Below, piece by piece: positions 1-64,000 of a stretch of 64,000 nt of DNA (position 1 is the stretch's first letter; every line of letters begins with the position of its first letter). The stretch is from Tricharina praecox (taxonomy: Eukaryota): positions 2,542,001-2,606,000 of the forward strand of contig NW_026250403.1 in assembly GCF_024521635.1 (NCBI RefSeq), written 5' to 3'. The notes beneath the pieces were generated by a model. That model searched no databases. It saw nothing but the letters and a program-made list of their open reading frames with translations, and was not told the DNA's origin. Position numbers and translations under genes: made by a program.

Positions 1-784
1 CGAGGGATAATGCTTCTTTGTTCCCGCTTGATCCTGGACGATGGCTGGCCAGTGGGTGAGTATGGCTGGCTGTGGTGGCTGATTCGAGGAGCTAGTGGCG
101 ATGATGGTGCGTGAATGATGATGATGATGCTGGTTGTCGGGGATGCACGCAGCGTTTACGCCGTTTGAGGCCTGCGCTAACCAGTTGGTGGCCTGCTCCG
201 TCAACCTCCTTCTCCTCCTCCTCCTCCTCTCCGCCTTCTACGTCCTCCCTCGGCCACCTCTCCAGTCCAAGGCCAGCAGAATGACATTCCCTCTTTCTGG
301 CCACTTTTCTCGATAGCTGTGGACAATTCACTGGATGTGTGCATCTGTCTCAAATCTCTCCCCACCCCCCTCCCTCTCTCCCTCTCGGAGAAAACCAGAC
401 GAATGACCACCCCCATCCCCATAGCAGAACCGCACAACCCACGCACCTCGCACCACCCGATCATGTCGCAACGGGGACGAATCGGTACAGACATGTATGG
501 AAGTACACAGATGCAAATCAAGTGAGTGAGCGGGGCCCGCCCGGCCCAAAGTAACGCTCGCGAGGGCTTACCTCCAGTCGCCAGCAGTCGGCATGCGCTT
601 CTTTATGCACGCCATGCTGGTTTCCGTTACATACAGTACAAATGTTGTGTCTGGTTCACGGTATACCATACATATGCTACGTCGATAGAAATCGATCGGA
701 TCGATGCATCATGACGGGTATCTGTGTAGGTGAACGGAGATACAGACGAGCCCCGTCCAAATGCCGGTGTGCGTGCACCGAGAA

Positions 785-810
785 GGGGGGGGGGGGGGGG
801 GGGGGGGGGG
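785..810. repeat. 26-nt poly(G) tract
   Basis: Uninterrupted G run seen directly. Confidence 0.95.
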
Positions 811-952
811 TCGGCGAGCCAATCATCGCCCGTCCAGGCCCACACACATCGAGAGCCGAAGGAAAAGAAACAAAGCGGTGGGCTCGACCCATGATTATGA
901 CACGCAGCACATCGTACACCGCGAATCCGCGGGTATCCACTTTTGCGAGTTC

Positions 953-1172
953 AGATCTATTGATGTGGAATATCTGTGTGTGCTTGTTCGGATCCGTTGA
1001 TGTGGAATATGCGTGTGCTTCTTCAGAGATCTATTGATGCGGAATATGCATGCGCTTCTTCAGACCTATGGATGCGGAATATGAGTGTAATTCTTCAGAT
1101 CTATCGATGCAGAATACGAGTGCTCTTCTACAGATCTATTGATGTGGAATAGTAATGTGTGTGTGCTTCTTT
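953..1172. repeat. Minisatellite, ~6 degenerate copies of a ~35-bp unit (AGATCTATTGATGYGGAATATGNGTGTGCTTCTTC)
   Basis: Units begin near 953, 990, 1027, 1062, 1097 and 1132. Confidence 0.9.
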
Positions 1173-4100
1173 CCTTCCCGCTAGCGTAAGTGTATTTGTT
1201 TATGGTTGCACCCGGTTCTATGCATGCAGTGCAGACGTACTCTACTCTAGATGATGGGGAGGGAGACGAGATAATGCGGCGATCCTGCGCAGTTTCGCTT
1301 CACACCACCACCACCACCTTTATTGGGCTTGACTCCCCCCTTCAATCCTCTGGGCCTGTGTGCGGGTTACTGTCCCCGGATCGAATGTACACGTGAATCG
1401 ACCGGCCGAGGGAAGGAGGGAGGGCTGTTTGACTCTGGCCGGCTAGGTAGTCGAGCTGGGATATCGTCGTGGCAATTGGCCATGCGAAACGGAAAACGGT
1501 GGCGCGATTCGACGGATAACCGCAGATTGGTGGGTGTGTGCGGCACACAATATATACGACTGTGGGTTTATACGACTGTGGGTTGCAAGTTTGGAGCAAT
1601 ACGACGCCCCGCCGGGACCTCAGCATGATGCCGATAAGTTAGTCAGTGGATGATTTGTGAATAGCCAAGATATATGCAGCAAGGCTCTGATGAAAAGATA
1701 CGTTCCATCCGTTCCGAAATCGAGGGAGGGGAGGGGGAGGGAACTGCTGTGCTATGCATGTCCATCAGGAGGTTGGTATCTGGATATTAGGGAGATGGAG
1801 GGGGAGGGGCCGCTGAGCTGGGTAGCGGGTAGTAGGGACGGCTTGAGATGATATCGCAGCGGTATATTGGGTACTGGCAAAACGTCACGGAAGACAAGGG
1901 AAGAGAGCCAACCGAATTAGCGGGAGCAAGCAGGAAGCGGAGGTTGTGTGGGTTGTGTGGGTTGTGGTTGCGAGGGGGGTTGTGAGGGTTGTGAGGATTG
2001 TGGTGAGGGGCAGCATTTCCAGAGGATTATCGATCGAGGCGTGTCGGACCCGGTAATTCCCGCACTTCATCTGGATGCACGTCAGTCACACACAGCAGTT
2101 ATTGGGAAACTGTGGGCTCCCGTTGATCCCATACCGGCTCGACGAACGAATTGCAGCTTCTGGGGTTTTATTTCTTCCAAACGAAAAGGACGTGGATGTA
2201 TCGACGTTTGGGTGGGTACGCATGCATCACAGCGGATGAATGATGGATCGACATTCAGGTACGCATGCATCGCAGTGAATCCTCACGAACTCGCAATTAA
2301 TGCCGCCTCAAGGGATGCGTACCGGAGCGGATGGTGTTTGGTCAGCGCCATGCCATTCCATGCCATGCCATTCCATGCCGTGCCATGCCAGATATCCACC
2401 GTTTGTTTGTTTGCATGCCCGTCTGACTAACTGTCTGTCTGTCTGTCTGCCTGTCCGTCCCTGGTACAACAGATGATGACGGTTCGCATATGCAGGGTCC
2501 GGTAATATATAAGCTCTATTAATGCGTATGGTGTCATCGGCGTGGAGGGCTCCCAGGAATGGGGAATATGAGCACCTTTCCGGCTATGATCGAAGGCCTC
2601 CCACCTCTCATTTCGTGGGGCGGGAGGGAGGGGGGAGGGAGGGGCGCGCTCACGAGTTACGATCCATCGATTCTGGGAAGTCTCAGAGCTAGAGTAGGCA
2701 GAGTAGAGTAAGTTACCGGAGGCTTACCATGCTAGCGTCCGAGACTATTGATCCGGCGGATCTTCTTGCATCACTACCATCCTTCCCCACCCTCAGATGT
2801 GCCGATGCCTGTATGTACAGCATGTAAGCGCTCTTCAGCAGCCCCACCTTCCTCCGCCTAAGCCATCAGCTCTTACGCCGACCAGCCGTCTTGCGCCCCA
2901 CAGCTAATCTCTGTGTTCTGCTCAAAATTGGGGAAAATGGTTACGTCCCGAAGACGTCAATTCCGGATCCCCCCTCCTCTCCCCTCCTTCTCAAAACACT
3001 CCTGCCGCAACGGGGGAGGGGAGGGGAGGGGATCACATTGCGACGGAGCATCTTACCAGGTATGTGTATGCAGCGATCGCTTCTTCCCGTCGGGCCTCGG
3101 CCTGCCTTGCTTTGCGTTATCTCTGGGAACGGGGGTGAGAGGGGGCGTGGGGGCGTGGGAGAGCGATACTACAAGCGGAGGGAAGGAGAGAAGGAGGGAA
3201 GGAGGAGAAGGACGAGTAGGAGGAGGCGCTCGTTGCCCTTTGATCCATGTTACTAACTATGGCGGTGGCCTGGGTGTCAACGGCCAGACGAGAAAACGAC
3301 AGCGTGCATATGGCGAGCGTTGACCGATTCGTGACATCACCCTCCCCTCCCCTCCCCACCTCCACCTCACCTCCACCCCACCTGGACGATGGTGGTAATC
3401 ATTGCAAGACACTCGCTGCCGCAGTGAATACCCGCCCGCCCCTTAGCATATCGCAACGAGTTCGCATCAGGACGACTGTCTCGAATCCGTGCGGTTCTTG
3501 TTTTTGGTTGCGGGGATCAATGTCTGGGAATAAACATTTACACGGCGCTAGTTTTGGGAAACGGAGTGAAGGAGGACCGGGGGGCCAAATACTGCGGCAA
3601 CGACCGTTGTAACCGCCTAAACAACGATACACACCACATCGTCCCTTCAACACAAAACACCGGCCGCAAGAAAAGCCCTCGCCGAAGGTTTGAAAGGGAC
3701 ACCGTCCGACTCCTCCGACTCCCCTTGATTGCGGTAGAACTTAGCCCGACAGGAATTACCCCCCTGGGATATACGGTGAAGATAGTCGGCCGTTTCGGAA
3801 CAGGAACCAGCGTGCTCCGGGGCCAATTATGGGCCATAAGGCTGTGTGGATAAAACGTGGGGCGAACAAGCGCAAAGTACCTATAGAGGTATATAGCGGG
3901 GTTCTTTCCATCGGTACATAACCAAGCTTCGATACCTATCAGGGGGGAAAAGGAAAAAGAAAAAGAAAAGAGACCCGGATACTCACGCCGAGAGGCCGAT
4001 AGACATATTATGCTGGTTAATGTGGTTAGTATAGACACGAGTTGGTTCGTTCACCGCTCAGCCCTGGAACCTGGCCCTGACCCTGGATCTTACCCCGGCC

Positions 4101-4578
4101 GGCCTGCCGTGCGGCGTGCTGAGATCTTCTTGAATCTCGGACGCTGGTCCTTGGTCGTTCGGTTGAGATTAGGCAGATTCGGACGTTGATGGAATCACGG
4201 ATGCTTCGACGACCACGCTAGAAAGCCTCTATGTATATATAAAGTAGAGTACCTACAGTATGTACTTGTGTACATACAAAGTATCTACTCTGCTTACCCA
4301 AGTAAGTATACCCAGGCTCTTCGATAGAGTAGAGTGTGTGGATACCGTACACCGCCCCCCAGCTGTACTTACTCAATGTCAGAGTGAAAGAAGGAAAGAA
4401 AGAAAACGGAAATTAATCCTGCAGCGTTACATACTTCGATGCGAATTGCATCGCTGTAAGGCGCGATGGATGCAGCACCACGGCGAGTTACGGGCCGTTC
4501 CTTAGATCCGTTGGACAGCTGCAGCCTGCAGCCGCTGTTTAGGGCAAACGGGCTGGGATATCAACCTATCCATGTGTG

Positions 4579-4639
4579 GAAAGGAAGGAAAGAAGGAAAG
4601 AAGGAAAGAAGGAAAGAAGGAAAGAAGGAAAGAAGGAAG
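4579..4639. repeat. Purine-rich compound microsatellite (GAAG/GAAA)
   Basis: Seen directly; a (GAA)/(GCAGAAGAA) tract follows at ~4773-4820. Confidence 0.85.
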
Positions 4640-6339
4640 ACAAACGCCAAATAACGTTGCATGTTTGACGTTTGGCCCCATACATCCATCCATCCATCCA
4701 TTCGTCCGCCTATCCCCTTTCATTCATTGATCTGATCTGATATGATCAATCATTAGTAGCCGTTTACGTATAAGAAAGAAGAAGAAGAAGAAGCAGAAGA
4801 AGCAGAAGAAGCAGAAGAAGGCTTCCATGGAACGGACTGCCCCCCGTCCTCCCCCCATGATAACTTCCGTTTGTTTGAGGTTGAGTGTTCTTACACATAA
4901 CGGTTTTATACCCTACCCTACCCTCTTGCCTACTACTAACTAGTACTACTAGTAATACAAGCTATCCCTCTAATTCAGCAGTACATCGCCAAGCACTGCA
5001 ACAAAACAAAACAAAAATACCCGGCTGACAGGATCACCTCCTTCTTCCGCCCTCGTCACCAGAGGCGACGGAGATCTTTGCGGGCACTGCATGGCTATCA
5101 AACAGCCCTTCGAGAGAAAAATTCTCCGGTACGGTACCGGCAGGCAAGCAAGCCCCATGTGGGCACTGGGGCAAGGTAGGTAGGTCTCGTCCAGCCCTCC
5201 AGCCCCCCCTCCGAAAATACCTACAAAGGTACATACAGGTACCGGCGGACTCACCGTCACTCACGTACATACCTCTTAGGTACTGAGCGGACAGCCTTGT
5301 TTTCGCGAACGAAGTAGGTAGGTAAGTGGATCGCATCTGAGCCACGGCGAGGTGAGAATTGAGATGATGCTGGAGCCTGAGGGTAGGTAAGCCCGACTCC
5401 TGGCAAAACGGGTGCTTTGAATCACGAAGAACAAAAATAACATCTGCGACATGCTTTCCTCTGGAAACGAACGGACGGACGGACGAGCGGGAATACCCGT
5501 CTCCCGTGCGGATCCGAGATCGAAGGTTCTTAGACTCATATGATGTTGTCTGCCTTCCCGCTGGCATTGGCATTGGCATGGGATTGTCTTTTTTCCCCAT
5601 GGGATACATCGTACCGCAGTGTTAACCTCCCAGCCACGATGGCCGACTTTAAACCCCAAACACACGAAACCCCCTCAGCCAGCCCTGGTTCCGCAGCTCC
5701 GCTCACGGCTCCGAGGGGGGCTAAGCCATGAATAGGGAAAGACGAAAAAGTGAGCGCAAAATACACGCACATACGCACACCGGCCGGCCGCCAGACCCGT
5801 GACCCGTCGGCCGCGACGGAGGAGAGTCCCGATTCCCGGATCAAGAGTACCACTGGTTTAGCTGGCTGGCTGATATATAGATAGCTATGCAAGTACTTAC
5901 TTAACTGGATGTTGTCCGGAAATTTGAAGTGGGACCGGAAAAGAGAGGCGAGAGAAAAAGGATGAGATAGGTATTCACACGCACGCTCTTCCAGGACATG
6001 AGAACTCGGCAATCGTTCTAAACCGCGGCGGTATAGAAGCATAAGGCTGGAACCCCGGCCTATAGTATAGCTTTCATGCAACCTAGCTAGCTATCTATCC
6101 AACATAGGTATTTATCGAATGCTTACCACTATATAGCCCTTTACATCGTCATTATAGCTATCCGGAGGAGGAGGAAAAGGAGGAGGAGGAGGCCACGACG
6201 ATACCCGCAGAAAAAGCAAAAAGCAACGGAAAAAGAAAAGAAAAAGAAAAGAAACCGTCAGGTAAGGTACTTGTTATAGGTAGCACACATGTGACCGAGG
6301 GGTAATCGTCAGACCGACCGACCGACCGACCGGCCAACG

Positions 6340-6400
6340 CCGAACCCGAACCCGAACCCGAACCCGAACCCGAGCCCGAACCGGACCGGAGCCCGAACCG
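6340..6400. repeat. (CCCGAA)n hexanucleotide microsatellite
   Basis: Seen directly, preceded by (GACC)n. Confidence 0.9.
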
Positions 6401-8147
6401 TAGCCCGTGTCCGTAATACCGTATGATATGATATGATATCGTTCCATAGATGCATAATTTATGGAAAAAAAAACTGCCACGGTTCTTCGGATCGGTAACA
6501 GGATTCAAGTAGGTGTCGACCCATAAATTCATATGATAGGTACGGTATCTTGTATGCTCCTGACGAGAAACTGCAGTCACTACGCACGCCGCAGCAGCAT
6601 AACAGCTTTCATTTTATACCTACCTCATACCTCTACAACGTAAGTAGGTACATACTGTAGCAAAACGCGGTATTTTCCCCCACCGTAATATTCCCATACC
6701 TAGTAATTCCCAAGGTGCAGCGCCAGTACGCCAGTACCAATATTCAACATATTTAGCATTCTGTTGACATTTCCGATCCCTTTAACTAATACGCAATCAC
6801 CGTTGTCGACGAGTGAGACACTGAGACAGCCAGCCAGTAGTATGCAGCAGGAAATGGACGATCATATGCTCAAAACTCCATCCAATGAAAATTGGTACCC
6901 GCACACACACGCCCACACGACCACAGGTGCATGTGTTCCTTTGGAATTCTGGAAGGGAATATTGTCGCGCACACACGTGCCGTGTGGGTTATTCGCCCAC
7001 AGCACTGCACCGCTCCCATCTCCACAGGCATCGATCTTGCTCTTCGGGTTGTTCATAGGAGGAAATGGTGATTTCCCCTCAATCCGCATCCTTCCGTTCT
7101 ACGCACATCGTACTTGCATAACTACGGCATACGGCATGCATACCGACTCAGAGGTTGTCAAATTGTCATGTCAAATGCTGCAGCCGCTGCTGCCAAGCAG
7201 AGAGGTACAGTACGGCACAGTCACGTTACGTCACCCAACCCAACATGATGTCGTTGGAGCTGCAGTCTGCTCAGTGCTGCATCACTTTTTCGTTTTCGTT
7301 TTCTTTTCTTTTTCCTCTCCTTCGTTCCCCGACCCCGCTCCTGACGACAATATCGATCGCCCGCTCGACACACGACTCACGACCTCTTCCGCTAGACATG
7401 TAGTGTTATGCGCTCGCATCACCGGCACGTGTTGCTGCTCCTCTCTATGGATCACGGCTATGCTTAGTTCCAACACCCAACACATGTGGACATTAGCCAA
7501 AGCCACCACCGAGCACTCACCTAGCCATCACCAACCAAGTTGAACCACCAACCAACCAACCAACCAACCAATTGTCCCAAACATTTTGACACCACGAAAT
7601 ACTACTAGTAGCCAAGTCGATCTCCGTTCCATAAAAACAATGCCTATTTTTATGTATGTAGGTTGATGTGTGTAGACGTAACCTCGTTATCGGGCTCAGC
7701 CTGAGGCTCACCGCCATGAGGGAAAAAGCAAAAAACAAAACAGTGGTCGGTAAGAACGAACGGTTACCGGCGCAAGACGGTTGATGCTTAATGCTTGATT
7801 CCCGATTCCCGATTCTCGATTTCCCGGGCCCATCACCATCACCATCACCACTCGCACCATCACCACTCGCGAGTCGCTGAGCCTTGACTCGTGAGGAAAT
7901 GACTGCACAGTGCAGATCGAGTCGAGGTGCTGATCCGGGCCGGCTACCGGTAGTTGGTGTTGGTGTTGGTGTTGTTTCTTGTCTTCACTGAGCAGGTGGG
8001 GGGGGGGGGAGGGTGTTTGTTACTGTGTCGGTGTGTCGCTGTGGCTTTGCGTCGAAGTGGCTTTGCTTTGTGTCGAGAGTCGAGAGTCGAGACGCATGGT
8101 TCGCTGTGGACGTTGTGGACGGCGGTGTAAACGCTGTGAACGGATGA

Positions 8148-9296
8148 TTTTTTTTTGTTTATTCAGTAATTGCATGCGACCTATGTAGATCATGGCAATA
8201 TCGCCCCGTTCACCCCCCCCCCGTTTCCACGCCACTGTCCAACCCGACTTGCATTGAGCAGCCCGATGTGGCTTTCCCTGCCCCCGCTCCAGTCTGTCCC
8301 GAAAAAAGTAGATACACGGTAAAGACTGAAATGGGCCTGCATGCCCGCCTGCCCCTTCCCACCTCTCCTCTCTCCCCTACGGGCTGACTCGCCCGCTCTT
8401 CCCACCTGCCCTCTGTCCCTTCGTTTGAAGGTTTTCCAAATCCTTTTTGTGGGGTTTGCGTGCCTTTTCCGGCCTGGCGTTCTTGTTCCCGCCGATGATG
8501 ACGGTCACATGTACGCCGCCCCTGCCGCGAGCAATATCAGCCCACGACGGGACGCTTCCCTCTCTTCCAAATCTCGTCCCTCTCTTCTCCGCTTTCCCTT
8601 TCCTCTTCCTCTCAACCTTCTTCCATTCCTCATCCGTCTCAGTGTCACGAGGAGGAGGCGCTGCGGACACGGCAGATGCTGGTGGTTCAGGTCGTGTGGA
8701 GTCGGACTCCAATCCCCCCTATGCTCAGATTGCTCAGGCGTCGGGGTGAGGGGTTTGGCTCCCGCCAGCTTCTCCGGTTGGTGCGGGGTGGGCGGCCCCG
8801 TCCGTTTCCGTTTCGGCCGCCGAGGTGGTGTCGATGATGGGGGCGGCAGCGGATGTGTAGCTTGCACTGGCGTTTGCTCCCGGAGCACTCGGTTCTCCTC
8901 AGTGAGCTTGTCGATCTTCTCACTCATCGTCTCCATAAGGGCTTTGAGGTCCCTTATCTCCTGTCAAGTCTCTCGTACCGCTGATACGAGTTCTTTAATG
9001 TTTCCTACTGACTCTTCGACAACAGTCCTAACGAGCCCAAGCTCGTGAAGGAAAATCCCCTGAAGGTCTTCGTACAGGTGGTGAATTTCGTCAATGATCG
9101 GCGACGCGAAGTCGTCGTAAGCAAGGACGGAACGATCCTCTTCCTCCATTGGCTCTGAGGGCGGTGGAGGGGAGGCGGTGCACTGGCGAGCCAGGTGCCC
9201 GAGACGACCGCAGTTGTAACAATTGCGATTCGACATTCCAAGAGGGGTAGGAATGAAGCCGGGGCTTAGTTCCCCTCCGTTCTCGCTGAGATTCAT
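8148..9296 (-). mobile_element. Degenerate gag/ORF1-like retroelement relic (CCHC zinc knuckle + coiled coil), disrupted by a stop and a frameshift
   Basis: CYNCGRLGHLARQC matches CX2CX4HX4C. In-frame TGA at 8964-8966 is followed by a heptad-like segment (QEIRDLKALMETMSEKIDKLTEENRVLRE) and a Pro-rich linker. A shifted frame carries EEWKKVERKRK and SWADIARG, which resemble LINE ORF1 motifs. No introns; no RT seen. Confidence 0.6.
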
Positions 9297-10307
9297 CAGC
9301 AGTGATTAAGCGCATGAACATACCTCTAGACGGTGTCATGATCAGGCTCGCAGTTATCTCCTCACGTTACCCAGATAATTATCAGTGAAGGAAAACATCC
9401 AAATACCGTCACCGTGTCGTCGTATCTCCAAATCTTCCACCGCAAGAATGAATCCGCCCATGCCCACCATAGGCGATCACTCGGCTGTGATCGCTAGCTG
9501 TAAATTCCGCGATTTGCAGTCCGTACTCCACTGCCTAGTTCCGGGGCCGACGTGTCCAACGAACGACTACCTATTGAAGTCTCAAGGCCCCTTGTTTAAT
9601 CGCACGGTACATTTAGAACGGGCAGATGTATAGCTCCATAGATTCACCTCCACTCTCGCTCCATTTTCTCCAGATCTAGGTATACCTACCGTACACATCT
9701 AGTCCCACCACCTCCCACCACCTCCCAATGCTCCTATCTATTCCCCATCTCACAGTCATGCCATGCCCAGCCATTCTTCATGCCCATGATCATCGACATC
9801 ATCGATGACAATCCCCCCCCCCTCATACACGGCTAAACGAACAACATGAAAGAAAAAAGCATACATCCAGCAAAAGAAGTATAAAACAGTGTGTAAATAC
9901 CTCAAACACCCCCCAACCAAAGGCCCAACAACCAACCAAAGCACCACAAACTCTCCAACACCCCCGGAAAAAAAAACTTGACAAAACAAAAACAAAAAAC
10001 ACGTAACAAATCTTACAAACAAACGGTAAAACTCCCCGCAATCTTCACCCGGAAAACACAAGAAACATGGAAAGGAAACGCCTTTGAAACGATGGTTCCC
10101 CGAGTCCGTCAGCTTTATAAAGCGTGCGCTGCAGAAGAAGAAGAAGGCAATGACTACTTTAGTATGTAGGGAAATAACGCGAAAAGGAAAGAGAATCGAA
10201 AAGGAAAAAGAAAACGGGATATAATGGAATCATGTACAGAAAGGGCAGTTGTAGTTGTAGTCGTCAAGTCAGTCCACAAGGTGCAGTAGGTATTCGATGT
10301 CGGAAGG

Positions 10308-12376
10308 CTATTCCTCATCGTCGTCGACGCGATCGTTGTCGAGCCAGCCTTTGCTGCGGTCCACGGCCTTCTCCCAGTTGGCGAATAGCTTGTCCCGTGT
10401 GGCGTCGTCGGTCTTTGGCACGAACGTGGTCCGGTCATCGCGATTGATGCCCTTCAATTCGCTAAACTCCTCCCACACGCCAACCGCAAATCCGGCCGCG
10501 ATGGCGGCGCCGAGGGCAGTGGTCTCCCGCATCTGTGGCCGATCGATCTCCAGACCTATAAAACGCGTTAGTTTTCGATGGGAAGAAGCGGGTGCGGAAA
10601 GTTGTACCTAATATGTCGGCTTGTATCTGCATGCACACGTCCGAGTTGCTCATCCCTCCATCCACAGCGAGCGCGTGCAAGGCGGTACCGCTGTCCCGCT
10701 CCATCGCATCCAGGATGGCCCTCGTCTGAAAGCAAGTGGCCTCAATGGTTGACCGCGCGATGTGCTCCTTGGTGGTGTATTGGGTCATGCCGACTATCCA
10801 TACGGTCAGTTCTGACACTCGCCCAGCACTACTGTGATCTAAACTTACAGATGGTGCCCAGCGCATCGTCGATCCAGTACGGCGCGAACAATCCCGAGAA
10901 CGCGGTGACAAACACAACACCTCCACTGTCTGCACGGGGTGTCAGTGGATATCCCAGTCGAATGAGGACCGAGTGATGTACCTGGTACTTTGGATGCGAG
11001 CTCGCCGATCTCATGCGAGTGCTTGATCATGCCCAAGTTATCCCTCAAGAATTTGACTGCGGATCCGGCGACGGCGATAGATCCTGCGCCTCATCAGTTT
11101 CTGCGTTCCTAGCGATAACGGGGATGGAGAACATACCTTCCAGCGCATAAACCGGCTTGTGCCCCTTGAACGCGTACCCCACAGTCGTCAAGAGCCCGTT
11201 CTTGGAAATCACCGGGTCGTATCCGGTATTGTAGAGTAAGAAGCAACCGGTTCCGTAGGTATTCTTTGCCATACCGGGGGTGAAGGCGCACTGGCCCACT
11301 AGCGCCGCACTCTGGTCGCCCAGACACCCGGCGATCCGGACACCCTTCAACGCGCCGTCCGCCAGCACTCCGTACGCCTCGGGATCCGAGCTGGGAACGA
11401 TCTTCGGCAGGTTGACACCCTTGACGCCGAACCAGTCCAGGAGGAAGTCGTCGTACTCCAGTGTCCGGATGTTGCAGAACATGGTGCGCGAGGCATTGGA
11501 CGGGTCGGTGACGAAGCACCCCTTCCCGAGGCCACCGGTGAGGTTGTAGAGCAGCCACGTGTCGACGGTACCGAACGACAAACGACCAGCCTTCAGCGCA
11601 GCTGCCACCGCGGGGACATGACGGATCATCCACAGCAGCTTCACCGACGAGGGGTACGTGGACAGCGGCAGCCCGCATAGTTCCGGAAGTTTATCCGCAC
11701 CCTCTTTCTTCCGGAGCTCGTGGACGAGCCTTGACGTGCGGGTATCCGGCCAGACGATGGCATTGTGTAGTGGCTTTCCAGTGAGGGTGTCCCAGACGAT
11801 CTGTATCCCACAAAAGTTTTCACGTCAGCCGCGGTCCCGCGAGCGCTCCAGCGATCTCGGAATGACATACCGTTGTTTCCCGCTGGTTGGTGATACCAAT
11901 CGCTTTGATATCCTCGAGCACGTATCCTTGCTCTTGAAACTGCTTTGCCGCACGGTCGATGCATACGTTGACGCTCCTCAGCAGCTCGTACGGATCGTGT
12001 TCGATCCAGCTAGGTATTTCAGTTAGGCTAGGTTCGTTTACAATTTACACCCCCGGACGTCCCCCACAAAGGCAAATAGGAAGGACGCAGAAATAGAGTT
12101 CGGTGGCAATTACCCCGAGTGCGGATACAACTGTTCAAACTCAACCTGGTGGCTAGCCGTAGGAGTTCCCGAGCCATCGAATATCAGAAATCGCGAGGAC
12201 GTAGTGCCCTGATCGATGGCGGCGGTGAAGACTCCACGCTTCTTCTCTACGACTGGCGGCGGTGCGGCGGCAGCGGGTGGGGCTACTTTCGAGGACGCAC
12301 GGCGGGCGTGGTTGGGCACCCTGCTGCCGGAGGAGGATGTTGCCGACTTGGGCGACTTGGAGAGTGAGGAACCCAT
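10308..12376 (-). CDS. GUT1: Glycerol kinase (FGGY family), multi-exon
   Basis: Motifs [60 protein letters not shown] and [12 protein letters not shown] lie in successive exons with canonical introns. First in-frame ATG at 12376; stop at 10308-10310. Confidence 0.95.
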
Positions 12377-13209
12377 CGAGAGATTGGGCAGGAATCGTGG
12401 CAGAGATGAGAGAGGTGGCAGAGGACAAGTGAGGAGCGAGGGCTTTATTGGCAGCGCGGTGGAGGTGGAGAAGAAGCGAGTAGAGCGGGCAGCAGAGGTT
12501 GGATTCGGAGGGCCCGGAACGACAACGACGACCGCTCTGCTCAAAGATCGTTGGAGAGGAATGGTGGAAGAGGAGGAGAGGAAAGGCTCGACCCGGAGGT
12601 CGTCGCCTTTTTGACTGGGGAAACGGGATCTCCGGGGAGCCCGGGGGTAGGGGGGGTGACACAGAGAGAGGGGGGTTGGAGGAGAACCGGATGGGGGTGC
12701 GCGTGAGTGAGAATTGTGTGCTCTGGCTGGGTTGGGGGGCAAGAGAGCCAGCTGCAGGTTGTTTGTTACACGTGAATATCCATTAACCCAGAGGTGCAGA
12801 AGAAAACGTATCTACCCGGTTGCTCGGTTCTGTCAGACTGGGGTCTCCGTTTTCTGCGAGGCGGGGCGTCGGGGGTGGCAGGGAAGGGGCAGGGAAGGGG
12901 CAGGGAAGGGGCAGGGAGAGAGGAAGATGCGGAGAGTGGGTGAGATGCAGAAAGAGAAAGTGAGATGGGGGGCAGGGAGGAGTGGGAGGGGGGGGGAGGG
13001 GGGCAAGGGGGGAGGGGAGAATGGGGAGGGGAGGGCGAAGGGAGAGGAATGTTTGATAGGTACTCACCTTCCTTCTCAAGTGCATGCATACGACAGTGGG
13101 GGTGGAAGGAGTGGATTCGGGGCGAATGGAGACTGGGGGAGAAGAAGAAGACGACGAGAAATGATTACTGGAAGGGGCAGTATAGAGACTGGATTGCTAC
13201 GGTATTCTT

Positions 13210-13283
13210 AGAGTAGAGCGGTAGAGTAGAGAGTAGAGTAGAGTAGAGTAGAGCGGTAGAGTAGAGAGCAGAGCAGAGTAGAG
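13210..13283. repeat. (AGAGT)n pentanucleotide microsatellite
   Basis: Seen directly. Confidence 0.85.
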
Positions 13284-14690
13284 TGGTTGGCTTCGTGTCG
13301 GGGTTGCTTCGTGTCATGTCGGTCGTGCCTGCTTGCCAACCTTCCTTCGTACTTGCCTAGCTGCTTTTCTGTCGTCGTCGGAATAACCTGCGGCCTGGGG
13401 GGTGCGTTAGGTGCACACTCTCCCACCGAACGAACCAAGGGCGGTAGTTTAGTTTTGCTTCGGTTCCTGGAAGACATGGCGCTATCGGGCGGCACTACCC
13501 CGCAACCCGGAATAACTTGCCTGCACTTCGCAAAACCTACCGCCGAGTGACTCCGGAGGGAAGATAGGGGAACCGTCGAATCCCGCGGGTCGACACGCAT
13601 GCAGCAGATGCAGCAAAAGCAGCATGCGCATGTTCTGGACGCGTCCAATTCGCGCAGCCTAGGACCCGCCGATATTGCTGCGAAAGTCTTTGCGGAGAGA
13701 GGGGGTGGTCTGTGGGCACGGCATCTGCTCCGGTCGCTGCAGTCGGAGGGCATCGCAGTGGCCAAGAGACGTGCCCCGTCACGTGCAACGGAGGCGAGTG
13801 CTCCGTCCGCCGGAGAGAGCGGCAGAGGGTAGCGCCGAGTCACGGGAGATAGAGGGTTGATCCGGTGAGCACGGATGCACCGCATTGATGGTGGATATAG
13901 GGATATAGTGGAAGGCAGGTGCATACCGGTACTATACTTATCCATCCATCTCACGGTGCGACGATCCCCATCGAAGACGCGGGGCTTGGCTTGGCTGGCT
14001 GGCTGGCTGCTCGATCGAAGGGCGGGGAAATTCTGTCAGATGCGACCGTGGCCGATGACCGATGACTGGGCTGCTGGGTACATAACATCTTGCTCCGCCG
14101 ATGATGTCAAGGATCACCGCCGGTAACGACGACGTCGAAATGAAAGAAGAGAGGCAACCATGGGCGCCGGGAGATCCTCGAAAGGCCGCCATGCCGATCA
14201 GCCCGCTAGCTGGCAGCAGAGACACTCTAGTGCTGGCCTCTCGCCGTGTCGGTCGGGATCAGCACGCCTGAGCCAAGCCGCCGGCAGTCTAGACGGCCGA
14301 GATGCCTGTAGGATTCGCACAGATACACGTACCCCTCGCGGTCGATCGATAGCCTGTTCGGCCACACGTTCCGCAGCTTCGGTTTCGTGGCCTGACTCCA
14401 CACACAAATTGCTAAACCGAATCCCTACCTATAAACCCGGCATCGTGTCATGCCGAATCCCAGCAATCCCCAATAGCCGGTGGGAGGAAGGATCCCAATT
14501 CCGGAGTCGAGTCGGCATGGTTGAGACTTGAGTACGCCCAGTTCTCATATTTAGAAGCAGTAGATGATTATGTAAGTAGACACAAGAAACAAAAAACCGA
14601 GAAAACAAAAAGCCGAGAAACTCAAAGGAAATCCTCATCACATGGCATTGCAGCTAAAAAGATTCCCTTCACCTCCATGCCTTCTCCCTC

Positions 14691-16138
14691 CTAGCCCCTC
14701 ATTCCAGTGGGCGCCTTCCTCTCCTCTCGGGGCTTCTGCTCGCCCTTCTTCTCCGGCGTAGGATCGGTGGGTTGTCCCGGCTGCGTCGTCGCACTGGTGT
14801 CTTGGTTGTCGTCATGATGCATTCCCTGCTTCCCGGGCTGATCTCCCGCCGCCTTCTTGCCAGGATCGGTCGGCTCATCATCCGACTTCTTCTGTTTGTT
14901 CTCCTTGACCTTTCTGTCTTCCGCCGCCATACGAGCGATCCGCTCGTCCTCCTCCCTCTGCACGTTCTCCCTCTGCTTCAGGCGGATGTCGGCCAGGTGT
15001 TGGCGGGCACCGCGGGTGGGTTCAACGGCATCTCCGATCTGTGCCACGGATCAGCGTGAGGATGACATGTGCTGCCGGAGCGGGGGTTCTCACCTGACCA
15101 CGGCCAACCAAAGTCATGATGATGCACGCACCGACGACGAAGGTCAGGATGAACCGGTAGGTGGTGTACCACCGCGGAGCCCAGCCCATAGTTGTAGCCT
15201 GCGAGTCGGCAAAGTACATACCCACGAAACCCACGAACTGGGTGAGCAGCGCATAGTCGAGCGGCAGCAAGATGGTCGGCCACGCCAGGGCGGGAGCCAG
15301 GATGCCGATAGTGTAGCGGCGGTAAGGGTGGGATCCTCCGTATTTGGCCATCTCCAGGCCCCAATGGACAGCACCGAGGAAACTGACGCACGAATCAGCT
15401 GATTTTTCAACGGCTTGAGTACTTAGATACGGAAACGAGACGCACCTGAGGATGATAGCCCCAAGTCCAATCTGTGTTGGCTCCAGGATCTCGAGGAGAT
15501 GCGAGGCCGTGTCTTTACTGACAAAGATGCCCATGCCCGTCTCCGACGCATGGTTCATGTCCCATGCCAGGAACAAGGTACTGGCACTGGTGACGACGTA
15601 CGGGGCCAAGCCTCCCATGCCGAACCAGAACACCTCCTTTGGCACCTCATGCAGAGCAAATGTCTCCCTAACCGTTGCCTGCCCGGACACACCTGTTACC
15701 ATTCCTCCATCAATCCAACCGATTCGTGGTGGAACATACCAGATCCGACTTGATCCCATGCAGCATATCCGCCTCGTCGTCTTTCTTAACACTGGGATTA
15801 CCGGGCTCAAACACTTGCCTCACGGAGCTGGTACTCGACACAGCTTCCGGATGCGCTTTCAGCTTTTCCTGGCGGTGCCGCTCCTGCTCCTTCTTCAGCT
15901 GGTCGCCTTTCAGCGCCGCCGCATACAGTCGGACACCTAGGGGCCTGAAGAGTGCACTCTGGACACGGTGAGGAGTAGGACGAGGACGGGTCAATTGCGG
16001 AGCTGCTGCTGGCCGGACCAGGTTGGAGAGGCAACGGACGGAGCTGGCGCTGGAGCTGGAGCCGGCATTGAGCTGCAGCAGCGGCCTCGCGTGCGGGAGG
16101 GCTTTGGCGATCGGGCGGAGGGATATTGACCGAAGCAT
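14691..16138 (-). CDS. Mitochondrial membrane protein, DUF3429/TMEM69-like, multi-exon
   Basis: Arg/Ser/Leu-rich presequence (MLRSISLRPIAK...); hydrophobic segments GMGGLAPY, GAIILSFLGAVHWGLE and GWAPRWYTTYRFILT; charged C-terminal tail. Confidence 0.8.
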
Positions 16139-16777
16139 TTCTTGTCTCGTAGCGTTGGATGGGATGGGATGGGCAGGAATTGTTTGTGGAAGTTTTTCGT
16201 GGGTGAAGATGTGGTTATGATGAGCTCCAGCTGTCACCCACAAACACATGACGTCACGGAGACGAGATGCGCATTCAAGGACGCACAACACATGGCGGTG
16301 TAACAATCAGAGGCTGTATTTAGCGATGCCACAGGCTAAAACTGAGTTGCAGTCTTGCAGACGCACGTAAATATCGCCGTTTCCGTGCTGATCGCGCTCT
16401 TGAGTTTTAACGCCTCCCCGAGGTAGGTATGGAAGGTGGATTTTCTACCTAGTACATATTGCAGATAGCCCCGGGTGATAAGTGGTGCTCGGTGACATGC
16501 AGTACCTAGTAAACGGCTTCGGCATCATTTCCGCCTACAATACGCATAACGTAGCATGTGTTTCAAGCGGAGCTCTTCGTCCTAACTACTGGAAGTGCCC
16601 TACCTCCATTCTCGGGCTCTGCCTTGGGTTGATCGGACCGAGTCCGAGCGCACCATCCGGGCCACGGCCCGGCGACCGGCCAGTGCTTAACTCAGCCCGT
16701 GCATTATCTAGTTACCCGGCACCTTATCATCTTCATCTCGCCGCCCAACACCAGCGCCCTACCCCACCTCCCCCCAA

Positions 16778-18190
16778 ATGCCGACCCCTACAGCAGACAC
16801 GCGGCGCCCTGCGGCGACGACACGGCTCTGCGCGCACTGCAACGTTGAGCGGGCCAAGATCCAGCGGGCCAAGACGTACGAGCGACTGTGCATCTCCTGT
16901 TTCATCGGCGTCTTCGAGCTCGAAACGCACCAGACAATAGTGGCGAACCGGCTGTTCCACCGGGGCCAAAAAGTTGCGATCGGCGCTTCGGGCGGGAAGG
17001 ACTCGACCGTGCTGGCCGCCGTGCTGAAGACCCTCAATGAGCGCTATGACTACGGCGTCGAGTTCGTGCTGTTGTCCATCGATGAGGGCATTAAAGGTTA
17101 CCGCGATGATTCCCTCGAGACTGTCAAGAGGAATGCGCAACAGTATGGAATGGAGCTGTGTATTGTCGGCTACAGGGAGCTGTATGGTTGGACTATGGAC
17201 CAGGTCGTCGAGCAGATCGGAAAGAAGGGGAATTGCACCGTGTGTGGAGTGTTCCGACGGCAGGCACTGGACCGTGGAGCGGCGATGCTGGGCGTGAGCC
17301 ACGTTGTCACGGGGCACAACGCCGACGACATGGCGGAGACCGTGCTCATGAACCGTAAGCCCCCATCCCTTCCACCCCCGTGCGGGGTGGGTGGCATTAA
17401 CTAAACCTTACTCCCAGTCCTCCGCGGCGACCTCCCGCGGCTCCACCGGTGCACCTGCATCGTGACCTCAAGCGCCTCGTCGCCCATCTCGCGCAGCAAG
17501 CCATTAAAATACGCGTACGAGAAGGAGATCGTGCTGTACGCGCACCACCGCAAGCTCGACTACTTCTCGACGGAGTGCATCTACTCGCCGGAGGCGTTCC
17601 GCGGCAGCGCGCGCAGCTTGATCAAGAGTCTGGAGCGCGTGCGGCCCTCGGCAATCTTGGATATTGTCCGCTCTGGCGAGGCGTTCGCCGAGATGGTGCC
17701 GGAGGAGATCCGCGGATCCGCATGCGCCGGTGAGGCGAAAAGGAAAACTACCATTGATGTCGCGGCGGATAGGCAGGCTGAGGCCGAGGCGGAGGAGGGG
17801 GGGTGTACGAAAGGGACTACGGGGGATCCGTCGCTGGGCGGCGAAATGTCGCAGTTTGAGAGGCAGCTTACGGAAACCGAGAGGGCGGAGCACCGGGAGA
17901 CGGAGATCACATTACCGCCACCGACTAACAAGAAGGGTGGCAAAGGTAAAGAGAAGAAGGAGCAGCTGTCGAAGTTCAAGAAGCAACAGCTGGGGTCATG
18001 CCTGAAGTGCGGCTACATGAGCTCGCAGGAGCTATGTAAGGCCTGTGTGATTCTGGACGATCTGAACAAGAACAGGCCGAAGATTGAGGTGGAGCTGGAC
18101 GACGAGGATGAAGACGCGAGTTCGAGTGTACGTCGCAAGATGGAGGCATTGGATCTCAGGAGGTCACTAGTGGAGGTTGATGCCTCATGA
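16778..18190 (+). CDS. NCS6: Cytoplasmic tRNA 2-thiolation protein 1, 2 exons (intron ~17355-17417)
   Basis: N-terminal CxxC pairs, PP-loop [46 protein letters not shown] and C-terminal [16 protein letters not shown]. Confidence 0.95.
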
Positions 18191-18497
18191 GGATATCAGT
18201 AGGTACCGGTGTTTCACAGTAAGGAATAATATATTATTCATACCTATCGCCTTGCCAGAAGCTGCGGAATCTGCAGCATTGAGGGTTTATACTGGGCTTG
18301 GCTAGATACCCGAACCTGGCATCATCCCTGAATCCTAGCGAAAGTGCCCCATGGGTGAAGCTTTCAACTCAATCGCACAACACCTCTACCACACAGCGCA
18401 ACAGCATATATCGCATCCAGCCATCCCTTCTCGCAAACAGTCATTCATCCGTTCTCCTACCTGTTCATAAACTCACCACGCCGCCGGAATACACGTA

Positions 18498-19719
18498 ATG
18501 TCTACAGTAAATACTGATTTCTACATCCTTGTGACAGGGGCAAACAGGTACGTACACCCTCTCCTGCCGGAGCTTCTGTATGCTATCTCGCCAGTATGCT
18601 GACCTTCACAGCGGCCTCGGCCTCTCAATTGCCAAACGTCTCTGCACCGACTTCCTCGCGACGTACCCTACGCACGAGACGCTCACGATAATCTTCACCA
18701 CGCGCTCCTCTCGCAAAAGCACCACCACGCTCTCCCTGCTGATCGACCACCTCGCCGCGCTCGACCGGTCCGGACACTCCGCCACGCTCCGCATCCGCTT
18801 CTCGACCGCGCAAGTCGACCTGACCTCGCTCCCCTCCGTCGCCGCCCTCTCCAAACACCTCATCCACAGCTTCCCGCACCTCGATGCCGCCATCTTCAAC
18901 GCGGGCATGGGCGCCTTCACCGGCATAGACTGGCTCGGCTGCTTCATCTCGCTCGCCAAAAACTGGGTCGAGGCGGTGACGCACCCGGTGTTCAAGATCC
19001 AAGCGGTGGGGCGCACCGTTCCCCAGCCCGCGGTGGGCGGCGGCGACATTGGCGAGGTCTTCTGCGCCAACGTCTTCGGGCACTACTACCTGGCGCACGA
19101 GTTGATGCCACTGCTGCGCCAAGGCCGCGGCCGCATAATCTGGGTGTCGAGCCTGGAGGCGTACGCGCGGGTCTTTGACAAAGACGACCTCGAGGGCCGC
19201 AAGGCGACACATTCGTACGAGGCGTCGAAGCGGCTCACGGACGTGATCGCGCTGACCAGCTCGCTGCCGGCCACGAAGGCGTGGGCCGACTCCTATTTCT
19301 CTGCGAGCGAGCAGGAGCAGGAGAAGGAGAAGGGTGAGAGGAGGCCGAAAATGTTCCTCTCCCACCCTGGCATCTGTGCTACCGCTATGGTCGACCTCCA
19401 CGTAGTCCTGTTCTACTGCATGACACTGGCGTTCTATATCGCGCGCTGGATCGGGAGCCCGTGGCATACGATCTCTACAGACACTGGGGCGAATGCGCCG
19501 GTGCACCTGGCGCTGGCGCGCGATGAGGAGCTGGTGGAGACGGAGGCGCAGCGGAAGAAGTGGGGGAGTGGCAGTGATCGCGCGGGGAAGGGCGTGCTTC
19601 GGGTTACGGATGTGGAGGGTGAGAGTGGTGAGGAGTGGGAGGAGCTGGGGAGGGACGTGTGGAGGCAGATGGAAGAGCTGAGGGTTGTCTGGAAGGCTAG
19701 GTTGGAGGAGGCGAAATAA
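18498..19719 (+). CDS. ERG27: 3-keto-steroid reductase (SDR family), 2 exons (intron ~18548-18611)
   Basis: Spliced ILVTGANSGLG Rossmann motif, NAGMG, GEVFCANVFGHY, IIWVSSLEA, YEASK (YxxxK), HPGI and ARWIGSPWH. Confidence 0.9.
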
Positions 19720-20015
19720 TCAGTTGATGTGTGGGTGCGTGGGTGGACTTTCCTTCGTGGTTCTAATTGAGTTAACTAGAATACGGTACTGGCTGCGAGT
19801 GATTGATCGATAGGATAATATTACATAGACACATTAATGAATACAGGCATTGATAAAACCAGTACATTTTATCCAAATCAATCCTGCGATGCGATGCTCC
19901 AAACGACAAGGGGAATATGATATCTATGACAAAAGCAGGGGAAAAAAGCAGCCCAAACTCCGATTACTATCATAATGCAATATTACTCCCAACAAGGGGG
20001 CACTCCGGACTACCA

Positions 20016-22698
20016 TTACACCAGCGAGTTTACGGGCGGCGTCATCCTCTTTGTGATTTGCTCCTTCTTCATACTCCGTATCTGCGCCTCGAGCTCCCTG
20101 CGTTCCTCACGTTCAGCCTATCACAAGAAAGGTCAGCCATAGTCCTGGTAATCATGAGTAGATGGAAGAAAACAAACCTTTAGTGCCTTCGCCTGCTCAG
20201 TCCTCATATCCCGCATCATCTTCTTGAACTCCTGTCTGAGCACAATGAGCGTGGTGCTATCACCAGTCCTTGCTCTAGGGTCCGCAGAACGAGGACCATT
20301 TGACTGCACCCCGAGGATTCCAATCTTCTCCTCGGCCACCGCAGTCTCGAGCCCGTCAACTCGTTCCTTCAACGAGTCGATGGTCGACTCCAGCCTCGAC
20401 CTCTCCTTCTCCGCCTCAATCCCTTGCTTGGTCAAGTTCTCAAAGTCCTTGAGCATGTCGTCGAGCTCCTTCTGCAGCACCTTACATCGCTTCTCCAGGT
20501 GCGCGTTATTGGCGCCTTCAGCGCGCTCGTTCTTGAGCCTGACAATCTCGTCGATCAGCTCGTTGTTCTTTCGCTCGAGGTTCTCGATCTCGGCGAGAAG
20601 GCCTGGGTCGATGGTTTGCGGCTGCTTGTTCGCCTTTTCCAGAGCCAGAGCGGCGGCTCTGGCTTGGGCGGTGGCGGCGGCGCGCTCGGATTTCGAGCCG
20701 TAGGCGATATCGAGCTCGGCTTTCGCCATGACCACTTCCGTCGACAGCTCCGCGACTTTGCGCGACATCTCTTCGAGCTCCCCGTCCATCCGCTTGATCT
20801 CGTTTGCTTTCTCCTCCAGCTGTAGCCGGAGGGCGTTTTCCTGCTGCGCAGATGCTTCCTGCGCTTTTGCAGTGGCCTGGAGGACCTCCTCCTTAAGCGC
20901 GACAATCTCAAGGTCGAGCTGCGTCAGCTTGCCATCGTTCTCGGCTGTGAGCGCCTCGAGTTCGGCCTTGGTGAGATCGCGGTCCTCTTTGATGTCCTGA
21001 TACTTGATTTCGAGCTCGACCATGGCCTCCTCTCGTGCGACCAGTTTCCGATCAAGCTCCTCCAGCTGGCTCTCCATTTCCACCCTCGCCTCGTTCGCGA
21101 TCGCCAACGCATTGTGCTCCTGCTGGAACCCTTGGTTCGCCTGCATCGCTTTCTGCTTGTCCTGCGACCGCTCCATATCTAGTTGATGCATTGCATCCAT
21201 AAATTCGGCGCTCTTCTTACTGAACGCGGTTCGCGACTCCTCAAGCTCATCGGACGTCTGTTTAGCCACAGTTTCCGACTCCATCAATGCGGTTTGCAAG
21301 CCGGTCAGCTCTTCCGTCAGCGCCTCAATCTTCGTATTTGCCGCAACAAGGGCGTCGTCGCGTTGCTCGAGCAGCATCGACAGCTGGTTAACCTGGCCTG
21401 CCATATTTTTCAGATCCTCCTGCATCAACTTCATATCCTCATCCATATCGGAGTCCTGCTGATGTGAACGGTCCTTCAGTGTATCGCGTTCGTTACGGAG
21501 GTTGTTGAGTTTATTTAGCATGCTCTGGACTTTCGACGAAAATACTGAGATCGAGTATTCCGGGGATGCCTCTCGTTCGTCGTCGCTTTCGTATCCTTTC
21601 CCCCGATCCATCTTCTGCTCCCGCGCATCTTCCTCCGACGCCATGATCATGTCCCACAGCGTCATCAGCAAGGTCTCAGTGCGCTCAAACTCTTCCGCCG
21701 CGCGACTGGCCCCCGGCGCCGCTGGTGGATGGTCCCGGATGTACTGGATATTTTGGTCCAGCAGCGCGAGCTGCTCGTGGATCTTATTCTCGCCGTCTTG
21801 TCCCCTCAACGGCGGCCGCGGAGATCCGCCGCCAGTGGACTGCAGCAGCTCATGGATGCGCATATTGAAGTCCTCCAACCTCTCAACCACAAACTCGTCC
21901 TCCACCGGCTTCTTCGTCGTCGCACCCGCACTTTCCGCGCCATGAAAACCTCTCGTCACCCCCTCCCCAAAACCGTCCAACTTATCCGCCGTCCTGTACA
22001 AGTGCGGATCGTCAAAGGCGGTTGGATCCGCCACACCGTGCGCAAGCGTGTACTCCATACTCGCACGCTGCGACGCCGTGCCCTCCTTATGCGTCAAGCA
22101 CAGGATCCCGGCGGAATGCATCAACAGCCTCTCGCGCACCTCGGCAGCGCGCTGCTTATACTTCTCCAGCTCAGCACCCAGCTCATCGCACTTCTTCTTC
22201 CCGGCCTCCAGCTCCGGGTCCTCGCGCGGCTGCCCACGCTTCGCCGACAGCCGCGCGAACGACAGCAGCGCGTCGCGCACTTTCGACTCCCGCGCTAGCT
22301 TGTTCGCCGTTACGTCGATGCGCTTCGTGAGCTCCGAGTACTCCTTCTTGAGCGCTTCGACTTCCTCGTACGATAGCACCGCAAACGACGTGCTGTCGAA
22401 GATTGCCTGTTCTACTAGCAGGTGCAGCGACATTGGGTCGAGCGAGGTCGTGGGTGCATCCTATGTGCGAACATCCTCCGTCAGCTCGACCGACTTACTT
22501 CATCCCTCCCGCCTCCCGCCACAACACAGGAAAGGGGAAACGGAAACGGAAACCCACCGGATTGAATCGCGGCCGCGCATATCCTGCTCCACCACCACCA
22601 CCACCTCCACCGCCGTGCCATGAGTTTTCTTCCGGATCATCGTAATGCTGTTCTTGAGGCGGGTAGCTATTACGCGCTGCTGTGTGGTAGCCGTTCAT
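20016..22698 (-). CDS. Long coiled-coil protein with an N-terminal Uds1 (up-regulated during septation)-like domain, 3 exons
   Basis: HLLVEQAIFDSTSFAVLSYEEVEALKKE...RERLLMHSAGIL, extensive heptads and C-terminal LRQEFKKMMRD; introns 22461-22557 and ~20118-20177. Confidence 0.75.
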
Positions 22699-23251
22699 TG
22701 CGGACGCGTGAGTTGATGTTCGTAGTGTGGCGACGTGGAGGATCTTGGAATTAATTCGTCGACGAGCATGAATGGAGTTTACGAGAACACGTTGATCTGA
22801 GGAATCAGGGGCGACACACTGGACGAGGCGAGGCGCTACAGCCTACTTACAGGCATTGGAATGGTGTGGGGGACCTGCAAGGATATGGGCGGCAGCGGTA
22901 ACCCCGTATGACATGTTATACACACTGCACAGTCCTGCTTGTATGGGGGATCGTATTAGATTCAAACACTTCAAAGCTCACGGGGTTTGATGACAAGGAG
23001 TCAAAGACACTCCCGAATCATATTGCAAAGCACAGGACAGCTGCAAAACACGATACCTACACCAAGGAGAAAGGCCCATTCCACCCATGAAAAACCATGA
23101 CACATATTTGCAACGCAAAAAAGAAACCACAAAACACAATCCGCGAAAGATAAATCCCAATTCCGCCCATGAAAAACAAAAAAGCCTAAGAAAAGACCCC
23201 CCAGCCACAGCCAATCCTCAAATCCCCAAATCCATATCTCAAGTCTACCGT

Positions 23252-26200
23252 CTACGACACCGCAGCAGTACTGTTAAACGAATTTACCGCTAGTCCAATC
23301 TTCTTGAACAGGAACTTGCGCGAGCTCTCGTCCTTGGTTGGAATGAAAGGTCCTTGTCGGTTGCCTCTCAAGATCAATACGATCCCCGTGCGCTCCATGC
23401 TGATTGTTTGCAGCTCCTTGAGCGGTACGTCCCACTCGCAGTATAACTTCTTGCTCCGGACGAGCATGATTCTCCTGCAACTTTATTAGCACGGACAAAA
23501 GGAACCAAGTGGAAAGCATGTACTCACGCAAAAGTCAACATGACAACAACGTCCTGTTCCGGAAGTTCCAGGTGGGCAATGTATTCCTCGTTGAAGTACT
23601 TTCCGTTGTCCAGCTGCTTGAGCCAGAACTGTCCTAGTGCCTCCCGTTGCGAGTATGGCCGCACGATTCCGTCTTGTGCGATGTAGCGGGTCAGCCGTAC
23701 ACGGTCGAGTCCGTCTTGATCGAAAACAGTAGTGGTGTTCCGGATTCCCTCAGTGACATCTAGCCAAATGATTAGCACACCATTCGATAAGTTTCGCTTC
23801 CGAGAGTTCCTTACTTGACGCAAGATCGAAGACACCAATCGCCGGCTTGGTAGCAAGTCCCACAACACCCTTTCCGATACCCTTGAGGAATCCCAAAGCA
23901 CCTTCCCGCTCCGCTCCCTCAAGCGGCTTCCGTGCTAGACCACCGACTCCACTGGCCACGCTGCTAACAAAAGAGTTTGCGCCAGCCGTGACACCGTACA
24001 AGGCGTGCTTCGGTCGGTTTCTCGAGCGTGACATACGTCGTCGATCCTGGAACTGCTTGTCAAGCGTGGCGGCAGTCAGGCCTTTCGAAATACTGCCGGT
24101 AAACTTGGACAAACTGTCGCTGACTCCAAAGACAGACTTCTTGACGAACATGGTGGCTCCCTTGGCGATTCCGATTCCCAGCTCCTGTGGCCTATCGTTC
24201 AGGATGAATCCCTGGTACGGCTCGTAGAAGATGTCCACAACACCCGAACTGATGTTGTTGAACAAGCCCACCGGGTTACCAAGGAAGTCTGCAGATCCCA
24301 GGATCTTGTGGACCTGGTAGAGAACCTCCTGGGTGTAGTGAGCCTGGAGGCGCTGAAGAAGTAGAGGAACTGACACCCGTGCGTTCTCGAGCATCAGTGC
24401 GTTGAGCTTCACGGGAGCGTCGTTCACGTTTCCGATCGCCATCGTCAGGATATTCACCAGGAACATCAGCGGATTATTCGATGAGGTCTTGTCTTCGACG
24501 TTGACAACATCCGTCCTCAGGAGAGAGAGATCGATCTGTGCTGGCTGGATGTTGAGGAGCTCAAAGTATAGATCCTGGCCAGCATCCAATATCTTGGGTT
24601 CGGGAACTTCAAGTGAATCGTCACAGAGTATTCCCTCGCTCTCCTTGGCATCCAGTCCCGGCATCTTGGAGAAGTCCAGTAAGGCATAGATGAAATCTTC
24701 GTCGATCTCAACTGTCATCTGCTGCATCAAGAAAGTCGCATACTTGATGTATGTCACACCGTAACTGTCGTCGTTCACGAGAGTCATGGACGAGTGAATC
24801 GACGGGTGAACATCCATCTCCTTTCCGGTCTTCGGCACAACACTGGGATAGATGATGATGGGAAATATTCCGCCATAGAGCTGGTTGTCAACTTGTACCC
24901 ATTTGATGACCAAACTATAGGTTTGGTAAAGCGACGAAGTGCCATACTTGAACTCCAGGTCACGGAAGGTGATGTACGCAAGTTCCTTCAGTTGTCTGTT
25001 GATCAAAGAAATACCAATACCGGCAAATCGTATCTGCGCCTGGAAAGTAGTGCCACTGTCGACATCCTTAACCTCGAACCCGGATGTTGCCACGCTGCTG
25101 GTCGACGGGTTGGGATTGGATTTGACCTTGTAGATACTCTTCGAAGGCTTAAAGTTAGACAACACCAACGTCTGGGTAGGACCGTTCGCGACGACATTGA
25201 CATCGATGATCTTCCGTTTGCCTGAGCCGTCGGGAGTATCAACCTTGATCGGCAGCAAGTTTCCAATCTCTGTGAGTGGGATGTGCCGCGTCTGACGACC
25301 GGCACAGAGAACCAGCTCCTTCGTTTTGCCTGCGGGATAGTCCCATGCGTACGGCATGATGCTGCGAGGAGGAAGCTTGTATTTGATTAGCCTGAACTCG
25401 GTCTTGGAATCCTCCGCATCGTCTTGATTGGGGTCGGTTTGCCAGAACGTAAACTCTTGGGTGCTCTCGTTTCGCATCGAGAAGGGCCAATTCTTCGTCT
25501 CCATACTCAGATGCAAGAAAACGGTCGACTTTTCCGCCAATATCTCCACTCTAACCAGTGTCTGCCGCTGATTGTTCCTGTGCATCTTGACATGTACCCG
25601 GCCGAGATCCGAGATGTTGAACGGCGCCGACCACCTGTTGTTGATCCCGGGGAACAAGAGCGTCAACTGCTTGGTGTGTGTTGATCGGAGGAAATGCAGC
25701 GGCAGCAGCTGGCCAGGCTCAAGCGTCATGATATTGCTCGAGCCGGCACCCGGCTCCCTGATCTGCACGGTCTCTTGGAGCTTGCTCTTGAGGATGAACC
25801 TCGGGGACAATGTCACGACCTTAGTCATCTTGTACTTCCCTTCTCCCTCGTCAACGGAGATTCCAACATGAATTTCAGTCTGCTTTGTCGAGGATGGCAG
25901 GACGACGTCGTTCACACTACCGACAGCCTCGAAACTTTGCGGTCTGCTCCAGTTCGAATCGCCCACTTTGAAGACGGCTCTGTTCTGCCGATCGTCATTC
26001 GGATACGAGAACATGTACGGAAGGGCCTTCTGCGTTGCCGCCGAGCCCGTCTGCATCTGTCCGGCCGCCACTCTCGCCGACTGCAAGAGTGATTTGGATT
26101 TGACCATCATGTTTAGCCCGGTCTTGTTGAGAATGATGTAAGGGCTATAGACCGCAACACGGAAAGCCCCACCGCTGTTCGGGATCTTGTAGTAGTGCAG

Positions 26201-29200
26201 CTTGAGATTTAGTTCCAGACCTTGTTTGTCTTTCGTGACCAGCAACTTCTCCGAGTCGAACTCCGTGCCGTTTGAGTTGATAATGGCAAAATCGCTTTCG
26301 CCATACGGAGTGTCTTGCATCTCGATACTCATGAGCAGCAAATGTGAGAGCTCCACGACATGAACGGGGCTCAATCCACCCTTGCGGAGGAAATTTGTCC
26401 ATTCTTTCTGGTTGTTCTTATCGTAAATGCGGAACTTGAAGTCGTACGGCAGCAGGTTCTGGATCTCGACGGGTGCAGAAAGCCGCACCCTCATGTGCGG
26501 ATACTGACTGCTCGCAGCATTGTTCTTCTGGTAATCGGCGTGCATCTGGAAGTAGAAGGGCGGCGAATTATTTCCTTCCTCCGTCTTACACGTGATGCAA
26601 CTGGTGGGCGACCTCAGAAGGTCCCGCCAAAAGATTCGCTCCTTGGACCAGATGTACCCGAAACCAGCGTCAGGGCGAATAACAACCAACTGGTTGTATG
26701 CCGCCTCGACAGGTGCAGGCTGAGACTCGCCAGGCAGGACTTTGTAGACCTTGACGAGATGCGTGCCCCGCGCATCGAGTATGCCCATCTCGACGGGGAT
26801 TTGCGTGTTGTTTTCAATCAGGAACGGCGAGCGGAAAGTGATGTGCTTGACGCTGTCGGTACCTAATCGGACCTCGCAGAGCAATCGATGGAGAATTTCA
26901 TTCTTCGCGGGCCGTAGGGTGTAGAGTTGCTCGCCCTCACGATTAACGGAAATCTCCTTGATGCTCTCAAACGGACTATCCTCGAGCTTGATGCCAACGA
27001 TACCACTAGCTCCCTCCGGCGTCAAGTTCTCTCGCATCTTTTCCCACTCCTCGAACCTCCAGGGAGCTGTTTCGCCATCTTGCAGTTTGATCGCCATTGA
27101 AGAACTTTCCAGAGGATTGTCCGACGCTGCCCAGACGTGCAAAGGATAGCCGGTCTGGTTGTGAATACGGTACGGCGTTTCCGACCCGCGGGGCTTCGTC
27201 AGCACATCCTCGTCCTGCTGCATGAACTGCGCAGCCTTTGTGAGCAAAGCTATGGTCTGTGAAGTAACGGTAACCTCCAACATCTTCCGAGAGTACAAGT
27301 CGATCGACAATTTCTCTGGCTGCGATGTCTTCGCCATGTGGAAGCCGAGTTGCCATGGTTCGATCAACGGCTCCCAGGCGCTCTTCGAGAAGTTGTAAAT
27401 ATTCACGAAAGTCTCAATGCTCGTGTCCGCGTCCATCTGTACACTGGTTAATCCTGCTAACACCCAAATCACGCGATATCACTCACCTCCCCACTCCAGT
27501 TCTTGACTCTAGCTGTAAATTTCTTCACACTCAAATCCAACAACGGAAGTTCATGCTGATCACCAATCAGGATTACCCGCATTCCCTCAATCTCGGCCTG
27601 CAGTTCTTCCCTGCGAACCATGCTGGACGACGTGCCCGGAGTGCTCTTCTGCGGCGGTGCCGGGGTGCTGCGTGTCGTAGCCAGCGTTTTGGGTTTCCCA
27701 ACCTTCGTCGAAGCACCATATCCACTCGCGGTCCTACGCTTGAGCGAACTCAAGCCCTTGGCGTTCTTCATCTTTGTCGCCTCCTCGTCAGAGCCCGACT
27801 TCTGGGCGCCGCCGGACATTTCGCTGGCCTTGTTGAAGATTTGCACCGCCAATAGGATATCCCGAAGAGACACACGGATAACTAGCGGCTCAACTCCAAC
27901 GTGGATACTCTGGAGCGAGCTGTTACGGCCGATTGCTCGGCTGTCCATAGCGACCTTGAGGGTAAAGTCGTCCAAAATCCGGAGCCTGCTGGTGTCTGGT
28001 TTGTCCATGCGGCACAGGAACATCCCGACCTTCTCGACTTGAAGCGTCAAGGCATGTTGCTGTGACAAGAGAACTTGCTTGGTGGACAGAACGATAGCTT
28101 CTGAGTTACTGATACTGGGGTTGGCGATGAGGATGACCTGCGAGTCCACGATATTGGCGCGGAATGAGACCATAATCGCTGGAACCCGTGAATCCTTCTG
28201 TTTCGCTGGCGCGGACTGAGTCGTCGATTGAGACCGCTTTGAAGTCGCCAGGCTCGCTGGTTTGGTACTCATTGGGGTGTCAAGGGCATCAGATTCGGAA
28301 TCTTCCTCGAGTTCACTTAGGCCCTCCTCTTCAGGCAACAGTCCGGACATCACGAAGTCCCGCAATGCGAAGATATAATCGAGCGCGAAAATGATCCGCG
28401 GGCTGTCAATTGTGAGTAAAGCCACAAGGTTCCGTTCGACGCCCCCGGACAATGTAACGCTCGCCATGAATTGCGATCCCTCCTTGTGGGTCGACGACAT
28501 GATCTTCCGGAACTTGTTCGTTTCCTGTTTGCGACTATCTCTGATATTGAACGACTCGATGAGAAGTTCCGACTCGAGGGATCCATCACTAATCATCCGC
28601 AATTTCACGTTGGTACTATTGAGCGAAGCTCGGGACAGACTGGCCGACTCAAGGTCGGTTATGGCCTTGTCGGGTTCGCAAGCGAAAAGCTCCATTCCGA
28701 TGCTTCCCACCTTGAACACCAAGTCGAGTTTCGTCCATGTGTCAGGGCCTGTTCCCAGCTCCGGGTTCAAATGAACAACCTTCCCATCTCCACCGTCGTT
28801 GTCCGTCGCTCCTCCCGGTGCTCCGAGTTGTGATTTTGCGGGCTCCTTCGTTTCCTCCGGGAGTTGCTCCATAATTTCACGCTCGTCCTCCGGATCACCG
28901 GCGAACACACCCGGAATGGACCGCGATAGCTCGAGCAGAAACTTGTACTGATTCTGCGTCAACTTGAGGTTGAGATCTGACATGGAGCCCTCGATCTCGA
29001 TATCGGGCCTAGTAGCATTCTCAATATGTTCAAGATACGTCACGGCAAAGGTAAGATCCAGCTGATCGAGCAGCTCCAATTCCTCAACCCGACCTCCCTC
29101 ATAGTGGAATTCACTCGTAAGTCTCGTCTTCCGGATACCAGCCGAGATCTTGTTCGCAACAACCGAGTTTTCCGTGTCATCTAATTGCGCGAATGTATTC

Positions 29201-32200
29201 TGGGCGTAAAGCTCTCCGAGATATGCTGTCATAAGGTCTCCCTTGGATGTACTGCTGCCAACCTTGGGGAAGACAACAATGGGCGTGCGCATCAAGATGT
29301 CGAAATGTATCTTGTCCGCGTTCTCTTGGATCTGGTTCGCCTGATTCATTGCGGCCTGTCGTGCTGCATTGAAAAGCGCCTGCATTCGGCCGAACTTCAC
29401 GGCGAAATCGATGATCTTCCGGAAAGGCTCTTCGACAAAATTGACCTTGATTGATCCGGACCGCAAGAATATCGAAGAGTTGTAGCCTGGGTACGAGCCC
29501 TTCGCCTCTGGATCGAATGTCTCATACCGGAAGTCGGCGAGTTCATCCCCTTGGATACTGACTAGTTGCCGGAAAGGAGAGTTCTCATCGGCACCCTCAT
29601 TGATATCGTCAATCAAGGAGAAGTTTCCGAGACGACCACCAATTCGGAGAGTTTTGCCCATCACGAAGATCCCTAAGTCGGCACTGTCTAGACTGAGAGT
29701 TGCTAGTCGGATTCCGTCGTTGTTCAGGATGAGTGCGATGCTGTCGAGATCGACCTTCACCCGAATCTTTTGTTCTTGCGCCACTGGCAGCACTGGTACT
29801 GGCTCGACCTCTGCCTCTTCGCCACCCTCGATGGCTTTCCGTGGTGGTTGAGCTGGTGCATCGGGGTTCGTGAACGTCGTGATGACGAAATCCAGGAGAG
29901 TCAAAACGGTTTTCCGCGTGACTACAACATCGATAGTCGAGATTTGCACATCGATATGCTTGTCGATGGCCTCATATACCGACATGAACTCCGGGGATTC
30001 CTGCTTAACCTGGATGTACTTGACAAAGAAGAGCGGGCTTTCACTGCTCTTCGTCAAGCCGTCCGATGTAACGATCCGTTTGAAATCAGGAGATGGGTCT
30101 TCGTCCACAAGGTCCTCAACGTTCAACGACTTCAGGACCACAACGGCTGACAAGTCGTATGGCCGGATGCAAAGTTCGAACTCAAAGTGTTCAGCGACGA
30201 GAGATACTAGCTCCTTGTCTGGCTTGATTCCGTCGGGATCGGCCCTGAACAATGAGCCCTGCAGTCGATCAACGGTAAACCTCAGCTCAAAGTTCTTTTG
30301 GTGGAAGGTTGGGGCGTTTGTCGGATTCCCATCGAGGGCCTCTTCGAACTTCTCCTCATCGTCGCCTTCATCATCTGTGTCTTCCTCCAGTATCAATTCT
30401 TGCTGCTGTGCGGAGAACTGGAAGGCAGAGGCCCGGCGTAGGTCCGCGTAAGTGGAATTATCCTTGCTGGGCAGCACCTTCTTGTCGGTATGCTGTTGGA
30501 CCTTCAGAGGCTCATCGCCGTCCAGGTTGGGAATGGCCATGTCAATGATCCTCATCATTGCCTTGTACTTTGTATCCGACATCGCCGCCTGAAGAACAGG
30601 CAGATGACCGGTCATCTTGAACTTGGTGAGGTTGGGGGCCTTCGGCAAGATGGATATCTCCAAAATGAAGTCGATATTGATCCGGTCAACAATATGGAAC
30701 TGTTTCTGGTCTGAACCACGATGCAGCTGAGCGACTGTTTCTTCCATCGAAGGGCCAATAAGAACCTGAAAAAATTAGCGTAAATCTCAAAAACTTTTGG
30801 TGCTCCAGGAAATTACCTGTGTCGATTCTAACGTGAGCCTAAACTTGTCGTACATCAGGGATTCCAACTGCTTCCAATCCTGCTCACTGTACCGCTGATT
30901 CTGCTTGGATTGAATCTCGCCGATATCGGTTCTCGACACCAAATCACTTGAAAGGGCGACGTGACCGGCATCGAGAATAAGGCAATTGGTATTCTTCTCC
31001 GTACAGCTTTCCGGAATGATGATAAGAGGCGCCTGGAGATCCAGTTTTGCATTGACAGTCTTGTGTTCTTCGAGAGCAAACTCAAGACCCGCCCTAGTTT
31101 GCTGTCTGAGACCTTCTACCGTCGCACCGGCAGACTCCATCAGAGCTCCAATACTCTCCATGTGCCGCTCCGGCGGTTTGAAGAATTTGTAAATCTCCTC
31201 GATGAATTTCGGATTGTAGATGATCTCCATACTCCTCATCTGGACGGTTACCGCCGAGTCTGCACTCTCATCGAGCGGGTTCTGCTCGAAGCTTGCGCGG
31301 AAGAAGGGAGTAAGGGGGTCTGCCTCGTTCTGAACGTCTTTCTCTTCGTCATCTTCGCCTAGTTCCTCGATACGGCCGGCTTCTACCGGGGGAACCACGT
31401 TCTTGACACGTATAATCTGTGGATAGAGCGTTCCCTCGGTGGTGCCATCGTACAACCGGAGGCCACCAAGGCTGAGTTCTCCAAAGAGTGAATCCGGCCG
31501 CTGCAACACTCTAGCCTTGAATGTGTCGAAGAGCAAGGACAATATCTCCTTGCTGCTACCATGCGGATCCCTCTTCAGCGTAAAACTACCCGTCTTGAGG
31601 CTTGCTTGTACCTCCATCTTCACCGTCTCCCTCGGTAAATCGATGGCTTCCGTGATGGTTTTATGCTCGTCCCACTCAATAGCCTCGTACAGCTCTTTCC
31701 GTTGCTGCTCCGTCATAAGTGAATCGTCCTCTTCCTCCTTTGGCTGGCTGGTAACGAACGACGATAGGTAGGATCCCCATCCTTGCTGTTTCTTTTGGAC
31801 TGCTGCCTTTGGTACGAGTGTACGCTCTTTTCGCATCTGGTTCCTCGCGAGGGATCGATAGAAGCGTAGATCCTCATACGAGAGTTTTCTCTCCAGTTTG
31901 GTGATCTCCTCGACTTCCTCCTCCGGCGGGGGGTCTTGCCGCTTGATATGCTTGAACAAGTCGATGTATCGTTTCCTGTCATCCCGGCGCTCCTTGAAGT
32001 ATTCCCACGACCATTTCCGATTTTTCTCATGGATCTGGCTGAGGACCGCATCCGTCGCGAACTTCAACCAAGCCCTTGGATCCTCCTTGGGAGAAACACC
32101 CTTGGGCTGGTACTTTTTGTATTGTTGGTGACGGATATAGAAGTGGAACAAGTCTACCATCATCAAGAGGTCGCGATACTGGTCCTCATCGAGTACGAAA

Positions 32201-33306
32201 CCAATTTCGTCGAATAGCAACTGACTCTTCACTCGTGGACGATCGTTGTTATTCGTCTTGTTCATCTCGATTCGGCCAATGCCATTGACAGGCTTGAGGA
32301 CGAACTGGTGATTCTTCGCGATATTCTCCCTCTCGCCACCCGCTATCAGTCCCTTGAACGCCTCTACCACCTCTTGATGAGGCTTTCCACTGAGATGCTC
32401 CGAGTCTGTGTTCCAGTATATTGCCAATGAGCCCAGCTTCGCAAGCTTGTGCGATATCTCGACGTGGCCCTGGATGAAGTCCGGCTCCCATCTCTCGTTC
32501 GTGGAAACGGCCGAGAATTCCTCAAGTGTGAACCCTAGCGAGAAGGGGTGGCCGGGGGTGCTTATTGAGTCTTCATAGCGGATATGAATGTTCTTCACAG
32601 TGATTTGAAGGTTGTCCAATATCTATTCCGTGTCAATACTGCGTCACCATAATCCCACTAGAAGCTGCTATCCTAACCTTCGTCGTCAGACTCGCCGCAA
32701 AGCTCTGGTTCTTCTGTTCTTCCTCCGCGGTCATGCCGGCGCCGCTGCGCTCCTGTAGTAGCTCCGCATTCTGCAGCTTCTCCATCTTGAGCCTCTGCAC
32801 CCTCTGTTCCTCTTCCTCCTCGTTATACTCCTGATCTGACCGCGGCGCAGCAAGCAAGAACACGTCCTCGATGATGACCTTGACCGGCTTCCCTTTCAGA
32901 TTACTCCACGGAATTTGTAGCGTCAGTTGCCCAAGATGCCCTTCGAGAACGTTGAGCGGGAGCTTCATCTGATCAAGCGCCTCTTTCTTGAGCTCCAGAT
33001 TCCTGAGTTTTACATCTCCGCTGCGCACCTTTAGCCGCCTATTCCCCCCTTCTACCTTACAACTGTAACCGGACCGGGAGAAACACACCTCCATATTCCA
33101 ACATTGAGCTGTGTTCCGTCAAAGTTCTTGATGTACCTGCGCCGTCCATTAGCTTTCCTATACCACGTCTGTGCCTCAACCTTCGCTTTCAACTCACATC
33201 CCCAGGAATCGGTTCATTATCGAAGCAATCTATCCGCATCACCGTTAACCGCGATCCCCCTTCCGCCGCCACCAAGAACAGGGCGACAAACCAGTCCTTC
33301 CAACAT
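23252..33306 (-). CDS. VPS13: Vacuolar protein sorting 13, bridge-like lipid transfer protein, multi-exon (>3000 aa)
   Basis: Spliced chorein N-terminus MLEGL|IASIMNRFLGM|YIKNFDGTQLNVGIWS|GDVKLRNLEL, IPWSNLKGKPV, WEPLIEPW, ILGSADFLGNPVGLF, ARKPLEGAEREG and a C-terminal PH-like segment. Confidence 0.97.
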
Positions 33307-34266
33307 CGTGGCGGTAGTTTTGTGCTCTCTCTTGCAGCGTGCGTCGTGTGTGGTATCGTATCGTCAGTCGTGAATCGTGCGCGTGCGGGTCGTTTATGCA
33401 AGCGTGAGCGTTAGAAGAGGCGTCGTCGTCGTCGTGCTCGTCGTCGGGAGCTGGTCCATTAAGGCCCGTAGGTAGTAAGTTTGTCTTGATTCGCGGGGGG
33501 CTCGGACAGTGGTGCTGCTGGGTGTGAGGATGACGTATGATGCGGTTCGGTTCGATTCGCGGGGTTGCTTGTGCCGGGCTCGTGCTTGTGGAACGTAGCA
33601 CTTCCAGCCACCGAGCACAAAAAACCAGTAATCGCGCCGGCAAATATGTGAGCAATTCAGGGAGATGAGGAGAGATCAAAGGCCTGATTTGAAAGACTCG
33701 TTTCAAAGACGTCCTCACGTCTGTAGGACATCACGCCAGGCCGCAGCAAACTGGTTATTCGGCTGTAACGTGGCCGGCACATGTTCTTCGGCTGTGGTTA
33801 GCGTGGCCGGCACGTGTTCTATGGGCCGATAGAAGTGCTACCCCCGCACAACTTCACCTCATTTTCCTATATACCGGTGCGGTACATAGCGAGTCTTCAA
33901 CAAATTCATGACGGCCTGAAATTTCATGCCGCTAGCTTCCTTTTCGGTAACTGTGGAACAGTGTAAATGTATTTTCACATATCTGGACAGGTTCTGAATG
34001 ATATGAAAGTGCAGTACCCTTCGAATTCACGGAGCTCGACGAGGCTTTATTCGTTCCCGCAAAGAATCATAGCCTCTGCACTTCCAGCATCAAGTTAAAA
34101 CAAGAACATTATCGGCAATTTCCTCAACATGAATGTAGGAAACAGAAAAAAAGATCGCAGTGCAAATATCCCTCCAGCGAGCAACAAGCATCAAGCAGCT
34201 GAAATATCAATCAAATCCAGAAACAGTGGCAGTCAAATGGAGTAAAAAAAAACAAGAATACGTCGC

Positions 34267-37200
34267 TCAAACTACCTCAACGCAGTCACCGAGAAAATCT
34301 AGAAGTCCCGAGATATCCTCGTGGTCATGCTCATGCCCCTGCTCATGCTCCTCCTCCACCTCGTCTTTTTGCGATACGGAGAGACGGTCCCTCTTCTCCA
34401 GAGGAACAGTATCAATTTCAACTTGCTCTATGGGCACAGTAACTATGTGGCAATCAGTAAAGCCAGGAATTTCAGGTAGAGAATCCGACCTACATGCTAA
34501 CCCTTCGTCCTCTTTACCCCAGAACTCCTGAGAATCATCTTCCTCCAGGTTAAACCAGAAGTCATGATTCTTCTCGGGCTTGTTCTCCTCCTGCTGTCCG
34601 GGGGTAGTCTTTTTGAAAGTATTCTCCTTGTCGCTCGTAAGATCACTACGGGGTTTCTTCCTTGGGAGGTCTTCGGGCGGAGGTAAACCCCCGATTCCGA
34701 ACTCCAAATAATCTTCAGACTCACTTTCTGAGTCGGACCAACCTTCCTCAAAGAGGGGCTCTTCAGCAACAGCGGGCAGCTTCCTTGTCACGATGGACTC
34801 CGAGGGGTGCACAGTTTTCTTCTTCTTTTGGATATGCTCCTGTGGCGGTGCGTCATCCAGATCGGTTCCATCTATCACGCGTTGGGGCTTATTAACTGCC
34901 GTGAAGGAAGGAAATGAGTATGATTTAGGGCCGGAATGCAAGAAATATGGTTCCTCCTTGGGCAACGTGGTTTTCTCATGGAGGCGGCGAAGTTTTGCCG
35001 GTTCGGCCAATGGCTTTTCATCGGTCAAGTCAACGATTTCGACGTTGCCCTTCCGAAGTAGCTGTTCCAGCGATCCAGTTTTAAAGGGACGTTTGGCCGA
35101 AGCTTTTAAAACCGCTTTTGATATTCCGGAATCAGCGTTTTCGGGCTTTGTTTGCTTGGGCTGAGGCTTGAGTTCAGCCAACTCGTCATTTTTCTGGAGG
35201 GTGGAAATTTTTCGCTTTTGTATCTTTGGTTGTTTGTCGAGACCCTCTCGGCAACACATGTGCTTACATCTGCCAAAATATCAGCGCCAAAACTTTGCAA
35301 CGACTGGTATCCAACTTACTTGGTTTTATCCGCGCATTTATGGCGGCACTCCCACTTGCCGTTGGGAAGTTGAATGGGTTCCGGAGCAGTCGTTTCCATT
35401 TCGATAGGTTCCTCCTTCTCCTGCAAATAATCTGCTGTAGCAGTATTCATCGCGTTTCGTTCGTGGAGAGTGTTAGTCTTCCTACACTGATTAGTGAAGT
35501 TGCATATGTCAAATTCGAGATCATCGAAGATGTCAGCATCCCCATATTCATCATCGGAAAGTAGAATCGGGTCTGCCGTGGGTGAGGTGAGCTTCTCCTT
35601 TATGGGCGTGTTCTTTGGTTTGGGAAACAGCGACGGATCGATATCAAACTTTAGCTCAGAGCTCTTCCAAGTTCCAGCTGCACCGTGACTGTTAGTTGAG
35701 CTTGGAGACCACAAGAAAGGGCATTACCGAGTTTTTCACACGCCGCATGGCAGCGTAAGAACTGACCAGGGGACTCCAGTGGAAGTGAGAATCTAAAGGT
35801 TTTCCCATCTGCCAATGATTGAGCGCTATGATAAAGTTAGTTCGAGTCTTTCAGAATCAAAAATTATTAAGGATGGCGTACAAAATTCTATGAACCTCAA
35901 CGAGAAACCCATCTGACCTCTCGGCCAAGAAGATAACCGGTACATCCGGAGTACGAGTGCGTCCGCCGCAGACGGCATCTGGGTTTTCCAGTCCCATTTC
36001 CGCCATAATCTTGAGCATCGGAGGATCACCTTTGCTCCTCTTGAATCGGTCATCAATGAATGCCGCAACAAACCTGTGGGAGAGGAACTTACTTTCTGCA
36101 TTTCAACCAGCCGCGCAGAAACCTTGAGATTAGGTATCCTCTTCACCTGTTCGAGAAGCTTGGTTCCATAGGGGGGATTCCTCGAAAGTATGGTTTCGAT
36201 CTGGTGGGCTTCCAGGGTTGCCAACTTCCGAATGCTGCGCACATCGGCATTCACAAACCTTCTGACCATACCCGCACCAATACCAGACAACTGGCGGAGT
36301 TCACTAGCAGTATTCTCCCATACCCTTCCCTGCATGCAACGAGCCAGTTTTAGGGCACTCAAAACAGCCGTGGCGTCCTTCAGTCCCTCTTGACAGTCTA
36401 TGAGGCATCGCAGGATGCGTACAGAGTGCTTGAAAACCATGTTTTTGTCCTGTGTCATGTTCGTCTTCATTCTCTGGAAGTTCTGATCCCCGGGGAATTC
36501 CAGAAGCCCAAGCTCAAACTATGATGGTCAGGCACTACTTTCTGGCCAAACGAGTGAGATGTATGACTTACCTGGATGAGGATGGCCACTTTGTGGGCTG
36601 ACGAGGAGATATCCTCTTTCACTGGAAACTTGATACCGAGATTCTTATTGATCTCTTTGTAAAGACCTTTCTCGCCGGCTCGCAGCCTAACCTCCTTGAA
36701 TTCTTCGGCTTGGGAGAGCACCTTGAGCTATAGTGCCATTAGTAGGATGCAGTGTATGGTTGAAGACGGGACAGTTACTACGTCCGGGAGTGAAGCTTTC
36801 GGAGACATCCGGAGGATAGACTGCATGGTTCCCATCTTGACATAGTATCGGGCCATAGCGTCCCCATTTTTTGTGAGTGTGAGCTTCCCATCATTATCCG
36901 TTACCATACCTTCATCTACCAGATTTCTAATTTCCCTCTCGCAGATCTCGTCTAGTCGCTGCTCCGAGTTATTGGCTTGCGTTTGACCGTCAAGTTTGTA
37001 GAAACGCGGGTTTTTTTGAAGACGGACATTCAAGAATGTCGATTTAAGCCACTGCTTAGCCGTGTCCATGTCTGTGATCGTGGTGAGACCAATTTCCGCG
37101 TTCTACCCTATGCGTCAGTATGCATATACCACGGGAATCCCATGGAAGACAAACCATATTCTCCACAAAGTTCAGGTGTAATCTTTGCCGAAGTCAGCTT

Positions 37201-39501
37201 CCATTCACGATCCTCTCACGCAAACGTACCTGCTCTCGAGTATCTCAGCTCCCTCACGCATCTTCTCGTAACGATCTCTCTTCTCTTTTGCAGTCAAGAT
37301 GACAGCAACACCGGTTTTGTCGAACTGAGGACGACCGGCTCTACCCAGCATCTGCATGATCTCCAGGTCCACGTATTCCTTAACCCCGCTCTCGGACCAG
37401 CAGACCGTATTCTTTATGACGACTAAATGGGCTGGCAAGTTGACTCCAACTGCTAAAGTCGAGGTGCAGCAGATTACGCTGAGTTCACCGTCGAGATACA
37501 TAGTCTCCACCAGAGTTCTGTCTGCTGCATTTATGCCAGCATGATGGAATGCGACGCCGCACTCAGCAACAGACTGCAGGTCTCTGTCCCCAAAGGTGAA
37601 TTTCTTCTTCGGAGCTCTCCAGGGCTGCTGTCTGTTGTTCCATTCTTTCCACTTCCCTGCGAGTAGCTTCGCGGTCGATACGCATATCGCCCTAGTCATG
37701 CAGAAAACCATCGTAGGTTTTCCAGCTGAATGTTTTTGGACAAGATCCGGGAGCCTACAATCAAACCATCAGCTAATAGCCTTCCACAATCACGAGGTGG
37801 CAACTCACGACTTGTCGAGCACTCTATCAAACTGAAAATCGTTTCCCGGGTAGTTAAAACCGTAAACATGCTTCTCCAGCTGAACAGGACGAAACTCTGG
37901 CCCGAACGTTTCACGATGGGCTGGTTCGTCCGGTGCTAGAGAGTTCCTGCCCAACCATGTACAGATATCATCAGAATTAGGAACCGTGGCACTCAATGCG
38001 ACGAAACGGACATCGGAGCCGATGGATTTCATCCTTTTGGTGGTCAGCTTCCAGACTCACAACAATGGTTGGAATTACTCACCTAGATACCACCACTTCA
38101 AGTGTTGCGCCACGTGTTTCCTTCAGGACATGAACCTCATCGATCAGGAACAGCCGTACCATGTCCAGCAATCTGCGGTGGTCCCCCCATCTACGGGTCA
38201 TACTGTCCCACTTTTCTGGAGTAGTGACGATCACATCGCCGTTGCGCACGCTTGAGAGCTGTGCTTGGTCAGTATCCCCCGTCAGTTCCACAACCCCGAG
38301 GCTCAGGTGGCAGAATTTTTTCTCCCAGTCTAAGATAGTCAGCATCTTTTACTTATAATGAAAGATATTCAGCCCTTACCTCTCTTCCGTTCCGCACACA
38401 GTGCCTTCGTTGGCGCCTGGTAAACCACCTTGTATGTGCTAGGCTTGAAATCCCGGGAGAGAGCACATATCGCGAGCTCCATGATTGCGGTCTTTCCCGC
38501 TCCAGTAGGCGCAGCAACTACAATGTTGTCACTGGACTCGTATACCGAGTCAAAACACTTCGACTGCACAGCGTTGAAGAGCGGAAACGGGAAGACCGAG
38601 CGATGGAGTTCCGGCAGACGGTCCACTGGAACGAGTCGAATCCCATGGACAGTCGGAACTAAACTCTTGGGGTTGACTGCGACTCTCTCGGGCTCATGTA
38701 GACCCATTATCCGCTGCTGTGGAGACCTAAACTTCTCCACCTGGCCATCATTGAAAGCCTTCCTAGCGTCATGCCTTGACGCACTCATGATCGGTATAAA
38801 GGGCCTCGATGTTCCCTTCTGGGCCCGTATCGGACTGGAGCTGGAAATCGGATCACTATCATTTCCTGGCGTCTCTGGCGCCCTGTGTCCTGGGTTGAAC
38901 CGAAATCGTTCTGGGCCGCTCATGTCAGCAGAGAATAGTCCCACGTATCCTGGAAGGAACCCACCAAGCGTGTTGCGCGGAGTCTGGGGCGCCTGGATTT
39001 GCGAATCATAGCCATGACCGGTACTTTCTCTTCCGAAGTGGTTGGAATACGATTGTCTATCGAGTGATTGCGACGGTGGCGGTGTGGACCCTGAATGATA
39101 CAGCAAGTGGTTAGCAAGTGTTACTCAATGAATTCAGCAGCAACGTAAGTTCACTAACTATGATCGAAATCGAAGTCTGAATGACGATCTAGCTCGTATC
39201 CTCCTTGCGAACTATTGGGGTTGCGATATGGTTCTGTGCCAGCGCCAGTGCGCCAATTGAATTTCGCCGGGCGGGATCTTGGAAGGTTGAATTCCTCTCC
39301 GCTGTCAATGTCGTATCCGTTGTAGTCGCTCACGGCAGATCCAGATCTGTGCAGACTCACGCGCCTCGGGCTCTGGGTCTGCTCGCCGCATCCGTAGAAG
39401 TTGGAGCCCCTCGGAATCTCGGGCGCATTGTATGTAGTGGGATTACTAGCACTGAAGTCGAAGCGTAACGCCTCTTGGAGCTCGTCCACGATGTCTGGCA
39501 T
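34267..39501 (-). CDS. MER3: Meiotic Ski2-like DNA helicase Mer3/HFM1 with Sec63 domain, many exons
   Basis: FNAVQSKCF, APTGAGKT, QAPTKALCAER, TTPEKWDSMTR, IDEVH, ALSATVPN, TSTLAVGVNLPAHLV, QMLGRAGRPQFD, and C-terminal LPNGKWECRHKCADKT...CCREG. Confidence 0.92.
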
Positions 39502-39889
39502 TTTTCAAGACTGGCAATGTAGATGAGTGTTTTTTAATAGAAATATTTTTTGCTATTGCTACTATTGCTGGAGGCAGCAATAGGTGAAGGCTGCGAGGAA
39601 TGTAGCTAGGTGGTGGGGTGGTGGGGTGGTGGGAAGGTGGGGTGGTGGGGTGGTGGGGTGATGGGGTGATGGAGGAGGCAGAGTGACAGAAAGGGAAGAG
39701 TAGCGGCACCGAGTGAGGGAGGAAGAGCATCAAAGAAGAGGACGAGTGAATCGACGAGGAAGACGACAGAAACAAAGCCCTTTTTCGGGGATACAAATTG
39801 AATCAAAGAGAGTGAATTGCGAAATCGAGTCAGTAAGAATGAAAACGTGCATGGTATAATACCGAGTCCAGCTGCCCCATTCCCGATTC

Positions 39890-40587
39890 TCAATCCTCTT
39901 TTCCATCTATCTCACCATCCACAGCCCCACCATTCTGCAGTCCCCTACGCTTTCTCCACGCCAACACTCCCCGATCAAAGACACTATGACTAACCCCCTT
40001 TGGCACCAGGACCATCAAGACGCCCAACTCTCTGTCGACCTCCCTATTCCTACTCTCATCGTCAAAGAACAGCATTTCCTCATACGCCAGTCCCGTCTTC
40101 CCGTGCAAACTCTTAAAATGCTTCACCTTGCTCCCGGGATAAATCTCAAACTCGTCGAAATACTCTATCGCCCGCGTCTTCTCTCCGCCGGTATGAGCGG
40201 GGTCGAGATGCAGGAGTGATAACATCTCGCGCGCGAGATCCGGTGCGTGGGTGCGAGACGCGGCCGCGATCTTGATTCCTTTCTTACGCAGCTGGTAAAG
40301 GAGCGCTGGGATATCGGGATAGAAGCTCCAGCTGTCCTTGTAACGGTCTTGGACAGCGTTGTAGAATCCCATCGCTTTGAGGGGGGGAGTGACATGCGTG
40401 TCTACCCAGAATGGCCTGTGGAGGGGTTAACTCGATTTGAAGATGTGAGATTTCATGATGCGGGGTATTACCAGAGGGTGTAGTCCAGGTCAAAGGCCAC
40501 GAGCTTGGGCAGGGGCCCACCGTCTTGGAGAGTCGACGGGAACGCGATGTCGGAGCCACTGGGTGATACTTTCACTTTCTTCGGCAT
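39890..40587 (-). CDS. Magnesium-dependent phosphatase 1 (HAD family), 2 exons
   Basis: FDLDYTLW|PFWVDTH, AASRT, EIYPGSKVKHF and MLFFDDESRN. Confidence 0.9.
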
Positions 40588-41285
40588 GATGAAGGATGGG
40601 CTAGAAAACTCAAGCTGGTACCTGTGGTGTCTGAGTTTTAAGGTATTGGCGTTCAAACAAACTTGATGCGCGAGCTGATTAGATTAACCACTTTCCTACA
40701 GGTAGATTAGATAATGATTCTCCTCAGGCGATCGGTTCGGAATCCACGTCCGTCGACAAGCTACAAATTTCACAGTAGGGTTCCGTTTGAGCTGAACTAC
40801 AATAGCAGCATCATCACGTACGCGAATAAACCTTCATTTGCAAAAAGGAGGACAATGGTTAACCAGCTCACCTGAATTGAAGAATTCGACGGACGCAGTG
40901 CACCGTGAGTTTAACTTGAAGATTTCGAACCCAAACCCAGCAGCGGAGTAATAGAGTGGGTTGTATCTCGGATCCGCTGAAGCTTCCGTACCATGCGTGC
41001 CTCCGTCGATCTTGGATCGATCTGGTTACCGGTCGCGAACTGGGCTTGAAATCCAGACTGACTGGGGACTCCCCACGTCACACAACAACTCAAGCTAAGA
41101 TTGGAGTAAGTTCATCGTCCATCCCTTTCACATCGCCAGCGAAGCACCCAAACCCGGAGACCCTACCGAACTTCACGAACAACGCTTTCGGTCGAGAAAC
41201 AATCCCAAGCGTCCCTCCTTGCGGCCCATCACACACGTTACGCTACGCTACCGGTTACCCGTGCCTCTCCGTCGCAGCCGCCGTG

Positions 41286-42633
41286 ATGGTGGCCGAGGCT
41301 GTTCCAACCTTCTTGGGTGTGCCCATGAGGCTGGTTTCGCTAGCTACGGTATGAGCCTGCGTTTTTCGAGAAAGAGAGAGATGCTTAGGAAGGCAATGCT
41401 GACTTTCACAAGCTCACGGTCCAAAACTCCGCCTTAATTCTTGTAATGCGAGACCCATATCCGAGCTGGAGAGACCACGACGCGCTGATCTGCCCAGATA
41501 ATGCACTATTCACGCATCATGCCGATGACGGGCTCGAACCGCTACCTCGCCTCCACCGCGGTGCTGCTGAACGAGGTCCTGAAGCTGGCGCTTTGTCTGG
41601 CGGTAGCCTTCCGGGACCGACGGAAGATTGACGGATCCATGTCGTCGTTGTCGACCACGGTGCAGAACCTGAGCTCGGAGATCTTTCGGCGCGACAGTTG
41701 GAAGTTGGCGATACCCGCGTGTCTATACACCATTCAGAACAGCTTGCAATATGTCGCTGTGTCGAATCTCGACGCGGCTGCGTTTCAGGTTACATACCAA
41801 CTTAAAATACTCACGACTGCTATCTTCAGTGTTACGCTACTCCACCGGAGACTAGATGCTACTAAGTGGCTGTCCTTGATCACTTTGACGGCAGGTGTAG
41901 CTATAGTTCAACTTCCTTCGCCTTCGTCGGCTCCGGATACAGACCATGCGCACCATCACCACAACCACCGCTCCGCAACGTACCAGGGCATCGTCGAAGA
42001 GCACGCCATGTCGACAATGGACCCTGCGAAAGGCCTCACCGCCGTTGTAATAGCATGCATGATCTCCGGGCTAGCCGGCGTCTACTTCGAGAAAGTTCTG
42101 AAGGGCTCCAGCACATCGCTCTGGATCCGCAATGTCCAGCTCTCGGTGTGGTCACTGCTCCCGGCAACCATCGGCGTCGTTTTCATGGACGGAGCACAGA
42201 TCATGGAGCGGGGCTTCTTCGAGGGCTACAATGATGTGGTATGGACGGCCATCGTCTTCCAGGCCTTCGGCGGAATCATCGTCGCGCTCTGCGTCAACTT
42301 CGCAGACAACATCGCGAAGAACTTTGCCACCAGCATCAGCATCCTGATCAGCTGCATAGCGAGCGTCTACTTCTTCGACTTCGTGGTCACGATCAATGTT
42401 CGTTCACCCCCATCCCATCCAGTCCCACACCACCCCCTCTAACAAGTCTGCAGTTCATCGTAGGAGCCGTCGTGGTCCTTTTCGCGACCTGGCTCTACTC
42501 GAAACCCGACTCGGCACCGCAATACGCTCCCGTGCAGAATAGCGAGCCTGAGACGGCGGCGGTGGAGGAGATCGAGTTCGATGTTGACATGGAGAAGGGA
42601 AGAAGAGGCTCGGGGGCTGGTCCGAAGCGGTGA
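41286..42633 (+). CDS. Golgi nucleotide-sugar (UDP-galactose-type, SLC35A/Gms1-like) transporter, multi-exon
   Basis: YLASTAVLLNEVLKL, KLAIPACLYTIQNSLQY, FQVTYQLKILTTA, SGLAGVYFEKVLK and ADNIAKNFATSISI. Confidence 0.9.
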
Positions 42634-45600
42634 TGATGATACCTCCTGCAAGCTGCAAGCATATAGATGGGGTTCGATATCCACCTCCCTTTTCCACACC
42701 CAGTAATGTCGGTTGAATTTGAAGTTTCGTGCATGGGCGATTATTGTATGGGTACTCGGGGAAGGAAGGGGATATGGTGTAGAATATAAAGCGAGCGCAT
42801 TTGGGTGTAATTTAGGATAATGGATGGATCGATGGGATATCACCACCCGGGAGCTGGCGCAATGCGTGACGAAACATGAACACGACGCTCGGGGGCCAAG
42901 GCTCTAGGTATGTAGAGTACTTACCCCGCCTCGCAGCCTCGGTGATGTGTTTCACACAGCAACATTCCTGTCAACCCAGCTGTTGGAACTTGGGACTTAG
43001 GACTTGGGCTCGCCGCACGCCCACTCCGCGGCGTTTAACCGCTCGTAAGTACTCTAAATGTCGGCCGAGGTGAGTCCACTTTGGGTACAGCATCACGAAT
43101 CCATTCCTTCGCCTCCCCCTCTGAGTCCTCCGAGTCTAACAGCCCTATCCTGCCTGCCTACGGTGAGTGAGCCCGCGCATAAAGCCTCCAGCCTCCTACC
43201 TCCTACCTCCAGCCTCCCTCCAGCATCAAGTCGCGCAGCACACTCGAAACATAGATACGGTACCAAGACGCTCACTGCCCAGTGCCCCCACGCCGCGCAC
43301 GGGAGTTCAACCCGTCTTACATACGCGGGGACAAAATGCAAATTGAACATCTCAACCGCCGCAGCCCTATGGTAGATATTACCTACACATACTCTAGTTG
43401 GACATACGGTAAGCCGGTGTGTCTGCCATCTGGGTGTCTTAGGGATGGGGTAGATATCGCTGATTTGAGACTCCAACAATCGATCCGGCGAGCAACTGCG
43501 AGCAAGCGCTCGGAGTGGATGGTTGATTTATCATTTACCGCCGGTAATGGCTCCAAGACACGCACTTTTGGACAACTCATGCGCGTATGTGGAGGACTGC
43601 GCCTGTTGGCCATTTGCTCTGTGCTCCATAGGTACTTTAACGCCGGTCTTGCAGAAGGGAAAAGCTCTAGCGCCGACGGGAATTCTAGAGATTCAGCTGC
43701 TTTGGTCTCTGTTGAAAAGGCTTGAACCGCGGCCGCCGATTAGGTCTTTGTTGGCGACGCCGTGGGGATGCTTTGGGAGCGACATCCTCCCGAGTCCCAA
43801 CCGTGATACCTGAACAAGAAGCCCGAAGTCACAAGTGAAGCTCTTTGTTGCCATCCGACACAGTACAGTACCTACCAGTATGTAAGCTTGTGTACCGTAC
43901 TCTAGTAAGGGCAGAAGTGAACGCCCTGCTGTCCTACTGCCAACAGCCAGCTTGGCATCCGGGGCATACATGATTTGCCAGGGAGAGGCGGAAGTTGTGG
44001 GCAAGGAGAGAGCGAGAGAGCGAGAGAGAACTGCAGAGATGGAGAGAGAGTTCGGACTGTATGCTGTGGGATGTCTTTTTCCACAAGAAATGGCCTTTTA
44101 TTGTCTTTGCACGAACGACGCGACGGTTGGAATGGCTTGCTTACTTGTTATAATGTCTCTGATTTTTTCTACCACTTACCAGGTGCTTTTTGTTGGTCTT
44201 TCGTCGCTTCTGTGCTTTTCTTGCATTGTCTATTTATTCCATTTCACCATCTGTCAAGTCAAGTCATTCTCTCTCAGCGTCGCCACAGCCTCTTGCTGTA
44301 TGCTGCTTGGAATTTGTAAATCTCTCAGACGGGTTCAGGGCGGATAGAAGATATGGGGTTTCCACGAGACGAGAACGACCAGACAGGCACTGGGTGAGTG
44401 ACACTATATGAGCTCGTTCAGAGCGTTCGGGGCGTTTCTGGCCACTGCTCGTCGTCGCTTCATCGGGGCGGGCTATGCGATCTTTGGTACTCTACATACC
44501 ATTTCGGTATGTCCAATGTCCATGGGCCTTCCTTTTCCGTCATTCCTGTGCGTTCGTCGCACGCCCGTCCGCCCGAATGGAGCCCGAATGGAACAGTTCG
44601 CAAGGCGATGCGGCGGCGGCGGCTCCGTGATCGGCGGCTTGGCTTGGACTCTTGGCTGAGTACACAGAGTACATGGAATTGGAAGTGGAAGTCAGATGGG
44701 CTGCTGCGATACTTTTGGTTTCGTTGCAATTGCATACATGCTCTACTAATGTACCACTGAGAGGTTATATCGTAAGGCCCGCCATGTTGTGGAATTCAAT
44801 CGGCAAAGGTGTCGGAGTACTTAATCTTTGTCGTCAGGCCCCCTATGTACAATACTCGTTGATGGTGCACCGTGCTCACGGGTATCGTGGTCGGCGCAGA
44901 GAGAGCCGGGTTGCTACATATACGAAGTGAAGACGAGAGCTGAAAATGAACGACGGGTTGTCGTTAGGTAGCTGAGAAGTACTCTAGATGGCCTCCTGCC
45001 AAGACGAGTGCGAGGTTATGGGTGCGAGTGTGGAGCCGGGGGGGAAGGGGGAGGCTGATCGCATTGATCTGTTCTCATTTACTCTACAAAGTATCCGGAC
45101 ACGCAGCCATTTTGTTGGATGAAGCCTTTCCTTAATCAGCCGTTTCTCGTCCAAAATCTCCGGTTCGAGCGAAGATTTGGATTGCCATGCGTGCATACTC
45201 GGGAAATTCGATCGCGCCAGAGTAAAAGGCTCCTCCGGATACTTTATGCCCCCACAGGTGTGTGCCTGGCCCGGGTTAGTCCGTCGGTCGGTCCGCTGCA
45301 ACATGGCCCGGTCCCCACTCCTGCTGCGACAAAAAGCCTGTTCCGGAGCAATCGAAGGATTCGCTCATGATTGCGATGTGGCGGCGGCGTCTTGGCTGGG
45401 TGGCGCCAAAGCGATGGTTTTCAGGGTTTCTCCCACGATGGCTGTTGACCAAGAGAGCTTAACGGAGATCATGGCGTCATCGGCGGAATGTTTCTGAGTC
45501 GCTAAAGCAGGCAGGTAGGGTGTCCATGTGCGGGTGTGTATGTAAGTCCGGAATGTATGTCCATAGAGTACCCTAGAGTGCTGCTCCGTGTCTTGGTTTC

Positions 45601-48043
45601 AGATGTAGAAGCACATTACCGTGCGATGGATGGAGCATGCGAGGGGAAGCTTCCGCTCACGCAGAGGAAGCAGCGGAACGTGAATGGAGGTCAAGAACGC
45701 GACGAGACAGAACAACGGAATTGCTCGAGACTAGCAAGGTTGCGGGGGGCCTCTGCTGTCCCTGCCTCACTCCGCTTCTGAGCTTATCGATTGTGCTCAG
45801 CCTTCCTTTCCTGCTCCGCTCGGTTAGCGAAAGGATTGGGGTGCGCATCTGCACTGCATGCGTGGGTCGGGGGAGGGTGGGGGATCCGGATTCCCCTCGA
45901 AGCCTCTCCGCGCTCTCTCGATGGCGTACCTACCGTATGATGGCCGCCGGCTGACTGCGCACCACCGACCACCGCCTCGATCTAAAACATGTCGCATCTT
46001 GGAGACCGCACGCATATGTGCGCAGAATGCACCATGGCCGCGGGGAGGTGGCCACGACCCCGCCAGTCGCTTGCGGACCCCTCTCCCAAGCACCAGTTTG
46101 CTTGCATGCGGACACCTCATTCACTCGAGTAACTCGAGTAGCATCCCGCGCATGCCCCCCGTGGCCCCAGGGGAGCGCCCAATGCGCGAAGCCCCTTCTC
46201 GTCGCCGAATCCAGAGCTGCTGCTGCGGATACTTACCCTGGAGTCTAGCTATGCCACTGCTTCTCTCTGCCAGTACCTGCTCCACTGGTAGTCGCACACG
46301 AACCCAGACGTGACGGAGCGCACCTCCCCACCACCTCCGCACCACCACCTCCTCACCACCTCACCACCTTGCATGCAGCACTTAGAGTGCCTACGAGGTC
46401 GATACCCTGCCTACTCTGCGCGATGTGGTCCGGCATGTCGTCGTCTTTGTCGCTGGGTGGACGACTGCTCTCGGAGTCCAGGGCGGTGCAGAGCTCCAAA
46501 GTGAGTGGCAAGTGCCCTGGGTACGTACCTGCCTCGCGCTCAATTCCAGAACGCACTCTATGTACTCTACGTACCCACACACGTCCTCCTGGCGGGCATC
46601 GTCTGGAGAGTAGAGTAGACACCGCACATCGCAATGAACCGCGCCTCACCGAAACTTGCTCACGACCCAGTCACGTCGCCGTGGCCATCTCATCGACGGC
46701 CTGTCTCCCGCCCCCAAGAAAAAGTCCCAGCCCTAAATCCTCAGCCGCAGCCTGTACATACAAGTATCTATATACGCACGTACCTGGTCGGATGCACGAC
46801 GCTCGCTGCTTGCAAATTCCTCTGCGCACCCGCAAACCTGACTAAGTCCAGCGTTACGTGAGTCGCAGTGGCTGAAAATGCCGGGGAACTGGTGTTTCCA
46901 ACTTTCCAATGTCCATGCCGCCCGCGTCCACTAGAGTGCATCCGTCCGCCTGAAGCTGTAATCATACGGACGAGGAAAACAGAAATAAAGGAGGAATGCA
47001 GCTAAAAACCCAAGCACCTGTCCCTCTTATGGCACGCATCCTGTACGCTGCGAAGCTCGCTCGGCTTGCTTGTTTTTCTTGCCAGTTCTCGCTTGCCATC
47101 CTGTCTCAAATTCCGCCTGGGTCCTGGCCCTCCTCTTCTCCTTCTCATCACCTCTTCCTCCCTGCCTCCCTCCCGCTTCTTTATCTTCCGTCCCTTCTAC
47201 CTCTCGACTTCCTTTGTCTTCTCCTCCTGCTTCCTTCCTCCGATCACCCACCCAATTTTCTTTCATCGATTTTATATGCACCCAAGTCTCGCACAGCCTC
47301 CTCCGACTCCATCTCTTTGACCCCCCCCCCCCCCCCCCCCAATCCTCCACCCGCCAAACCACCGCACACCACACCACCACCTCCTCCACCTCCACCTCCA
47401 ATCTCCATTCGCTCCCGCATACCAGCAGTCAATCGCAGACCCCTATTGCGAATTTGATTCGGTTGATAGCGCGTTGCATATTCTTCCAACATCTAGGTCC
47501 GAGACACTACCAGCAGCCCGGTTACCCAGCACTGCCACCGCCCATCAAACACACCAAATAGCAGCCAAGCCCGGTCACAAGGACGAGAAAAAATAATAAA
47601 GACCCAATAGCTCTTGTTCCTCGAAGTCTCGAACATGTGTAAGCTTCCGCCGCTACTTCTACCTTTGTGCTTCCAGGCTTTCAACTCTGCTCTTCCTTTC
47701 CCCCGCTTTCCGTCTTCCCACACTCCCCCATTTGGAGCTCGTTCGTGGTGATCCCTATACCTTCCCCCCCTTCCTGCGGCCCATCCATCTTCTCTGTCAC
47801 TTCTCTTCCCCCTTCGTCGATGCCAGAATATAACACTATTTGCTACCGCCGTGCCTTCGTGTCATCCACCGACCGCCAACCCTCTTCCCCTGCGACTTCC
47901 AATTGGCGCGCTTGCTCGTCTCGGCAAATTTGAAAGAAGCTAATCATCGCTCCCTGGCGGTGCTTGCGCGCCTGCCTGGATTTTTGGATCTTGTAGGGAA
48001 GCTTAAGAGGCGATTCAGCTCGTTCACTCGGACGTGCAAACAC

Positions 48044-49621
48044 ATGCCGCAATTGATGGATGATGTTGAGGGGGACGCGGGCAGCACGGAGGCGGACGGA
48101 TTGTTGAATGGGAATGGAAACGGTCACCACGCATCTTATGGAGGAGCGCAAGAACGCCCGCGCAAGCCCAGGAGGAGATCCCATACATTTTGCAGCTACT
48201 TGTACCACAAGCTCCGGATCGTCCTGACTAGCAATTATGTCAACGTCTTCTTGGTCTTCGTTCCTCTCGGCATTCTCGCTGGCGAACTCGGTTGGCCATC
48301 GACGGCTATTTTCGTTCTCAACTTCTTGGCCATCATTCCGCTTGCGGCGCTGCTGAGCTTTGCCACGGAGGAGCTTTCTCTCGAGGTTGGCGAGACGCTG
48401 GGTGGTCTGATGAATGCTACCTTCGGCAATGCGGTTGAACTGATTGTGAGTTCACCACCGTTGATTTCTTTTTTTTCCTTATTGCGAGCAAATTTACTGA
48501 CTAGCGCGCGGGGTCTCAGGTCAGTGTTGTCGCCCTCACCAAGGGTGAGATTCGCATCGTGCAAGCCAGCATGTTGGGCAGCATTTTGTCGAATATTTTA
48601 CTGGTATGTAGCATCTTCCGCCGGCGCCGCGCAAGCGCGCGCGGTTTGACGGGAGTGGTTCGCTCACAGAGGATGCACTGCAGGTTCTAGGAATGTGTTT
48701 CTTCTTTGGCGGATTGAAATACCACGAGCAGACCTTCAACAGCACGGTAGCTTCAACGATGTCATCCCTGATGGCAGTGGCAACCTCATCGTTGATCATC
48801 CCCGCCGCTCTTTACGCTACTATGGCCAAGACGGAGAAGCCCGACTTCGACCAGATTCTGCTTTTGTCGAGGGGAACTTCCATCGTCATCCTGATCCTCT
48901 ATGTCATGTACCTGGTCTTCCAGCTGAAGACTCACACCGACCTCTTCGTGGGCACCAACGACCTGGACGAGAATGGGGAGCCAGTGACACCTGAGCCGGC
49001 GTTGCTCACTCCCTGGGAAGCTGGTATCGTCTTAGTCCTCGTGACGGTCCTCGTGGCTATCTGCGCAGAGTACTTAGTCGGATCGATCGAGGGAATCGTA
49101 AAGACTTCCGGGATCAGTAAGACGTTCATCGGATTGATTCTCATCCCGATCGTGGGCAATGCGGCGGAGCATGTCACTGCCATCGTGGTGGCGATGAAGG
49201 ACAAGGTATGCGCAGTCCCACACCCGTTTCCGGATATATCCCGGATGAAGGAGCTAACAACGCGTTTCACAGATGGACCTGGCTATTGGAGTGGCTATCG
49301 GGAGTAGTATGCAGATTGCACTCCTCGTTACGCCGTTCCTGGTCATCCTCGGATGGATCATTGGTCAGCCGATGAGTCTGTATTTCCAGACATTCGAAAC
49401 GGTGGTGTTCTTTGTGAGCACCTACCTCACCTACTACGTTGTCCAGGACGGAAAGAGCAACTACCTTGAGGGGGCAATGCTGCTCGGAATGTAAGAACAT
49501 CTACGCGTCGCTCCCCTCTCCACATCGAAACTGACACGTACCCCCCCCTAGTTACACCATCATCGCCCTTAGCTTCTACGTCTATCCCGACAATGGCGGC
49601 GACCCCGGCACCCCTTCATAG
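48044..49621 (+). CDS. VCX1: Ca2+/H+ exchanger (CAX family); start codon uncertain
   Basis: Alpha-1 repeat [27 protein letters not shown], alpha-2 repeat PIVGNAAEH and [10 protein letters not shown] branch point/acceptor at ~47940-47997 implies an upstream exon. Confidence 0.9.
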
Positions 49622-50678
49622 GTGCCACCCACGGACGAGTGGACTCCCTCGATAATAGCAGAAATTGCGTTTTCCTTTTGTCATTTGCACGATCACAAGC
49701 GGATCACGATATCTCACAGGAGAATTTCCTTTGTTTCGATCCGTTTCTTCTTTTTCTGAGATTGGTTCGCGGGGCCGGATCACCAGTCGCGAAGGCAAAA
49801 AAAAGAGTATGGATCATGGAGTTCAGGTCTCAGGGTAAAGGGAGGGGGAAGGGGATTGGTTTTTTTAATCGATTGTAATCCATGCACGCACACTCGTGTT
49901 CACTTTGTACCATACCATTCATTCATTCGGCATCATCGCATCGGCAAGCCTTCGATACATGATCTGTATATTTTATTTGATGTGGCGTGCATGTAAGTGT
50001 TGTTTTATTTTCAAGTTGTATCTAGATTCTAGAGTTTCAAATGTGGAATTGATTTGGTATAGGTACTGGACGGTGTGTGGTTCGGTGCGTGCTTCGACTT
50101 CGACGATTGGAGTGTGGATATTACCACTCTCTGGCGCTCGACGGGCCCGTGGACGCCATCTCGCTAGCTAGCACTTCTCCTGATCATCGCCTGCAACATG
50201 GAGATTTGGGAAGGGCTTGAACAGCGCAGTGACAGCAGATGAAGCCCGGGAGGAATCAATGCCGATGGCGATGCTACATGTCTACTCTACGGATACGTGC
50301 CCAATAGGGGAGGGATACGTAGTGGCGGGGACGGCGGCCGGAGCCACCGCCGCCGCCGTTGGTAGAGTACATACCTACCCTGTCTGTAGGGTCTGAAGGA
50401 TGGATGGCTTCGAAGTTCGCGCATCCGCTTGACCATCTCGGCGATGCAGAAGTGGGATTGAGATCTCATCGTCGGATGCGTGACGTACCGTATCGTACTG
50501 TGCATAGGATGTCCGCCCCAAAACACGCACACTTCCGCGTCGGCTGCGCGCGGAAGTACCTAGGAAAAAAAAACCCTCACCACCGCCGCCACCACTAGCC
50601 ACCGCCACCAGCGCGACCACCACCACGACCACGGTCTACTTCGACCACCACGACCACCCCACTACAACACTACAAACA

Positions 50679-51607
50679 ATGTTCTCCCTCGGCCCCCGAA
50701 TACACCGCCGCTTCCTGCGGACGCGCATCCGCTCTTTACTCGTGCGCCCTTCCCCCTCCGCGCCCCCGGCGCCCGCTGCGCCCGCCATCCCCGCCGGTCC
50801 GCCACCACCCCCACCGCCCCCAGAAGGGTTAACAGCGTTCTCCTACCACTGGGAAACGGTCCCCCCCACCCCCACCCAACTCAGCTACGCAGACAGCTTC
50901 TTCACGCGGGGCATCCCGTCGAAGCACTTGTGGTCGCAAGCGAAATTCGGCGCAATAGAGATCGGGACGTCTCCCGAGGTGGTATTTCTCGGGCGCAGCA
51001 ACGTGGGGAAGAGCAGTCTGCTGAATGCCATGATGGGACATGCCGGGCTGGCGTTTACGAGTAGTAAGCCCGGGCGCACGAGGCTGCTGAGTGCCTTTGC
51101 CGTTAATGGGGGGAAGGCGGTCGTTGTGGATTGTCCGGGTTATGGGCATGCGTCTAGAGAGGAGTGGGGCGTGCAGGTTATGAAGTATTTGAAGAGTCGG
51201 AAACAGTGAGTGTCCGCGAGGGAGGGGGGGATGTGGGGTAGCGGGGAAGGGCGATGGCTGATTGGATGGGATGGAATAGGTTCCGCAGGGCGTTCGTGCT
51301 GCTGGATGCACGGCATGGGCCAAAGTCGAGTGATATCATGTTGCTAGAGCACCTGGGGCGGGAGGGGATCTCGTTCCAGGTTGTGCTGAGCAAGGTTGAT
51401 GCTGTGAACCAGCGGGACGGGAGCTTGCGGGGTGCGTTTGAGGACACGAAGTATCTGCTCGAGACTGGAATAGCGGGCGTGACCGGGTTGGGGGAGGTGA
51501 TCGGTGTGGCCCCTAACCCGGCAAAGAAGGGGGTAGCGAAGATCGGGATTAGTCAGTTGAGGTGGAGTGTGCTTGTTGCTTGCGGCTTGGACGCGGGCGT
51601 GAAATAA
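50679..51607 (+). CDS. EngB/YihA-family GTPase (Mrx8-like, probably mitochondrial), 2 exons
   Basis: Arg-rich leader, G1 GRSNVGKSS, SSKPGRT, G3 DCPGYG, G4 SKVD; intron ~51207-51279. Confidence 0.9.
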
Positions 51608-51769
51608 TTGCGAACGGTAGGGCTCAAAGGATAAGTGGCCGAGTGACATGCGGTGATTCGGAAACATCAACATCAATTCGCGGTATCATTGTTAAAGCAA
51701 CCAAAACTCCCCAGGACTAAAGTTAAAAGTACACATATATGTAGGCTGTAGCCAGGCATCACCTCGTAT

Positions 51770-52675
51770 TTACGCCTTCCTAGCCCTCTTCCTAGTAACC
51801 CTCTCCTGGGTAGCTGCAAACTCCTCTTCCGTCGGTATGGCGGCAGCACGCTTGGTAGCCCGCTTCTTCTTCCCCGCGCCGCCATACTTCGCCTCCAATC
51901 CGGCGATCATAGCATCCATCCTATTCGCGCCACGGCCTCTGATGAGGGCCGCAAGCGCCGCAGTATCCTCCTCGCCGTCCTTCTTCCCCGCTTTCCCCTT
52001 CGCCTTCCCCTTCTTATCACCAAACAACTCCTCGTGCACCCCCAACCTCCTCGCCGCCTCCTCCGCCTCCTCCGCCTCCTTCTTCGCAGTCCTCACCCTC
52101 CTCTTCCTCTTCGCCTCCCCCTCCTTCCGATACGCCACATAGCTCTCCACCTCCCCCGCCCCAATCGCCTTATCAATATACCCCCGAAACCTCTCCTCAT
52201 CCACGAGAGGATCTGAGCAGACCACATTCTCAAAGACGAAGTCGAGATCCCCCTTCCCGTCCACATACGCCTTCAGCACATCCTTCCCCTCCTCCTCACT
52301 GCTTTGATACTGCAACTTGTACTCCTCAACCGCATCCTTGTTCACCGCGGTATACTGCGCGGCAAAAAACTCCGCCCAATCGAACCCCTCCTCCCCATCC
52401 CCATCACCGCCGAGGACACTCTCGTCAGTAGACCCCGTGCGATCGTAACGCGCTCGCCGCCCAGCGTCGCTGAGAATGCTGTACGCAAACGCGAGCTCTT
52501 GGAATTCCACGTGCGCCGCGTCGCGAGAGCTGGTCGGGGCTTTGTCGGGGTGTCGCAACAAAGCGAGTTTGCGGTACGCACTCCGGATTTCGGCCGCTGT
52601 GGCGGTAAGGGGGACGGAGAGGACGACGTAGGGGTCGAGGGTGGTGGCGTTGGTTGGGAGGGAGGAGGAGGACAT
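51770..52675 (-). CDS. J-domain co-chaperone, DNAJC9-like, single exon
   Basis: DPYVVL...IRSAYRKLALLRHPDK...FQELAFAYSILSD...RRARYDRTG, YQSSEEEGKDVLKAY and a basic C-terminus. Confidence 0.9.
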   Translation of the reverse strand: MSSSSLPTNATTLDPYVVLSVPLTATAAEIRSAYRKLALLRHPDKAPTSSRDAAHVEFQELAFAYSILSDAGRRARYDRTGSTDESVLGGDGDGEEGFDWAEFFAAQYTAVNKDAVEEYKLQYQSSEEEGKDVLKAYVDGKGDLDFVFENVVCSDPLVDEERFRGYIDKAIGAGEVESYVAYRKEGEAKRKRRVRTAKKEAEEAEEAARRLGVHEELFGDKKGKAKGKAGKKDGEEDTAALAALIRGRGANRMDAMIAGLEAKYGGAGKKKRATKRAAAIPTEEEFAATQERVTRKRARKA

Positions 52676-54565
52676 GCTGGCGTGGTTGGGGGTGTGCGGA
52701 GTGCGTGTAGGCGGGGGAGGCGGCGGGATTGAGGGCGGATAGAGGACGGATTGATTCGAATGGAGGGGTGTCGTCACTTCGTGCGCTAGGTTTGAGGGCG
52801 GAGGTGGAGGTGGAGATGGAGAGGGAACACGGTTTTGTGGAGGTGTGGACGATTAGAGTACTAGTTATTGCTAGACGACGCGCCACGGTGGACGTGTTAT
52901 GCTCGCGCCAAGACTAGTACTGGTACCTACAGGCGCACAATTCATCACTCGATTGGCTACCTTTCATGGACTTTTCTCGATTGCCTGCTGCTAAGGTCTA
53001 CCATTCATCCTACACCCACACACCTACTCCTCACCCCTACGTTTACGTGTATCTAGGTTCCTCTCAATCTCCGCCCAGTTCACCATCTTGGTTTTGTCAC
53101 ATGGAGTTATCACCACCATTCACTCGTCCCACGTGGTTTTGCGGCATCAGACGCTTTCAAGACAGTCTCGTGGACGTCCTTTACTTTACTGCAATGGGTA
53201 GTACCGAGAGGGGTAACCTATATGCAAGCGATCCATGGTTACAGAATCTTGGAAGTCATTCGTGCATCAGAGTGACTTTCGGTGAGGCTCCCTACCTACA
53301 TACTCTCGACGACAACGGCGGAACTTGCACTCGCGGCATTCATTAGTTACAGGCTCGGCCCTCGACGACATAGTTTCCCCTCTATATAGGAGTTGGTTTC
53401 GGGAGTGCGGTTTGTTGAAGGGATTATGCGGTTCTACGTACCTAGCTAGGTCGAGCTATGTATCTACAGCAGCTGCAATGGTTTTTCACGGCGGAGCAGA
53501 AGCTATCAGTTCCCTCGCTACCCGTGGTTGCACATCTGACGAAGCCGGCGTCCTGAATCCTAATGAACCTCAGTTTCACCTTCCGTCCAGCCTCACATCT
53601 TCCTCACCCCTCACCCCTCAGACCTCTTGATATGTAGCATTGTATGTAGCATTGGATGTAGCATGGAGAACTCTGGTGTATGTCTCGCGATGTGGTTGGC
53701 GTTCGGAGCAGTACTGCAGATACAATTGAAACCTCCCGAATGATGCAAAATCATCATGAGCCTGGTCAGCCGTCAATGAAGAATCGAGACGAACGAGAGA
53801 CTGTGACACTATGTCCCCGCTCCCCTCGGCTCCTACACACCTATGCCGTTGAGCGGGACCGCATCCATGATCCTACAGCTCGCACTTCGGAACAGCCGAG
53901 TCTGAGCCAATGCTGCTTCAGGACATGTATATAGGAAGCACTTGATCATGCCTAGCGGCTGGTTTGCTCTGTTCGACCGGTCGCCGAATCGACAGTTCAC
54001 GTCATTGAATGACGACGTTTCGCCGACCATTTGTTTGAACAGATGGAGCGACTCCGTATCAACCGACGGACTGGGTTGCGTTTGGCAGGTTACACTGGGG
54101 GCGATGTTTACAAATCTGCGGTTACAATTGAAGGAAATGAAGTCGTCATGCTTTCTCTTTTGCTTTCGATCGTCACTATTTTGTACCTTCACTTTGGCAT
54201 CAGCATTTCGTCGCTGAGAGTTTGTCGACTTCGCCGTGCGCAAATCTTGTTACAGTACGATAGGCCTCAAACGGTGGTTCACAAGAGACTGCAAGATGAG
54301 AGGAATACTAGAGCATCGATAACAAGATTGCGGCTATGGCATATTTAAGGATATAACAAATAAATTCCTCCAATATTGTTCACTTTTCAACGGTGATTGC
54401 AGAGAACCACACATCGACGAGCGATCAACATTCGAGCCTGCAGACTGAATGTTTCGCCCCTACGATCAGAGTACTGAACAGGTCCTTCGAATCTATCATT
54501 GAAAAATCCAATGTTAGCGGTCATCCCAATTGCGAGTGAAGCAAATAACGAGTAAAGAAACAGAA

Positions 54566-54654
54566 TCAGTAATCTGCCCGGTCAAGGGCGGCTTCATCAA
54601 CACCTAAAGAGGCTATGAAGACCGTCGTGAGTTTGATTGATAGATTTTCATCAT
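54566..54654 (-). ncRNA. snR73: Box C/D snoRNA, snR73-type (25S Cm2959)
   Basis: ATGATGA...TTGATGA(C')...CTGA; guide CTCACGACGGTCT versus LSU AGACCGUCGUGAG. Confidence 0.88.
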
Positions 54655-54816
54655 GGAAGGCAATGTGTAGATGCGCGGGGGTTAAAGAGAAGCATACCAC
54701 TTGGATCGTCGATACAGCATGGCACTCATTTTCATTTCATCTCTAGCCACACTTTAGACATTGTTAGCAACTGAACCACCAATGTTCGCCAGAATAAGTG
54801 ATGCAAATAACGGGTA

Positions 54817-54889
54817 TCAGTTCGTCCAGTTCTCGTCTTCGCGGTTAAGCTTGGACATATGCTTGTCATTGGTTAAGGAAGATCATCAT
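54817..54889 (-). ncRNA. snR74: Box C/D snoRNA, snR74-type (18S Am28)
   Basis: ATGATGA...CTGA; guide GACAAGCATATG versus 18S CAUAUGCUUGUC; the +5 rule from CCAA gives A28. Confidence 0.88.
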
Positions 54890-55047
54890 AAAAAGTCGAG
54901 CAGACAAAAGAATTCCACGCGCTTACCATGAGCAGCGAGTAGTGAGCGAGACGAGGTTGTTGCAAATGTTCTGGTATCTCTATTACTCCCGTTAGTAATA
55001 GACCTTCATCCTTTTTGTTTTCAAGGCAAATAATGAAACATTCAATG

Positions 55048-55130
55048 TCAGATAGGCATGAATGGTTGTAAAAAAAAGGTTATCGGCATCGGAAACCCGG
55101 ATACGACTCGTCATCTAAGGGAATCATCAT
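55048..55130 (-). ncRNA. snR75: Box C/D snoRNA, snR75-type (25S Gm2288)
   Basis: ATGATGA...CTGA; guide TTAGATGACGAG versus LSU CUCGUCAUCUAA; second element CCATTCATGC versus nearby GCAUGAAUGG; flanking stem AACATTC/GAATGTT. Confidence 0.88.
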
Positions 55131-55298
55131 AGAATGTTGGGGTCGCTAAAACAAAAAAGGTATGGGTGAGTTATACCAATTGAGCAGCTGAAGCGGGTTT
55201 CGTTCATGTCGAGTGTGATGTATGGGAGTCTGAGTCAAAATGGTCAGTTTTGTTTCGAGAAGCAGATGCAACAGTAACGTGGAGGGTACGAGTCCAGA

Positions 55299-55385
55299 TC
55301 AGTGGACAAGGTTTCTGAGGCCTCGCCGCGAAATGGTTATCATCGCTGTGGATCAGAGACCAGTGCTCTGTTTGTGTATCATCAC
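55299..55385 (-). ncRNA. snR76: Box C/D snoRNA, snR76-type (25S Cm2197)
   Basis: GTGATGA...CTGA; guide CAGAGCACTGG versus LSU CCAGUGCUCUG; internal CTGA/CGATGA D'/C'; flanking stem GAGTCC/GGACTC. Confidence 0.85.
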
Positions 55386-55581
55386 AGGACTCTATCGCGC
55401 AATTCGAAGACAAAAAACGTCGACATACCATAAACATCGATAACCGAAGCTCGAGGGAGGAATCGAAGGGTGTTATGGTGCGGATTTTGCGAGAGCAGCA
55501 TCTGAATGTCTTTGAAATGTTAGCATCAACTTCAGAAACCCAAGTGTGCATAAAAAACGAAGAGTCCAATCGGAAAAAAGA

Positions 55582-55666
55582 TCAGAATTCAGCCATTTGC
55601 TTCGTCAGTGAGCCGAAGCCCTTGGACGGTAATTTCCAGCGTATTTCTACGTCAATTGCTCATCAC
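55582..55666 (-). ncRNA. snR77: Box C/D snoRNA, snR77-type (18S Um578)
   Basis: GTGATGA...CTGA; guide GCTGGAAATTACCG versus 18S CGGUAAUUCCAGC (one bulged A); 12-bp flanking stem CCAATCGGAAAA/TTTTCCGATTGG. Confidence 0.85.
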
Positions 55667-55842
55667 AATATTTTCCGATTGGGGAGGGGTATCGAGGTGC
55701 AGTGCAATAGGAAGTGAAGAGTCTTACGTTGTAGCAAATTCATTCAGGCGTCGCGAAGGGTCGAAGCATCTGCAGGTGCTGAAAAGACCATTAGCATGAT
55801 CTCAAGAAGAAACATGGGACAGTAAAAGTAATAAAGTCAAGT

Positions 55843-55924
55843 TCAGCCTGACGTGCAAAATAGTTTCATGCCTCTTCGTAAAGAAGTCAAAGACTCTAGT
55901 TATGCGGTTTGTACAAATCATCAT
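55843..55924 (-). ncRNA. snR78: Box C/D snoRNA with two guides: snR78-type (25S Um2421) and snR72-type (25S Am876)
   Basis: C box ATGATGA; AACTAGAGTC-T-TTGA(D') complementary to LSU GACUCUAGUU; TTTGCACGTCAG-G-CTGA(D) complementary to LSU CUGACGUGCAAA. The +5 rule gives U and A respectively. Confidence 0.85.
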
Positions 55925-56128
55925 ATAAGGAGGGGAAGGTTGCGATGGTGTTGGGGTAGACAAACCGATTGAGCACTGAAGACTGGCAGCCATGGTATGG
56001 TGATGTGGGTCGGGGTGGAGAGGAGATGTTGCGGTGTCGTGATGTTGAGTGAAAGTGGTTATGATGTGGTTGGTGGGATGAGGGAGGAGGTGGAGTTTGG
56101 GAGAAAAATCTCACTTTAAACAGAGGCG

Positions 56129-56218
56129 GCGAAAATTGGTGTGTGGAATTTTTGCCGGTCGCACCAACTAATCAGCAGCGGTGAAAAAATACAGCGGTCT
56201 TGGCGGCAGAGTGATGAG
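56129..56218. promoter_or_regulatory. RRPE-like and PAC-like ribosome-biogenesis motifs upstream of the snoRNA host
   Basis: GCGAAAATT (56129-56137), TGAAAAAAT (56182-56190) and GATGAG (56213-56218). Confidence 0.4.
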
Positions 56219-56643
56219 ATATGACGACCTGACGGATTAAACGCCGAAATCGCCAGTTGGAAAAGAGTATTGCCTCCATTTTAAAGTTTTTTGTTATAGG
56301 AGAGCTCTTCTATAATCGACAAGTAGGAATTCGTAAAGCTATTTTTTACTTTCATGCCGTACCATCGCTATCGGCCTCCGAATTCTGGAGTTTTGGTGGG
56401 CTTTCGGTTCTCTAGAGGATGGATGTTGCTCGGCTTTTTAGAAGAGCCGCAGCTGTAGGATGGTACAAACTGCAGATCATAGTGGCAGTGATCATTATTA
56501 TCACGAGTATCTACATATTTCAACCTATCTTGAAAATGACGGGTCCAATCGTGCGGTATCAAGTTGACTGGTCTCCTATCATACATGCCAAACTCGAGCA
56601 CTAAGGAAGTTATTCCCCATATATAGCCAGGTCTCGAACTGAT

Positions 56644-57493
56644 CTAAGCACTGCCATAACGTTTGGCAGCCGTCTTCCAGTTGATGACATCCCACACGGC
56701 ACCGAAGTACTCCGCCTTGCGGTTCTCGTACTGGAGGTAGTAGGCGTGCTCCCAAGCATCAATACCTATGATTGGCTGGTACTTGCCGACAACAGGGTCC
56801 TGGTTCTATATGCAACACAACCACATCAGCACCGTTGAATCCAAGAGCTATGTAGGACTAGGGGTTACGGACCGGCAAAGAGATAATCTGGAGCTTGTTG
56901 GTTTCCTTGTCCTTCACGAGCCAAGTCCAACCGCTACCCTGAATTCCAGCAAGGTAGGTGTTGAAGGTCTTCTTGAAGTTGTCAAAGTTACCCCAGTTCT
57001 CGTTGATGGCGGTTGCAAGCTCGCCAGTTGGCGGGTCTCCTCCGCCGTTCTTCTTGGGTGCAAGGTTCTCCCAGAAGAGAGTGTGGTTGATATGTCCTCT
57101 TTTCGACGAGGAGTCAGCGACCACACTGATTCAAGGCTTGAAACGAGTTTCCTACCCTCCGTGGAACTTCAGCAGAGCCTGAAGGTTGATCTGGGCCTGC
57201 ACGTTGTTGTCCTTAGCTGCAACGGAGTACTTCTCCTCGGCCTCATTAAGCATGTTGACATAGGTTTGGTGGTGCTTGGTATGATGAAGCTACTCTAATC
57301 AGCACCATCGACACCGAAGATTGTTCCGATGAAGACGAACCTCCATGATCTTTCCTGAGATGGAAGGCTCAAGCTCGGCGTAATCATAGGGCAGGTCGGG
57401 AAGGGTGTGCTTCTGGCGCGCGGCGGCGTTGATGAAGCCGCGGGCGGAGACAGCCCGGATGGTTGGGCGGACAACTCTGGAGGCGAGGGACAT
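56644..57493 (-). CDS. SOD2: Mitochondrial Mn superoxide dismutase, 4 exons
   Basis: Presequence followed by [44 protein letters not shown] and [13 protein letters not shown]. Confidence 0.96.
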
Positions 57494-58393
57494 GATTTAA
57501 GGGTGTTGATGAAGCAAACGTTTGAAGATGATTGTATGGGGTCGACGTCATTCACAGCTTTTGTGCACCCCCGCTTAGTAAATGCACGCGTTGCCCAGGG
57601 TCCCGCTTCGATGATTACATACGGCGCCCTTTTTAGTACTTTCTGTCGCTGGGAAGCTGATCAGCAATTCAGCATGCATACCTACTCAGTTCAGGACGGA
57701 AGGCCTACTCATATCCCTTGGTCCGGCAATCTTCTGTGCAGACCCCACGACAGTCAACGGCTTTCTCTATGAGCCGAACAAATCTTTATTGAACCTGCTC
57801 CCGTTAGGTAGGCCCACATTCGCTGGTGCACTGCCCTACAGATAATCAACACCAACGTTTATTGCCATTGAGTTGGCTCGAGGACTGCCGGGAGGAAAGG
57901 ACAAGAAGGCGGGATGATTGTGTACATGGAAGGGGGCGGAACAGTGTGTGCTATGTCTCTTGCCTTTTCCGTTTACAGATGGAATGACTCTATCGATGTT
58001 TCTGTACAAGTGGCCTGTCTTTTCACCTGTCACTCGGGGTCCTTCGCGCACGTATAAATCTCCGCGATAACTTCACAGAAGGGGTAGGGTGGGGAGTCGC
58101 CATAGTCTAGACAGGCCCCGCATGCGACAATAGAATGATGTTCTCTCTCTCTCTTCACAAAAAAGCTGGAGCTTTGGGGGGAAAGCCATGGTTAAGGCTA
58201 CCACTTCGTTACATGTAGCAGGTAGATTGAATAAGCTGAATGCTGTCGTTCACAGCATCGATCGTAATGGAGTTGCGCTTCTTTCGCTCCATAGCTTTGC
58301 ACCTATCTGATGCTTGGTTGAGTTAGCTTCTCGGTACTGATTCTCCGGCTGTCATGCGTAAACGTGCGTCCTGAGCACGCCGCACTAAAACCC

Positions 58394-58445
58394 AGCCCTA
58401 ACTAACCGACGCACACAATATCTTTGCAGTCACAACATTCACGTG
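58394..58445 (+). promoter_or_regulatory. Ribosomal-protein promoter motifs: Tbf1-like AGCCCTAA, Homol-D CAGTCACA, Cbf1 TCACGTG
   Basis: Motifs at 58394-58401, 58427-58434 and 58439-58445, about 140-190 bp upstream of the RPL5 ATG. Confidence 0.6.
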
Positions 58446-58583
58446 CCTCGACCCTCGCACACACAGATGCCGCACTAGCAGCAATATTCGCGGGAGACGA
58501 TTTGGACGACGACGAACGACGACGAAAATCACGCCCAACTAACCCACCCCGACACATCAACCAGGAACCCCAGCACCCTCAAG

Positions 58584-59815
58584 ATGGTATGTTTTGCAAT
58601 CACGGAATTGATTTGTTTGAAGTAGGACTGACACTTCGTTACAGCCTTTCACCAAGCTCGTCAAGTCCAGCGCCTACTTCTCGCGTTACCAGACCAAGTA
58701 CCGCAGAAGAAGAGAGGGAAAGACCGACTACTATGCTCGCAAGAGGTTGATCACCCAGGCGAAGAACAAGTACAACGCCCCCAAGTACCGTCTCGTCGTC
58801 CGCTTCACCAACCGCGATGTATGTTATCACCTTCCACCAGTCCCTGGGTCCGGTCTGTTGCGATGCGCATTGCCCTGAACCTCAAGCATTCGCATTCGCT
58901 TCAGAGTGGCGGAAACGTCCAGAGCAAAAATGTGAATGGAGGGGGGCTAATGTTGCGGCCTATCTTCTGCTACACAGGTTATCTGCCAGATCGTCTCTTC
59001 CGAGATTGTCGGTGACAAGGTCTTCGCTGTTGCCTACTCCCACGAGCTTCCCCGGTACGGCATCAAGCACGGTCTCACCAACTGGGCCGCGGCCTACGCT
59101 ACCGGTCTCCTTCTGGCCCGTCGCACCCTCGCCAAGCTGAAGCTCGACGAGTCCTTCGTCGGTGTCGAGACTGTTGATGGAGAATACAAGCTCACCGAGG
59201 CCGCTGAGGTCGAGGGTGAGACTTGCCGTCCCTTCAAGGCCAACCTAGATGTCGGTCTTCACCGTACCTCCACTGGTGCCCGTGTCTTCGGTGCCATGAA
59301 GGGTGCGTCGGACGGAGGTCTTCTTATCCCCCACTCCGAGAGCCGTTTCCCCGGTTACGACATGGAGACCAAGGAGCTTGACGCCGAGACCCTGCGCAAG
59401 TAAGTATATTCGATATGTTCCGTACTGTCGTCCTTATTGCTGACTGGTTGCCTCAGGTACATCTTCGGTGGACACGTTGCTGAGTACATGGAGACCCTTG
59501 CCGACGACGATGAGGAGCGCTACAAGTCGCAGTTCCAGAAGTACATCGACGACGGTATTGAGGGTGAGTTCGATCATACGAATCCTGCTGTGCGATGTTC
59601 AAAAATTGACTCTTTGTTTCCCAGCCGACGGTCTTGAGGAGGTCTATGAGGAGGCCCACGCCAAGATTCGCGAGAACCCTAACCTCGCCGCTGAGGGTGA
59701 GAAGAAGGATGCCGCCTACTGGAAGTCGGAGAGCCAGAAGTACCGGTCGAAGAAGCTCACGCGCGAGCAGAGACGCGAGCGCGTCCAGAAGAAGATCCAG
59801 GAACTCACCGCTTAG
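58584..59815 (+). CDS. RPL5: 60S ribosomal protein L5 (uL18), 5 exons; first coding exon is the ATG only
   Basis: [64 protein letters not shown] and [12 protein letters not shown]. Confidence 0.97.
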
Positions 59816-60923
59816 GTGTCTCCTTCCATCTTTTGTTCGCACGCTGTATCTTGCAATGCCAAATAAAAAGCATGGGTTTCTGGGTTCAAATTTCGGTGTT
59901 CTGGGGTTTGGAGGGGATATCTTTGGGTTGATCGCAAATGGTAATACAGTCTTATTGTGACTGCACCTGAAAGGAAATGCCTCATCCATTCATCCCATCA
60001 TAAAAGTGTGGAAACATCCTCGGTGCGAATTGTTGCAGAGAGAGTGAAGTTCTTTTTTGCGTGCCACTCAAACCTGCGGACAATCCTTGCCATGCCTGCC
60101 CATGCCTGGCGCTCCGCTGCCATTGCTCCGACGATAAGATACCCGACACGATAAAGTAGACGCCAACCCCTCCGCAGCTCGCCCCATCCCGCACCGCATC
60201 CCACTTGTTTCATCAATTCATCCTTAAAATGCCTCTTGTGTCCGAATTGTGTTCGTTTCGGCACAGTTCTGCAGGGAGCTGGCTGCGACGGGCGAAATCG
60301 GAGTCACAGCTCGGGTTGCTCGGTAAAACGCTTTGCCATCAAGGGCCATGTCAGGCACGACCGGCAGACGCCGTCCGTGAAACTTGCAAGCATGCTCGCC
60401 CCACGATGCCCCGCCTCGGTCTGGCGTCCCCCCCTCCCCACCAAAGCTTCCCCTCCACAATACGTCACGCTTATTGCCGGACGCTACCCAGCTCCAGAAT
60501 GACCGAACCCGACGAGCAACCGGGCGTTCCGCAAAGGCAATAATGCGCGAAGCAAACGCAGCCTATCCTGAGCTTGCTATTCCTTAGCTCCGGAAGAAGC
60601 TGTGCGGATCATGCATGTATCTGAGCACAGCACTCTATGCTCCAGGCCAATTGAACCGGCCGCCGTCGTTCCTAGTATACCCCCCGGAATCGCAATCCTT
60701 CCTTGAGTGGATGTGATAGACATCGTGACCTGTTACCTGCATCTGCTCGTGCCCATCCATCTCATCTCTTCTTATTTCAACCTCTCTCTCCCACTTCCTC
60801 TTCTGCTCCTTCTTCCCCCTCCTTCCATCCAGATCCTTTCCAGATACCAGACCTCATCCCGTATATACCCCGATATATACATACCACCAGCCATTCCCAG
60901 TCCACCGAAGCACAACAGTAATC

Positions 60924-62229
60924 ATGAACAACGGCACAAGTGAACACTCGGCGGAGGTCAAGACCGACATCATCACCCTGACCCGGTTCTTGACGGAGCA
61001 GGAGCATCAGCTTGCTACCCATGCCACTGGAGACTTCACGTATGCCTTTCTCTCCGTCGGAGAAACTCTCGTGAGAGTTGCAACATGGGAGCTTCTTTTC
61101 TAATAATGATGTTTCAACAGATTGCTCTGCCATGCCCTCCAGTTCTCCTTCAAGAGTATTGCGTACTACATCCGTCGTGCAACTCTGACCAACGTTAGCT
61201 CCCTCTCCTGTTGTACCTTGAATTCCGGTATAGTCCGGCTAACATGCTTCCCTATCATAGCTCATCGGCCTCGCGGGCTCCTCCAACATTACCGGCGACG
61301 ACCAGAAGAAGCTAGACGTAATCGGCAACGACATCTTCGTGAACGTGATGCGCGGGTGCGGCAAAGTGAAGATCCTGGTTTCCGAGGAGGAGGAGGAAGC
61401 GATCATCTTCCCCGGCAACGGGAAATACGCGGTAGTCTGCGACCCTATTGACGGATCGTCCAACCTTGACGCTGGTGTGTCTGTCGGAACTATCTTTGGC
61501 GTGTTCCGTCTCGCCGATGATAGCGAGGGAAAACCGGAGGAGGTCTGCCAGCCCGGCACAGAGCTCGTGGCGAGCGGCTTCACCATGTATGGTGCCTCGG
61601 CGCAGTTGGTGCTTACCATGAAGGGCGGCAATGTCAATGGCTTCACCCTTGACAATGCTCTGGGAGAGTTCATCCTCACGCATCCTAACGTTCGTCCCCT
61701 TCCATCCCCCCCCCCCCCTCTTCGTGACGTCACCTAACGGGAAAATAGATGCGGATACCCAGGTCCCGCTCCATCTATTCCGTCAACGAGGGAAACAGCG
61801 TGTACTGGGACGATGCCTGCCGCGCATACTTCGACAGCATCAAGTTCCCAAGCACTCCCGAGGGAAAGCCCTACTCTTCTCGTTACATCGGATCCATGGT
61901 GGCCGATGCCTACCGTACCCTCTGCTACGGTGGAATCTTTGCCTACCCCGCCGATAAGAAGTCCAAGAAGGGAAAGCTGAGGATTCTCTACGAGTGTGCC
62001 CCGATGGCTATGGTTATGGAGAATGGTTAGTCACCCTACTGGCATACTGTGATGTGTTGAAACTGATTGTGCGGTAGCTGGTGGTCTGGCCGTCACGAGC
62101 GATCAGAAGCGCATGCTTGAGGTTGTGCCCGAGCACATCCACGACCGGTCGGGAATTTTCATGGGATCGTACGATGAGGTTAAGAAGGTCACTGAGATTT
62201 ACGCTAAGTATGGTACCGTCACCAAATAA
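60924..62229 (+). CDS. FBP1: Fructose-1,6-bisphosphatase class 1, 5 exons
   Basis: [57 protein letters not shown] and [12 protein letters not shown]. Confidence 0.97.
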
Positions 62230-62635
62230 GTTTCGGCTTGAGGAGGGGATATGGAGGGAAGAATGATCGGTCTTGAGTTTTCGGTTGTTGGTGTTCAGGG
62301 TGTATTTTATTGATTGATGTTTATGGCAAACAATTTGATGGCCTGGTTATTTATCATGTCTCGCTGCTCCCGCCTATTGTGCCCGAGTAGTTTCAGGGGG
62401 GGTGGTTATCAATTTTATTTTGCATACAGCCTGTCTATGCCCGAACAGTGGGTAGAGCAGATTAATGCGAGATGTGCATAAGCCCGAGTGACATCACGTG
62501 GAAGCCGCATCGAAGTCATTGATTATGATACCATCGTATGATGCAACAATTCCCTCGATACGCCATACGCTACCATTCAACGCTCATAGGGATATCAAAA
62601 CCCATCCAACGCTCCCGGGGATGTCAAAACCGCGT

Positions 62636-63367
62636 CTACACCTTTCTCGCCGCATTTTCCACCGTCTCCCTCTGCACCTCTTCATACCCCGGCGGGGCAT
62701 CCGCGGGCACAGGGCCATGACCCAGCGCATCCACACTTGGCGGCGGGGGGCCAGAGTCTTCATACGTCGGCAGATCCTCGAGATGGACACCAGCGCCGCC
62801 GCCATTCTCGATCACCTGCTGGACGCGCTCCCGTACGCGCTCGAACGTGGTGCTGAAATCGAAAGCGCCGCCGTCCTTAAACACCAGCTTCATCTCTATC
62901 GCGGACGTTGTCGCCGGGAGCCCGCCCGAGGCCACCGGGTTCACCGCGCACGACCACGTGTTCGGCCCGAAAAACGGCGCGGACACCCGGCTGTCGAGGA
63001 GGTGCGTCAGTGGTGCGCTGAAGGACTCGAGGACGGGTGTCGGCGTGCTCGGGATGTAGATAACCTGTGCGGACGGTTAGTTGGGGGAATCCCGGGGCGG
63101 CGGCAGGGGGACTAACTCGTTGGTTCGTGATTATTACTACCCCCGACGATGAGGTGATGTTGAGCGGGTTTTGGCCGGTCGAGGTCAGCGCGAAGGTGGT
63201 GCGCGCTGGTGAGGTGTAGAGTGTGCGCTCGTTCGGCAGGGCGACGAAGGTGTGTGGGCTTGTTCCGAGCATTACCCAGCTGTTGGGTTGTTAGCTAGCT
63301 GCTCTGATCTGCTCTGAGCTATGGCGCGATGGAGGGGATGGCGGAGGCTAAGTTACTTTAGAGACAT
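62636..63367 (-). CDS. WBP2-like protein (GRAM/PH-like domain plus PY motifs), 3 exons
   Basis: Spliced MSLNWVML start, ITNQR, APFFGPNTW, FKDGGAFDF, and LPTY and PPGY motifs. Confidence 0.8.
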
Positions 63368-63728
63368 TTTTGCGGTGGTGAAGATGGTGGTGAGAATTCT
63401 AGGATGTTTTGGGTCAGTCCACACAGTTATGGTGGTGGTGATGGTGGTGGTGATGGTAGTGGTGTTGGTGGCAGCTGAGCATTTGAAAGAGAGCTGCGTT
63501 GGAGGTTGGATGAGCTTGAAAGTCGGATTGCGGCAATTGGTGGGGCGGGAACAACTCATGCGAACAACCGCCACTACCTGGTTAGTGGTATTGTGGCTAA
63601 TTATCTGTGGCTAACATACGTCATTTGGTCACGGAATATCACTGAACGAATCTGCACAATATCACGACAAACAGGCACTCATTTCTCCCAAAACCTATCT
63701 AGCCTGGGGATTCGAACCCCTCCAACCT

Positions 63729-64000
63729 CTACTGGCGAGGATGGTACATCGGTGGAAAGTAGTGGTTGCGCTGGCCGCTGCTTCCACTACGACTACGAAA
63801 CGCAGCCGCGTGCTCGTACGGACCCTGACCCGGGCCACGACCGGGAGGACCGGCACGAACATGGGCCTCCTCGTAGTCAGAGAAGGAGAAGCCTCTAGAG
63901 GTGAAGCCGGCCGGCCCATCAATATAGTTGGGCAACCAGCGTGGCGGAGGGGCAGGAATTCCCGAACCGGGAACGGTTTCCGGCATGATGGGCTCGGTCG
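63729..64000 (-). CDS. Possible 3' end of an unidentified Pro/Gly-rich protein running off the window edge
   Basis: Open frame from the window edge to a stop at 63729; no recognisable domain. Confidence 0.4.
   Translation of the reverse strand, partial: TEPIMPETVPGSGIPAPPPRWLPNYIDGPAGFTSRGFSFSDYEEAHVRAGPPGRGPGQGPYEHAAAFRSRSGSSGQRNHYFPPMYHPRQ

Follow-up and report, generated by a model that had tools for sequence, protein, structure and literature searches.

A spliced host gene for six intronic box C/D snoRNAs in Tricharina praecox, an orthologue of fungal snoRNA cluster I

The window considered here is a stretch of 64,000 nucleotides from the genome of Tricharina praecox (contig NW_026250403.1). 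On its minus strand, between an Fe/Mn superoxide dismutase (SOD) gene lying upstream in the same orientation and a DNAJC9-like gene lying downstream, an apparently empty stretch is occupied over about 1.7 kb by a host gene with six GT...AG introns of 175-218 nt, each provided with a branch-point motif (Table 1). About 1.5 kb of unassigned DNA separates the host from the DNAJC9-like gene. The first-pass annotation, made from the letters of the window, had confined the locus to 54493..55993; the gene extends past both ends, from about 56066-56069 down to at least 54332. The contigs described below fix neither end and reveal no transcription start site for host exon 1. Once joined, the exons measure about 557 nt. 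Upstream of exon 1, blocks kept in an alignment with two close relatives probably represent the promoter; neither a TATA nor an RRPE match was found in the 350 nt upstream of the host. No tRNA gene was found in the window, and none of the four long unspliced frames that overlap or adjoin the locus has a Pfam match.

Table 1. Features of the snoRNA host locus, in positions of the window. Targets are computed pairings with the rRNA of the same genome, in its own numbering; counterparts in Neurospora crassa are those given in PMC2780460.
Feature	Positions	Strand	Description	Predicted target	N. crassa counterpart
Probable promoter	56102..56197	-	blocks kept in two close relatives; putative function
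Host exon 1	55966..56069	-	about 104 nt, 5' end approximate; X2 covers 55966-56066, X1 contig of length 558 implies about 56069
First ORF	55744..55993	-	20 codons, interrupted by intron 1 and ending in exon 2
Intron 1	55779..55965	-	187 nt, 5' site GTTTGT; joint in X1 and X2
snoRNA 1, snR78/snR72 double guide	55843..55924	-	D' guide 55901-55892; D guide 55859-55847	LSU U2398 (D'); LSU A873 (D)	CD5, Um2383 and Am856
Host exon 2	55728..55778	-	51 nt; X1 and X2 contigs
Intron 2	55510..55727	-	218 nt; joint in X1 and X2
Stem of intron 2	55682-55671 / 55577-55566	-	12 bp, pairs around and closes snoRNA 2
snoRNA 2, snR77 orthologue	55582..55666	-	Afu_300, 66.5 bits; one unpaired A in D' guide	SSU U574 (D')	CD24, Um575
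Host exon 3	55429..55509	-	81 nt; X1 and X2 contigs
Intron 3	55230..55428	-	199 nt, 6-bp stem; joint in X1 and X2
snoRNA 3, snR76 orthologue	55299..55385	-	Afu_513, 34.1 bits (cut-off 48), and SNORD88, 22.5 bits, both under cut-off; U opposite C at +3 of D' guide	LSU C2174 (D')	CD12, Cm2159
Host exon 4	55177..55229	-	53 nt; X1 and X2 contigs
Intron 4	54980..55176	-	197 nt, 7-bp stem; joint in X1 and X2
snoRNA 4, snR75	55048..55130	-	Rfam snR75, 80.1 bits	LSU G2265 (D')	Gm2250 (Table 1 of that paper)
Host exon 5	54927..54979	-	53 nt; X1 and X2 contigs
Intron 5	54752..54926	-	175 nt; joint in X1 and X2
snoRNA 5, snR74/U27 orthologue	54817..54889	-	SNORD27, 24.9 bits, under cut-off	SSU A28 (D')	CD21, Am28
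Host exon 6	54698..54751	-	54 nt; X1 and X2 contigs
Intron 6	54493..54697	-	205 nt; joint in X1 and X2
snoRNA 6, snR73/U35 orthologue	54566..54654	-	snoZ161_228, 28.1 bits, under cut-off	LSU C2934 (D')	CD31, Cm2917
Host exon 7 (last)	54332..54492	-	at least 161 nt, 3' end undefined; X1 reaches 54332, X2 54371

Splice joints were sought in four public runs. In two of them (X1 and X2), all six host joints are present at the predicted bases within one contig each, and in the two pieces of host exon given for each run the letters are those of the window; X3 and X4 do not cover the host and provide no evidence either way. Both X1 and X2 are contig runs whose classification as RNA is only a guess in the records, no run recorded as RNA being listed for this locus. 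As their contigs also skip three introns of the SOD gene, we take these runs to show spliced RNA. The six minus-strand introns proposed by the first-pass annotation, with spliced reads named as their check, are thus observed, and so is the splicing on which its picture of a non-coding host with intronic snoRNAs depended. The SOD introns measure 67, 57 and 51 nt, which agrees, in this small sample of three, with the earlier claim that host introns are three to four times the usual size. One low-depth X1 contig (55545-55736) keeps part of intron 2. Missing intron cover in X1 and X2 was not counted as evidence on snoRNA levels.

Each intron holds one C...D unit, as had been claimed: a single RTGATGA C box located 37-61 nt past the 5' splice site and a CTGA D box located 64-73 nt ahead of the 3' splice site, so that terminal boxes C and D are present in all six units. 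The frequency of this motif in the rest of the window would predict 0.27 C boxes in 1.3 kb, whereas six are present (P ~4e-7). The D' boxes are degenerate or assigned by position in five of the six units; degenerate D' boxes are tolerated in yeast, according to the part of PMC3116282 available to us. An Rfam scan, which the earlier reading had suggested, was productive in part: snoRNAs 2 and 4 score above the cut-off (40 bits for Afu_300) and snoRNAs 3, 5 and 6 give weak cognate matches below it, whereas snoRNA 1 has no Rfam match, at or below cut-off. Flanking stems, announced for three introns, close the snoRNAs of introns 2, 3 and 4, with 12, 6 and 7 bp (shuffle p of 0.0005, 0.057 and 0.023, respectively); no flanking stem was found in introns 1, 5 and 6. 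These stems are largely kept in relatives, with a few breaks at stem ends, and that of intron 2 shows one two-sided change.

We computed pairings against the rRNA of the same genome, taking as target the rRNA base that lies opposite the fifth guide nucleotide ahead of the D or D' box. Seven guides of at least 10 nt beside D or D' boxes land on known sites, one of them with an unpaired A and another with a mismatch at +3. Relative to the N. crassa sites, computed targets are displaced consistently, by 15-17 nt in the LSU and 0-1 nt in the SSU, and LSU targets lie 133 and 91 nt apart, as do yeast positions 2421, 2288 and 2197. The identities and order snR78-77-76-75-74-73 read from the sequence are therefore upheld, each guide falling on its cognate site. 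The first unit had been described as a single guide: its snR78 element stands, but a second guide, beside its D box, points to the snR72 site, so that the seventh yeast snoRNA is fused into the first. The six RNAs are thereby predicted to cover all seven yeast targets.

Antisense elements of 10-13 nt, as proposed earlier, are found in most units; the exception is the snR77-like guide, which forms 13 bp with one unpaired A and has a best perfect run of 8 nt. Perfect antisense pairing extends over at most 12, 8, 11, 12, 12 and 13 nt in snoRNAs 1 to 6, lengths reached by 17, 995, 73, 30, 13 and 7 of 1000 shuffles, respectively. Run lengths for snoRNAs 2 and 3 are within chance, so that these two assignments rest on Rfam, position and conservation. 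Among the matches listed, the unpaired A of the snR77-like guide is common to 63 of 79 loci, and the U that replaces G at +3 of the snR76 guide, accompanied by a longer 5' pairing, occurs in 6 of 46. A possible second guide in snoRNA 3, a 10-nt match to SSU 1761-1770, differs in most of the 46 listed snR76-like units and was attributed to chance. In snoRNA 4, we computed an additional 10-nt pairing to LSU 2284-2293; an extra-pairing region of yeast snR75 is reported to promote methylation (PMC3116282).

The cluster is present in a single copy in the genome, save for one decayed snR73-like piece on contig C83. A guide-pattern scan of the genome found no separate snR72-like gene. Its sole other match (C62) has no C box within 120 nt upstream and was rejected; a control pattern also matched the genome once. 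Outside this genome, the double-guide pattern is found in at least 117 metagenome stretches, of which 91 among the matches listed are distinct besides the window. This pattern selects for the snR78/72 fusion and thus gives no estimate of fusion frequency. Because automatic intron prediction skipped variant C boxes (17 of 36 loci complete), order was counted from guides only, the motif for snR76 having just 7 letters. Among the matches listed, all five further guides follow in order in 32 of the 39 loci with at least 1650 nt downstream, and none of these 39 has a separate snR72 unit downstream.

L070 and L038 (partial) are the closest loci among the matches listed. Compared with the window, their snoRNAs are 93-99% identical, exon stretches 55-89% and intron flanks 65-88%. 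The spacing from D box to 3' splice site is similar in most relatives. The neighbouring SOD gene is found at one other locus, L070, among the 41 listed loci with at least 1.5 kb upstream. An ATG right before the 5' splice site occurs at 36 of 155 cluster sites versus 3 of 21 control sites, a difference that is not significant, the loci being related.

We interpret this locus as the Pezizomycotina form of fungal snoRNA cluster I, that is, one transcript with six spliced introns carrying one snoRNA each, and assign this reading a probability of about 0.95. A single transcript would be spliced at its six introns, the splicing itself being observed, and the excised introns would then be debranched and trimmed by exonucleases into box C/D snoRNAs of 73-89 nt, as suggested both by what is established for other intronic snoRNAs and by the distance of 64-73 nt that separates D box and 3' splice site. 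The snoRNAs would join proteins that we take to be Nop1, Nop56, Nop58 and Snu13 in snoRNPs. To judge from the computed pairings, these would direct 2'-O-methylation at LSU A873, C2174, G2265, U2398 and C2934 and at SSU A28 and U574, the first RNA standing in for yeast snR78 as well as snR72. The ligated exons would remain as a by-product without a constrained protein.

We may also consider that the snoRNAs are freed mainly without splicing, RNase III cutting a polycistronic precursor by way of the stems in the manner of S. cerevisiae, whose cluster is processed by Rnt1 (PMC5033589). The stems of three introns, the two-sided change in the 12-bp one and the X1 contig that retains part of intron 2 would fit such a route. 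However, all six introns are spliced, and the stems enclose individual snoRNAs rather than separating neighbouring units, measure only 6-12 bp and are absent from three units; the tight spacing between D box and 3' splice site, similar in most relatives, also speaks for release from spliced introns. We therefore regard release by RNase III as very unlikely.

The spliced host contains 15 ATG-started frames. The first-pass annotation had the exons encode only one short peptide, with its stop in exon 2. The first ORF does have 20 codons and ends there, but it is one frame among these fifteen, the longest of which has 40 codons. Its ATG lies in a good context (A at -3, G at +4), and its stop is located 257 nt ahead of the last junction, with five junctions downstream. 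L070 and L038 keep its start, its stop and its 63-nt length with no indel, and its identity among the three sequences (75-89%) exceeds that of other exon stretches (55-78%). Such features might suggest that the host is bifunctional and also encodes a functional micropeptide of 20 residues. Yet intron flanks are conserved about equally, differences are spread over all codon positions, and pN/pS values of 0.48, 0.94 and 1.09 in the three pairwise comparisons, which have low power with 19 codons and 3 sequences, show no sign of purifying selection on the peptide in this little data. More distant hosts have different short ORFs, or none near exon 1: among the matches listed, 57 of 74 loci have an ATG no more than 80 nt from the first splice site, against 64 of 74 for the control triplet CAT. 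In six cleanly predicted hosts (the window and two near-duplicates included), first ORFs range from 10 to 27 codons and end in exon 1 or 2. A functional micropeptide thus appears most improbable.

Returning to a host without constrained protein, the position of the first stop raises the question of nonsense-mediated decay (NMD). NMD of the host is plausible by analogy with N. crassa, where a stop codon followed by introns can set off this pathway (Zhang and Sachs 2015, as cited in PMC7746235). NMD of human snoRNA hosts has also been reported, to judge from a reference title in PMC11028025, and we found no NMD test on a fungal cluster I host in the open-licence literature. We lean towards the view that the host is translated over its 20-codon ORF and then turned over by NMD. 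The ease with which both runs yield assembled spliced host indicates that any such decay would be incomplete. The start codon, stop codon and reading frame persist in three related genomes as the amino acids drift, and one may speculate that the ORF is kept for its position, not for its peptide, its translation committing the carrier to NMD and thereby linking host turnover to translation. We consider this rather unlikely; it might perhaps extend to the balance of splice forms.

A last reading, which the four units below the Rfam cut-off might have suggested, takes the introns and boxes for a fortuitous arrangement of intergenic sequence or for a dead copy. It is refuted by the exact spliced joints and by a 93-99% conservation confined to the snoRNAs, and the genome has a single full copy.

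Known clusters provide close parallels. In the sections of PMC2780460 available to us, cluster I of N. crassa likewise comprises six intronic snoRNAs (CD5, CD24, CD12, CD7, CD21 and CD31) with the seven same targets, CD5 being a double guide. Its host, too, has short ORFs and was seen to be spliced, and the N. crassa hosts, studied by RT-PCR, are likened there to UHG and gas5. Some details differ. ORFs of 159-267 bp are given for the hosts of N. crassa clusters I-V, whereas the frames of the window host reach at most 40 codons; exon-skipped forms were found in N. crassa and none is listed for the window host; and CD24 is listed as 13/0, whereas the snR77 guide of the window has an unpaired A and its snR76 guide a mismatch at +3. 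The vertebrate UHG and GAS5 genes, compared in PMC2780460, also carry one snoRNA per intron between exons with only short ORFs, although the hosts are not homologous.

In Euascomycetes and Pezizomycotina, cluster I is described with the order 78/72-77-76-75-74-73, all units being intronic, within about 1.5 kb (PMC3596301; clan CD_5 in PMC5824354). The double guide is placed at the root of Pezizomycotina (PMC5824354). Exons are there poorly conserved and flanking genes not conserved, and we see no structural difference from the window in the portions of these accounts available to us. The locus has snR77-76-75-74-73 in 5' to 3' order in about 1.5 kb behind a double-guide first member, in spliced introns, with poorly conserved exons (55-89%) and no long ORF. 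The locus thus shows all the testable traits that define cluster I, and it is an orthologue of this well-described cluster.

The snR78-snR72 polycistron of S. cerevisiae (PMC5033589, which also covers the Candida and yeast forms, and PMC3116282) shares the guides, their order and the snR75 extra-pairing element. It consists, however, of seven RNAs with a separate snR72 at its 3' end, has no introns and is processed by Rnt1, whereas the window has six RNAs, all in spliced introns, and so departs from the unspliced polycistronic type. The likeness in guides and order that the first-pass annotation had noted with this yeast is real, but the intronic form it presented as a contrast is the norm in filamentous ascomycetes (PMC2780460, PMC3596301).

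The layout of this locus is already published for Neurospora and Pezizomycotina, in what is available to us of PMC2780460, PMC3596301 and PMC5824354, and the cluster opens no new mechanism. It provides one more example, backed by spliced RNA, of a cluster that already serves in work on fungal intron loss and guide fusion. It also illustrates how protein-centred annotation, and even Rfam at cut-off (two of the six snoRNAs), would miss most of a gene that guides seven methylations.

The first 5' splice site of the non-coding host reads GTTTGT (55965-55960, minus strand), a non-consensus site that is nevertheless used, as shown by the spliced joint in run contigs; it is also present in the two closest metagenome relatives, L070 and L038. 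In run X1, a low-depth contig (55545-55736) still carries the upstream portion of intron 2, including the snoRNA. No other contig among the matches listed contains intron sequence of the host; this one could be pre-mRNA or a processing intermediate. Two upstream blocks are also kept in L070 and L038 and are likely promoter elements. At 56218 lies a PAC-like word.

Among the metagenome loci, the clusters of L020, L026, L033 and L049 are expanded, with ~500-900 nt separating some of their units, and a zero-length exon is predicted between the snR77 and snR76 introns of L007 and L060, resembling the complex introns of PMC3596301. Exons ending in ATG at cluster 5' splice sites (36/155 in metagenome loci among the matches listed, versus 3/21 in a small control) show no significant excess.

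Features of the window and of contigs C72 and C83 of the same genome, G000
Feature	Location	Strand	Remark
snoRNA 3 guide, U facing rRNA C at +3	window 55359-55357	-	computed pairing
snoRNA 2 guide, extra A versus SSU target	window 55641-55627	-	computed pairing
Conserved upstream blocks	window 56197-56150 and 56120-56102	-	kept in L070 and L038
SOD gene	window 56640-57500	-	neighbour of host
SOD paralogue	G000:C72:1038555-1038797		90% amino-acid identity to window SOD over one exon
Decayed snR73-like unit	G000:C83:280589-280674 (L124 about 3089-3174)	-	80% identity to snR73-like unit

Runs X1 and X2 show a second SOD transcript with unchanged intron positions, whose source is probably the C72 paralogue.

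The snR73-like copy on C83 has an altered C box, a changed terminal D box region and a mismatch within the guide; it has no Rfam match, and similarity in the flanks is only weak. It is probably a snoRNA pseudogene. Such remnants tend not to persist in fungi, according to a review (PMC11028025).

Two guides pair irregularly. The extra A of snoRNA 2 (snR77) recurs in 63 of the 79 loci among the matches listed, so the bulged duplex is old. In snoRNA 3 (snR76), the U/C at +3 is accompanied by longer pairing on the 5' side, and occurs in 6/46 snR76-like units among the matches listed (the window, L038, L070, L005, L031 and L040); this pairing may make methylation at LSU C2174 weaker or retune it.
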